Part shown: positions 1-31,369 of the stretch, piece by piece
Layout of the letters: the number at the start of each line of letters is the position of its first letter
Numbering within the stretch: position 1 is the first letter of the stretch
Source: Candidatus Altimarinota bacterium
GTDB lineage: Bacteria > Patescibacteriota > Gracilibacteria > UBA4473
Assembly: GCA_018401175.1 (NCBI GenBank)
Contig: JAGYLK010000048.1
Location: 1 to 31,369, forward strand
Length of the DNA: 31,369 nt
Direction: 5' to 3'
Translations under genes and position numbers: made by a program
The notes under the pieces: generated by a model
The model's input: the letters and a program-made list of their open reading frames with translations, nothing else
What the model was told of the DNA's origin: nothing
Databases searched by the model: none

Positions 1-114
1 GATTTTGAAATTTCAAAATCTGATATTCAAAAAATAGTCCGATTTGTGCAAAGAACACTGGAAAAAAGTGAATACTTCAAGAAAGAGGTCCGAAATTACG
101 GAGGGAGATTTTAA
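1..114 (+). CDS. 3' end of a hypothetical protein (partial, runs off window start): ...DFEISKSDIQKIVRFVQRTLEKSEYFKKEVRNYGGRF*
   Basis: Frame 1 is open from base 1 to TAA at 112-114, convergent with the VirB4 stop at 151; no family recognised. Confidence 0.45.
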   Translation, partial: DFEISKSDIQKIVRFVQRTLEKSEYFKKEVRNYGGRF

Positions 115-150
115 CATTCTGATGGGAGTTTTTGTGACTTTTGAGAAATA

Positions 151-2211
151 TTATTTCTTTGCTTTTTTCTGCGCCATCAATTCCTCAGGATTGGTCGTGA
201 TAATCTGATCTTCTCCGGGAGAAGCGACAATTTGAATCGCTACGTGTTGATTTCCGGCAAAGAAAAGTCCTTGTCCCACCTTTGAATTCAAGAGAAGAGA
301 GCTTTCTTGTTCGGTGAGATCAAATACTTTTTTCAATCGCTCTACGGCGACGGGAGCTTGTCGTAACAAGAGTTGTAAAGACGAGTTGGTAATGATTGGT
401 TTTCCCCATGGAGAATCCAAAAAATCTTCGACATCTTGGGTAATGGTGGTCACTCCGAGATAGTATTTTCGAGCACGTTTCACCAATCCGTGGAGAAATC
501 GTCCAGAATCTTCATGTTGTACAATATTCCATGCCTCATCTACGATGAGCAATCGTCGTTTCATTTCTGATCGTACTTTGTTCCAAATGAAATTCAGCAA
601 AATGTACATAGAAATAGGGCGAAGTTGGTCTTCCAAATCACGGATACAGAAGGTCACCATTCCTGATTCGAGATTTACATTTGTTTGATCAGAGAAGAGT
701 CCGGCAAACGTTCCTTCGGTAAATCGTTCCAATCGTACAGCGAGTTCGCGGCCTCCTTCGAGTGATTCGAGGACATTTTTCAAATCTTTCATCGTTGGCA
801 TTTCTAGTTCATGCGGTTTTTCTGTTTCCTGTGTAATTCCTTTCAATTCATATACTTGCAAAATTGCGCGATCCATCAATCCTTGTTCTACGGGCGTGAG
901 GTTTCCGAGCATCAAATTCATCAATCCAGAGAGATTTATTGCCGCTTCACGGAGTGATTCTCCGGGTTTTTCTTCGGCGGAAAATGTGGCGGGAAGATCA
1001 AACGGATTAATACGCTGTTCAGAATTCAGTGAAATATTTATATATGTTCCCCCAACGGTTTTGGTCAGTGTTTCATATTCGTTTTCCGGGTCGAGAATAA
1101 TTACGTCAGTTCCCATCATGAGTGATCGCAATGCTTCCAATTTCACGGCATACGATTTACCAGCACCAGATTTTGCGAAGACTACTTGATTCGCATTTTC
1201 CATTTTGAACCTATCGAAAATAATCAATGAATTATTGTGACGATTGAGTCCGTACATGATTCCTTCATTTGAGGTAAGATCACAGGAAACAAAAGGAAAT
1301 GTCGAAGAAAGAGGCGCCGTGTTCATATTTTGAACAATGTCGAGCATGTCGGTTGCTTGTGGTAAAGTTGATTCAAACGCGCGTTCGGTTTGAAAATCAC
1401 CAGAACGAACCATTACCATTTGGCTTCCCAGAAGTGTTTCGAGTTGTTTACAGACAGTTTCTAATTTATCAAAATCCTCTGCATAAACCGTAAAATAAAG
1501 TCCCACCTGAAAGAATCGTTCTTCTCCTCGTTGGAGATCAACACGAAGTTGTTCCGCATCTTCAAGAGCGGTATCAAGAGACGTGTCATTTACGAGACCT
1601 CGTTCAGCATTCATTCGCTTGGAAGAAAGCATTTCGGCTACTTTTTTTCGTAAAATTTTGAGCATTTTGTCCGATTTTGTCGGATAGACGAACATCGAAA
1701 TATCCATAGCAACGTCAAAGTTGATAATGGGATTGAGCCAGTTTGCATCTAAGAATCGGGGATAATTAAACACAAAAAAACTTTTGGTGTGTACGCCGTT
1801 GAGTTTGAAATCTCGAGGACCTACTTCTACAGATGTTGGTGCAACAAGATCTTTGATCGAAGAAATCCCATGTTGATAGAGTTTTTCTGCTTCCACAATC
1901 TGCTGTCTCATCTTCCGCGTTAATTTCTTTTTGTCTTTTTTGGGATCAAATGTTTCAAAAAGTTTTTTGATTTCATCAGTATTTTCAATTGTTTGTGGCG
2001 TTGATACCGGGATATCTTCTTGTGGGAGAGAATCAATCGTGGGGGATTCTTTTTTTGTTCCTCGTTCCTTCTGTGCAGCAGCTTTCGCTTTATTTTTTTC
2101 CACGTGCGCATTCCATTTGGCTTTCAAACTTTCAAGAAATCCATGTTCAGGAGTTCCTTGTTTTTCAGTATTTTCAAACGATATTTTTCCGGTTGTTTGT
2201 TTGTTTGGCAT
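151..2211 (-). CDS. virB4: VirB4/TraE-family type IV secretion-like ATPase with a low-complexity N-terminal extension
   Basis: Walker A FAKSGAGKS, IILDPENEY, INPFD, Walker B LLIVDEAW, RARKYYLGVTTITQ motif typical of VirB4 C-terminal ATPase domains. Confidence 0.85.
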   Translation of the reverse strand: MPNKQTTGKISFENTEKQGTPEHGFLESLKAKWNAHVEKNKAKAAAQKERGTKKESPTIDSLPQEDIPVSTPQTIENTDEIKKLFETFDPKKDKKKLTRKMRQQIVEAEKLYQHGISSIKDLVAPTSVEVGPRDFKLNGVHTKSFFVFNYPRFLDANWLNPIINFDVAMDISMFVYPTKSDKMLKILRKKVAEMLSSKRMNAERGLVNDTSLDTALEDAEQLRVDLQRGEERFFQVGLYFTVYAEDFDKLETVCKQLETLLGSQMVMVRSGDFQTERAFESTLPQATDMLDIVQNMNTAPLSSTFPFVSCDLTSNEGIMYGLNRHNNSLIIFDRFKMENANQVVFAKSGAGKSYAVKLEALRSLMMGTDVIILDPENEYETLTKTVGGTYINISLNSEQRINPFDLPATFSAEEKPGESLREAAINLSGLMNLMLGNLTPVEQGLMDRAILQVYELKGITQETEKPHELEMPTMKDLKNVLESLEGGRELAVRLERFTEGTFAGLFSDQTNVNLESGMVTFCIRDLEDQLRPISMYILLNFIWNKVRSEMKRRLLIVDEAWNIVQHEDSGRFLHGLVKRARKYYLGVTTITQDVEDFLDSPWGKPIITNSSLQLLLRQAPVAVERLKKVFDLTEQESSLLLNSKVGQGLFFAGNQHVAIQIVASPGEDQIITTNPEELMAQKKAKK

Positions 2212-2236
2212 TCCTCAGGGGTCAAAAGTTCCAGAA

Positions 2237-2265
2237 ATTATACCTCAAAAGGGCGAATAAATCAA
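2237..2265 (-). promoter_or_regulatory. sigma70-type promoter of the virB4-like gene
   Basis: Minus strand TTGATT-N17-TATAAT ending 25 nt before the ATG at 2211. Confidence 0.7.
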
Positions 2266-2292
2266 GTATGGAGCAGAATTTTTAGTGAGTCA

Positions 2293-2321
2293 AAAAGTTT
2301 AAAAGAGAAAAAGACAAAAAA
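2293..2321. repeat. 8-bp-period AAAAG(T) micro-array
   Basis: AAAAG starts at 2293, 2301, 2309, 2317. Confidence 0.5.
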
Positions 2322-2391
2322 GCTATTTCAGCGTGTCAGGAAATGAGTGTTTATAAATAGATTCTGGGCAAGTCAGAATGACTTGAAATAC

Positions 2392-2441
2392 AAAAAAGCG
2401 TGTCCGATTTTTCACATCCAAGAGAGGTGACGAACACGCTT
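2392..2441 (-). terminator. Rho-independent terminator of a minus-strand transcript upstream of the virB4 promoter
   Basis: Minus strand AAGCGTGTTCG/CGGACACGCTT stem with inner TCAC/GTGA stem, followed by a T run. Confidence 0.7.
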
Positions 2442-2608
2442 ATATTTGGCTCCCATACAGTCCCCATCAGATATTTTTGAGAGTGTCTGACCCACTCATT
2501 TTGTTTTGTTTTTGTTTTTTGAATTTTTCTCTTTGTTTTGCGAAAGGGAAAAACAGTATTTTTTTCTATAAAATTTATACGGAGATATTTATAAATCGAA
2601 ATTTAAAA
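2392..2608 (-). ncRNA. Candidate small RNA (or small-peptide mRNA) containing a compact H-type pseudoknot at 2466-2497
   Basis: Candidate promoter TTGAAA-N18-TATACT (2644-2615), pseudoknot GAGUG/CACUC + GUCAGA/UCUGAU, terminator at 2392-2441; no ORF of 60 aa or more. Confidence 0.3.
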
Positions 2609-2723
2609 TAGTTGAGTATAAATGGTTTTTCTTATCTGTTTCAAAGAAAGAGAGAAGAAAAATGAGAATAGAAGTTCTCTGTCTTTCACTCGGAGTTTTG
2701 GAGAAGGCCTTTTAAAAGAGTAT

Positions 2724-2791
2724 AAAAGTTCAAAAGTCTAAAAGTTGAAAAGTAATGAAAACTATTAACTCTAAACTCTCAACTGGTAACT
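2724..2791. repeat. Phased micro-arrays: AAAAGT every 8 bp (x4), then AACT every 7 bp (x5)
   Basis: AAAAGT at 2724, 2732, 2740, 2748; AACT at 2760, 2767, 2774, 2781, 2788. Confidence 0.65.
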
Positions 2792-2824
2792 CATTTTAAG
2801 ACATTTTAGAGTCCAAAACGGGGA

Positions 2825-2928
2825 GAGGAAGGCAGGGAGCTAGTCCGATTTCGATCTCCTACTGTTTTTTCAAAATTAATAAATTTGGGTGTCGGGAGTT
2901 CAAAGTCGGGCGAATCACTGCCTTCTTT
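2825..2928 (+). ncRNA. Candidate rod-like structured RNA (6S-like topology or 5' leader of the downstream ORF)
   Basis: Nested stems GAGGAAGGCAG/CTGCCTTCTTT, TCCGATTT/AAGTCGGG, GATCTCCT/GGGAGTTC; G-U pairs work on the + strand. Confidence 0.35.
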
Positions 2929-2991
2929 GGTCTGTTGTTGTCGAAGAGCGAAAGAGCATTCTACACCAAAAAACAAAAACTTTCAAGAGGA

Positions 2992-4185
2992 ATGTTGACC
3001 TTTTTTCTAGAATTGTTTAAATATCATGTTATGGAAAAGGAAAAATTAGGTTTATCTGCATGGCGTCGAAACTTTGATGCGTTGGGGATAGGCAGTTTTT
3101 TAATCGATGAAGTAGGACGCTCGGTGTCGCGTGTCATACGTCCGCCGAAAAAAGAAATTACCGAGGATGCGAAGAAAATACTTGATAATGCGTTAGAAGA
3201 GTTGGATGCATATGTTGATTTTCCAGGATATATAAAAATTCTTTCTACAATTGAGGATGTTTATCAGACGGTTGAAGAGGGGAACAGTAATGGAGAAGTG
3301 AATGTTTGGGATCTTTCTTCAGAGAATTTTATCGTGAATATACATTTTTGGCTTCAAATATTACGAGATAAAAGTCTTGGGAAATTTGGAACAAAACTCA
3401 CATTTTCTAATACAAAAAGTGTCCATTTGTCGCCGATTCCTGACAATTCTATAGAATGGATTATCGGGCAGAGAAGTGAAAATCTGAACGTCCTTGAAGA
3501 GGAATTTCTTGCATGGGTGGAGACGTATAATATTCGAGAGATACTACAAAAAGGTTCATTATTGATTATCAGTAATCATGATCAGTGGTCGACACAACCT
3601 ATTTCATTATATTTTTTTCAGAAATTTTTAAGAGTTGTTCCGGAGCAGAGCGCCACGGTTGTGGGACGTCGAGTACTTACATTTCGAAAATTTAAATTCG
3701 ATCCCGAGCAACTTATTCGTGGTCAAGGACATGTTTTGATAACTGATCCTCCGACGAGAAATGGCAGACACAAAGCGTTTGGTTATGATGCTATGCAGGA
3801 AAGAAAAAATGAATATATAGAAGAATTTAAAACATTTCTTTCTTTTCCCGGAAATATTATTACGAGTGCCCCAGGCGGGACGCGTGATAGATATACTGAA
3901 ACAGAAGAAGGGAGAGTTTTGCATCCTGCTCAACCAGTTTCGAAAGCGCTCGATTTGCTAGAAGAAATGCAGATCGACACAACGATAATTCCGGTAGCAT
4001 TTCATCATGGAGAAGGATTTCATCTTGAAAAAATGCGAGAAAAAATAGATCTTCAAATGCAGTGGGGAGAGCCAATTTTGCAAGGGAGTGAGTTGTCGGG
4101 AGAAGAAATTTGGAATCGGGTATTGAATATTTTACCAAATCCAAGGGAGAAATCACCTCAACAACCCGATAACATTTCGCAATAA
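2992..4185 (+). CDS. Putative LPLAT-superfamily (PlsC/GPAT-like) acyltransferase-fold protein with an N-terminal extension
   Basis: LLIISNHDQW (block I NH), SAPGGTRDR (block III FPEGTR/APSGGRDR-like), IIPVAF; start uncertain (TTG 2935, ATG 2992 or ATG 3031). Confidence 0.5.
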   Translation: MLTFFLELFKYHVMEKEKLGLSAWRRNFDALGIGSFLIDEVGRSVSRVIRPPKKEITEDAKKILDNALEELDAYVDFPGYIKILSTIEDVYQTVEEGNSNGEVNVWDLSSENFIVNIHFWLQILRDKSLGKFGTKLTFSNTKSVHLSPIPDNSIEWIIGQRSENLNVLEEEFLAWVETYNIREILQKGSLLIISNHDQWSTQPISLYFFQKFLRVVPEQSATVVGRRVLTFRKFKFDPEQLIRGQGHVLITDPPTRNGRHKAFGYDAMQERKNEYIEEFKTFLSFPGNIITSAPGGTRDRYTETEEGRVLHPAQPVSKALDLLEEMQIDTTIIPVAFHHGEGFHLEKMREKIDLQMQWGEPILQGSELSGEEIWNRVLNILPNPREKSPQQPDNISQ

Positions 4186-4866
4186 TGCGCGATTGAATCC
4201 GTAATTCATTCGCATCGGTCCGAGAATTCCAATGTGTCCTTGTATGCCATTATTTTCAAATTGAACAACAAGCATCGCGCAACTTTGAACTTCTTCAAAC
4301 AAGTTCTCATTTCCAATAAAAATCTTTACTTCATTGATATTCAACTCAAGAGAATTCAGCATTTCTTGAAATTGTTCACGACGTTCAAATACTTCTACAA
4401 TCTGTGCACCGCGTTCTGGTTCTAATACGAATTCAGGACTGCGTAATACTTTAGACAGTCCCAAATAGAGTGATTGATCGTTCTCAATGGACGCAAACGC
4501 AACGTTTCCAGAGAGGTGTGCGCAGAGTTTTATCATGTCAAAAAGCGATTCGCGCGTTTTTTCCAAATGATATTCAGCGATGTGTTTTTCGAATAGTTTT
4601 TGAATGCGCAAGTCTTCAGCCTCGTCTTCTTGTAATAATTGATCTACGAAGAATCGATATCCTTTTTCTGTCGGAATTTTCCCGGCACTGACGTGGGGCG
4701 ATTCGATAAGTCCAATTTCTTCAAGGAGTGCAAATTCGTTTCGTACGGTAGCGGAGGACACGTGAAATTCTCCTGATTCGAGGAGTTTTTTACTCGCGAC
4801 GGGCGTAGCAGATTCTACGAAGTCGTTGATTAGTGCGGCGAGAATGCGAAGCGTTCGTTCTTTCAT
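4153..4866 (-). CDS. hrcA: Heat-inducible transcription repressor HrcA (short form)
   Basis: ILAALINDFVESATPVASKKL, VSSATVRNEFALLEEIGLIESPHVSAGKIPTEKGYRFFVD, GILGPMRMNY; start at ATG 4866. Confidence 0.93.
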   Translation of the reverse strand: MKERTLRILAALINDFVESATPVASKKLLESGEFHVSSATVRNEFALLEEIGLIESPHVSAGKIPTEKGYRFFVDQLLQEDEAEDLRIQKLFEKHIAEYHLEKTRESLFDMIKLCAHLSGNVAFASIENDQSLYLGLSKVLRSPEFVLEPERGAQIVEVFERREQFQEMLNSLELNINEVKIFIGNENLFEEVQSCAMLVVQFENNGIQGHIGILGPMRMNYGFNRALLRNVIGLLR

Positions 4867-4868
4867 CG

Positions 4869-4902
4869 TTGGCAGAGTGCCATAGAGAGTGACAGAAGTC
4901 AA
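4869..4902 (-). promoter_or_regulatory. hrcA promoter overlapped by a degenerate CIRCE element
   Basis: TTGACT-N17-(TG)CACTCT-N7-ATG on minus; TTGGCAGAG-N9-GAGTGACAG (4869-4895) versus CIRCE consensus TTAGCACTC-N9-GAGTGCTAA. Confidence 0.55.
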
Positions 4903-4904
4903 TA

Positions 4905-4972
4905 TTCTTCCCTCTCTTGATGAAAGAGAGGGGGGACCGCGTCCCGCAATGCGGGACGTGGTGGGTGAGTTG
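4905..4972 (-). repeat. REP-like double-hairpin element
   Basis: Minus: CAACTCACCCACCACGTCCCGCATTGCGGGACGCGGTCCCCCCTCTCTTTCATCAAGAGAGGGAAGAA, two GC-rich stems. Confidence 0.7.
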
Positions 4973-4984
4973 TGTTTTTATTTC

Positions 4985-5027
4985 CAACCCATCCCAAGCC
5001 CTTCCCTTGCGCCAAGGGAAGGGAGAA
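4985..5027 (+). repeat. REP-like element, inverted relative to 4905-4972
   Basis: CAACCCATCCCAAGCCCTTCCCTTGCGCCAAGGGAAGGGAGAA; closely matches the reverse complement of 8063-8105. Confidence 0.75.
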
Positions 5028-5073
5028 TCTCACCTACATTTTTTCCTTATTTCTGAGTATAGTGGGAGTTATT

Positions 5074-5739
5074 CTATTTTTTTTCTGCTAAAATAATCCT
5101 ATTTCCCGCAAGTTGAGGAATTGTCACAAATTTTCTTTGAACAGATTCCTCCTTGAGTATTTTGAAATTATTTTCTTCCAGAAGTTCACATAATTTATGT
5201 TTAGTAAGAAAATTATAATTTACTTCCATTGTTTCTAGGCATCTATTTGATATGCTTTCAGCAAGAGTTAATAGGGTTTTTTCTAAAATTTGAATACGAG
5301 ATTCTGAAATTTCGTGTTCATGTATAAATACTCTTCCTCCAACAACTAAAGAGTTATTGATGTCTTTTATAAAAGCAGATACTTGTTTTCTCGGTACATG
5401 ATGAATTATCTGTGAAAGAATTATTAATTCTGGATTCAAACTTTCTTTAGCAAGGGAAAAGGGTTTGATCATATAATAATCAAGGTTTGGTGGGGTTATT
5501 AAACTGTGGTCTCGATGATCATTTATATCGACACCAAATATTTTTGCTAATGTGTTCCGTTTTGCCATTTCAACGGCTAAGGCACCAGTACCACACCCAA
5601 AGTCTACGACACGAGCAGAAGGATTTTGTGATAGATTTGCCCATTCGGATACTTTATTTGCAAGTGCACTTGTTTTCCCACTTTTTTCTTTTAACCACCG
5701 TTTTACTTGCGGAATAGAAAGTCTTTCAGTTTTACTCAT
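5074..5739 (-). CDS. Class I SAM-dependent methyltransferase, substrate unknown
   Basis: Motif I VVDFGCGTG, IFGVDI, LSQIIHHV, LVVGGRVFIHE; visibly more AT-rich than flanking genes. Confidence 0.85.
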   Translation of the reverse strand: MSKTERLSIPQVKRWLKEKSGKTSALANKVSEWANLSQNPSARVVDFGCGTGALAVEMAKRNTLAKIFGVDINDHRDHSLITPPNLDYYMIKPFSLAKESLNPELIILSQIIHHVPRKQVSAFIKDINNSLVVGGRVFIHEHEISESRIQILEKTLLTLAESISNRCLETMEVNYNFLTKHKLCELLEENNFKILKEESVQRKFVTIPQLAGNRIILAEKK

Positions 5740-5890
5740 TATGTATCAATATTTTTTTAATTATATATAAAATAATAATATATAGAAAAAAGTCAATATC
5801 CAAAAAAGAACACATTTAAAATACATATTTGCGTATTATATATTTCAAATGAGATACCAAATTTATTTAATTTCAGTATGATTTCCGCGA

Positions 5891-7999
5891 ATGCACTTCG
5901 TCCAAATCTACCTCCGCAGTGTCCGCGACACCTACACATGGCATACCGAACATCCGGTACAAGTGGGAGCGCGTGTGGCGCTCAAATTCCGCGGGCGTCC
6001 GCGAATAGGAATTGTGATTTCCGTTTCTCTGCAGAAACCAGAATACAAAACACAGCCCATCGATGAAATCCTTGATGAACAATTTATTCCTGCGACGTGG
6101 ATTTCTTTAGCCCATTGGACTTCCGAGCAGAATTTTACCCCGATTTCACAGGTAATGAGTTTGATTATTCCAGAGAAATTTCTTCTTCAATGCGATCCTG
6201 TAGTGCGCGAAAAGTTTTGGTTTTTGACAGGGAATGAGTTTGAAACATTGAAGGGAGTGAAACAGAAATTAGTAATTGAAAAACTTTTGCTCTCAGAAGC
6301 GACGGATGAAAAATTGCGAGAAATAGCGAGTCCGACGGTTTTGAAAAATTTGGCAGAGAAGGGGATTATTGCGTTTCGCTTGGGAAATATTGCGCCGGCC
6401 GCGCAGCCAGATTTTACGCGACCTGTGCATGAGTTGTCTCCGTTGCAACAAGAAGTCTTTGAGAAAATTTCTCATTCAAAAAAGTCGTGTCTCCTCTGGG
6501 GGGTGACGGGTTCAGGGAAAACAGAAATCTATAAAAAATTGGCGGAGAAAGTTCTTGAGAAGGGGAATCAAGTGTTGATCTTGCTTCCAGAAATTGCGCT
6601 GACGCCGCAGTTGATTGCAGAGTTTCGTTCCGTGGGTTCCGTAGCGGTGTGGCATTCCAAACTTTCAGAAGGCGAGCGAGTTCAGGAATGGGCGAGGTGC
6701 GTTTCGGGAGAAGCTCAAATTTTGATCGGTGCCCGGAGTGCGGCGTTTATTCCGCTTCCGAATTTGAAATTAATTGTGCTAGACGAAGAGCATGAGTGGA
6801 CGTTTAAATCGGAAACAGCACCGCGGTTGTGGACACACGATGTGGCGGAGTGGTTGAGTTTTGCATTACAAACGAAAATTGTGTTCGGTTCGGCAACACC
6901 AAGGCTTGAAAGTTGGATGCGGTGTGAAAATGAGGAATGGAATCGGGTGGAGTTGCTTTCTCGTATCAATGAAACGGAGCTTCCTAAGATTCAGTTTGTG
7001 GATATGCGAAATGAGGTGAAGTTTGGGAATTATGGACCGATTTCGTCGTATTTAGCCGAGGCAATTGGAGCAACGGTTGATGCGGGAAAACAGGTAGTTT
7101 TATTTCTCAATCGGCGCGGATTCTCAGGTTCAACAACTTGTCGGATGTGCGGAGAGACGTATAATTGTCCGCATTGTGATATGCCGATGAAACTGCATCG
7201 CAATGGAAAAAATGCGCGGATGATTTGTCATGTGTGTGGACATTTGGCGCCTTTTACCGATCAGTGTCCGCATTGTGAGGCGACCAATTTCGTCTTTCGT
7301 GGGTGGGGAACTCAACAAGTCGAGCAAGTGTTGAAAGATGATTTTCCCGGACTTCGGGTTTTGCGTGCAGATGCAGATTCCATGGGAGGAAAACATGATT
7401 TCCGAAAACTCTGTGAAAAATTTTCCAATCACGAGGCGGATGTTCTCCTCGGAACGCAGATGGTTGCCAAGGGATTGGATTTTGAAAAAGTAGCTTTGGT
7501 CGGTGTGATTCTCGCGGATGTTGGGTTGTCACTTCCGGATTTTCGCGCGGAAGAACGGGTGTTTCAGCTTTTGACACAGGTTTCTGGACGAGCGGGAAGG
7601 CGAACAATGCAGGGAAATATTTTGATTCAAACGTTCAAACCCGATGAAAAAATTTTTTCGTTCATCAAACATAATGACACGGAAGGGTTTCTCTCGTGGC
7701 AAAAAGAAAATCGTTTGGCGACGAAACTTCCTCCATTTGGTGCGATTGCGAAGATTTTGTTTTCTCATACGGATAAAAAGACAGCGTTTGATACAGCTCA
7801 AAGTCTGTTTCGCGAGATAAAAAAAAGGTCAGATTGTGTGTGTAATTTTGCGCCAGCATTTTGGCCACGGACGCATGGGAAATATCATTTTCATGTGTTT
7901 CTTCAGACAGAGACAAGGGAAGAATTATATGTGGTGTTGCGGTCGTTGTCTCTTCCGATTGGGGCGAGGATTGATGTAAATCCAGCGTCGCTGTTGTGA
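5891..7999 (+). CDS. priA: Primosomal protein N' (replication-restart helicase)
   Basis: GVTGSGKTEIY, IGARSA, DEEH, FLNRRGFS, four CxxC pairs (CRMC, CPHC, CHVC, CPHC), GTQMVAKGLDF, QVSGRAGR. Confidence 0.97.
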   Translation: MHFVQIYLRSVRDTYTWHTEHPVQVGARVALKFRGRPRIGIVISVSLQKPEYKTQPIDEILDEQFIPATWISLAHWTSEQNFTPISQVMSLIIPEKFLLQCDPVVREKFWFLTGNEFETLKGVKQKLVIEKLLLSEATDEKLREIASPTVLKNLAEKGIIAFRLGNIAPAAQPDFTRPVHELSPLQQEVFEKISHSKKSCLLWGVTGSGKTEIYKKLAEKVLEKGNQVLILLPEIALTPQLIAEFRSVGSVAVWHSKLSEGERVQEWARCVSGEAQILIGARSAAFIPLPNLKLIVLDEEHEWTFKSETAPRLWTHDVAEWLSFALQTKIVFGSATPRLESWMRCENEEWNRVELLSRINETELPKIQFVDMRNEVKFGNYGPISSYLAEAIGATVDAGKQVVLFLNRRGFSGSTTCRMCGETYNCPHCDMPMKLHRNGKNARMICHVCGHLAPFTDQCPHCEATNFVFRGWGTQQVEQVLKDDFPGLRVLRADADSMGGKHDFRKLCEKFSNHEADVLLGTQMVAKGLDFEKVALVGVILADVGLSLPDFRAEERVFQLLTQVSGRAGRRTMQGNILIQTFKPDEKIFSFIKHNDTEGFLSWQKENRLATKLPPFGAIAKILFSHTDKKTAFDTAQSLFREIKKRSDCVCNFAPAFWPRTHGKYHFHVFLQTETREELYVVLRSLSLPIGARIDVNPASLL

Positions 8000-8045
8000 A
8001 CCTCTCTGTCCTTCGGACATCTCTCCCTAATAATTAGGGAGAGAA
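8000..8045 (+). repeat. REP-like double-hairpin element directly after the priA stop
   Basis: ACCTCTCTGTCCTTCGGACATCTCTCCCTAATAATTAGGGAGAGAA; C(UUCG)G hairpin plus TCTCTCCCTAA/TTAGGGAGAGA stem. Confidence 0.7.
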
Positions 8046-8062
8046 TATTTGAAATTAATTTC

Positions 8063-8105
8063 TGCTCCCTTTCCTTGATGCAAGGGAAGGGTTGGTGATG
8101 GGTTG
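8063..8105 (-). repeat. REP-like element, inverted partner of 8000-8045
   Basis: Minus: CAACCCATCACCAACCCTTCCCTTGCATCAAGGAAAGGGAGCA, homologous to 4985-5027. Confidence 0.75.
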
Positions 8106-8114
8106 TTTTCCAAA

Positions 8115-8142
8115 TTGATTTTTTTCCTCTTTTCTTTACACT
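8115..8142 (+). promoter_or_regulatory. Promoter of the Cys-rich ORF / lipoprotein operon
   Basis: TTGATT-N16-TACACT, 8 nt before ATG 8151. Confidence 0.55.
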
Positions 8143-8150
8143 TTCTCGTG

Positions 8151-8312
8151 ATGGATACTGTCAAAAAATTCATGTGTGATGACTGTGAGGCGATTTGGGA
8201 GGAACTTCCTTCCGAAAATGTATTTTGTTTGTCATGCGGATCAAAAAACGTGGAAGATTTGGCAGCTACTTGTCGTGAATGTTGTCGCACGTGTGGACAA
8301 TGTAGCGATTAA
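8151..8312 (+). CDS. Small Cys-rich zinc-ribbon-like protein (53 aa)
   Basis: FMCDDC...FCLSCGSKNVEDL (FmdB-like ribbon) plus tail CRECCRTCGQC; promoter directly upstream; 18 nt before the next gene. Confidence 0.6.
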   Translation: MDTVKKFMCDDCEAIWEELPSENVFCLSCGSKNVEDLAATCRECCRTCGQCSD

Positions 8313-8330
8313 AATATACATATAAAAAAC

Positions 8331-9752
8331 ATGAAGAAAATTTTTGCAGTGCTCGGAATAGTGCTCATCGGAGCTACTTTTTCTGGATGTAAAAAGAAAG
8401 AAGAACCGGTACGAATTGTTCCGGCTGGTCAAATAGCGCGCATGCAAATCTGGACATCACGAGAAGGAGAAACAATCGATGCTTTGGCTCGGGAATTTGT
8501 CTCTGCCGTCAAAATCCCGGGACTCCTGGTTGATGTTATTTCGTTTGATTCAGATGAAATACTTCAACGAGAACTCGTGGACACATTGGCAGAAGGAAAA
8601 GGGCCAGATGTAGTACTGACTGATGGAGAGTGGATTGCGTCCAATACAGAAAAACTGATTCCATTAGAACAGGAAGAAGGATTTGGTATATCGGAATATG
8701 GCGCTTCTTTTGTTCGTTTGGCATCAGAATTATTAATTCAAAAGAATAATATATACGGTGTCCCAATTGCAGTAGATACGTTAGCGGTAGCGTATAATGA
8801 AGAACATTTGATAGATCGGTTGTTAAATAGAAATCAGCCAGGGCGAACATGGACAGAGTTTCGTCAGGATGTAGAACTTTTGACAAAACAGGATAATTCT
8901 TTTTCTCGTTTTGCTCGATCAGGAGTAGCTATGGGGAGAACGGATAATGTTCATCATGGAGCGGTTCTTCTTGAAAATATAATGCTTCAGCACGGAACGC
9001 CGTTTTTTTCTGAAGATACAACAGAGGCAAAATTTGCTTCTACGATGGGAGTTACGCCAGAAGGAAAGCGTCAAAACTTTGGGATAGAGGGAGTGAAATT
9101 TTTCACCAGTTTTGCCAACAGTCAGTACAAAAATTTTTCATGGAACCAATATCTTGCCTCTCGAGATGACGTGAATCGCGAATTTACTCCATTTGTAAAT
9201 GGAGATGTGTCGATGGTATTTCTGTATCCTGAAGATGTGCAGACATTACGGACGCTTATTGCTGCTCAGAAAAGTTTGCTTTCAGGAACTATAAGTGAAA
9301 AAAATATGCATGTGGCACTTTTGCCACAGATATTAGATCCGGAGAATTCGACGAGTAGAGTTATTTTGGGTCGGTTATTTGCCGGTGCGGTTCCTCGCAC
9401 GACACCATTTCCAGATCAGGCATGGCGATTTTTGAAATATCTCTCAAAGCGGGATACGCAAGCGGGGTTTCATGAAGCTACAAAATTACCAACAGCACGG
9501 TTAGATTTGATTGTTGAACAGGCAGCAGAACCAGAAATGGGAGTATTTGCTCGACAAGCAAAATTTGCTCGTTCTAATCTTATTCCAACAGACAAAAATG
9601 TATTTCGACGACATTTAGAGGCAGTTGTTCAAGGGGTAAATGAAGGAGAAGATGCTGAAAAATTACTTCGAGCGCTTGAAACAGAAATGACTCATGAGCG
9701 TCAGCAAGAACTAAGAAGAGAAAAAATGATCAAACGTGATATACAACAATGA
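8331..9752 (+). CDS. Extracellular solute-binding lipoprotein (family 1, sugar-binding-like)
   Basis: Lipobox ATFSGC, GKGPDVV, IYGVPIAVDTLAVAYN, RTWTEF, FVNGDVSM, AWRFLKYL. Confidence 0.85.
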   Translation: MKKIFAVLGIVLIGATFSGCKKKEEPVRIVPAGQIARMQIWTSREGETIDALAREFVSAVKIPGLLVDVISFDSDEILQRELVDTLAEGKGPDVVLTDGEWIASNTEKLIPLEQEEGFGISEYGASFVRLASELLIQKNNIYGVPIAVDTLAVAYNEEHLIDRLLNRNQPGRTWTEFRQDVELLTKQDNSFSRFARSGVAMGRTDNVHHGAVLLENIMLQHGTPFFSEDTTEAKFASTMGVTPEGKRQNFGIEGVKFFTSFANSQYKNFSWNQYLASRDDVNREFTPFVNGDVSMVFLYPEDVQTLRTLIAAQKSLLSGTISEKNMHVALLPQILDPENSTSRVILGRLFAGAVPRTTPFPDQAWRFLKYLSKRDTQAGFHEATKLPTARLDLIVEQAAEPEMGVFARQAKFARSNLIPTDKNVFRRHLEAVVQGVNEGEDAEKLLRALETEMTHERQQELRREKMIKRDIQQ

Positions 9753-10924
9753 ATACCCTTTTTCCGCTGAGACAGCAATTAGGAGAATTTTTGGCCATTG
9801 GTGGGGAACTCCTGTTTTGGCTGACGTGGTGGCTTCCAGTTGGATTTTTTCTTGGAGGAGATCCAACGTTATTCGGAATGTTTCATTCAGAGCTTTCGGT
9901 TATTTTTCCTCTTTCCGGAATAGGGATTCTCTTCTGGTGGTTGGGAGAATTATTGCTTTCACCAACGATAAAGCCTCAAAAAATATTGTTTCCTTTGTTC
10001 TGGCTTCTTGCATGGGGGGCAAATGTATTTTTTTCTTTTGATCCCACTGTGTCAGTAATGTTCTTGCTGGTGTGGGCGGTTGGATTGTTGGCACTTGGTA
10101 CAGGAGAAACTTTTTTTGCCACAGGAATACGGCGTATATTTTTTGGAATAGGATTAGCTGCTGGATTTGCGGCGTTGCATTGGATGCCAGTGCTGGATGT
10201 TTCGCCGGTATTATTATCAATTGGCGCTGTTTGGGGATTAATTTTTCTTTCTTGGGAACCCTCGTTTCGTGGAAAATTTTTCTGGCAGATTTTCTTTTTG
10301 GCGGGAGTATTTTTGACTCATAATTTGGCGGTTGAGTTAGCCGCGTTATTGGTTCTCGTTTTTGGTCGACGATGGTTTGGTGTTACTTCAGGAAAAAAAT
10401 CTCCCTTTTGGGGCGCTCTTATGATATGGGGAATTATTTTTGGGTGGAAAATAGCAGAAAACGGACCATTTCTGTTTCGTATACAGCCCTATTGGACAGA
10501 AATATTTCATAATTGGACACAATTGCTTTTGGGGGTTGGGGAAGGACAATTTTTGGTGGGATTGCAAACGTTTTCTCCAACGCTTCTTGATGCCTTCCAA
10601 TTACATATTCCTCAAAGCGGAATAATGCTTACATTTTTTGAGCATGGTATTGTGGGGGTGCTGCTCCTGGGGGCACTGCTGCTTTTTTATAACGCAAAAC
10701 GTCCTTCATTTTTATCGTGGTGGCTTATATTTTTTTGGATGTTTTCGCCCGTTTTTGTAGCACGGGAAGAGGGGATTCTCTTTTTACTCGTGTTGCTCTC
10801 TCTTCAAGTTCCACGAGAACGAATTCAAAACATAAAACCGCGTAGAATACGGATTCAGCGAAAAAGAGTCGGTCGTCCTCGGACAACGTCGACAGCTGAT
10901 GTTGGAGATTTCCCCGCAACTTGA
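9749..10924 (+). CDS. Polytopic membrane protein, possibly O-antigen ligase/Wzy_C-like
   Basis: About 10 hydrophobic segments; LLGVGEGQF...HIPQSGIMLTFFEHGIVG resembles the GxGxGxF...HNxxLxxxxExGxxG loop; ATGA-coupled to the lipoprotein gene. Confidence 0.5.
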   Translation: MNTLFPLRQQLGEFLAIGGELLFWLTWWLPVGFFLGGDPTLFGMFHSELSVIFPLSGIGILFWWLGELLLSPTIKPQKILFPLFWLLAWGANVFFSFDPTVSVMFLLVWAVGLLALGTGETFFATGIRRIFFGIGLAAGFAALHWMPVLDVSPVLLSIGAVWGLIFLSWEPSFRGKFFWQIFFLAGVFLTHNLAVELAALLVLVFGRRWFGVTSGKKSPFWGALMIWGIIFGWKIAENGPFLFRIQPYWTEIFHNWTQLLLGVGEGQFLVGLQTFSPTLLDAFQLHIPQSGIMLTFFEHGIVGVLLLGALLLFYNAKRPSFLSWWLIFFWMFSPVFVAREEGILFLLVLLSLQVPRERIQNIKPRRIRIQRKRVGRPRTTSTADVGDFPAT

Positions 10925-11724
10925 ATGATTTGAAGCCAAAGAGAGTCTTTTTTACAGGGAAGTTCGAGTGAGTTTTCTTTTGGGGCAAGAGAACATTCTA
11001 GTATCTTTACAGAACCATCTTTGGTTGTTATAAAAATCCCGGGCCAGACATCAAATGCGCGAAACTTTCTCATGATTTCTTCAGCGGTTTCTTGCGCCGG
11101 GAAAACTTCACCATCAGCTTTTTCGAATTTTCCACAATGCGTAGCAAGGGATTCATCTTGTGGGAAAGGCGTCAATGTTTCAAAATTGAGAACCAATTCC
11201 GAAATGGCGCTTGCGGATGTTTCCGCCCATTTTTTCCAGAGTTCTTGCGTTCCTCTTTTTCCAATTTTTTCCTTGTGTTGCCAGAGGATATCTCCAGCAT
11301 CGAGTTGGGGAACCATTTTTTGAAGTGTGATTCCTGAAACGAGATCCCCATTCAGAATCGCGGATTGGACAGGGGATGCGCCGCGCCATTGTGGTAAAAG
11401 AGAAAAGTGAATATTTACCGTTGGAGCAATATCAAGAGCTTCTTTTGGGAAAATAACACCCAGAGCTATTACGACGACTAAATCAGGTTTTATTTTTTGA
11501 TATACGGAAAGGACATCATTTTTCTTTTGTACTTCAAAAATTTTTAAATTTTGTTTCACGGCTTCTCTCTTTACAGCACAAGGAGTGAGCGTTTGTTTGC
11601 GTCCTACTTTTTTGTCGGGAGGACACATGACTCCAAGAATTTCTATATCAGCGATTGCCGCAAGAGCTTGTAAACTGGGAACCGCAATTGCGGGAGTTCC
11701 GGCGAAGAGAATTTTTCGTGCCAT
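10855..11724 (-). CDS. fmt: Methionyl-tRNA formyltransferase
   Basis: ILFAGTPAIA, PPDKKVGRKQ, VNIHFSLLPQWRGASPVQSAILNGD, SGITLQKMVPQLDAGDI, RAFDVWPG. Confidence 0.95.
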   Translation of the reverse strand: MARKILFAGTPAIAVPSLQALAAIADIEILGVMCPPDKKVGRKQTLTPCAVKREAVKQNLKIFEVQKKNDVLSVYQKIKPDLVVVIALGVIFPKEALDIAPTVNIHFSLLPQWRGASPVQSAILNGDLVSGITLQKMVPQLDAGDILWQHKEKIGKRGTQELWKKWAETSASAISELVLNFETLTPFPQDESLATHCGKFEKADGEVFPAQETAEEIMRKFRAFDVWPGIFITTKDGSVKILECSLAPKENSLELPCKKDSLWLQIIQVAGKSPTSAVDVVRGRPTLFR

Positions 11725-11753
11725 TTTGGTTTAAGTATGGCAAACTGCCATCG

Positions 11754-12368
11754 ATGCAAATCGTGCCAGAAATTCTCAAAAAAGTCGAACTTGCCGGAGC
11801 CAGATTATTGGCGGTGACAAAATATTTCTCTCCAGAAGAGACCCGAGCACTCTTTCCGATATTGAATTATGAGCCAGTAGTTTTGGCTCTTGGCGAAAAT
11901 AGGATTGCGCAGATCCAAGAAAAAAATATTCCGCGAGAAAAACTCCACTTTATCGGAAATATTCAATCACGTGATATTTCTGAAATTGCCAAGCGTTGTT
12001 CGGTGGTGCATTCACTGTGTTCGGTCAAACATGCAGAACTTTTTTCTCAGCAAACAGATGTTCCGGCTGTTTTTATTCAAATAAATATTTCTCGAGAAAA
12101 ACAAAAATCAGGGATTGATCCAGATCACTTGGAGACATTTTTACAGAAGATACAAGAATTTCACTTAGAGATACAGGGTATTTCAGCAATCGGAGCAGGG
12201 GAGTTTCGTCCAGATCAAAAGCGGAAAGAATTTCGTGAATTGGTTTCTTTGCGCAATACGTATCTTCCTGGAAAAAGTATTTCGGCAGGAACCTCTCGTG
12301 ATTTTGAAATAGCATTAGAAGAAGGCATTGAAATTGTACGAGTAGGACAAGCGTTGTTTAGTTTATAG
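11754..12368 (+). CDS. yggS: YggS-family PLP homeostasis protein
   Basis: LAVTKY (PLP Lys), GENR, HFIGNIQS, IQINISREKQKSG, SAGTSRDFEIALEEG..VRVGQALF; start ATG 11754 avoids overlap with fmt. Confidence 0.9.
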   Translation: MQIVPEILKKVELAGARLLAVTKYFSPEETRALFPILNYEPVVLALGENRIAQIQEKNIPREKLHFIGNIQSRDISEIAKRCSVVHSLCSVKHAELFSQQTDVPAVFIQINISREKQKSGIDPDHLETFLQKIQEFHLEIQGISAIGAGEFRPDQKRKEFRELVSLRNTYLPGKSISAGTSRDFEIALEEGIEIVRVGQALFSL

Positions 12369-12450
12369 TTCATAGTTTATTTTGTGGTGTCTTTTGCTTT
12401 TTGACGATTCCATTTTTACGCTTCTCGACTTTTATTAAACGGGTTTTCTG

Positions 12451-12479
12451 CTTGAAACTTTTTTGAAAATCTGTACAAA
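12451..12479 (+). promoter_or_regulatory. nadK promoter
   Basis: TTGAAA-N17 (ending TG)-TACAAA, 7 nt before ATG 12487. Confidence 0.55.
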
Positions 12480-12486
12480 GACCATG

Positions 12487-13395
12487 ATGGAAAAATCTTC
12501 TCCCAAAACTTCATTTCGTCGGGTAGCAATTTATACGCATAATAAACCAGCGAAGGAAAAGGAGGAGCGGCAGTTTATAAAAGAAAAAATGATTCCTTTT
12601 CTCCAAAGAAATGGAGTCACAGAAATTCATGGAGATATCCGAACGGTTTCTTTGTTGGAAAGCGCAGTTGATTTGATTGACGATGAACAGTCATATGATT
12701 TGAAAATTGGAATCGGGGGAGATGGGACATTATTAAAAATGATGCGTACATTGCAAAAAAACGATGGATTGTTGTTGGGAATTAATTTTGGAACACTCGG
12801 ATTTCTTTCAGAATTGCACCCTTCTCAATGGGAAGAGACATTGACACAGATTTTTCGTGGAAAGTATTTTATAGATGAGCGGATGCTCCTGAAGGCTTTT
12901 GTATGGCGTCAAAATGCGCATGGAGAAAAGGAAAAGATATTTCGGGCGTACGCATTGAATGATTTAGTATTTGGTCACGGAGGATTAGCACGATTAACGA
13001 ATTTTCGTGTTCGAGTAGGACGTCGTAATCTTTCTACATATCGTGCAGATGGATTGATTTTTGCTACTCCGACTGGAACGACAGCATATTCTTTATCTGC
13101 AGGAGGTCCGATTGTTCATCCAGGAGTGAATGCGGTAACGGTTACTCCGGTTGCCCCACATCGATTAACGCATCGTCCTATTGTATTAGGGGCAGATCGG
13201 GCCATAAATCTTGATTTTGATGCGCGAGCAGAATCGGTTTCCTTGACGGTTGATGGACAGATTCATTTTTCTATGAGACCGACTGATGAGGTGACGATTC
13301 AGCGCGCAACCCGTACTGCGAAGTTTATTCGTTTGAAACAATCTCACTTTTTTCGTACGTTACGGAACAAGATGGGGTGGGGAGAGAAGAAATAA
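12487..13395 (+). CDS. nadK: NAD+ kinase
   Basis: GGDGTLL, GINFGTLGFL, ALNDLV, DGLIFATPTGTTAYSLSAGGPI, DGQ; start ATG 12484 or 12487. Confidence 0.96.
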   Translation: MEKSSPKTSFRRVAIYTHNKPAKEKEERQFIKEKMIPFLQRNGVTEIHGDIRTVSLLESAVDLIDDEQSYDLKIGIGGDGTLLKMMRTLQKNDGLLLGINFGTLGFLSELHPSQWEETLTQIFRGKYFIDERMLLKAFVWRQNAHGEKEKIFRAYALNDLVFGHGGLARLTNFRVRVGRRNLSTYRADGLIFATPTGTTAYSLSAGGPIVHPGVNAVTVTPVAPHRLTHRPIVLGADRAINLDFDARAESVSLTVDGQIHFSMRPTDEVTIQRATRTAKFIRLKQSHFFRTLRNKMGWGEKK

Positions 13396-13416
13396 TTTTT
13401 TAAAAGGAGAAGTATC

Positions 13417-13445
13417 TTGAAAAAAGGAGAAGTATTTGGTATACT
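13417..13445 (+). promoter_or_regulatory. Near-consensus sigma70 promoter of the IF-1-like ORF, with direct repeats flanking the -35 box
   Basis: TTGAAA-N17-TATACT with extended -10 TG; AAAAGGAGAAGTAT at 13402-13415 and 13422-13435. Confidence 0.7.
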
Positions 13446-13473
13446 TTTTCTTGGTTTTTTAAAAAATAGACTC

Positions 13474-13695
13474 ATGTCGTTGGAGATAATGGATGCCATA
13501 GTGATTAAAAAGAGACAGCAAAAACTCACTGTACAAGCAGAGAATGGAAATCAAAAGACGGAGTTTTTTAGTAATACAGTAGGAGCAAAAAAAATAGAAC
13601 ATATTCACGTTGGGGATTCCGTGAAAGTTTTGGTGAATCCATTATTTCACACACAAGGATCTATAAAGGCAGCTATAGAAAAAATACTTTTGTAA
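13474..13695 (+). CDS. Small OB-fold protein resembling a divergent translation initiation factor IF-1 (73 aa)
   Basis: VQAENG...IHVGDSVKVLVNPLFHTQGSI aligns by eye with IF-1 VELENG...[21 protein letters not shown]; has its own promoter and terminator. Confidence 0.5.
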   Translation: MSLEIMDAIVIKKRQQKLTVQAENGNQKTEFFSNTVGAKKIEHIHVGDSVKVLVNPLFHTQGSIKAAIEKILL

Positions 13696-13715
13696 AAAAG
13701 TTGTATCTCATTTCA

Positions 13716-13751
13716 AAAAGAAGGTGAGAAGTCGATTTCTCACCTTCTTTT
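13716..13751. terminator. Bidirectional terminator between the IF-1-like gene and hppA
   Basis: 15-bp stem AAAAGAAGGTGAGAA/TTCTCACCTTCTTTT between convergent genes. Confidence 0.85.
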
Positions 13752-13768
13752 CTAATAATAGACTGAAA

Positions 13769-15799
13769 TTATCCCAACAATCCGTTTGCCGTAAAGAGTC
13801 CAGCAAAAATTAATGAAACAACGGTCATTAGTTTAATTAAGATATTGATAGATGGTCCCGAGGTGTCTTTAAAAGGATCACCAACGGTATCACCTGTAAC
13901 GGCTGCTTTGTGTGCATCAGACCCTTTTCCTCCGTGCGCACCAGCCTCAATGTATTTCTTAGCGTTATCCCAAGCACCTCCTGAGTTCGCCATTGAGATA
14001 GCGAGCATTACTCCACTTACAAGTGCTCCTGCGAGCAATCCGCCAAGAGCGGTTGATCCAAGAAGAAGTCCCACAGCAACAGGAACAATCACCGCCATAA
14101 GTCCTGGTGCAATCATTTCTCGAATAGCAGCGGTAGTAGAGATGTCTACACAACGTGCGTGATCTGCTTTTGCAGTTCCTTCCATCAATCCTTTGATTTC
14201 TCGGAATTGACGACGTACTTCTTCAATCATGTCAAACGCAGCACGTCCGACAGCTGACATGGTCATAGCTGAGAAAACGAAGGGCAACAATCCTCCGAGA
14301 AGAAGACCGATAATTACATTTGGTGTCATGATATCGATTGCTTGCAAATTCGCCGCCTGTGAGTAGGCAGAGAACAAAGCAAGTGCGGTGAGTGCAGCAG
14401 ATCCGATGGCGAACCCCTTTCCAATCGCGGCAGTCGTATTTCCAGCAGAATCAAGTGCATCTGTCTTTTTTCGTACATCTGCTCCTAGTTCAGCCATTTC
14501 TGCGATTCCTCCGGCGTTATCGGCAACTGGTCCGTATGCGTCAACAGCAAGAGAGATTCCGAGAGTCGAAAGCATTCCTACAGCGGCGATAGCGATTCCG
14601 TAGAGTCCCGCAAAGTGGAACGCAATGAAGATAGCAACACAGATTAAAATAACAGGTGTAGCTACGGATCGATATCCGAGAGCGAGTCCTTCGATAATTG
14701 TCGTAGCGGCTCCTGTCGCGGTAGCGTCAGCTACTTTCTGTACTGGTGAGTGATTTTCAGAAGTGTAGTATTCTGTGATTTTTCCAATTGCAACTCCTAC
14801 AACAAGTCCACCAGCCATAGCGATGAATACGCCGAGACCGTTGTCTCCCAGGAAGTAATTTGCCAAAAAATATCCAGCAATAACGACGAGTGCAGAAGCG
14901 ATCCAGAGTCCTCCGTGAAGAGCTGCTCCGATGTTTTCTTTTTTTCCAACACGAACGAAGAATGTTCCGATAATAGAACAAATAATTCCAACTCCAGCTA
15001 AGGCAAGCGGGAAGAAGATTCCATTCATTCCAAATACGACAAATCCGAGAACCATCGCAGAGATGATTGATCCGACGTATGACTCAAAAAGATCTGCTCC
15101 CATTCCTGCCACGTCACCAACATTATCACCAACATTGTCGGCGATTGTTGCTGGGTTTCGAGGATCATCCTCTGGAATTCCTGCCTCAACTTTTCCAACT
15201 AAGTCAGCTCCAACGTCTGCCGCCTTGGTGTAGATTCCTCCACCAACACGAGCAAACAAAGCGATTGAAGATGCCCCAAGAGCAAATCCAGTAATAACAT
15301 TCAATATCACCTCTGTTTCAATTCCGAGCTGAGTGAAGAGTGCCATGAGAATGGTGAGTCCCAACAAACCAAGACCAACAACAGATAATCCCATAACGGC
15401 TCCCGATCGGAACGCTACCGTAAGAGCTGATCCCAAACTTGTACGAGCCGCTTCAGCAGTGCGTACGTTTGCCTTGGTCGCAATTTTCATACCAAAGAAT
15501 CCAGCAAGTACACTTGAGACAGCTCCATAGACAAAAGATACAGCCGTCCAAAGTCCTTCATTTACAGGGGTAAGTGAGTTATCTAAGAAGAAATACAAAA
15601 TAACCGCGAGTATTACAACAAAGATAGAAAGTACTTTGTACTCACGAGTGAGAAATGCCATTGCTCCTTCAGAAATAGCTTTTGCAATTTCTTGCATTTT
15701 TGCATTCCCAGCAGATTTTTTTCCGATGAGTACGGAAAAGATTGCGGCGACCAGAAGGGAAGCAAGACTGGTCAGTCCAATGATAAGGAAATAGTTCAT
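13769..15799 (-). CDS. hppA: Membrane-bound pyrophosphatase, K+-dependent type, Na+-PPase-like signature
   Basis: [67 protein letters not shown]; start ATG 15799 (MNYFLIIG). Confidence 0.97.
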
Positions 15800-15941
15800 G
15801 TGAGAAAAAGGGTTAAATTTTCGTTGCGAATTGTAGGGGAAATCAATGAGAACGCAAATTTTGTTGGAAGTTTGTAATTGCAGCAAAAACGAATTATTTG
15901 TCTCCTATAAAAAACAACGGATACATGAAATTATCACAAAC

Positions 15942-15971
15942 AAAAAATGACGGAATTGTTTCCGTCATTTT
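15942..15971 (-). terminator. Terminator downstream of pgk
   Basis: AAAATGACGGAA/TTCCGTCATTTT stem, T run on the minus strand, 12 nt after the pgk stop. Confidence 0.8.
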
Positions 15972-15996
15972 AACTATAAACTATTAACTGGTAACG
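15972..15996. repeat. 7-bp-period AACT micro-array overlapping the pgk 3' end
   Basis: AAC(T) at 15972, 15979, 15986, 15993; AACTATTAACT and AACTGGTAAC also occur at 2760-2791. Confidence 0.5.
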
Positions 15997-17162
15997 TATT
16001 TCATCACCACTTTCACTCCGGGTAATTCTTTTCCTTCCAAAAATTCTAACATTGCTCCACCACCAGTAGAAACGTGGGTAAATTGTTCCGTACTGAATCC
16101 TAATGATTTTACTGCAGAAACAGTATCGCCTCCACCAAGGATAGAAATGGCTTCTGCATTTTTGGCAATAGATTCGGCAATGGCTTTTGTTCCAGTATCG
16201 AATGGTTTTTTTTCAAAAAATCCAACTGGTCCGTTCCAAATAAGCGTGTGGCTGTGTGTAATAATTTCACAAAAACTCGCTATTGAACGTGGTCCCATAT
16301 CAAATATTTTCATATCTCCGCTCACATCTTCTACAGGAACATAGAGAGAATCTCCATCTGGATCACTCGCAACCTGTACATCTACCGGGAGATGAAGTCC
16401 GGTTTTGTATTCTTCTGCAATTTCTAGTACCTCGCGGGCAGTTTCAACTTCAGATTCTTCAAATAAACTTTCTCCCACATCATATCCACTAGCCACAAGG
16501 AATGTATTGGCAAGGGCACCACCAACAATTATATTTTCTGCCGTCTTTGCAAAATGTTTGAGAACAGCGACTTTCGTTTCCATTTTTGCTCCCCCTACAA
16601 TAACCGTAAGTCCTGATATTTTTGTTTGAGAGAGAAACGGTTCCAAATATTTAATTTCAGATTCGAGAAGCCTTCCGGCACATGTTTCTACTCCGACTTC
16701 AGTAAGTCCTACTACTGAGGCATGCGCACGATGCGCCACAGAAAAACCATCTAACACGAAGAGTTCCGCCCCTAACCCATCACGAATTTGTTGCGCAAAA
16801 TTGAGGTCATTCGTTTTTTCTCCTTTCCAAAATCGTGTGTTTTCGTGAAGCTGTACTCGTTCATTTCCAGCGGTAAAATCGGACCGAAAATAGACCTGTT
16901 CGCCGAGTAATTTCTCAATGGCAGGAACAAGAACTTTGGTAGAAAGTTCAGGAACAATTTCTCCTTTTGGTCGTCCCATATGAGTGAGTATATGAACTCG
17001 TTTTGCGCCGTTTTGTACCAAGAATTGAAGTGTTGGCATAGCGAGGAGTATTCGACTATCTTCGACTATTTTTCCATCTTTGAGAGGAACATTGAAATCC
17101 GTTCGTACCACAACAACCTTGTTTTTTACGAGCTCTGGGGTCAGGGGTTTGAGAGAGAGCAT
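15984..17162 (-). CDS. pgk: Phosphoglycerate kinase
   Basis: VRTDFNVP, THMGRP, LHENTRF, AHRAHAS, GGAKME, GGALAN, WNGPVGFFE, GGGDT, HVSTGGGAMLEFLEG; start ATG 17162. Confidence 0.97.
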   Translation of the reverse strand: MLSLKPLTPELVKNKVVVVRTDFNVPLKDGKIVEDSRILLAMPTLQFLVQNGAKRVHILTHMGRPKGEIVPELSTKVLVPAIEKLLGEQVYFRSDFTAGNERVQLHENTRFWKGEKTNDLNFAQQIRDGLGAELFVLDGFSVAHRAHASVVGLTEVGVETCAGRLLESEIKYLEPFLSQTKISGLTVIVGGAKMETKVAVLKHFAKTAENIIVGGALANTFLVASGYDVGESLFEESEVETAREVLEIAEEYKTGLHLPVDVQVASDPDGDSLYVPVEDVSGDMKIFDMGPRSIASFCEIITHSHTLIWNGPVGFFEKKPFDTGTKAIAESIAKNAEAISILGGGDTVSAVKSLGFSTEQFTHVSTGGGAMLEFLEGKELPGVKVVMKYVTS

Positions 17163-17316
17163 TTTTTTGGGAAAAGAAATTTCATCCGAATTGTCAGGGA
17201 ATTTTTCTCTGCTATCAAATTTTTTTCGCACGAAAAAGAAGAAAGCTGTCATTCAGGGGAGAGAAACCATTTTGAAGCTCAAAAGGAAAAAAGCGGAAAA
17301 ATCCTAAAATTTAAAA

Positions 17317-17345
17317 TTAAAAGTGATGGAGTTTTAAGCTATAAT
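17317..17345 (+). promoter_or_regulatory. gatB promoter (probably leaderless transcript)
   Basis: TTAAAA-N17-TATAAT, 7 nt before ATG 17353. Confidence 0.6.
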
Positions 17346-17352
17346 CTTCGCG

Positions 17353-18768
17353 ATGAAATTAGAAGTAATTATTGGTCTCGAGATTCATGCGCAGCTAGCA
17401 ACGGCTTCAAAACTCTGGTGTGGGTGTGATAATGATGCTTTTGGGGCAAAGCCAAACACAAGAATTTGTCCTGTTTGTTGTGGATTTCCGGGGATGTTGC
17501 CAGTATTGAATAAAGAAGCTTTACGCTTGGCAATGCGTGCGTCAGTAGCATTGGGATGTGAAATTCAATCGTTTTCAAAATTTGATCGTAAAAATTATTT
17601 TTATCCGGATCTCCCAAATGGATATCAGATTTCTCAATACGATAAGCCGTTGGCTTTGGCAGGAAAAGTGGAAATTATTCATAACGGACATCACAAAAAA
17701 ATAGGCATTACTCGTGTTCATTTAGAAAACGATGCGGGGAAATCCATTCATAATGAGCAAGGGACGTGTTTAGATTTTAATCGCTCGGGGTCGCCCTTGA
17801 TAGAAATTGTTACCGAACCAGAACTTCGTTCGCCAGAAGAAGCAAGTATTTTTGCGCAAGAATTACAAAAAATTATTCGTGCGGTGGGAGCGTCAGATGC
17901 GGATATGGAAAAAGGAATGATGCGATTTGATGCTTCTATTTCATTACGTCCGGAGGGAGATACCAGTCTCTATCCTCGTGCTGAAATTAAAAATTTGAAT
18001 ACATTTTCGGGATTAGAAAAAGCATTAACATTTGAAATACAGCGACAAACAGCACTTTGGAAAAAAAATGAACGTCCGGAAAAAGAGACAACGCGAGGAT
18101 TTGACGAATCAACCGGCAAAACAAAACTTATGAGGCAGAAAGAATCGGCCGATGATTATCGTTATTTTCCAGAGCCAGATGTTCCGCCGCTTCGTTTTAC
18201 TGAGAAAGAAAGAGATGAAATGGTGGGAGAATTGCCAGAGTTGCCTCTTGAAAAATATATGCGCTATAAGAATGAATTAGATCTTTCTGATGCGGAAGCA
18301 TTACGTTTGTCAGAAGAACCGAGGTTAGCTGATTTTTTTGAATCAGCTCTCAAGGAATCGAAACATACTCGAAAAATAGCGAATCTTCTTCTTTCTGTTG
18401 TATTAGCTCATTCTGATTGGGAAAAAACGGAAATTAAACCTTCACATTTGGCGGAGGTAGTTGCATTATTAGAATCGGGAACCGTTTCGTCTACGGGAGC
18501 AAAGCAGATTTTGGAAACGATATTAGAATCAGGCGGAGAAGTAAAAGAGGTGCTGCACACATTGGGATTAGAACAGGTTTCAGATACAAAACAATTAGAG
18601 GAGTGGATAGATGTTGTGTTGGAAGAAAATGAGGGAATGGTTGCTCAGTTTCATGCAGGAAAAGAAAAGGTACTCGGATCTTTGATTGGACAAGTGATGA
18701 AGCGGTCAGGCGGAAGTGCGAATCCGCCAATGGTACAGCAGATATTAAAAGATCGATTGAAAAAATAA
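17353..18768 (+). CDS. gatB: Asp/Glu-tRNA amidotransferase subunit B
   Basis: VIIGLEIHAQL, FDRKNYFYPDLP, HLENDAGK, DFNRSGSPLIEIVTEP, EIKNLN, DYRYFPEPD, GQVMKRSGGSANP. Confidence 0.98.
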   Translation: MKLEVIIGLEIHAQLATASKLWCGCDNDAFGAKPNTRICPVCCGFPGMLPVLNKEALRLAMRASVALGCEIQSFSKFDRKNYFYPDLPNGYQISQYDKPLALAGKVEIIHNGHHKKIGITRVHLENDAGKSIHNEQGTCLDFNRSGSPLIEIVTEPELRSPEEASIFAQELQKIIRAVGASDADMEKGMMRFDASISLRPEGDTSLYPRAEIKNLNTFSGLEKALTFEIQRQTALWKKNERPEKETTRGFDESTGKTKLMRQKESADDYRYFPEPDVPPLRFTEKERDEMVGELPELPLEKYMRYKNELDLSDAEALRLSEEPRLADFFESALKESKHTRKIANLLLSVVLAHSDWEKTEIKPSHLAEVVALLESGTVSSTGAKQILETILESGGEVKEVLHTLGLEQVSDTKQLEEWIDVVLEENEGMVAQFHAGKEKVLGSLIGQVMKRSGGSANPPMVQQILKDRLKK

Positions 18769-18775
18769 GAAAAAT

Positions 18776-18804
18776 TTGATAAAATATCCAGAGCGATGTA
18801 CAAC
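18776..18804 (+). promoter_or_regulatory. Promoter of the membrane protein / metallophosphoesterase pair
   Basis: TTGATA-N17 (ending TG)-TACAAC. Confidence 0.5.
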
Positions 18805-18829
18805 TGTCTTCGCATTCACACACATACAA

Positions 18830-19078
18830 ATGTTTTTCCTTGAATACGCCAACGAACTCATGCAACTCGCTTTTGGAGTTGGATTTTTAGTTTTGGTAAT
18901 CTACGTTGTTCGTCCTCTTATCCGTATTAATCGACTTTTAACAAAAATTGATCATTTGGCAGATAAGATAGAAGACCTTACGGATCTTTTTGATGAATAT
19001 ATTCGGAAGCCAGCACAAATTATGTCGCAGGTATTAAAATTCGCATCGCCGTTTCTCTTCCGTCGTGGGAGGAAATGA
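18830..19078 (+). CDS. Small single-TM protein with coiled-coil tail (DUF948/YoxC-like)
   Basis: One TM (LAFGVGFLVLVIYVV) then an amphipathic helix; ATGA overlap with the next gene. Confidence 0.65.
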   Translation: MFFLEYANELMQLAFGVGFLVLVIYVVRPLIRINRLLTKIDHLADKIEDLTDLFDEYIRKPAQIMSQVLKFASPFLFRRGRK

Positions 19079-19989
19079 AGCATATTCCGTGGCCGGTTTT
19101 TGTCTCTGAGATTCTTTTTTGGAGTATTCTCTTTCTTATTCCAGTTTTTCTTTTTATAGAAGACACATCCTTGGAATTACGAGCGTTCTTGCTTTTTTGT
19201 TGGGGAATGTGGTTTTGGATTCATGTGATAGCGCCTCGATTATTAATCACGCGACATCTTTCTTTGCCAAAAATCGCAAACCATTCTCTAAAAATAGCAC
19301 TCATTTCAGATCTTCATGCAGGACCATTTAAAGGAGCACGTTATTTTCGACGCGTTGTGAGACGTATTAATAAAGAGCAACCGGATATTGTTTTGATTCC
19401 TGGAGATTTTTTACTCGGAACGGCAGAGAAATTTGTACATAAATTGCTTCCGTTAAAAGGTATTGAAGCACCGACATTTTTTACATTGGGAAACCATGAT
19501 CATTGGTTACATAACCCCGGTGTCACAGAGGCGGGGAGTGAGTTATTGCGAAAAAAATTGAAGTCGTGGGGATTGAGAGAATTACAGAATGAATCTCTTG
19601 AGTGGAAGCCGGGGTTATGGCTTGTGGGAATAGATGATAACTTTCATGGGTTTGATGATTTAGAGAAAGCTTTTGAAAATGTCCCCATAAGAGAAAATTC
19701 CATATTATTAGCCCACTCGCCAGATATTGTTGAAAAATTAGAAACCCAACTTCCTTTTCCAGGGCTTACGGTCTGTGGTCACACGCACGGAGGGCAAATG
19801 GCTATTCCGTGGCTCGTGAAGCATGTTCCAGAAATGATAGGGAATATTGTACGGAAAGAATTTCTCTGGGGATGGTTTGCCAATGAGCGTATGTTTGTAA
19901 CGATGGGACTCGGCGAATCTGCTTCTCGTGCGCGATGGTGGGTGTGTCCTGAGATTGCGATATTGGATTGTAAAGAAGAAATCTCTTGA
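19075..19989 (+). CDS. Membrane-anchored calcineurin-like metallophosphoesterase (YkuE-like)
   Basis: ISDLH, PGDF, LGNHD, AHSP, GHTHGGQ motifs; two N-terminal TM segments. Confidence 0.92.
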   Translation: MKHIPWPVFVSEILFWSILFLIPVFLFIEDTSLELRAFLLFCWGMWFWIHVIAPRLLITRHLSLPKIANHSLKIALISDLHAGPFKGARYFRRVVRRINKEQPDIVLIPGDFLLGTAEKFVHKLLPLKGIEAPTFFTLGNHDHWLHNPGVTEAGSELLRKKLKSWGLRELQNESLEWKPGLWLVGIDDNFHGFDDLEKAFENVPIRENSILLAHSPDIVEKLETQLPFPGLTVCGHTHGGQMAIPWLVKHVPEMIGNIVRKEFLWGWFANERMFVTMGLGESASRARWWVCPEIAILDCKEEIS

Positions 19990-20027
19990 CTTTGTCATGA
20001 CGTTGGTGATACAAATCCAGCGTATCA
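19986..20027 (+). promoter_or_regulatory. Promoter with inverted-repeat operator upstream of the RelB/DinJ-like gene
   Basis: TTGACT-N18-TACAAA; palindrome GTCATGAC (19994-20001); TGATAC-N9-GTATCA (20007-20027) over the -10 box. Confidence 0.5.
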
Positions 20028-20047
20028 TTCTTCTTTATAAAAATAAA

Positions 20048-20275
20048 ATGGCACATATTCAGATTCGTATTCCAGCAGCAGAAAAAGAAGCCGCGGGAGA
20101 AGTGTTGGAGAATATGGGATTAAATTTTTCATCGGCAATAAAAATTTTTCTTCGTCGCACGGTGCAAGAGGGGAAACTTCCATTTGATGTAGTTGCAGAT
20201 ATAAAGCCAAAAATTCGTTTTGAAAATTCACTCGAACAACCATGTCCCACTTTCTCGCAGCGCAAGATTGGTTAA
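20048..20275 (+). CDS. RelB/DinJ-family ribbon-helix-helix antitoxin-like protein, no adjacent toxin
   Basis: IQIRIPAAEKEAAGEVLENMGLNFSSAIKIFLRRTVQEGKLPF matches the RelB/DinJ pattern. Confidence 0.8.
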   Translation: MAHIQIRIPAAEKEAAGEVLENMGLNFSSAIKIFLRRTVQEGKLPFDVVADIKPKIRFENSLEQPCPTFSQRKIG

Positions 20276-21432
20276 AACAACTCGCGAGTGAGGCTCAGTT
20301 TTTTCGTACGAACAGACCGCCTTCTTTAGAAGTGACGAATGCTCTTTTGGACGCGCTAAACCGCCCAGATAAATCGTTTTTCTGGCGTATTATTGTCGGA
20401 GGAACTGCAGGAAAGGGGACAACATGTCGTCTTGTGGAAGATGTCTTATTACGTTCCGGGAAAACTGTAGCAACGCTTTCGTCACCTCATATTCAGGTGA
20501 TTACTGAGCGGATTCGTATCAATGGGAAACTCATTTCTATGGAAGATTTTGGGAAATCCATTTTGAAAATAAAAGAAGTTTCTGAAAAAATTTCTCAAAA
20601 GCCAACCTACTATGAAGCAATTGTGTGTGCTGGGATTTGGGCGGCGCGAGAAGCGAGATGTGAAATTTTGATTGGGGAAATTGGACTGGGGGGACGACTC
20701 GATGCGGTGAATGCGATTCGAGGAAAACGGATTGCCGCAGTGACCTTTATTGGAGATGATCATTTGGAAAAATTCGGTGGAAAATTGGAGAATTTGGCGC
20801 GAGAAAAAGCGGGGATTTTTACGAAAGATGCCGTCGAATCGTTATCTTATGAGCAAAAATTTAGATCAATATTTGAAAAAGTTTCTGGTAAAAAAATACT
20901 CTTCTTAAAAGGAGTATGGAAAAATTTGAACAAGAAACTTGCTCGTAATATTTGTGAAATAGTTTTGGAAACGAGTAACTTTGTAATGGAAAAAATACCA
21001 TTGCCGTGTCGTTGGGAAATAATTTCTTTTAGAGAGGGCAATGGAGCATGCTCCATTGTCTTAGATGGAGCTCACTCGGCACCTCGTTTTGAAAATATTT
21101 TACCAAAAATCAAAAAAATTCAGGGGAAAAGGATTGGCATTTTAGGACTCGGGAAAAATCATAATCCTGAGATTTTCAAAATCATTGCTGATGAGTTTGA
21201 CGAAATATTTTGGGTCAAGATTCCGGAGTCTCGTGATGCCTGGGATCCTCAAATTTTGAAAGAAAAGATGGGACGAGGAATTGTTTGTATTGATGCAAAA
21301 AGTGCGCTTAAACAGGCGAGTGAATTAGGAGGAACAATCTTGGTAAATAGTTTTTTTCTCGGGGGAGAAGTGAGAAATTTATTGTATGATCCACAAAAAA
21401 TATTGGAGCAACAGACGGAGTTTCCTCAGTAG
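20242..21432 (+). CDS. folC: Folylpolyglutamate/dihydrofolate synthase-like protein
   Basis: VGGTAGKGTT, SSPH..ERIRING, TYYEA, EIGLGGRLDAVN, IGDDH..LAREKAGIF, LDGAHS. Confidence 0.88.
   Translation: MSHFLAAQDWLKQLASEAQFFRTNRPPSLEVTNALLDALNRPDKSFFWRIIVGGTAGKGTTCRLVEDVLLRSGKTVATLSSPHIQVITERIRINGKLISMEDFGKSILKIKEVSEKISQKPTYYEAIVCAGIWAAREARCEILIGEIGLGGRLDAVNAIRGKRIAAVTFIGDDHLEKFGGKLENLAREKAGIFTKDAVESLSYEQKFRSIFEKVSGKKILFLKGVWKNLNKKLARNICEIVLETSNFVMEKIPLPCRWEIISFREGNGACSIVLDGAHSAPRFENILPKIKKIQGKRIGILGLGKNHNPEIFKIIADEFDEIFWVKIPESRDAWDPQILKEKMGRGIVCIDAKSALKQASELGGTILVNSFFLGGEVRNLLYDPQKILEQQTEFPQ
21037..21060. repeat. 24-bp palindrome (REP-like) in frame within folC
   Basis: GGCAATGGAGCATGCTCCATTGTC = codons G N G A C S I V. 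Confidence 0.75.
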
Positions 21433-21893
21433 CCAATATCCATCGCCTCATTTGCCAATTGATCAGCGCGTTTATTCTTTTCTCGAGGAACGTGTTCAAA
21501 TGTAATCGTGTTGAATTTTTCCTTCAAATTGTACGCTTTTTCAAACAATGGTTTAATGTTCGCATTTTTAACCTTCCAATGTCCAGACATCTGTTCTATA
21601 GCCAACTTTGAATCCAAACGCACAAGAAGGTCACTTACATTGTTCTCAAGCGCTAATTCCATTCCACGAATCATGCCGGTGTATTCGGCAAAGTTATTGG
21701 TCTGGTGACCACACGGAATTCGATCGCAGGCAATTTCTTTTCCCTGTGTATCAAAAAGAGCACATCCGGCGCCAGCAATTCCCGGGTTTCCACGCGAACC
21801 ACCGTCAGCGTAGATGATGGCTTTTTTTGTATTTTGGGTAAGGGAGCATGCTCCCTTGTCTTCGGTATTATTAAAAAGGTTTGGTGGTTCCAT
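21426..21893 (-). CDS. rnhA: Ribonuclease HI (archaeal/actinobacterial-like subtype) with an N-terminal extension
   Basis: YADGGSRGNPGIAGAG, TNNFAEY, RLDSKLAIEQMSG.WKVK, HVPREKNKRADQLANEAMD. Confidence 0.93.
   Translation of the reverse strand: MEPPNLFNNTEDKGACSLTQNTKKAIIYADGGSRGNPGIAGAGCALFDTQGKEIACDRIPCGHQTNNFAEYTGMIRGMELALENNVSDLLVRLDSKLAIEQMSGHWKVKNANIKPLFEKAYNLKEKFNTITFEHVPREKNKRADQLANEAMDIGY
21837..21860. repeat. 24-bp palindrome (REP-like) in frame within the rnhA N-terminal extension
   Basis: GGTAAGGGAGCATGCTCCCTTGTC; minus-strand codons D K G A C S L T. Confidence 0.75.
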
Positions 21894-22395
21894 AGATTAT
21901 TTGGTTAAGCTTTGAAGATTTTGGAAGTCCGTGTTTTTCTCTATTGTGTATGATGTATTGAAATGTTTGGTGAAGTGGTTTTTCGGTAGTGATAAGTTTT
22001 CGGTTGAATTTTTGTGCCCAGAGAGATGTTTTTGGGGCAAGGGGTTTAAACCCCTTGTCTTGCCTCCATATATTAAATTTTCTCGCAGAAATACCTTTTA
22101 TCTGTTGTACAATTTTCGTCAGTTCCTCTTCCTCACACGCTAAAATCATATGTACATGATCTCCACATATATGAAAGGAAAAAACAATAAATCCTTTTTT
22201 TTGCACGATATTTCCTATTATCTCAGTAAGCTTTTGTTCCTCAAGAGAAGAAAGCCATGAATGTTTTTTATTTTGTATTTGCAATTCTTCCATTCGTGCT
22301 GACTGCCGACAATCATGCAGGACACAGGTAACGTGAAATATACGCATATTTTCATTCAAAAATACATCAGGACTATAGTTTGTTATAAAATTCAT
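21871..22395 (-). mobile_element. Y1 HUH tyrosine transposase (RAYT/IS200-like TnpA), no tnpB
   Basis: HUH motif CGDHVHMIL, IVQQIKGISARKFN, LWAQKF, catalytic-Tyr helix FQYIIHNREKHGL; alternative start ATG 22347. Confidence 0.85.
22036..22059. repeat. 24-bp palindrome (REP-like) in frame within the transposase gene
   Basis: GGCAAGGGGTTTAAACCCCTTGTC; minus-strand codons D K G F K P L A. Confidence 0.75.
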
Positions 22396-24086
22396 TTTCG
22401 GAAAAAGGAAACGAGTTTCTCTAATGGGATATTTTGTGTTTTTCCATCTTTCCGTGCCACAACCTCGGCAGTATCTGCTTCAAGATTTCTTTCAGAAAGA
22501 ACAACGCGATAGGGGATTCCGAGAAGTTCAGCGTCAGAAAATTTTGTTCCGGGACCAGTTTTTTTGTCTCGTCGATCATCGTATAGGACATCTATTCCGG
22601 CATCTTGTAATTCCTTGTAAAGGGCGTCCGCCTTCTCAAATACGCGATCATCTCGTCCAATAGGAGCGAGGTAGACTTTTGCGGGAGCGACATTTTCTGG
22701 CCAGACAAGTCCTTTTTCGTCAGCAAATATCTCAGCTAAGGCTCCCATCGTGCGAGAGATTCCGATTCCGTAGCAGCCCATGATGATATCTTTTCCTTCG
22801 GAATGAAAGCTGAAGGCTTTTGAAAATTTATGAGACAAAGGAAATATATTTCCGACTTCAATTGCTTTGTATGTTTCATATTGTTCTCCCGTTTCCGGAT
22901 AAAAGTCTCCCGCTTGTGCAACCTTTATATCATAAAAATGTGCGGGTTTCTCAATGTCACGTCCAAAGTTAATGTTTATGGTATGATAATTTTCTTTGTT
23001 TGCTCCCATCTCGAAATTTACCCGATCCTGACACGTTTCATCCCAAAAGACTTGTACTTCTTTTGGCAAGTGTAACACTCCAGCATATCCCACGGGTGAT
23101 CCGGTTACGTTCTTGACAGTTTCTTCTGAGGCGAGTTCAAGGGATTTACATCCGACAAGTTTTCGTAATTTTCGTGTATCGATTTCACGATTTCCTCGTA
23201 CAGCTGCAGCAATTACGGCTTTCTTTTCTGTTTCGAATAAAATAGTTTTTGTTGTTTTTTCTACCGGAATATTGAGAAATTTGGAAAGTTCCTCAACTCC
23301 GATAATGCCTTTTCCCAAAACTTCTTCCATTTCTGCTATGGGTTCTTCTTCATTGTTCCAGCGTTCTGCGACACAAGGAGTAATTTCTCTATTTAAATAT
23401 CGGTCTTCACTTTTTATATAAAATAATTCGTCTTCTCCGATAGGCGAAAGGGTTTGAAATTCGTGAGAAAATTCAGAAAAAGCCCCTCCATCGGCCGCGA
23501 CAAATTTTGTGATATCTCCAATTCCAAGTCGTTTATAAATCTTATGATACGCTTGTTTCATTACGTCATAATATTTCTCGAAATCTTCTTGAGATGTATG
23601 AAACGAATATGCATCTTTCATCAAGAATTCTCTTCCTCTCAAAAGTCCGGATTTAGCTCGTGGTTCATTACGAAATTTATTTTGAATCTGGAATACGCAC
23701 TTTGGAAAATCTTTTGGAGAATTTGCAAATGTTTGTACGAGAGGGGTCACGACCTCTTCATGTGTGGGATTGAGCGCGATTTCTCGACCGCCAGAGAGTT
23801 CCATTTTAAACAATACGTCGACTTCATCCCATCTTCCGGTTCGTTCCCAATTGGTTTTTGCTGAAAGGGCAGGCATCAGAATCTCACTTGCGCCGACAGC
23901 TTCCATTTCTTCTCGCACGATATCTTCAATCTTGCGCAATACCTTTAGCCCAAGAGGTAAATAAGAATATACCCCCGCCATTTCTTTATTAATGAATCCT
24001 CCACGAATGAGTAATTCAGCATTTCGAGAATTTTCATCAGTGGGAGATTCCTTTGATGTTTTGAGTAAGATATTGGAATATTTCAT
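22392..24086 (-). CDS. proS: Prolyl-tRNA synthetase with INS editing domain
   Basis: LLIRGGFI..AGVYSYLPLG, PTHEE, QIQNKFRNEPRAKSGLLRGREFLMKDAYSF, EVGNIFPL, MGCYGIGISR, DAELLGIP. Confidence 0.97.
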   Translation of the reverse strand: MKYSNILLKTSKESPTDENSRNAELLIRGGFINKEMAGVYSYLPLGLKVLRKIEDIVREEMEAVGASEILMPALSAKTNWERTGRWDEVDVLFKMELSGGREIALNPTHEEVVTPLVQTFANSPKDFPKCVFQIQNKFRNEPRAKSGLLRGREFLMKDAYSFHTSQEDFEKYYDVMKQAYHKIYKRLGIGDITKFVAADGGAFSEFSHEFQTLSPIGEDELFYIKSEDRYLNREITPCVAERWNNEEEPIAEMEEVLGKGIIGVEELSKFLNIPVEKTTKTILFETEKKAVIAAAVRGNREIDTRKLRKLVGCKSLELASEETVKNVTGSPVGYAGVLHLPKEVQVFWDETCQDRVNFEMGANKENYHTININFGRDIEKPAHFYDIKVAQAGDFYPETGEQYETYKAIEVGNIFPLSHKFSKAFSFHSEGKDIIMGCYGIGISRTMGALAEIFADEKGLVWPENVAPAKVYLAPIGRDDRVFEKADALYKELQDAGIDVLYDDRRDKKTGPGTKFSDAELLGIPYRVVLSERNLEADTAEVVARKDGKTQNIPLEKLVSFFRK

Positions 24087-24111
24087 TTATTATGTGCAAT
24101 GAATCGACAGA

Positions 24112-24140
24112 ATTCTACTGCGCAATACCCGATTTACCAA
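24112..24140 (-). promoter_or_regulatory. proS promoter
   Basis: TTGGTA-N17-TAGAAT on the minus strand. Confidence 0.55.
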
Positions 24141-24144
24141 ATTT

Positions 24145-25272
24145 TTAAAATCCCGCTTGATGTGCTGCTTCTTCGGTTTCAAAACAGCGAATCGGGTTTA
24201 ATCTCCGGTACCAGCTACTTTTTGGCGTATGAATTTTTCCACTTTTGGAAATTTTGATTGGGCAATTTTTGTCGATAGGCGGAACGAGTTTTTGTTCTTT
24301 TGAAAACAATTGCGCGGCACAATTGAGCCATGCTCCTTGAGGATTCTCATATATATTTGTTTGAATTTCCTTGAAAGATTCATTGAATTCTTCATCTTGT
24401 TCGGGGAAAGAAACTTTTCCAAATCCTTGCTCGATCATTATTTTGTTTATATGTTTCTTAGAGCGCATTTTTTTGGGATTCTCCTGAGTCCATACGTGAC
24501 GCAAAAGACAATATCCTTCATCCCATTGTGAAATATCTTGTGTGAACTCAATTTTTTTCCCGAGAACGAGCGAGGCAAGGAAATCCCTTGATTGTTCGCC
24601 AAAACATTTCTGTCCCTTTCGTGGATCAAGCGGGGATGGCGTTTCTACTCCGAGTAATCGAACGCAGAGTCCGTTTTCGAGGAGGATCTTATTTCCCTGT
24701 TCAACGGATTTGACCCGGCCAGTTGATATGGGAGCCAAAAACTGACCGTATTTTTTCTTCCATTTCTTTGTCATTACTCCTGCAATTTTCCTCTTATATT
24801 GACTTATTTTTTGCATTTCAGATTGTCCCCAAATGCCAACTTTTTGTTCCCGGGCGATTTTTTCTGCCTGTTGAAATTTGCTGTCAAACAGAGTATTAGG
24901 TGATTGTGATTGAAATTTTCCAAATCCTTTGCGAATCAATACTTCCACGAGGTTTTCTCCATTCTCAAGTTTTATATGTCGAGGAAATATATTATTTTGA
25001 GAATCACTTGTGTCTTTGAGGATTTTTATCGATTGTGTTTCAAAAATCATCTTTAATAATCGAAAGGTTCTTCTGGCGGTTCCTCGTTCTTTTAAGCTGG
25101 GGAAAAGGTGATTAGGACCATCAAATCCTATAAGTTTTATGACTCTTCCGTCGGCAAGAAGAGCATGTTCGGTATCAATAGCGCGCATCACCTTTGCCTT
25201 TTCCCAGTCAAGAGCGGTGGCGTGAGAAAGGAGAAAGAAGCAAAAAAGAAGACAGATAAGTGTTTTTTTCAT
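24145..25272 (-). CDS. Secreted protein with two thermonuclease (SNase)-like domains and a C-terminal Ada-like metal-binding domain
   Basis: Signal peptide; IKLIGFDGP and VRLLGVETP SNase cores; INKIMIEQGFGK; CPIKISKSGKIH...RCFETEEAAHQAGF. Confidence 0.8.
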   Translation of the reverse strand: MKKTLICLLFCFFLLSHATALDWEKAKVMRAIDTEHALLADGRVIKLIGFDGPNHLFPSLKERGTARRTFRLLKMIFETQSIKILKDTSDSQNNIFPRHIKLENGENLVEVLIRKGFGKFQSQSPNTLFDSKFQQAEKIAREQKVGIWGQSEMQKISQYKRKIAGVMTKKWKKKYGQFLAPISTGRVKSVEQGNKILLENGLCVRLLGVETPSPLDPRKGQKCFGEQSRDFLASLVLGKKIEFTQDISQWDEGYCLLRHVWTQENPKKMRSKKHINKIMIEQGFGKVSFPEQDEEFNESFKEIQTNIYENPQGAWLNCAAQLFSKEQKLVPPIDKNCPIKISKSGKIHTPKSSWYRRLNPIRCFETEEAAHQAGF

Positions 25273-25364
25273 GGTAAAAAAACTTTCTGAGAGTTACAAA
25301 AAATTGTCAAAAAAAATATTTTTAGTACCCTTCGCTCGTAACTTTTTCCTAAAGAGATAGAAAA

Positions 25365-26612
25365 ATGGCAGAATACAAAGCAATTTCCGGATCACGTGTA
25401 GAATTTCAACTTGAAATTTCTGAAGAAGCGATTAAAAAAGCACACAAAAGCGCCCTTGACTCATTCCGTAAGAATGTTGCAGTGAAGGGGTTTCGAAAGG
25501 GTCATGCCCCAGATGAAGTCGTAATGCAGGCAGTTGGAATCGAACGAATTTCGTATGAAGCCATGAACAGGGCAATTGATATGGAATATCGGAATTTTCT
25601 TACCCAAAATAATATTTCTCCCGTGAGTCAGCCACAGGTTGACGTCAAGGATTGGGAAAAGAAGCCCTTGTCGGTAAAATGTGTAGTAGAAGTTTATCCG
25701 GAAGTGAAATTAGGAGATTTTAAGAATATAAAAATTCCTTCGAAGGAAATAAAGGTAGAAGACAAAGAGTTAGATGAAGTTATTGCGACAGTTATGTCTG
25801 ATGCACAATTGGGAACGAAAGTGGATCGAGCAGCGAAAAAAGGAGATATTGTCGTGATTGATTTCTTGGGACGAGCCAAAGATGGTTCGGTTTTACCACG
25901 GACAGATGGCAAAGATCAACGTGTGCGATTGGGGATGGGGCATTTTCTAGAGGATTTGGAAAAGGGAATTATGGGCATGAAAGCAGGAGAAGAGAAGAAA
26001 GATATAAAAGTAAAGTTTCCGAAGGATTATCATTCGTCAGATATGGCTGGGAAAACAGTTCCTTTTGAAGTGAAACTTCATGCGGTTGAAGAACTTGATG
26101 TAAAGAATTTTGATGCAGCAATGATTGAAAAAGTAACGGGGCAAAAAAAGACACTCACGCAATTTCGAGAGGATTTGAAAAATATGATTGAGACCAATAA
26201 AACGCAAGCAGAGAAAAAAAAGAAAATAGAGGAATATCAAGAGAAATTGGTGAAAATGACGAAATGTGAATTGCCGGAGAGTTGGATTTTGGGAGAAGTA
26301 CAGGCTCGTCTTGATCGAATTAAGCAATCTCCTCAATTTCAACATGATCCAGAAGCCTTTTGGAAACAGATGGGGAAAACTGAGGAAGATTTGAAAAAAG
26401 AATTTCGATCTGCCTCCGAAGAAAGCTTGAAATCATATTTAGCGCTTGTGGAAGCAGTGAAGCAATCAGAAACGACACTTACTCCTAAAGAAGAAAAAGA
26501 AGCGGAGCACGAGGCTTCTCATGCTCCAGAACACGTGTCAAAGGGACAGGCTTTTGAAAAGGCACTCTTGAGTCGAAAAATTGACAAGTTCCTTGATCAG
26601 GCGGTATCCTAA
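25365..26612 (+). CDS. tig: Trigger factor
   Basis: Ribosome-binding signature VKGFRKGHAP, VEVYPEVKLGD, FKBP domain (GDIVVIDF, FPKDYH..MAGK..FEVKLH). Confidence 0.96.
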   Translation: MAEYKAISGSRVEFQLEISEEAIKKAHKSALDSFRKNVAVKGFRKGHAPDEVVMQAVGIERISYEAMNRAIDMEYRNFLTQNNISPVSQPQVDVKDWEKKPLSVKCVVEVYPEVKLGDFKNIKIPSKEIKVEDKELDEVIATVMSDAQLGTKVDRAAKKGDIVVIDFLGRAKDGSVLPRTDGKDQRVRLGMGHFLEDLEKGIMGMKAGEEKKDIKVKFPKDYHSSDMAGKTVPFEVKLHAVEELDVKNFDAAMIEKVTGQKKTLTQFREDLKNMIETNKTQAEKKKKIEEYQEKLVKMTKCELPESWILGEVQARLDRIKQSPQFQHDPEAFWKQMGKTEEDLKKEFRSASEESLKSYLALVEAVKQSETTLTPKEEKEAEHEASHAPEHVSKGQAFEKALLSRKIDKFLDQAVS

Positions 26613-26617
26613 ACAGG

Positions 26618-26851
26618 ATGAAAAAAGTTTTCTTTTCGCTTTCGGGAATAGCAACACTTGTTGCATTGATTATATGCTTTCAGAATATTGCTATTTCTGC
26701 GCAAATAGGAATTTTCTTTGGAGGAGGAAATCAATCATTATTTTGGCCGTTAGCCTTCTTGTTTTTCCTTGGGGCTGTAGCGGGATTTTTTCTCTCTTTG
26801 GCATTCACCGCAAAAGAAGAAGTTCCACGTGATGTAGGAAGTGATTTCTAA
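26618..26851 (+). CDS. Small two-TM membrane protein (LapA/DUF1049-like)
   Basis: ICFQN after TM1, second TM LAFLFFLGAVAGFFL; 5 nt after tig. Confidence 0.65.
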   Translation: MKKVFFSLSGIATLVALIICFQNIAISAQIGIFFGGGNQSLFWPLAFLFFLGAVAGFFLSLAFTAKEEVPRDVGSDF

Positions 26852-26878
26852 AAAAAAAGATTCTTTTTTTTTAAACAA

Positions 26879-26902
26879 GAGTATCCCTCGGATGCTCCTT
26901 TT
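26879..26902 (+). terminator. Possible terminator of the tig operon
   Basis: GAGTATCC-CTC-GGATGCTC then CTTTT. Confidence 0.5.
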
Positions 26903-26914
26903 AGGCTTTTTTTT

Positions 26915-26965
26915 GTGTACAAAATTTGTTCACTCCTGTGTGTGTTGATACCAAAATTTGTTCAA
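26915..26965. promoter_or_regulatory. Tandem operator-like sites upstream of the wHTH gene
   Basis: CAAAATTTGTTCA at 26920-26932 and 26952-26964; first copy lies in near-palindrome GTGTACAAAATTTGTTCAC. Confidence 0.4.
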
Positions 26966-27113
26966 TAAGGGTGTTTTTTGTGAACGTGCTAAAAAAAATG
27001 TTTCAAAAGAAACCGCTTCTGGTGCGGGGTCAATGAATTTTCCACAAAAAAAATTTGACGAAAATGAAGAAATCGAATACGTTTTTTGTACCAGACATTT
27101 CTGTGCAAAAAAA

Positions 27114-27689
27114 ATGCTCAAAAAGATTTTTGGCTCCGGCGCACGAGTGAAGCTCTTTCGACAGTTTTTGTTGAATCCCAAAGAAGAATTTTTTATCAGA
27201 GAATTGACACGAATTCTAGATGAGCAAATAAACTCATTGCGACGAGAACTCGAGAATCTTGAAAAAATAGGAATGTTAAAATCTTCAGAACGCAATAGAA
27301 AAAAATATTATCGTTTGAATCCACATTGTCCTATTTTGTCAGAATTGACATCAATTATTCGAAAAAATGAAAAGTCATATATGACGTTACTTCAAAAAAT
27401 GTCAAAATTAGGTGGAATTGATATTTTGATTTTGGGAGGACAATTTATTGGAAAAGAGGCAAGTGTAGATATGTTTCTTGTGGGAGACATAAAAAAAGAA
27501 GCAATGGCGTCATTTGTTGAAGAGGAATTTTCTGATCAACAAATCAAATTTTCAATTATGCCACGCGAAGACTTTTTATATCGAATGACATTGAAAGATA
27601 AATTTGTAAAAACAATTTTTGAAGAACGAGAAAATATTATTTTGAAGAATAAATTGAAGAAGGATACAGAGCCATTATTTGTGTTTTAA
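27114..27689 (+). CDS. Winged-HTH (ArsR-like) protein fused to a nucleotidyltransferase-like C-terminal domain
   Basis: FGSGARVKLF, FFIRELTR..INSLRRELENLEKIG, KYYRLN; C-terminal LILGGQFI..VDMFLVGD; start ATG 27114. Confidence 0.75.
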   Translation: MLKKIFGSGARVKLFRQFLLNPKEEFFIRELTRILDEQINSLRRELENLEKIGMLKSSERNRKKYYRLNPHCPILSELTSIIRKNEKSYMTLLQKMSKLGGIDILILGGQFIGKEASVDMFLVGDIKKEAMASFVEEEFSDQQIKFSIMPREDFLYRMTLKDKFVKTIFEERENIILKNKLKKDTEPLFVF

Positions 27690-27697
27690 TGGAGTCC

Positions 27698-27726
27698 AAA
27701 AGTTTAAAAGTCAAAAAGTCGAAAAG
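27698..27726. repeat. 8-bp-period AAAAGT micro-array
   Basis: AAAAG(T) at 27698, 27706, 27714, 27722. Confidence 0.6.
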
Positions 27727-27802
27727 AAATAGTTTCAATTGGTTTTGTTCTTGTGAGTCTTTTTGCTTGTCAGTCCCTGTCAAAAACTGTTATAAAAAAA
27801 AC

Positions 27803-27830
27803 TTGCGCTCCTTACGTTTTCCGGTAAAGT
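27803..27830 (+). promoter_or_regulatory. rplS promoter; short leader holds a TCGC-TTCG-GCGA hairpin
   Basis: TTGCGC-N16-TAAAGT, 41 nt before ATG 27872. Confidence 0.5.
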
Positions 27831-27871
27831 ACGCGCGGTTCGCTTCGGCGAGAATATAAAATTACACGAAC

Positions 27872-28417
27872 ATGTCGCTTTTGATCCAGAAATTCGCTCA
27901 CAAGTTTTGTAAAGATTCTGTGCCAGACTTACGTCCAGGAATGATTGTGAAAGTTCATCAAAAAATTATCGAGGGAAATAAAACTCGTATTCAAATTTTT
28001 CAGGGAACGGTTATTGCGGTTAATCCAGGGCACAATGTAGATGCTACATTTACCGTTCGAAAAATTTCAGAAGGAGTTGGTGTTGAAAAAGTATTTCCAT
28101 TTCATTCACCAAATGTTGTAAAGATTGATGTGGATCGTGCTCAAAAAGTACGTCGTGCAAAATTAAACTTTTTGCGAGATCGAAGTGGAAAAGCACTTCG
28201 TTTGAAAGAGGTTGAATTAAAATTGAATCATAATGAGTTTGAAAAAGTAGAACCAAAAGTTGCTGAGGAAGCACCTGTTGTTGAAGAGGCAGTAGTTGAA
28301 GAACCAAAGAAAGAAGAGGTTGTTGCAGAAGCCCCAGTAGTTGAAGAAAAAGTTGAGGAGAAGAAATCAGACTCGGCTGAAGCTACGACTGACAAGGAAG
28401 AGAAAGCAGCCGAATAG
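27872..28417 (+). CDS. rplS: 50S ribosomal protein L19 with an acidic low-complexity C-terminal tail
   Basis: PDLRPGMIVKVH.KIIEGNKTRIQIFQGTVIA, TFTVRKISEGVGVEKVFP.HSP, VRRAKLNFLRDRSGK. Confidence 0.97.
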   Translation: MSLLIQKFAHKFCKDSVPDLRPGMIVKVHQKIIEGNKTRIQIFQGTVIAVNPGHNVDATFTVRKISEGVGVEKVFPFHSPNVVKIDVDRAQKVRRAKLNFLRDRSGKALRLKEVELKLNHNEFEKVEPKVAEEAPVVEEAVVEEPKKEEVVAEAPVVEEKVEEKKSDSAEATTDKEEKAAE

Positions 28418-28441
28418 TTTTGCTCCCAAATATTGAAATTT

Positions 28442-28466
28442 AAAATCTCGCGGAAGCGGGATTTTT
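28442..28466 (+). terminator. rplS terminator
   Basis: AAAATCTCGC-GGAA-GCGGGATTTTT. Confidence 0.8.
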
Positions 28467-28539
28467 GGTATAGGTATTGAATATTATTGACAATTTTTTT
28501 TTATAATTTATACATGTATTAAATTAATTTCTTTTAATT

Positions 28540-28812
28540 ATGGGAAACGAGCAATACAGAAATACTACAGGACATGAAAAGGGAGGAGATATTAATGTTT
28601 CTAAAAAAATAAAAGCAATTGTATCAGCTCAATTAGAGATTCAACCTCAAGAATTAGCAATGGAACTATTTGAAAAAAGAAAAAAAGAACTTTCTAATAA
28701 TCCGTTACTTTTAGTGATGATATTTTCTGATATTTTGGCAAAAGTAAAAAAATTGATTGGGAAAGGTATGACCGCGGAGGAGATAAAGGCATCAGAGAAG
28801 ATTAAGTTTTAG
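28540..28812 (+). CDS. AT-rich hypothetical protein (90 aa)
   Basis: Fills the gap between the rplS terminator and the carB stop; AT-rich promoter-like upstream (TTGACA at 28487); no family recognised. Confidence 0.55.
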   Translation: MGNEQYRNTTGHEKGGDINVSKKIKAIVSAQLEIQPQELAMELFEKRKKELSNNPLLLVMIFSDILAKVKKLIGKGMTAEEIKASEKIKF

Positions 28813-28930
28813 AAAAAAATGGAACAAAAATAGAAGTATTGTGGAAGAGATATTTTTTGTATCATCCCCCAGAATCAAAACAATGCTTTTTCCTTCTTTG
28901 GTTAAGAGGGAATTGATATGCATGATATCT

Positions 28931-30586
28931 TTACTTCACATCAAACTTTTCTCCCAAATACGTCGTATAGAGGTAATTTGTCTGAGCAGGAAACTCAGCA
29001 GCCAATGTGTCCACCTGTTTGGCTACCGGAATAATGTTCCATTTTTTACGTAATTCGCGTATTTCGTTTTCGGTACTGTTCATTCGTTCGGCAATTTCTC
29101 TGTCGCTGAATCCAAGAATTTTTGCTTTTCTTAGCAATTCTTTGTCTAAGTTTTTGGCTTCATCTAGCTCACGAGCAAATACGGCGATTCGGTCGAGTTG
29201 TTGTAAAAACCAATGATCGATTTTGGTCATTTCCCAAATCTTCTCAACATCAAACTTTTCCCGATACAACGCATGTGCAATAGCGAAAAGTCGGCGTGGG
29301 GAAGCGACGCGAATGGCATCTTCAATTTCTGCATCTGTTCGAAATTCAAGAGGAGAGTTCAGTATTCCGTGAGCCCCAATCGCGAGCATGCGAACGGCTT
29401 TTTGTACCACCTCGGGGAAATTTCGTCCCAGCGCCATTACTTCACCAACTGATTTCATTTCCGTGGCGATTTCATGACTGACTTTTCTGAATTTCTGCAA
29501 GTCCCAACGAGGAATTTTTAGCGCTACATAATCGAGTGCTGGTTCAAAGAACGCCGTTGTTTTGAGAGTAATAGCGTTTGGAATGTCAGGAAGTGATTTT
29601 CCAAGCATTATTTCTGCGGCAACGGCGGCGAGTGGATATCCAGAAGCTTTTGATGCGAGCGCAGAACTTCGACTAAGTCGTGCATTTACCTCAATAACAC
29701 GATATTCAGTATCATCTTTGGGATTGAGTGCGTATTGAATATTACATTCTCCAATAATGCCGAGATGGCGAATAGTTTTAATCGCGACGGTTCGGAGCAT
29801 TTGATATTCTCGATTTGCCATCGTTACGGAAGGGCTGATAACAATTGATTCTCCAGTATGAATTCCGAGCGGATCGAAGTTTTCCATATTCACAACCGTT
29901 ATACAGTTGTCCTGTCCATCGCGGACCACCTCGTATTCAATTTCTTTCCATCCACGTAAATCTTCTTCGACTAACACTTGAGGAGAGAAGGCGAATGCTT
30001 CTTTCACCATTTTGGGAAAATCTTCGCGTCGTTCACAAAATCCAGATCCCTTGCCTCCGAGTGCAAATCCAGCACGCATAATAAGTGGGAATCCTATTTT
30101 TTCGGCAGCTTTTATCGCGTCTTCTTTGTTATATGCAGCAATAGATCGAGGGGTGAGGACGTTTATTTCATTTAATTTTTTCACAAAAATTTCACGATCT
30201 TCCGTTGATTCGATAACACTTACAGGCGTTCCGAGTACAGTGATTCCAAATTTTTTCAAAATTCCAGATTTCTCAAGAGCAAGTCCACAATTTAACGCCG
30301 TTTGTCCACCAAAAGAAAGTGCAAGTGCCTCAGGTTTTTCTTGCGTGATAATTTTTACTACAAAATCCGGTGTCACGGGAGCAAAATAGACTTTATTTGC
30401 TCCGCAGAAAGTCGGGTCATTTTTTACCCATTCGGGATCAGTTTGTACGGTGGCGATGTTTGGATTAATGAGAATTACTTCGTGCCCGGCTTTCTTGAAT
30501 GTTTTGATTGCTTGAGAACCAGAGTAATCAAATTCGCCGGCCTCCCCAATTTTTAATGCTCCCGATCCCAAGAGAAGTATTTTCAT
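28931..30586 (-). CDS. carB: Carbamoyl-phosphate synthase large subunit, N-terminal half only (carboxyphosphate ATP-grasp + oligomerisation domain)
   Basis: LGSGALKIGEAGEFDYSGSQA, FGGQTALN, WKEIEYEVVRD, ENFDPLGIHTGES, IEVNARLSRSSALASKASGYP, ends PAQTNYLYTTY; 551 aa. Confidence 0.93.
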   Translation of the reverse strand: MKILLLGSGALKIGEAGEFDYSGSQAIKTFKKAGHEVILINPNIATVQTDPEWVKNDPTFCGANKVYFAPVTPDFVVKIITQEKPEALALSFGGQTALNCGLALEKSGILKKFGITVLGTPVSVIESTEDREIFVKKLNEINVLTPRSIAAYNKEDAIKAAEKIGFPLIMRAGFALGGKGSGFCERREDFPKMVKEAFAFSPQVLVEEDLRGWKEIEYEVVRDGQDNCITVVNMENFDPLGIHTGESIVISPSVTMANREYQMLRTVAIKTIRHLGIIGECNIQYALNPKDDTEYRVIEVNARLSRSSALASKASGYPLAAVAAEIMLGKSLPDIPNAITLKTTAFFEPALDYVALKIPRWDLQKFRKVSHEIATEMKSVGEVMALGRNFPEVVQKAVRMLAIGAHGILNSPLEFRTDAEIEDAIRVASPRRLFAIAHALYREKFDVEKIWEMTKIDHWFLQQLDRIAVFARELDEAKNLDKELLRKAKILGFSDREIAERMNSTENEIRELRKKWNIIPVAKQVDTLAAEFPAQTNYLYTTYLGEKFDVK

Positions 30587-30591
30587 TGTTT

Positions 30592-30684
30592 TTATTTGGT
30601 AATATTTTTCTTTATTGCGGTACGGCTCGGCAATCCTGCTTCTCCGATTTTGAGAGCGCCAGAACCGAGGAGGAGGATTTTCAT
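30592..30684 (-). pseudogene. 30-aa mini-ORF whose first 17 codons are a synonymously recoded copy of the CarB N-terminus
   Basis: MKILLLGSGALKIGEAG-LPSRTAIKKNITK*; begins 2 nt after the carA stop and ends 5 nt before the carB ATG. Confidence 0.85.
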
Positions 30685-30686
30685 TT

Positions 30687-31369
30687 TTATAACTGTTTTA
30701 CAAATTCATCAAACAAGTACTCTGCATCTTCTGGTCCAGCACATGCTTCTGGGTGAAATTGTGTTGCAGAAATGGGTAACGTTTTATGTCGAATTCCTTC
30801 CACACTTCCATCATTCAGATTTTCAAACCAAACTTCCCAGTCTTTGTTCAGTGATTTTTCATCAACCATAAATCCATGATTCTGTGTCGTGATTAAGCAA
30901 CGACCAGATTGTTTGTCTCGCACGGGTTGGTTCACCCCGCGATGTCCGTATTTCATTTTTTTCGTTTTCCCACCAGACGCAAGTCCGAGCATCTGACATC
31001 CGAGACAAATTCCGAATGTCGGAACTTTTCGGTGAATTGCTTCCCGTGCAATTTCAATAGTTTCTCGCATTGTTTCTGGATCTCCGGGACCATTGGAAAG
31101 AAAAATTCCATCAAATTTTTCATTTAATTCAAATGGGTTTTGATCAAACGGAACCCGAATAATGCGGATTCCACGTTTGAGAAAATTTCGAAAAATCCCA
31201 TTTTTTGCTCCACAATCAAGGAAGGCAACAGTTTTTCCAATAGGATGTTCTGGTTCCATGATTTCCATTACTTGTGGACTCACTGATGGTACAAATCGTC
31301 CATTGAGCTCGTCGGTATACCTTTTGTCAGCTCGTTTTCCGATTTTTCCCAACACGGTTCCGTGTTCTC
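30687..31369 (-). CDS. carA: Carbamoyl-phosphate synthase small subunit (partial, 5' end beyond window)
   Basis: LDCGAK, LSNGPGDP, GICLGCQ (catalytic Cys), GHRGVNQPV, TQNHGF, QFHPEA; frame open to window edge. Confidence 0.95.
   Translation of the reverse strand, partial: EHGTVLGKIGKRADKRYTDELNGRFVPSVSPQVMEIMEPEHPIGKTVAFLDCGAKNGIFRNFLKRGIRIIRVPFDQNPFELNEKFDGIFLSNGPGDPETMRETIEIAREAIHRKVPTFGICLGCQMLGLASGGKTKKMKYGHRGVNQPVRDKQSGRCLITTQNHGFMVDEKSLNKDWEVWFENLNDGSVEGIRHKTLPISATQFHPEACAGPEDAEYLFDEFVKQL

Follow-up and report, generated by a model that had tools for sequence, protein, structure and literature searches.

The locus examined here raised a simple question: does the 73-codon open frame that lies between nadK and hppA encode a second, functionally altered copy of translation initiation factor IF-1? 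The initial annotation, made by reading the DNA by eye, had proposed that it does, describing a stand-alone IF-1-like protein with its own promoter and terminator. IF-1 is universal and is encoded by a single essential gene, usually beside rpmJ-rpsM, and its SGKMR loop and C-terminal arginines contact 16S rRNA. We analysed the frame within its window (the whole 31,369-nt stretch of DNA containing it), within its genome of origin (G000, an assembly of 894 kb in 206 contigs, ~92% complete) and among the relatives of that genome.

Results

A short gene downstream of nadK

The part of the window surrounding the frame contains the following features.

12463..13395, forward strand: nadK (NAD kinase), the upstream neighbour, which precedes the family members in five of the six genomes that have one.
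13402..13441, forward strand: 20-bp tandem duplication spanning the -35 element, with AAGGAGAAGTAT occurring twice (at 13404 and 13424); seen in the sequence and absent in G002.
13417..13445, forward strand: putative sigma-70-like promoter, TTGAAA-N17-(TGg)TATACT, from a consensus scan (10/12) and conserved in G002.
13474..13695, forward strand: P0001, a stand-alone protein with a predicted OB fold, whose small family is restricted to Peribacteria; from translation, relatives and AF2 modelling.
13716..13751, no strand assigned: hairpin (15-bp stem) lying between an A-run and a T-run, from fold energy and inverted repeat I1.
13769..15886, reverse strand: hppA (membrane pyrophosphatase), the convergent downstream neighbour, with the same arrangement in G050.

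The 73-aa frame at 13474-13695 was correctly identified by the initial annotation, as judged by its stop-free translation on the forward strand, by its relatives and by the confident fold prediction described below. It starts 78 nt after the nadK stop codon and, like the rest of the G000 genome, reads cleanly with translation table 11. We conclude that it is a real gene, because a 99%-identical copy and 10 further small homologues were found, a conserved core pattern runs through them and several are syntenic orthologues. A longer alternative frame of 92 aa, starting with TTG at 13417, was rejected as it overlaps the conserved promoter-like site and is without a counterpart in the relatives, which begin at the short form. 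P0001 has no signal peptide, its C-terminus consists of hydrophobic residues, and no fusion partner for it or its relatives was found among 1.84 billion cluster representatives. Where the source databases give the family proteins any name, it is 'hypothetical protein'.

The promoter attributed to the gene, TTGAAA-N17-TATACT, was recovered by the consensus scan, and a TG precedes its -10 hexamer. In this AT-rich stretch promoter-like sites are not more numerous than chance would give (six over 2 kb, against 4.3 +/- 2.5 in shuffled sequences); this site carries weight because it is conserved in the sister species G002, whose orthologue is preceded by TTGAAA-N17-TATTAT, again with TGG, at a distance of 26 nt from the ATG (28 nt for P0001). 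The implied leader of P0001 is ~20 nt long, A/U-rich and without a Shine-Dalgarno motif. The duplication of AAGGAGAAGTAT around the -35 element may have arisen by simple slippage or may serve as an operator pair.

The hairpin downstream of the gene has a predicted energy of -20.9 kcal/mol (z = -4.57), and none of 200 shuffled sequences was as stable. As it is flanked by an A-run and a T-run and lies 17 nt from the stop codon of the convergent hppA (gene end at 13769), it is common to the two genes and can act as a bidirectional intrinsic terminator for both. Thus, the promoter-like site and the 15-bp stem of the initial annotation both exist, but the terminator is shared with hppA and does not belong to the small gene alone. 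An imperfect 17-nt direct repeat (13456-13472 and 13748-13764, 14/17 identical, both copies ending AATAGACT, spacing 292 nt) flanks the frame plus terminator and may be a matter of chance in AT-rich DNA; in G050, AAAATAGAC occurs just upstream of the orthologue, without a downstream copy.

A small family confined to a few genera

A word-indexed search of 5.8 billion proteins returned the 99%-identical copy as the sole match to P0001. A five-member profile run against the 1.84 billion cluster representatives collected 11 small proteins (67-107 aa) and no other credible match. The alignment of all 11 offered no conserved stretch usable for a search of related loci; a search with four members found nothing in metagenomes and, in genomes, one chance match in Paludibacter. 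The 11 proteins share a core: the first strand is rich in V/I and ends in Lys, and LTVQL-P-D-G, a Phe and GD-V-V follow; in their alignment G25 and F32 are invariant and K13 and G47 near-invariant. One member, P0012, is 47% identical to P0001. Net charge in the family varies between -7 and +6, and the helix region, which would be the counterpart of the basic loop of IF-1, is often acidic. Scans of all 11 members against Pfam, NCBIfam, PHROGs and PADLOC gave nothing significant, and PHROGs and PADLOC gave no link to a phage or defence family. The family is a new and unnamed one of a well-known fold class.

Several candidates were discarded along the way. The long repetitive proteins from the representative search (P0007, P0013 and others) were compositional noise by Pfam, P0022 is a periplasmic CusF/DUF1344-like protein, and, on inspection, genome-search matches to the C-terminal domain of GreA and to a stretch of G001 that is out of frame were judged to be due to chance.

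The family profile matched six of the 43 genomes of the order, in three genera, and among the 358 other genomes of the class it gave one marginal match, within a 385-aa frame. Its range is a few genera of a single CPR order, Peribacteria (GTDB class Gracilibacteria), and it is missing from G001, a congener of G000 whose genome is a single contig reported to be 100% complete. The G000 and G002 proteins are 32% identical, compared with 89% for the neighbouring nadK. This patchy distribution, the absence from G001 and the rapid divergence relative to nadK indicate that the gene is accessory, dispensable and fast-evolving.

Synteny revealed diverged orthologues 3' of nadK in G002 (same genus), in G006 and G050 (another genus) and in G045 (a third genus, in which a membrane ORF lies between nadK and the family member). 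In G044 the family copy sits after a miaB-like gene instead of nadK. The family frame of G006 begins 11 nt past the nadK stop codon, and because of this short gap it is probably co-transcribed with nadK. The region 3' of nadK (L005, L006 and window positions 13396-13770) is different in each of the three genomes of the genus. In G000, nadK is followed by the small ORF and then hppA; in G002, by the small ORF and then a 204-aa ORF with a hydrophobic N-terminus; and in G001, by a frame of at least 285 aa, the small ORF being absent. This spot has the look of a local hotspot for gene turnover.

Sequence tests of a relationship to IF-1

A search for a canonical IF-1 gene elsewhere in the genome found one: infA lies on contig C101 (L001:885-1160, forward strand), encodes 91 aa, passes PF01176 with 39.6 bits and is followed by rpmJ, rpsM, rpsK and rpsD. 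A canonical infA was likewise present in all 31 relatives searched.

The likeness to IF-1 that had been seen by eye turned out to be measurable and collinear, but weak, and it vanished at the level of the family. The TIGR00008 infA model matched residues 12-64 of P0001 on model positions 14-65, with E = 0.039 and 13.9 bits, which is 47 bits below the model cut-off of 61.15 bits. A sequence search of the PDB with P0001 gave IF-1 chain 4ql5 at E = 1. PF01176 was not listed for P0001 at E <= 10, and a scan of the whole genome at the same threshold found the canonical infA only. Against a profile built from 13 IF-1s of the lineage P0001 scored 7.0 bits, a value reached by none of 300 shuffled versions; this is to be expected of any OB protein, because shuffling destroys the strand periodicity, and in the same test P0012 scored like its shuffles and P0014 and P0006 were marginal. 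Just one of the 11 family members had an IF-1 match of any kind. The family profile found no IF-1 in the PDB, and hhalign of the family against the 13 lineage IF-1s gave a probability of 2.4%, with the GD-V-V strand alone aligned.

The residues by which IF-1 contacts 16S rRNA differ as well. Alignment of P0001 with the IF-1 of its own genome placed VGAKK at the SGKMR loop, and the C-terminal arginines were missing, so the initial annotation had been right that both are altered; the lysines of P0001 that align with SGKMR are acidic or neutral in most relatives. Nor did another named OB family lay claim to P0001, and a literature search on IF-1 paralogues found nothing useful. Taken as sequence comparisons, these results do not support placing the family in IF-1 or among the translation initiation factors, and the description of the gene as an IF-1 paralogue was not sustained.

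The canonical IF-1s of the order had some peculiarities of their own. Those of G000 and G002 (G002:C5:16300-16479) are 91 aa long, match the IF-1 model only as far as position 57 of 69 and score 51-53 bits, under the TIGR00008 cut-off, with ~15 extra residues in the b4-b5 loop where relatives have PYNLEEGRI. The IF-1 of G001, from the same genus, is normal (74 bits), and those of G007 and G014 have similarly shortened model matches. A correlation between the insertion-bearing IF-1 and the small ORF was considered, as G000 and G002 have both, but was dropped since G006 has the gene together with a normal IF-1. The IF-1s of the order (L048-L056) also share a TEGFEGH-type segment between b2 and b3, which by eye appears to exceed its E. 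coli counterpart by a few residues. P0001 is without this segment, and this makes it less likely that the gene arose by a recent duplication of the infA of its own lineage. The infA of G034 (G034:C40:21450-21659), from the same class, contains three in-frame TGA codons, in keeping with the TGA recoding of some Gracilibacteria.

Predicted fold and structural neighbours

The AF2 model of P0001, calculated from a five-sequence alignment, had a pLDDT of 86 and the order b1-b2-b3-helix-b4-b5, and that of the distant member P0010, from 12 sequences, had a pLDDT of 85 and the same topology. P0001 is thus predicted to be an OB barrel of the S1/cold-shock/IF-1 class, and both models agree with the size and type of fold proposed initially, a single OB domain of ~70 aa.

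A Foldseek search of the PDB with the P0001 model gave no match at E <= 0.001; the best rows were UNR cold-shock domains, IF-1, a NusA S1 domain and similar proteins. When this list was re-ranked, domain 2 of EF-P (1ueb) came out on top, at Z 7.0 with an rmsd of 2.5 A for 58 residues, followed by the S1 domains of Rrp44 and Dis3L2 (Z 6.4-6.8) and by aIF5A (6.1), with IF-1 from three species at Z 5.7-6.0 (58-65 residues, 17-24% identity), a mitoribosomal small-subunit protein at Z 6.5 and the UNR cold-shock domains at 5.4-5.8. An exhaustive VIA-align search gave 26 chains with Z >= 5 and none with Z >= 8, headed by the Dis3L2 S1 domain (6.4), the mitoribosomal small-subunit protein (6.2), Mop (6.1), a DNA-ligase OB domain (6.0) and EF-P (6.0); IF-1 scored 4.8 and aIF1A 5.0. 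By the guidance for the tool, rows within one Z unit are tied and values below 8 may reflect only a common arrangement. The structural search therefore does list IF-1 among OB neighbours of the model, but as one of many tied domains: IF-1 is compatible with the predicted fold and is not singled out by it. The nearest solved structures were without exception OB domains, most of them belonging to RNA or translation proteins. As no match reached Z >= 8 and none stood clear of the others, the fold match by itself says little about function.

Other searches gave weak leads at most. The only matches of the family profile in the PDB were weak ones to S1/cold-shock proteins (Rrp5, E = 0.051; GSP13, 0.48; UNR, 1.5), and the ESM Atlas returned sub-threshold leads with scores of 0.81-0.88, namely CBO2463-like, an S1-motif protein, IF-1 and DUF3006.

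Discussion

A probable accessory RNA-binding protein

Taken together, we consider that P0001 is probably a soluble OB-fold protein of ~70 residues that serves as an accessory RNA binder, with its own promoter and a terminator shared with hppA, and that it is not an initiation factor. Its gene would be transcribed from the promoter described above, with transcription ending at the bidirectional terminator common to hppA. Its ligand would be single-stranded RNA, bound with low specificity, or a particle that contains RNA (the ribosome, for example). Contact would be made by the canonical OB face, made up of strands b1-b3 and their loops in the model, on which the conserved Lys13 (at the end of b1) and Phe32 (at the end of b3) would lie, and the protein would act as a small RNA chaperone or modulator. 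Sequence-unspecific binding to single-stranded RNA or to ribonucleoprotein, and with it any role in translation, is what we infer: it is the most likely activity, because most of the structural neighbours are RNA-binding OB domains from translation and RNA-decay proteins and the weak sequence matches are to S1 and cold-shock proteins, and we would hold it at slightly under an even chance. Given the wide range of net charge in the family and the often acidic helix region, a conserved electropositive RNA-binding surface is not evident.

The Mop/TOBE proteins (Z 5.9-6.1) and the OB domains of DNA ligases match no worse than the RNA binders do. P0001 might instead bind a small oxyanion as Mop/TOBE proteins do, maybe a phosphate-type ligand, or a partner protein for which it would be an adaptor. 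MopII, Sporomusa Mop and ModG, which are close to P0001 in length, align with the model over 57-68 residues, the family profile picks up a periplasmic CusF/DUF1344-like OB protein, the charge of the family is variable and often acidic, and both neighbouring genes, nadK and hppA, handle phosphoanhydrides. However, none of the 11 members had a Pfam match to TOBE, Mop or CusF at E <= 10, the Z-scores of RNA-related OB domains are slightly higher, and the nadK/hppA context is found only in close relatives, is broken in G044 and may be plain inherited synteny; we regard a non-RNA ligand or a protein partner as unlikely, while giving this reading some weight. The same patchiness that marks the gene as accessory also bears on whether it does anything at all, as a young or decaying ORF with little or no function might be kept by chance 3' of nadK. 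Its loss from a complete congeneric genome, its low identity between species relative to nadK, the dissimilarity of the nadK-downstream region among the three genomes of the genus and the imperfect direct repeat around the frame plus terminator would all fit such an origin. Against this, the frame has stayed open across three genera with its hydrophobic pattern and its invariant Gly and Phe, two distant members gave confident and identical fold predictions from shallow alignments, and the promoter is conserved between species, all of which makes a functionless ORF improbable.

The proposal with which the analysis began, that P0001 is a diverged IF-1 paralogue, which would then bind the 30S A site and modulate initiation, for example on the many mRNAs of this genome that have no Shine-Dalgarno sequence, retains the best-named sequence match (collinear over ~52 positions), a score above all 300 shuffles (with P0014 and P0006 marginal), the same size and, for IF-1/eIF1A, the highest aligned identity among the top folds (17-27%, Z 4.9-6.0). 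Nevertheless, we now think it very improbable: the match falls 47 bits under the cut-off and is not seen in 10 of the 11 relatives, P0012 included; comparison of profiles gives a probability of 2.4% and aligns the GD-V-V strand alone; P0001 lacks the SGKMR loop and the C-terminal arginines, and its lysines at the place of the loop are unconserved in the family; and the gene is missing from most genomes of the order, while canonical infA was found in 31 of 31 relatives. Equally slight is the chance that P0001 is a lineage-specific, stand-alone OB protein of IF-1/S1-like type, which attaches to the small ribosomal subunit, or to 5' ends of mRNA that lack structure, and tunes Shine-Dalgarno-independent or leaderless initiation in a few Peribacteria, including the two congeners with the ~15-residue insertion in IF-1. 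We therefore retain the accessory RNA-binding protein as the preferred reading.

As things stand P0001 is one more uncharacterised small OB-fold protein of a CPR genome, and as such it matters little. If it acts on ribosomes, it would bear on how translation starts without Shine-Dalgarno sequences in bacteria with tiny genomes. More generally, some fast-evolving OB families of a single domain, easy to recognise by structure prediction, escape Pfam, NCBIfam, PHROGs and PADLOC, and the case is a warning that a by-eye likeness of motifs between two OB proteins can reflect strand periodicity and not paralogy.

Comparison with known systems

The likeness of P0001 to IF-1 (PF01176/TIGR00008) consists of its length of ~70 aa, its stand-alone OB domain, the order of its strands and a weak collinear sequence match; unlike the P0001 family, IF-1 has the SGKMR loop, the C-terminal arginines, the rpmJ neighbour and universal occurrence. 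S1 domains (PF00575), such as those of GSP13/YugI of B. subtilis and the C-terminal ones of Rrp44, Dis3L2 and RNase R, match at Z 6.4-6.8, within one Z unit of the best match but tied with OB domains of other kinds, and the family profile weakly matches S1 strand b4 (l-vGD-V-VkV) in Rrp5 and GSP13. PF00575, for which the match threshold is 22 bits, was listed at E <= 10 for none of the 11 family members, and a genome scan at the same E-value found six S1 domains, none of them at P0001: these belong to one frame with four S1 repeats and to single-S1 frames of 711 and 406 aa, which by their size are probably PNPase and NusA. Domain 2 of EF-P and the C-terminal OB domain of aIF5A include the best single structural match (1ueb), but they are domains of larger factors, are 10-12% identical with no sequence signal, and have a lysine-modified domain 1 that is without counterpart in P0001. 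The oxyanion-binding OB proteins of the Mop/TOBE type are similar in size (67 aa) and fold; they differ in having no sequence match to P0001, in anion-binding motifs that Pfam did not find in the P0001 family and in a structural alignment that stops at residue 62.

What the first reader, a model, noticed from the sequence alone, without database searches (positions are those of the whole stretch)
21037..22059. Three 24-bp palindromes, each exactly in codon phase, inside folC, rnhA and the RAYT-like transposase
Seen: GGCAATGGAGCATGCTCCATTGTC (21037-21060), GGTAAGGGAGCATGCTCCCTTGTC (21837-21860) and GGCAAGGGGTTTAAACCCCTTGTC (22036-22059). All share GGYAA...TTGTC ends, 24-nt length and orientation, while the inner arms covary. 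All lie within about 1 kb of the Y1 transposase. Each starts on a codon boundary of its host ORF (offsets 795, 33 and 336 nt), giving GNGACSIV, DKGACSLT and DKGFKPLA. In FolC the element supplies the hydrophobic residues just before the conserved LDGAH motif. Known: RAYTs spread REP hairpins, normally extragenic; Rickettsia palindromic elements are a precedent for coding insertions. Inference: a RAYT/REP system whose 8-codon, stop-free hairpins colonise coding sequences and write peptide modules into housekeeping enzymes and its own transposase.
Basis: partly seen in the sequence, partly recalled or inferred. Interest (0 to 1): 0.75.

Follow-up and report, generated by a model that had tools for sequence, protein, structure and literature searches.

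The report
In-frame REP hairpins around a RAYT-like transposase
Three short DNA hairpin repeats tied to a single-strand-DNA transposase gene sit in frame inside that gene and two neighbouring housekeeping genes of a tiny-genome (CPR) bacterium; repeats inside genes are already known, but the copy inside the transposase's own gene has not, as far as I could find, been described in print.

Summary
Three 24-nt palindromes lie at the stated coordinates, all in codon phase 0, against 0.13 pattern matches expected by chance.

They belong to a six-copy family in this 894-kb assembly. The family is tied to a single-copy, RAYT-like Y1/HUH transposase. In 28 of 34 homologous loci from many phyla, the same CAAGGGG-N6-CCCCTTG hairpin lies inside or next to the gene.

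Same-genus genomes and syntenic contigs without the transposase lack the hairpins in FolC and RNase H. A 98%-identical strain lacks the FolC copy, so that copy is recent.

All three host sites are permissive: a beta-hairpin tip in FolC, a variable N-terminal linker in RNase H, and a low-confidence loop in the transposase.

Best reading: a REPtron-like system in a gene-dense genome. Only in-frame, stop-free copies in loops survive.

- a clean 8-codon module (the net gain is about 3 codons);
- a specialised strategy of colonising coding sequence (a relative keeps 11 copies mostly outside long reading frames);
- a strict phase rule.

Intragenic REPs are already published (Di Nocera 2013). A REP inside the RAYT's own loop was not found in the papers searched. 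Earlier notes of this scan report it on other DNA.

The parts
21037..21060 (+). Hairpin copy 1 (GCATGC-centred type), in frame in the FolC-like ORF (GNGACSIV). It lies at the tip and second strand of a beta hairpin just before LDGAH.
   Evidence: Absent from all orthologues examined, including a strain 98% identical on the adjacent 7.2 kb.
21837..21860 (-). Hairpin copy 2 (GCATGC-centred type), in frame in the N-terminal linker of RNase H (DKGACSLT). It starts 11 nt downstream of the transposase stop codon.
   Evidence: [quoted passage not shown] Absent where the transposase is absent.
22036..22059 (-). Hairpin copy 3 (TTTAAA-centred type), in frame inside the transposase ORF (DKGFKPLA, residues 113-120).
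   Evidence: It lies in a low-confidence loop between helix 89-112 and strand 131-135. Homologues carry KGFKPL, KGACSL, SGACST or RGHAPL in the same loop, or nothing.
21871..22395 (-). Single-copy Y1/HUH transposase, RAYT-like (174 aa). HUH motif at H80/H82; catalytic Tyr candidate Y147.
   Evidence: Pfam Y1_Tnp at 50.3 bits. Best NCBIfam hit is REP_Tyr_transpos at 53.8 bits, below its cut-off of 80. Single copy by tblastn. Same proS-Tnp-rnhA position in three other assemblies.
21829..22389 (-). Block present only in the transposase-bearing lineage. It holds the transposase ORF plus the rebuilt 5' end of rnhA with hairpin copy 2.
   Evidence: blastn alignments of the transposase-less syntenic loci L102 and L103 stop at 21828 and resume at 22390. 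In G001 and G002 the proS stop overlaps the rnhA ATG, and the transposase ORF starts at that same ATGAAT.
20242..21432 (+). FolC-like Mur ligase ORF, host of copy 1.
   Evidence: sources name its homologues folylpolyglutamate synthase.
21426..21893 (-). RNase H ORF, host of copy 2. Its start codon lies inside the 3' end of the transposase ORF.
22392..24086 (-). Prolyl-tRNA synthetase ORF directly upstream of the transposase. Its stop overlaps the transposase start.
   Evidence: Pfam families of the syntenic genes.

Best explanation
The three palindromes are REP-type hairpin repeats belonging to the adjacent single-copy Y1/HUH (RAYT-like) transposase. Together they form a compact REPtron wedged between proS and rnhA.

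Proposed mechanism, inferred by analogy with TnpA_REP and IS200/IS605 enzymes: the enzyme recognises the hairpin that the repeat forms on single-stranded DNA, nicks beside it, and copies or moves it, mostly over short distances.

About 89% of this genome is coding by a crude ORF call. Most landings therefore hit genes. Only copies that keep the frame, contain no stop and fall in permissive surface loops or linkers survive. This selection filter accounts for three things:
- the in-frame copies in FolC, RNase H and the transposase's own loop;
- the bias toward the phase that reads x-K-G-x-x-P-L-x;
- the recurrence of inserts at the same FolC loop in other lineages.

Shown here: the link between hairpin and transposase, absence of the hairpins in relatives, recent gain of the FolC copy, and location in loops.

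Inferred: catalysis, the single-stranded-DNA route and local hopping.
For: 1. Link to the enzyme clade. 28 of 34 homologous loci carry a near-perfect 20-nt CAAKGR-N8-YCMTTG palindrome. They span Peribacteria, Balneolaceae, Ignavibacteria, Saprospiraceae, Deltaproteobacteria and others. The palindrome usually lies about 60 nt upstream of the gene, inside the same loop, inside its 3' end, or about 100 nt downstream. Relative G009 has a homologue at 46% identity with one internal copy, one upstream copy and two dispersed copies.

2. Absence without the enzyme. Same-genus G001 and G002 (both 100% complete) have neither the transposase nor any such palindrome. Their FolC loop and RNase H linker lack the peptides. 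The same holds for the syntenic contigs L102-L104.

3. Recent mobility. L099 is 98.1% identical to the window over 7.2 kb. That identity ends 4 nt from the FolC palindrome. L099 instead carries the 7-nt tandem-repeat loop also seen in the more distant L102 and G002.

4. RAYT-like behaviour. The gene is single copy. It sits at the same proS-Tnp-rnhA position in assemblies whose transposases are 72-98% identical. HUH and Tyr are conserved.

5. Permissive sites. The transposase octapeptide lies in a loop with pLDDT about 60. The FolC site is a beta-hairpin tip (pLDDT block 74) in a stretch whose length varies from 3 to over 30 residues among 99 homologues. Some of those inserts come from other hairpin families.

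6. General pattern. Five of six Y1 genes examined in this genome carry their own palindrome in the same loop, as do 7 of the 15 Y1 genes of this genome and its relatives examined, and 5 of 30 top RAYT loci in the class. Most also have matching flanking copies.

7. Oriented unit. The copies share the asymmetric flank TTGTCT, and all three in the window have the same orientation.
Against: - The family is small: six copies here, against the hundreds typical of REPs.
- No copy was found on the 5' side of the transposase in this window.
- The hairpin lacks the GTAG tag of classical RAYT-linked REPs.
- The protein scores below the curated cut-offs of both the RAYT and the IS200 NCBIfam models.
- Relatives G032 (11 copies), G018 and G021 carry CAAGGGG-type hairpins with no detectable transposase of this clade, in assemblies 90-94% complete.
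- The insertion boundaries are ambiguous. Against same-genus G001, the FolC copy could be read as a 12-nt core inserted into a native AAT|ATT quasi-palindrome.
- The FolC copy is seen in one assembly only.
- No biochemical evidence exists.
Confidence: 0.7

Rival explanations
1. The unit is an IS200/IS605-like insertion sequence, or its decayed remnant. The hairpins are its subterminal end structures plus solo ends (palindrome-associated MITE-like derivatives), rather than a domesticated RAYT with REPs.
For: The protein also matches the IS200 model (42.5 bits), and the profile of its family matches IS200/IS605 transposase structures (2xo6, 2a6m). In stand-alone homologues one hairpin lies about 60 nt upstream and one at the 3' end, as left and right ends would. 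The block is absent from close relatives.
Against: The gene is single copy. It keeps one syntenic position across assemblies 72-98% identical, which points to vertical inheritance. It has no upstream hairpin here. Its reading frame is fused into the operon, with overlapping start and stop codons. The RAYT model matches it over more of the model's length and with a higher score than the IS200 model.
Confidence: 0.15
2. The palindromes arise and are kept perfect in place by hairpin-templated (template-switch, quasi-palindrome-correcting) replication errors in a repair-poor genome. No transposase is involved, and the neighbouring Y1 gene is incidental.
For: The genome has a general excess of perfect zero-loop palindromes with arms of 10 nt or more: 40 observed against about 2 expected. 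The FolC copy differs from the RNase H copy at one stem pair (T-A instead of G-C), and that pair matches the native AAT/ATT codons of the same-genus orthologue. At the RNase H site, the core differs completely between lineages whose transposases are 89% identical, yet it stays palindromic.
Against: This does not explain why the same arm sequence CAAGGGG accompanies the same transposase clade in many phyla. It does not explain why copies share asymmetric flanks and one orientation. It does not explain why transposase-less relatives have none.
Confidence: 0.1
3. The hairpins are selected cis-regulatory elements. They would act as RNA stem-loops that stabilise, attenuate or couple translation in the proS-Tnp-rnhA operon, or as DNA operators. 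They would be maintained in place rather than mobile.
For: Copy 2 lies 11 nt after the transposase stop codon and 33 nt into rnhA. On the + strand, the outer stem pair is G-T in all three copies, which would be G-U in RNA. REPs elsewhere act as 3'-end RNA elements (PMC3733652). The transposase-internal and RNase H copies are conserved in position in L099-L101.
Against: The FolC copy is strain-specific. The + strand is antisense for two of the three host genes. Copies also occur in unrelated contexts, namely the livM tail and an intergenic spacer. The sequence at the RNase H site changes between lineages.
Confidence: 0.08
4. The palindromes are assembly or amplification artefacts. The assembly does contain one 7.4-kb fold-back contig, C173.
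For: C173 is a perfect 7366-nt palindrome, and several contigs end in palindromes. The FolC copy is seen only in this assembly.
Against: Copies 2 and 3 recur in independent assemblies from other samples (L099, L101). All copies lie in the interior of a 31-kb contig and preserve long reading frames.
Confidence: 0.02

Closest known systems
REPtrons: RAYT / TnpA_REP genes with their REP hairpins (E. coli yafM, Pseudomonas, Stenotrophomonas; Nunvar 2010 PMC2817692; Di Nocera 2013 PMC3733652)
   Same: A single-copy, vertically kept Y1/HUH transposase gene accompanied by short GC-rich-stem palindromes. These also occur dispersed in the genome, and subfamilies differ by compensating stem changes.
   Different: - There is no GTAG (or CGTC) tag; the conserved part is the stem CAAGGGG/CCCCTTG.
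- Only six copies are present.
- One copy lies in frame inside the transposase gene itself.
- The protein is below the curated RAYT cut-off.
- The host is a CPR genome with almost no intergenic space.
Intragenic REPs (Opitutus terrae, Xanthomonas, Stenotrophomonas, and others; Di Nocera et al. 2013, PMC3733652)
   Same: REP units lie in frame within known protein genes, often at the N- or C-terminus or in loops. Different REPs can be found at about the same site of one gene in related species.
   Different: That paper does not report REPs inside the RAYT gene, as far as its text searches showed. Its families are GTAG- or CGTC-tagged.
Rickettsia palindromic elements (RPE), as summarised in PMC3733652
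   Same: Palindromic repeats inserted in frame into genes that stay functional, adding peptide segments at the protein surface.
   Different: By my recollection RPE-1 units are much longer (about 100-150 bp). In PMC3733652 the intragenic R. conorii repeats (RPE-4 and RPE-6) fall in the CGTC class, which has no dedicated transposase. There is no sequence relation to the 24-nt unit here.
IS200/IS605 family insertion sequences (TnpA Y1 with subterminal hairpins)
   Same: The same enzyme fold and hairpin-reading logic. In stand-alone homologues, hairpins lie near both ends of the gene.
   Different: The gene is single copy and syntenic. It has no defined element ends or target duplication logic here. 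The hairpins are perfect palindromes that also occur alone.

Membership tests
RAYT/REP system (REPtron) | Y1/HUH transposase with an HUH motif and a catalytic tyrosine | tested here: met
   Pfam Y1_Tnp at 50.3 bits against a cut-off of 23. H80, H82 and Y147 are invariant or nearly invariant among 17 homologues.
RAYT/REP system (REPtron) | Protein passes the curated RAYT model (NCBIfam NF047646, cut-off 80 bits) | tested here: not met
   53.8 bits. It is the best-scoring NCBIfam family but falls below the cut-off.
RAYT/REP system (REPtron) | Single copy per genome, vertically inherited at one locus | tested here: met
   One tblastn match in the assembly. The proS-Tnp-rnhA position is the same in L099, L100 and L101, whose transposases are 72-98% identical.
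RAYT/REP system (REPtron) | Gene flanked by its cognate hairpin repeats | tested here: inconclusive
   In this window there is one copy 11 nt downstream and one inside the gene, but none upstream. Across homologues, copies lie upstream, inside and downstream.
RAYT/REP system (REPtron) | REP carries the conserved GTAG tetranucleotide at one end | tested here: not met
   The flanks read GGG/GGY..TTGTCT, with no GTAG. Other palindrome families of the same genome do carry GTAGGG..CCCTAC.
RAYT/REP system (REPtron) | Repeat family dispersed at high copy number | tested here: not met
   Six copies in 894 kb. The highest count among relatives is 11, in G032.
RAYT/REP system (REPtron) | Enzyme binds and cleaves the single-stranded hairpin | not testable with these tools
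   Requires a purified-protein assay.
IS200/IS605 insertion sequence | Protein passes the curated IS200 model (NF033573, cut-off 55 bits) and the element is multi-copy with defined ends | tested here: not met
   42.5 bits. The gene is single copy. No upstream hairpin is present here.
Intragenic REP (sensu Di Nocera 2013) | A member of a dispersed palindromic repeat family lies wholly inside a real protein-coding frame and is absent from orthologues | tested here: met
   FolC, RNase H and transposase copies.

The most novel reading that the evidence does not exclude
The hairpin copy inside the transposase's own reading frame is not an accidental passenger. It would be a working part of the system, for example a self-recognition or feedback site, or the master copy from which new repeats are made.

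More broadly, this Y1 clade and its stop-free hairpins would form a mobile unit adapted to living in frame inside genes. All 34 longer homologues found are MmeI/BrxX-like restriction-modification methylases with the Y1 domain inserted in frame. A hairpin-encoded NKGLQPLV linker lies at the junction in the loci examined.
Probability: 0.2. Interest if true: 0.8.

Novelty: new variant of a known kind. Interest (0 to 1): 0.55.

Why it matters
REP/RAYT systems have been studied almost entirely in Proteobacteria, where the repeats are by name extragenic. Here, in a genome with almost no intergenic DNA, the same kind of system persists by writing short peptides into surface loops of essential enzymes and of its own transposase.

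This gives a natural record of which protein sites tolerate insertions. It also provides a dated event: the FolC copy was gained between strains that are 98% identical. And it defines a clade-specific hairpin, CAAGGGG-N6-CCCCTTG, that could be tested directly with the purified enzyme.

The recurring in-gene copy in the transposase loop, and the in-frame residence of this Y1 domain in restriction-modification enzymes, were not found described in the literature searched. If functional, they would add a new layer to how such domesticated transposases are controlled or spread.

Tried and rejected
- **Genome-wide search.** Only six family members turned up, so a large coding-versus-intergenic table is not possible for this genome.
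- **Related-loci search.** The search for related loci with the 17-sequence alignment failed because no conserved stretch was available. It was repeated with 8 closer sequences.
- **Missing cognate transposase.** I looked for a transposase of this clade in G032, G018 and G021, using both a single protein and a profile. Only weak hits to other Y1 paralogues appeared.
- **A 12-nt insert instead of 24 nt.** I considered that only the core GGAGCATGCTCC is the insert. This fits the alignment to G001. It does not fit the 28-nt unit with shared flanks seen in the FolC and RNase H copies. The question is left open.
- **Protein-level selection for a KGxxPL motif.** Rejected, because the peptides change (GACS, GFKP, GLKP, GHAP) while base pairing stays perfect, and because copies also lie outside genes.
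- **Assembly artefact.** Rejected for copies 2 and 3, which recur in independent assemblies.
- **Literature searches.** Searches for REPs inside RAYT genes, palindromes in Peregrinibacteria and MmeI plus IS200 found nothing relevant beyond PMC3733652.
Full report
**Observation**

The shared pattern GGYAA-N14-TTGTC occurs three times in the window against 0.13 expected, and none of 100 shuffles reached three.

- The ORF at 20242-21432 (+) is a Mur-ligase/FolC-like protein.
- The ORF at 21426-21893 (-) is an RNase H.
- The ORF at 21871-22395 (-) is a Y1_Tnp protein.

The offsets of 795, 33 and 336 nt are all multiples of three. The peptides are GNGACSIV, DKGACSLT and DKGFKPLA. As single-stranded DNA each folds into a 7-9 bp stem with a 4-nt loop, at -5.5 to -8.2 kcal/mol.

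**The family in this genome**

The window is contig C48 of an 894-kb, 206-contig, 41% GC assembly that is about 92% complete. An earlier scan note calls it an uncultured Peribacteria bacterium. The record titles of its nearest relatives agree with that.

Strict and relaxed searches find six credible members:
- the three in the window;
- a pair 13 nt apart between convergent genes on C50, one degenerate GCATGC type and one perfect TTTAAA type;
- one in the last codons of a livM-like permease on C162, also in phase 0, reading CKGFKPLV.

The FolC and RNase H copies share 24 of 28 positions of a longer oriented unit. All five well-preserved copies share the flank TTGTCT. The three window copies have the same orientation.

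The genome as a whole has a large excess of perfect palindromes with arms of 10 nt or more: 40 against about 2 expected. These fall into several other families, including 28-nt GTAGGG..CCCTAC units.

**Link to the transposase**

The transposase is single copy. Its HUH histidines and its tyrosine are conserved. Its best NCBIfam match is the RAYT model, at 53.8 bits against a cut-off of 80. The IS200 model follows at 42.5 bits against a cut-off of 55.

The decisive evidence is comparative.
- Of 34 homologous loci fetched from species-representative genomes of many phyla, 28 carry a near-perfect 20-nt CAAGGGG-N6-CCCCTTG-type palindrome.
- It lies about 60 nt upstream of the gene, inside the same loop, inside the 3' end (read as NKGLQPLV), or about 100 nt downstream.
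- The centre varies (TTGCAA, TTTAAA, GCATGC, TCATGA, ACATGT), while the arms are conserved.

Among 40 relatives, clearly palindromic copies occur in four besides G000: G009, G032, G018 and G021.
- G009 has a 46% identical homologue with an internal copy, an upstream copy and two dispersed copies.
- For G032, G018 and G021 I could not find a transposase of this clade. Those assemblies are 90-94% complete. This is a caveat. REPs are reported to occur in species that lack a REPtron (PMC3733652).
- The two same-genus genomes, both 100% complete, have neither the hairpins nor the gene.

**Are the peptides insertions?**

*FolC.* The stretch between RWEKV and ILDGAH is 3-4 residues in most of 99 homologues, but it is an indel hot spot. 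No other sequence has GNGACSIV.

Contig L099 is 98.1% identical to the window over 7.2 kb, and that identity ends 4 nt from the palindrome. There L099 carries a 7-nt tandem-repeat loop, which the more distant L102 and G002 also share. The FolC copy is therefore a recent, strain-level gain.

Other lineages carry hairpins of other families at the same loop. L103, for example, has CCCCTCTCC-CAGAA-GGAGAGGGG, read as PPLPEGEGS. So this site accepts such elements repeatedly.

The AlphaFold model (mean pLDDT 91.8) places residues 259-275 in a beta hairpin. The element lies at its tip and second strand, and the local pLDDT block is 74.

*RNase H.* The element lies between the conserved N-terminal NLF motif and the catalytic domain, in a linker of variable sequence. 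It is absent from all transposase-less relatives and contigs.

[quoted passage not shown] In L101, whose transposase is 89% identical, the core is a different palindrome (GGGCTTAAGCCC, DKGLKPIA). In L100 it is degenerate.

*Net length.* In both hosts the gain over the nearest relatives is only about three codons, and the outer codons align with native residues. The element's exact boundaries, somewhere between 12 and 28 nt, remain open.

*Transposase.* Homologues carry KGFKPL, KGACSL, SGACST, RGHAPL or RGHDPL in the same loop, or nothing at all. The syntenic L100 has a GCATGC-centred palindrome where G000 has the TTTAAA type. The model puts residues 113-120 in a loop with pLDDT about 60, between helix 89-112 and strand 131-135 and away from the Tyr helix.

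**How the unit sits in the operon**

In G001, G002 and L102-L104 the proS stop overlaps the rnhA start (AAAATGAAT). In G000 the transposase ORF begins at that same ATGAAT. The rnhA ORF has a new start inside the transposase's 3' end. Alignments to transposase-less loci break between 21829 and 22389.

This agrees with the scan's separate note on the same stretch (e1-5298559). The sister strain L099 has a 1-nt deletion that removes the Tyr region of its transposase, and L099 is also the strain without the FolC copy. That is a single coincidence, not a test.

**Phase**

All four intragenic copies here are in the phase that puts the palindrome centre on a codon boundary. The chance of that is about 1/36, given which phases are stop-free.

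In relatives, three further copies inside long ORFs (285-652 codons) are also in that phase. Across all loci the counts are 25, 9 and 3 for phases 0, 2 and 1. Many of these are orthologous, so the counts are not independent.

TCATGA-centred variants would give a stop in phase 0, and the in-ORF copy found (L060) is read in phase 2. I read the bias as selection on the encoded peptide and against stops, not as a phase-aware insertion mechanism.

**A wider pattern**

Five of six Y1 genes examined in this genome (on C48, C25, C105, C71 and C119) carry their own palindrome in the same loop. So do 7 of the 15 Y1 genes of this genome and its relatives examined, and 5 of the 30 best RAYT loci in the class. 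Most also have matching copies on their flanks.

Earlier notes of this scan report the same layout on other genomes. I reached it independently here. I found no published description in the papers searched.

Intragenic REPs as such are published (PMC3733652). That paper reports different REPs at about the same site of recB in two Xanthomonas species, and describes REPtrons.

**Verdict**

This is a REPtron-like system with a non-GTAG hairpin in a CPR genome. Its in-frame copies are best explained by local mobilisation followed by a survival filter.

I class it as a new variant of a known kind. The most novel element is the recurrent in-frame copy inside the transposase gene. The second is the in-frame residence of this Y1 clade in restriction-modification enzymes.

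Noticed in passing
L027, L030, L041, L047 and others (e.g. L041:2354-5866); proteins P0121-P0154: In many phyla the closest homologues of this Y1 transposase are not separate genes. They are a domain lying in frame inside 900-1350-aa MmeI/Eco57I/BrxX-like restriction-modification methylases, where it splits the N6-methylase domain. In the loci examined, a CAAGGGG hairpin read as NKGLQPLV lies at the downstream junction. All 34 'longer' homologues have this architecture.
   Followed up: partly
G000 contigs C25:692-721, C105:1330-1356, C71:10069-10096, C119:3390-3415; relatives L060, L071, L079, L081: Other RAYT-like genes of this genome and its relatives each carry their own palindrome in frame in the same loop. 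One example is the 28-nt GTAGGGGACGCAGATCTGCGCCCCCTAC. Matching copies lie on the flanks and elsewhere in the genome.
   Followed up: partly
FolC loop, window 21010-21075; L002, L099, L102, L103, L104, L010: The loop before LDGAH is a repeated landing site. Different lineages carry 7-nt tandem repeats (CAATCTT)n, a CCCCTCTCC..GGAGAGGGG hairpin, or an AACCCG..CGGGTT element, all in frame.
   Followed up: partly
L099:6001-6498: In the 98%-identical sister strain, the transposase has a 1-nt deletion after codon 131, which removes the catalytic-Tyr region. That strain also lacks the FolC hairpin.
   Followed up: partly
G000 contig C173 (whole contig, 7366 nt); contig ends of C76, C108, C180, C77, C129: C173 is a perfect fold-back of 3683 nt centred on a natural GTAGGTGCGTAGCATGCTACGCACCTAC palindrome, most likely an assembly or amplification artefact. 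Several other contigs end exactly in palindromes, so these repeats break the assembly.
   Followed up: no
G000 C124:7384-7443 and C152:2862-2922; C50:3631-3689: Hairpins occur as fixed pairs: a GCATGC-centred one followed 13-16 nt later by a TTTAAA- or ATATAT-centred one. This resembles the REP dimers described for other bacteria.
   Followed up: no
window 4910-5023 and 8020-8091: Clusters of other GC-rich hairpins of the CCCTCTCTT..AAGAGAGGG and CCCTTCCCTTG..CAAGGGAAGGG types lie in intergenic spacers of the same window.
   Followed up: no
G032 (relative), 11 sites such as C6:1568-1587: A same-class relative holds 11 CAAGGGGTTGCAACCCCTTG-type hairpins. All lie in open frames of 124 codons or fewer, so most are probably intergenic. 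No transposase of the matching clade was detected in its 90%-complete assembly.
   Followed up: partly

Follow-up and report, generated by a model that had tools for sequence, protein, structure and literature searches.

Insertion with long target duplication is a process reportedly described by Nobusato et al. (2000), and homology-facilitated illegitimate recombination during natural transformation is said to have been reported by de Vries & Wackernagel (2002). In the latter process, homology anchors the incoming DNA at one end, an illegitimate or microhomology-based join attaches it at the other, and the donor allele may land beside the truncated recipient allele. In addition, some integrative elements rebuild the end of the gene that they interrupt, as prophage e14 does in icd, where the rebuilt end is the 3' end, the element has an integrase and the two copies share an identical core. 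Insertions with long target duplication are recognized by repeats longer than 30 bp, by the absence of mobility genes and by an empty site in relatives, and they occur mostly in naturally competent species (Furuta, Abe & Kobayashi 2010, PMC2853133). The repeats of the published cases are identical at 43 to 46 of 46 nt (PMC2853133).

Here we compare with these systems the carA-carB junction of an 894-kb metagenome-assembled genome (MAG) in 206 contigs (G000), from an uncultured bacterium of the Peribacteria. The window, that is the whole stretch of DNA that was analysed (31,369 nt), is the entire contig C48 of this genome. The features of the junction, all on the minus strand, are the following.

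30687..31369, minus strand: 3' part of carA (glutamine amidotransferase subunit), truncated by the contig end; Pfam GATase, E=7e-54

30634..30684, minus strand: copy 1 (c1), the apparently native carB codons 1-17, severed from the gene; its ATG lies 2 nt past the carA stop

30592..30684, minus strand: relic mini-ORF of 30 codons plus TAA, made of c1 and 13 spacer-encoded codons (LPSRTAIKKNITK)

30587..30633, minus strand: spacer of 47 nt, A-rich and non-coding, the left part of the putative inserted unit

30536..30586, minus strand: copy 2 (c2), the first 17 codons now opening the working carB, foreign-looking in a codon comparison with relatives

28931..30586, minus strand: N-terminal half of carB, 551 aa; Pfam CPSase_L_D1, D2 and D3

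The carA stop (TAA, 30689-30687) is separated by 2 nt from the ATG of the relic ORF at 30684. The codons of this ORF occupy 30684-30595 and its stop 30594-30592, from which 5 nt lead to the carB ATG, so that the distance from ATG to ATG is 98 nt. The first-pass annotation had described the mini-ORF as sitting in the native place of the gene, with the working start 98 nt further on, and both the coordinates and the relatives described below agree with this. The two copies form a direct repeat of 54 nt at 72% identity, within which the 51-nt copies match at 36/51 positions (71%). At the nucleotide level, the carA part of the window is 81-83% identical to its counterparts in two congeners, G001 and G002. 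We found no record of the mini-ORF as a called gene. Neither the 98-nt insert nor its neighbours, which are carA, carB and rplS, include a transposase, an integrase or any further gene of mobile elements (the contig ends within carA, and what lies farther upstream is beyond the contig).

Both c1 and c2 translate to MKILLLGSGALKIGEAG. The same annotation had noticed that the mini-ORF repeats the first 17 amino acids of CarB in recoded form, and we confirmed this at 30684-30634 versus 30586-30536: 15/51 nt differ, spread across 13/17 codons, with no amino-acid change. Among random single-base changes in the codons of c1 and c2, only 26-28% would be silent. Since all 15 differences are silent where about 27% would be expected, neutral decay of a duplicate cannot be their source, which upholds the earlier view that both copies were under protein-level selection and look like alleles of different origin. 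Each copy would thus have opened a working carB in a separate lineage until recently. Codon usage did not separate c1 from c2. By scanning for a degenerate 51-nt pattern covering every coding of the 17-aa peptide, we found a double match in 2/43 genomes of the family, the window's own genome and a second one (G041), and no match with the control; a double match in G214 was discarded as an overlap between two contig ends without duplication. A genome-wide scan for close pairs that are identical as peptides and diverged as DNA returned no second gene end duplicated in this manner, the remaining low-identity pairs lying inside repeat proteins, as internal repeats, or stemming from a protein domain present in duplicate.

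Then, we took close CarB relatives from a protein search (83-92% identity) and compared their contigs (the L-series) at the junction. Strains with a single start, which the first-pass annotation had suggested looking for, do exist: one carB start comes right after carA in L178/L179, L182 and L185, and likewise in G001, a complete genome. In these single-start relatives, carA and carB are separated by a 2-nt gap, as for c1, or overlap as ATGA, and the starts of L178 and L182 are in the position of c1. None of the 10 closest relatives examined (0/10) has a double start. First, measured against the single starts in L178, L177 and L182, c1 has only 3, 3 and 5 differences in 51 nt (90-94% identical), whereas c2 has 14, 12 and 13 (73-76% identical); the rest of carB shows about 8 differences per 51 nt. 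Counted as matches to L178, this is 48/51 nt in c1 versus 37/51 in c2. Second, among codons for the same residue, 58% are identical to those of L178 over the whole gene, compared to 13/16 in c1 and 4/16 in c2 (p=0.008). As to which 51-nt copy is the native one, these comparisons point to the upstream copy, the downstream copy being the outlier. Judged from the sequences, c1 is therefore the native copy, and c2 together with the 47-nt spacer is the insert.

The position of the two copies as direct repeats 98 nt apart could also suggest that the first ~100 nt of carB were duplicated in place, in tandem, and diverged later. We regard this as scarcely credible: besides the exclusively silent differences, c1 matches L178 at 94% of its positions, the silent sites of c2 are saturated, and the spacer is unlike carB codons 18-60.

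The rest of the gene tells where the foreign DNA stops. In the CarB tree, the CarB of the window groups with that of G002 (99/97 support) and next with that of G001 (100/99), and the protein encoded by codons 18-551 is 90% identical to the former and 86% to the latter. Sliding windows along carB revealed neither a mosaic nor a shift in affinity. By these measures, carB codons 18-551 are native. Thus, the first-pass proposal that carB had undergone xenologous replacement does not hold for the gene as a whole: the foreign appearance of c2 is what speaks for such a replacement, with the former start left behind, but codons 18-551 branch with the congeners and track the phylogeny of the genus without interruption, which makes it very improbable. 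With c1 and the body of carB native and c2 foreign, a 98-nt unit would have entered the native gene between its codons 17 and 18. The other earlier proposal, that carB was severed near codon 17 by an event bringing a recoded 5' end of its own, is supported, with c1 behaving as native and c2 as an outlier against the single-start relatives.

The large subunit of carbamoyl-phosphate synthase (CPS) is split in this genome. Its N-terminal half is the 551-aa product in the window and its C-terminal half is a separate 520-aa ORF on contig C89 with CPSase_L_D1, CPSase_L_D2 and MGS domains. Both halves are present in most genomes of the family.

Since the genome is a MAG in many contigs, we considered whether two strains had been joined chimerically. 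In the likely source run (X1), Logan contigs do break on either side of the region, at 30492 and 30618. Both ends lie 30 nt off sites at which the other runs are polymorphic (30521 and 30588), as is expected of k=31 bubbles, and they give no sign of an empty-site allele. In a run from an aquaculture metagenome of a different study (X2), one single Logan contig of 13,872 nt spans 30000-31369 at ~97.6% identity, with 32 substitutions and 3 gap positions, and includes c1, spacer and c2. In a third sample (run X3), a contig links carB with the spacer. The longest run common to c1 and c2 is 8 nt, too short to mislead a de Bruijn assembler, and a homologous structure is found in the unrelated MAG G041. 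A chimeric or collapsed join, which the first-pass annotation had wanted checked by read mapping, is excluded by the X2 contig covering the whole structure, and an assembly artefact of any such kind has next to no likelihood. The X2 strain also reveals variation within the structure. Its c1 carries one silent change and one replacement (K12N, Lys12-to-Asn), its relic ORF is still open, its c2 is unchanged, and 3 additional A follow the stop of the relic ORF, ahead of the carB ATG. This stop precedes the ATG by 5 nt in G000 and by 7-8 nt in other strains.

Next to c2, the spacer makes up the other part of the putative unit. It has no significant similarity to carB codons 18-60, which rules out that it is decayed carB. 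No further copy of it was found elsewhere in its own genome or in the fetched loci; an exact 24-mer of it was absent from the genome_contigs and metagenome_contigs collections, and a loose spacer motif gave only chance matches in viral contigs, on which no mimic of the carB start was found either. The spacer is single copy per genome and present in only 2/43 family genomes (G000 and G041). A donor of the spacer or of c2 was not found in the contig collections, in the viral contigs or in the double-start genome scan; when metagenome contigs were scanned at the protein level, every carB gene obtained was distant (at most 61% identity), and a nearest-neighbour analysis of the 51-nt starts alone was noisy and named no donor. 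We found no sigma-70-like promoter, by its consensus, and no terminator in the spacer. Its fold is not significant (z=-0.39) and it has no match in Rfam, for which reasons a conserved RNA structure or riboswitch was rejected. A pairing predicted between c1 and c2 joins Leu codons with Gly-Glu codons and is possible for any carB start. Neither terminal inverted repeats nor a hairpin were found in the unit. With no terminal inverted repeat, no stable hairpin and a spacer that is single copy in 2/43 family genomes, the unit does not correspond to a MITE/REP-type element.

The second genome with a double start, G041, is a Peribacteria MAG of another genus, which falls in another clade of the CarB tree. 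There, c1 opens a 24-codon ORF and is followed by a 46-nt spacer and a complete carB. No carA precedes this c1; instead, a promoter-like site (TCGCCA-16-TACAAT) lies 8 nt ahead of its ATG. Its c1 and c2 differ at 16/51 nt, every one of them silent. The 46-nt spacer is homologous to the 47-nt spacer of the window, with a global alignment score of 4 versus -10 ± 3.9 for shuffled sequences (p=0.0006). Both spacers contain CCGTACC and a block AAAAAT..AT.ACCAA.TAA, and overall they have diverged by about 37%. In comparison to the congener G008, only 2/16 codons are identical in the G041 c2, an outlier (p=0.002), while c1 with 6/16 is ordinary for a gene in which 50% of codons are identical. These codon counts are consistent with a native origin of c1 and a foreign one of c2 in G041 as well. 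No independent run covers the G041 stretch well, and its structure is as given by the MAG assembly.

Runs identical in both genomes flank the unit, with 14 nt at the end of c1 and 11 nt past c2. The probability that codon preference alone makes the 14-nt c1 end identical in both genera is about 0.035. By scanning about 185,000 species genomes for the double-start pattern, we found that only two species carry the unit, with one copy per genome. Given that the two genera belong to different CarB clades and that the nearest relatives of G000 lack the unit, vertical descent would require many precise losses. The economical reading of these distributions is that the unit moved laterally between lineages, and the identical 14-nt and 11-nt flanks could act as recombination anchors.

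The recurrence at the same codon also calls for considering a dedicated mover. In this explanation, the 98-nt unit would be a miniature, non-autonomous, site-specific mobile element or its minimal attachment remnant, targeting the conserved GEAG/EFD codons, carrying a recoded 5' end that makes its insertion harmless and depending on a mover enzyme encoded elsewhere. The junction is identical in two genera of different clades, their spacers are homologous and near-equal in length, c1 would be native and c2 foreign in both, and the same carB segment has been struck in a genome of another family (G128, see below), all of which fit such an element. Its rarity (two species among about 185,000, one copy per genome) fits poorly, as does the lack of terminal inverted repeats, of a hairpin, of an identical core common to both copies, of a nearby integrase or transposase and of a carB-start mimic on viral contigs; moreover, the G128 insert is unrelated. 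The anatomy is not that of a site-specific att site either, with no recombinase and a longest identical c1/c2 run of 8 nt, located at the ATG. We therefore consider this proposal as unlikely. The same doubt applies to the broader idea that the unit represents a new kind of minimal "self-healing" insert, homing to one housekeeping codon boundary across genera by a site-specific or recombination-dependent process and sparing the host any cost through its silently recoded gene start.

G128 has a full-length carB and offers another example of disruption of this gene segment. Direct repeats of 65 nt (64/65 identical), derived from the same carB segment, surround a fresh insert of 1866 nt. Mobility genes are absent from the insert, which contains one antisense orphan gene encoding 590 aa with an HExxH motif and without Pfam family. 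The reading frame of the upstream copy ends at a stop, while the insert contributes a new ATG and six further codons. The 590-aa ORF was absent from 30 other genomes of the family of G128, and the insert is unrelated in sequence to the unit of the window. The first-pass annotation had asked for strains with a large element between the two starts; such an insert was indeed found, in another family, but no integrase, HNH or intron was found here.

In the window's own genus, the carA/carB junction exists in at least 6 states: the genes adjoin, or they are separated by one of four different antisense orphan-gene inserts or by a phosphoribosyltransferase gene on the same strand. A second carB start is kept in none of these states. 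The 307-aa orphan ORF of G002 and the 590-aa one of G128 are unrelated to each other, and both are without Pfam family. The ultra-conserved 5' end of carB and the carA/carB junction may thus be seen as a recombination hot spot in Peribacteria.

How would the interrupted gene be expressed? Given that no promoter or terminator was found in between, a single transcript probably covers carA, the relic ORF and carB. Ribosomes that end translation of the relic ORF would begin anew at the carB ATG close by, relaying the old carA-carB coupling. Shine-Dalgarno-like cores precede only 34/435 long ORFs in G000; since they are so rare, initiation would probably proceed via the A-rich unstructured leader and by restart. 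In both genera, the native start is intact in its native context, which is the coupling to carA in G000 and the promoter-like site in G041. Programmed translational bypass of the T4 gene 60 type was considered and rejected, as codon 17 is mismatched between the copies (GGA in c1 and GGC in c2, versus GGC and GGA in G041), and the codon after c1 is TTG or CTG instead of a stop.

An arrangement of this type could also be a selected regulatory device, in which the relic ORF acts as a leader or relay peptide that sets carB expression and whose 17 residues are kept by selection, close to the retained regulatory or decoy peptide that the first-pass annotation had offered as an alternative. This would account for a c1 that is protein-perfect in both genera, for an ORF that is open in both and in X2, and for the closeness of its stop to the start of carB in G000 and other strains. 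The perfection of c1 is, however, accounted for by its recent past as the true start of the gene, and the c1 of X2 already bears K12N. The closest relatives have a plain carA-carB junction, which indicates a recent gain rather than a conserved feature, and there is no conserved RNA structure. In addition, the tails of the relic ORFs are unrelated (13 residues in G000 versus 7 in G041, LSAVPFS), and the stop is followed by the carB ATG after 5 nt in one genus versus 22 nt in the other. A purpose-built leader peptide is thus unlikely, because the nearest relatives are without the structure, the tails are unrelated and the spacing differs.

Together, these data lead us to favour, with a probability of roughly 0.6, a recombination scar that belongs with the insertions with long target duplication, in which a 98-nt unit was placed between native codons 17 and 18. 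The unit would consist of the 47-nt non-coding spacer and of a version of carB codons 1-17 shaped by evolution in another lineage. Still in its place 2 nt past carA, the native start c1 would now open a 30-codon dead-end ORF, while the inserted c2 would provide a new ATG and restore the full CarB protein. Recombination through the 5' sequence of carB, which is highly conserved, would have spread the unit or created it anew. Several observations sit less well with the scar. The published repeats are near-identical and surround gene-sized inserts, while those of carB match at 71% of positions and enclose 47 nt of non-coding sequence. The same codon-17 junction with 47/46-nt spacers in two genera would need lateral spread through short flanks or a site-specific process. 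Finally, a divergence of about 37% between spacers that lie beside identical 14-nt c1 ends fits the scar only loosely. The best reading is nevertheless that of a small, harmless scar of a described kind rather than a new regulatory device.

If this scar is what it seems, an essential gene can take up an insertion at the beginning of its coding sequence and lose nothing, since the foreign DNA arrives with the codons of another lineage and the old start persists upstream as a small ORF. "Recoded duplicate" starts of this sort are easily misread as designed leader peptides or as errors of annotation, and seeing them as scars averts over-interpretation. The locus also provides indirect evidence that short DNA patches may be exchanged between genera of uncultured, small-genome Peribacteria.

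Among the known systems, the closest is insertion with long target duplication. Like those insertions, the window has direct repeats of 51-54 nt, both of which align to a single target in relatives; empty-site relatives exist (L178/L179, L182, L185 and G001), and no mobility gene is found at the window. G128, with its single orphan gene between 65-nt repeats identical at 64/65 positions, resembles a textbook case of this class. In contrast, the repeats of the window, at 71% identity, fall short of near-identity, differ only silently and include a foreign-looking c2; instead of a gene complex, 47 non-coding nt have been inserted, and a second genus has the unit at the very same codon. In the case of homology-facilitated illegitimate recombination, the carB 5' region would serve as the anchor, a mechanism suggested by the anatomy of the window alone. 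With elements of the e14 type, the locus shares an interrupted gene that would be completed by the diverged end copy of the insert, leaving a silent-only duplicate; unlike them, the carB case concerns a 5' end, has neither integrase nor core and has 47 nt between the copies. Thus, the carB case departs from the known class by its repeats of diverged alleles, its 47-nt non-coding insert and its recurrence at the same codon in another genus.

By comparing the relatives of the window's organism (83-92% CarB identity), we identified the carA|carB junction as a hot spot within the genus. Four distinct antisense orphan ORFs, all membrane-like (307/308, 148, 198+234 and 194 aa), sit exactly between carA and carB in relatives, where a phosphoribosyltransferase gene is an alternative occupant; in other relatives of the genus carA and carB are adjacent. 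The loci with an intervening gene, and the module described below, are:

L034:4034-5171 (G002, a congener) and the relatives' contigs L177, L180, L183, L184 and L186: gene between carA and carB
L034:4034-4250, minus strand: the module (about 200 nt, conserved); equivalents occur in L177, L180, L183 and L184

In the junction states that contain an orphan ORF, this module lies directly 5' of carB. It includes a 10-bp hairpin with 3 compensatory pairs, whose conserved 18-nt loop contains CCUCC, and the hairpin is followed on its 3' side by TTTCCCTC-N17-TACACT-N9-ATG. Additional copies, at times two per locus, were found in another genus (G003, G043 and G044), while the window's own genome has none. 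A search of the module against Rfam gave no match. The module could be an RNA element, or a 5' region common to the members of a variable gene family.

We also looked at the start signals of carB in those genomes of the family in which carB does not directly follow carA (L007, L008, L009, L011, L015, L018 and L149). Since a -10-like hexamer (TATAAT, TACAAT, TAAAAT or TAGAAT) is found 6-9 nt 5' of the carB ATG, the sequence suggests that carB mRNAs are leaderless or near-leaderless in these genomes. Across the window's genome, few long ORFs (34 of 435) are preceded by a Shine-Dalgarno-like core.

In the window's genome, carB is a split gene, with only its N half in the window and its C half elsewhere in the genome. 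Most of the family's genomes have both halves, not linked to each other, and carB is full-length (about 1,080-1,120 aa) in other families of the class. The two halves and a neighboring ORF are:

window 28931-30586, minus strand: carB N half, 551 aa
L002:1069-2628 (C89, another contig of the same MAG), minus strand: carB C half, 520 aa, with CPSase_L_D1, CPSase_L_D2 and MGS domains
window 27872-28417, plus strand: putative ribosomal protein L19, 181 aa

The latter ORF presumably encodes L19, because an L19 gene identified by Pfam occupies the corresponding position in relatives. Its product carries a long acidic C-terminal extension rich in Glu, Lys and Val; in relatives, L19 varies from 142 to 173 aa.

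Finally, carB is interrupted in G128, a genome from another family:

L148:2229-4224 (contig G128:C8): insertion inside carB, 65-nt repeats around a 590-aa orphan ORF

The flanking repeats are 64/65 identical, the orphan ORF has an HExxH motif, and the insert supplies carB with a new in-frame start codon. This is a textbook-like example of insertion with long target duplication, that is, foreign DNA between direct repeats of the target longer than 30 bp, without a mobility gene.
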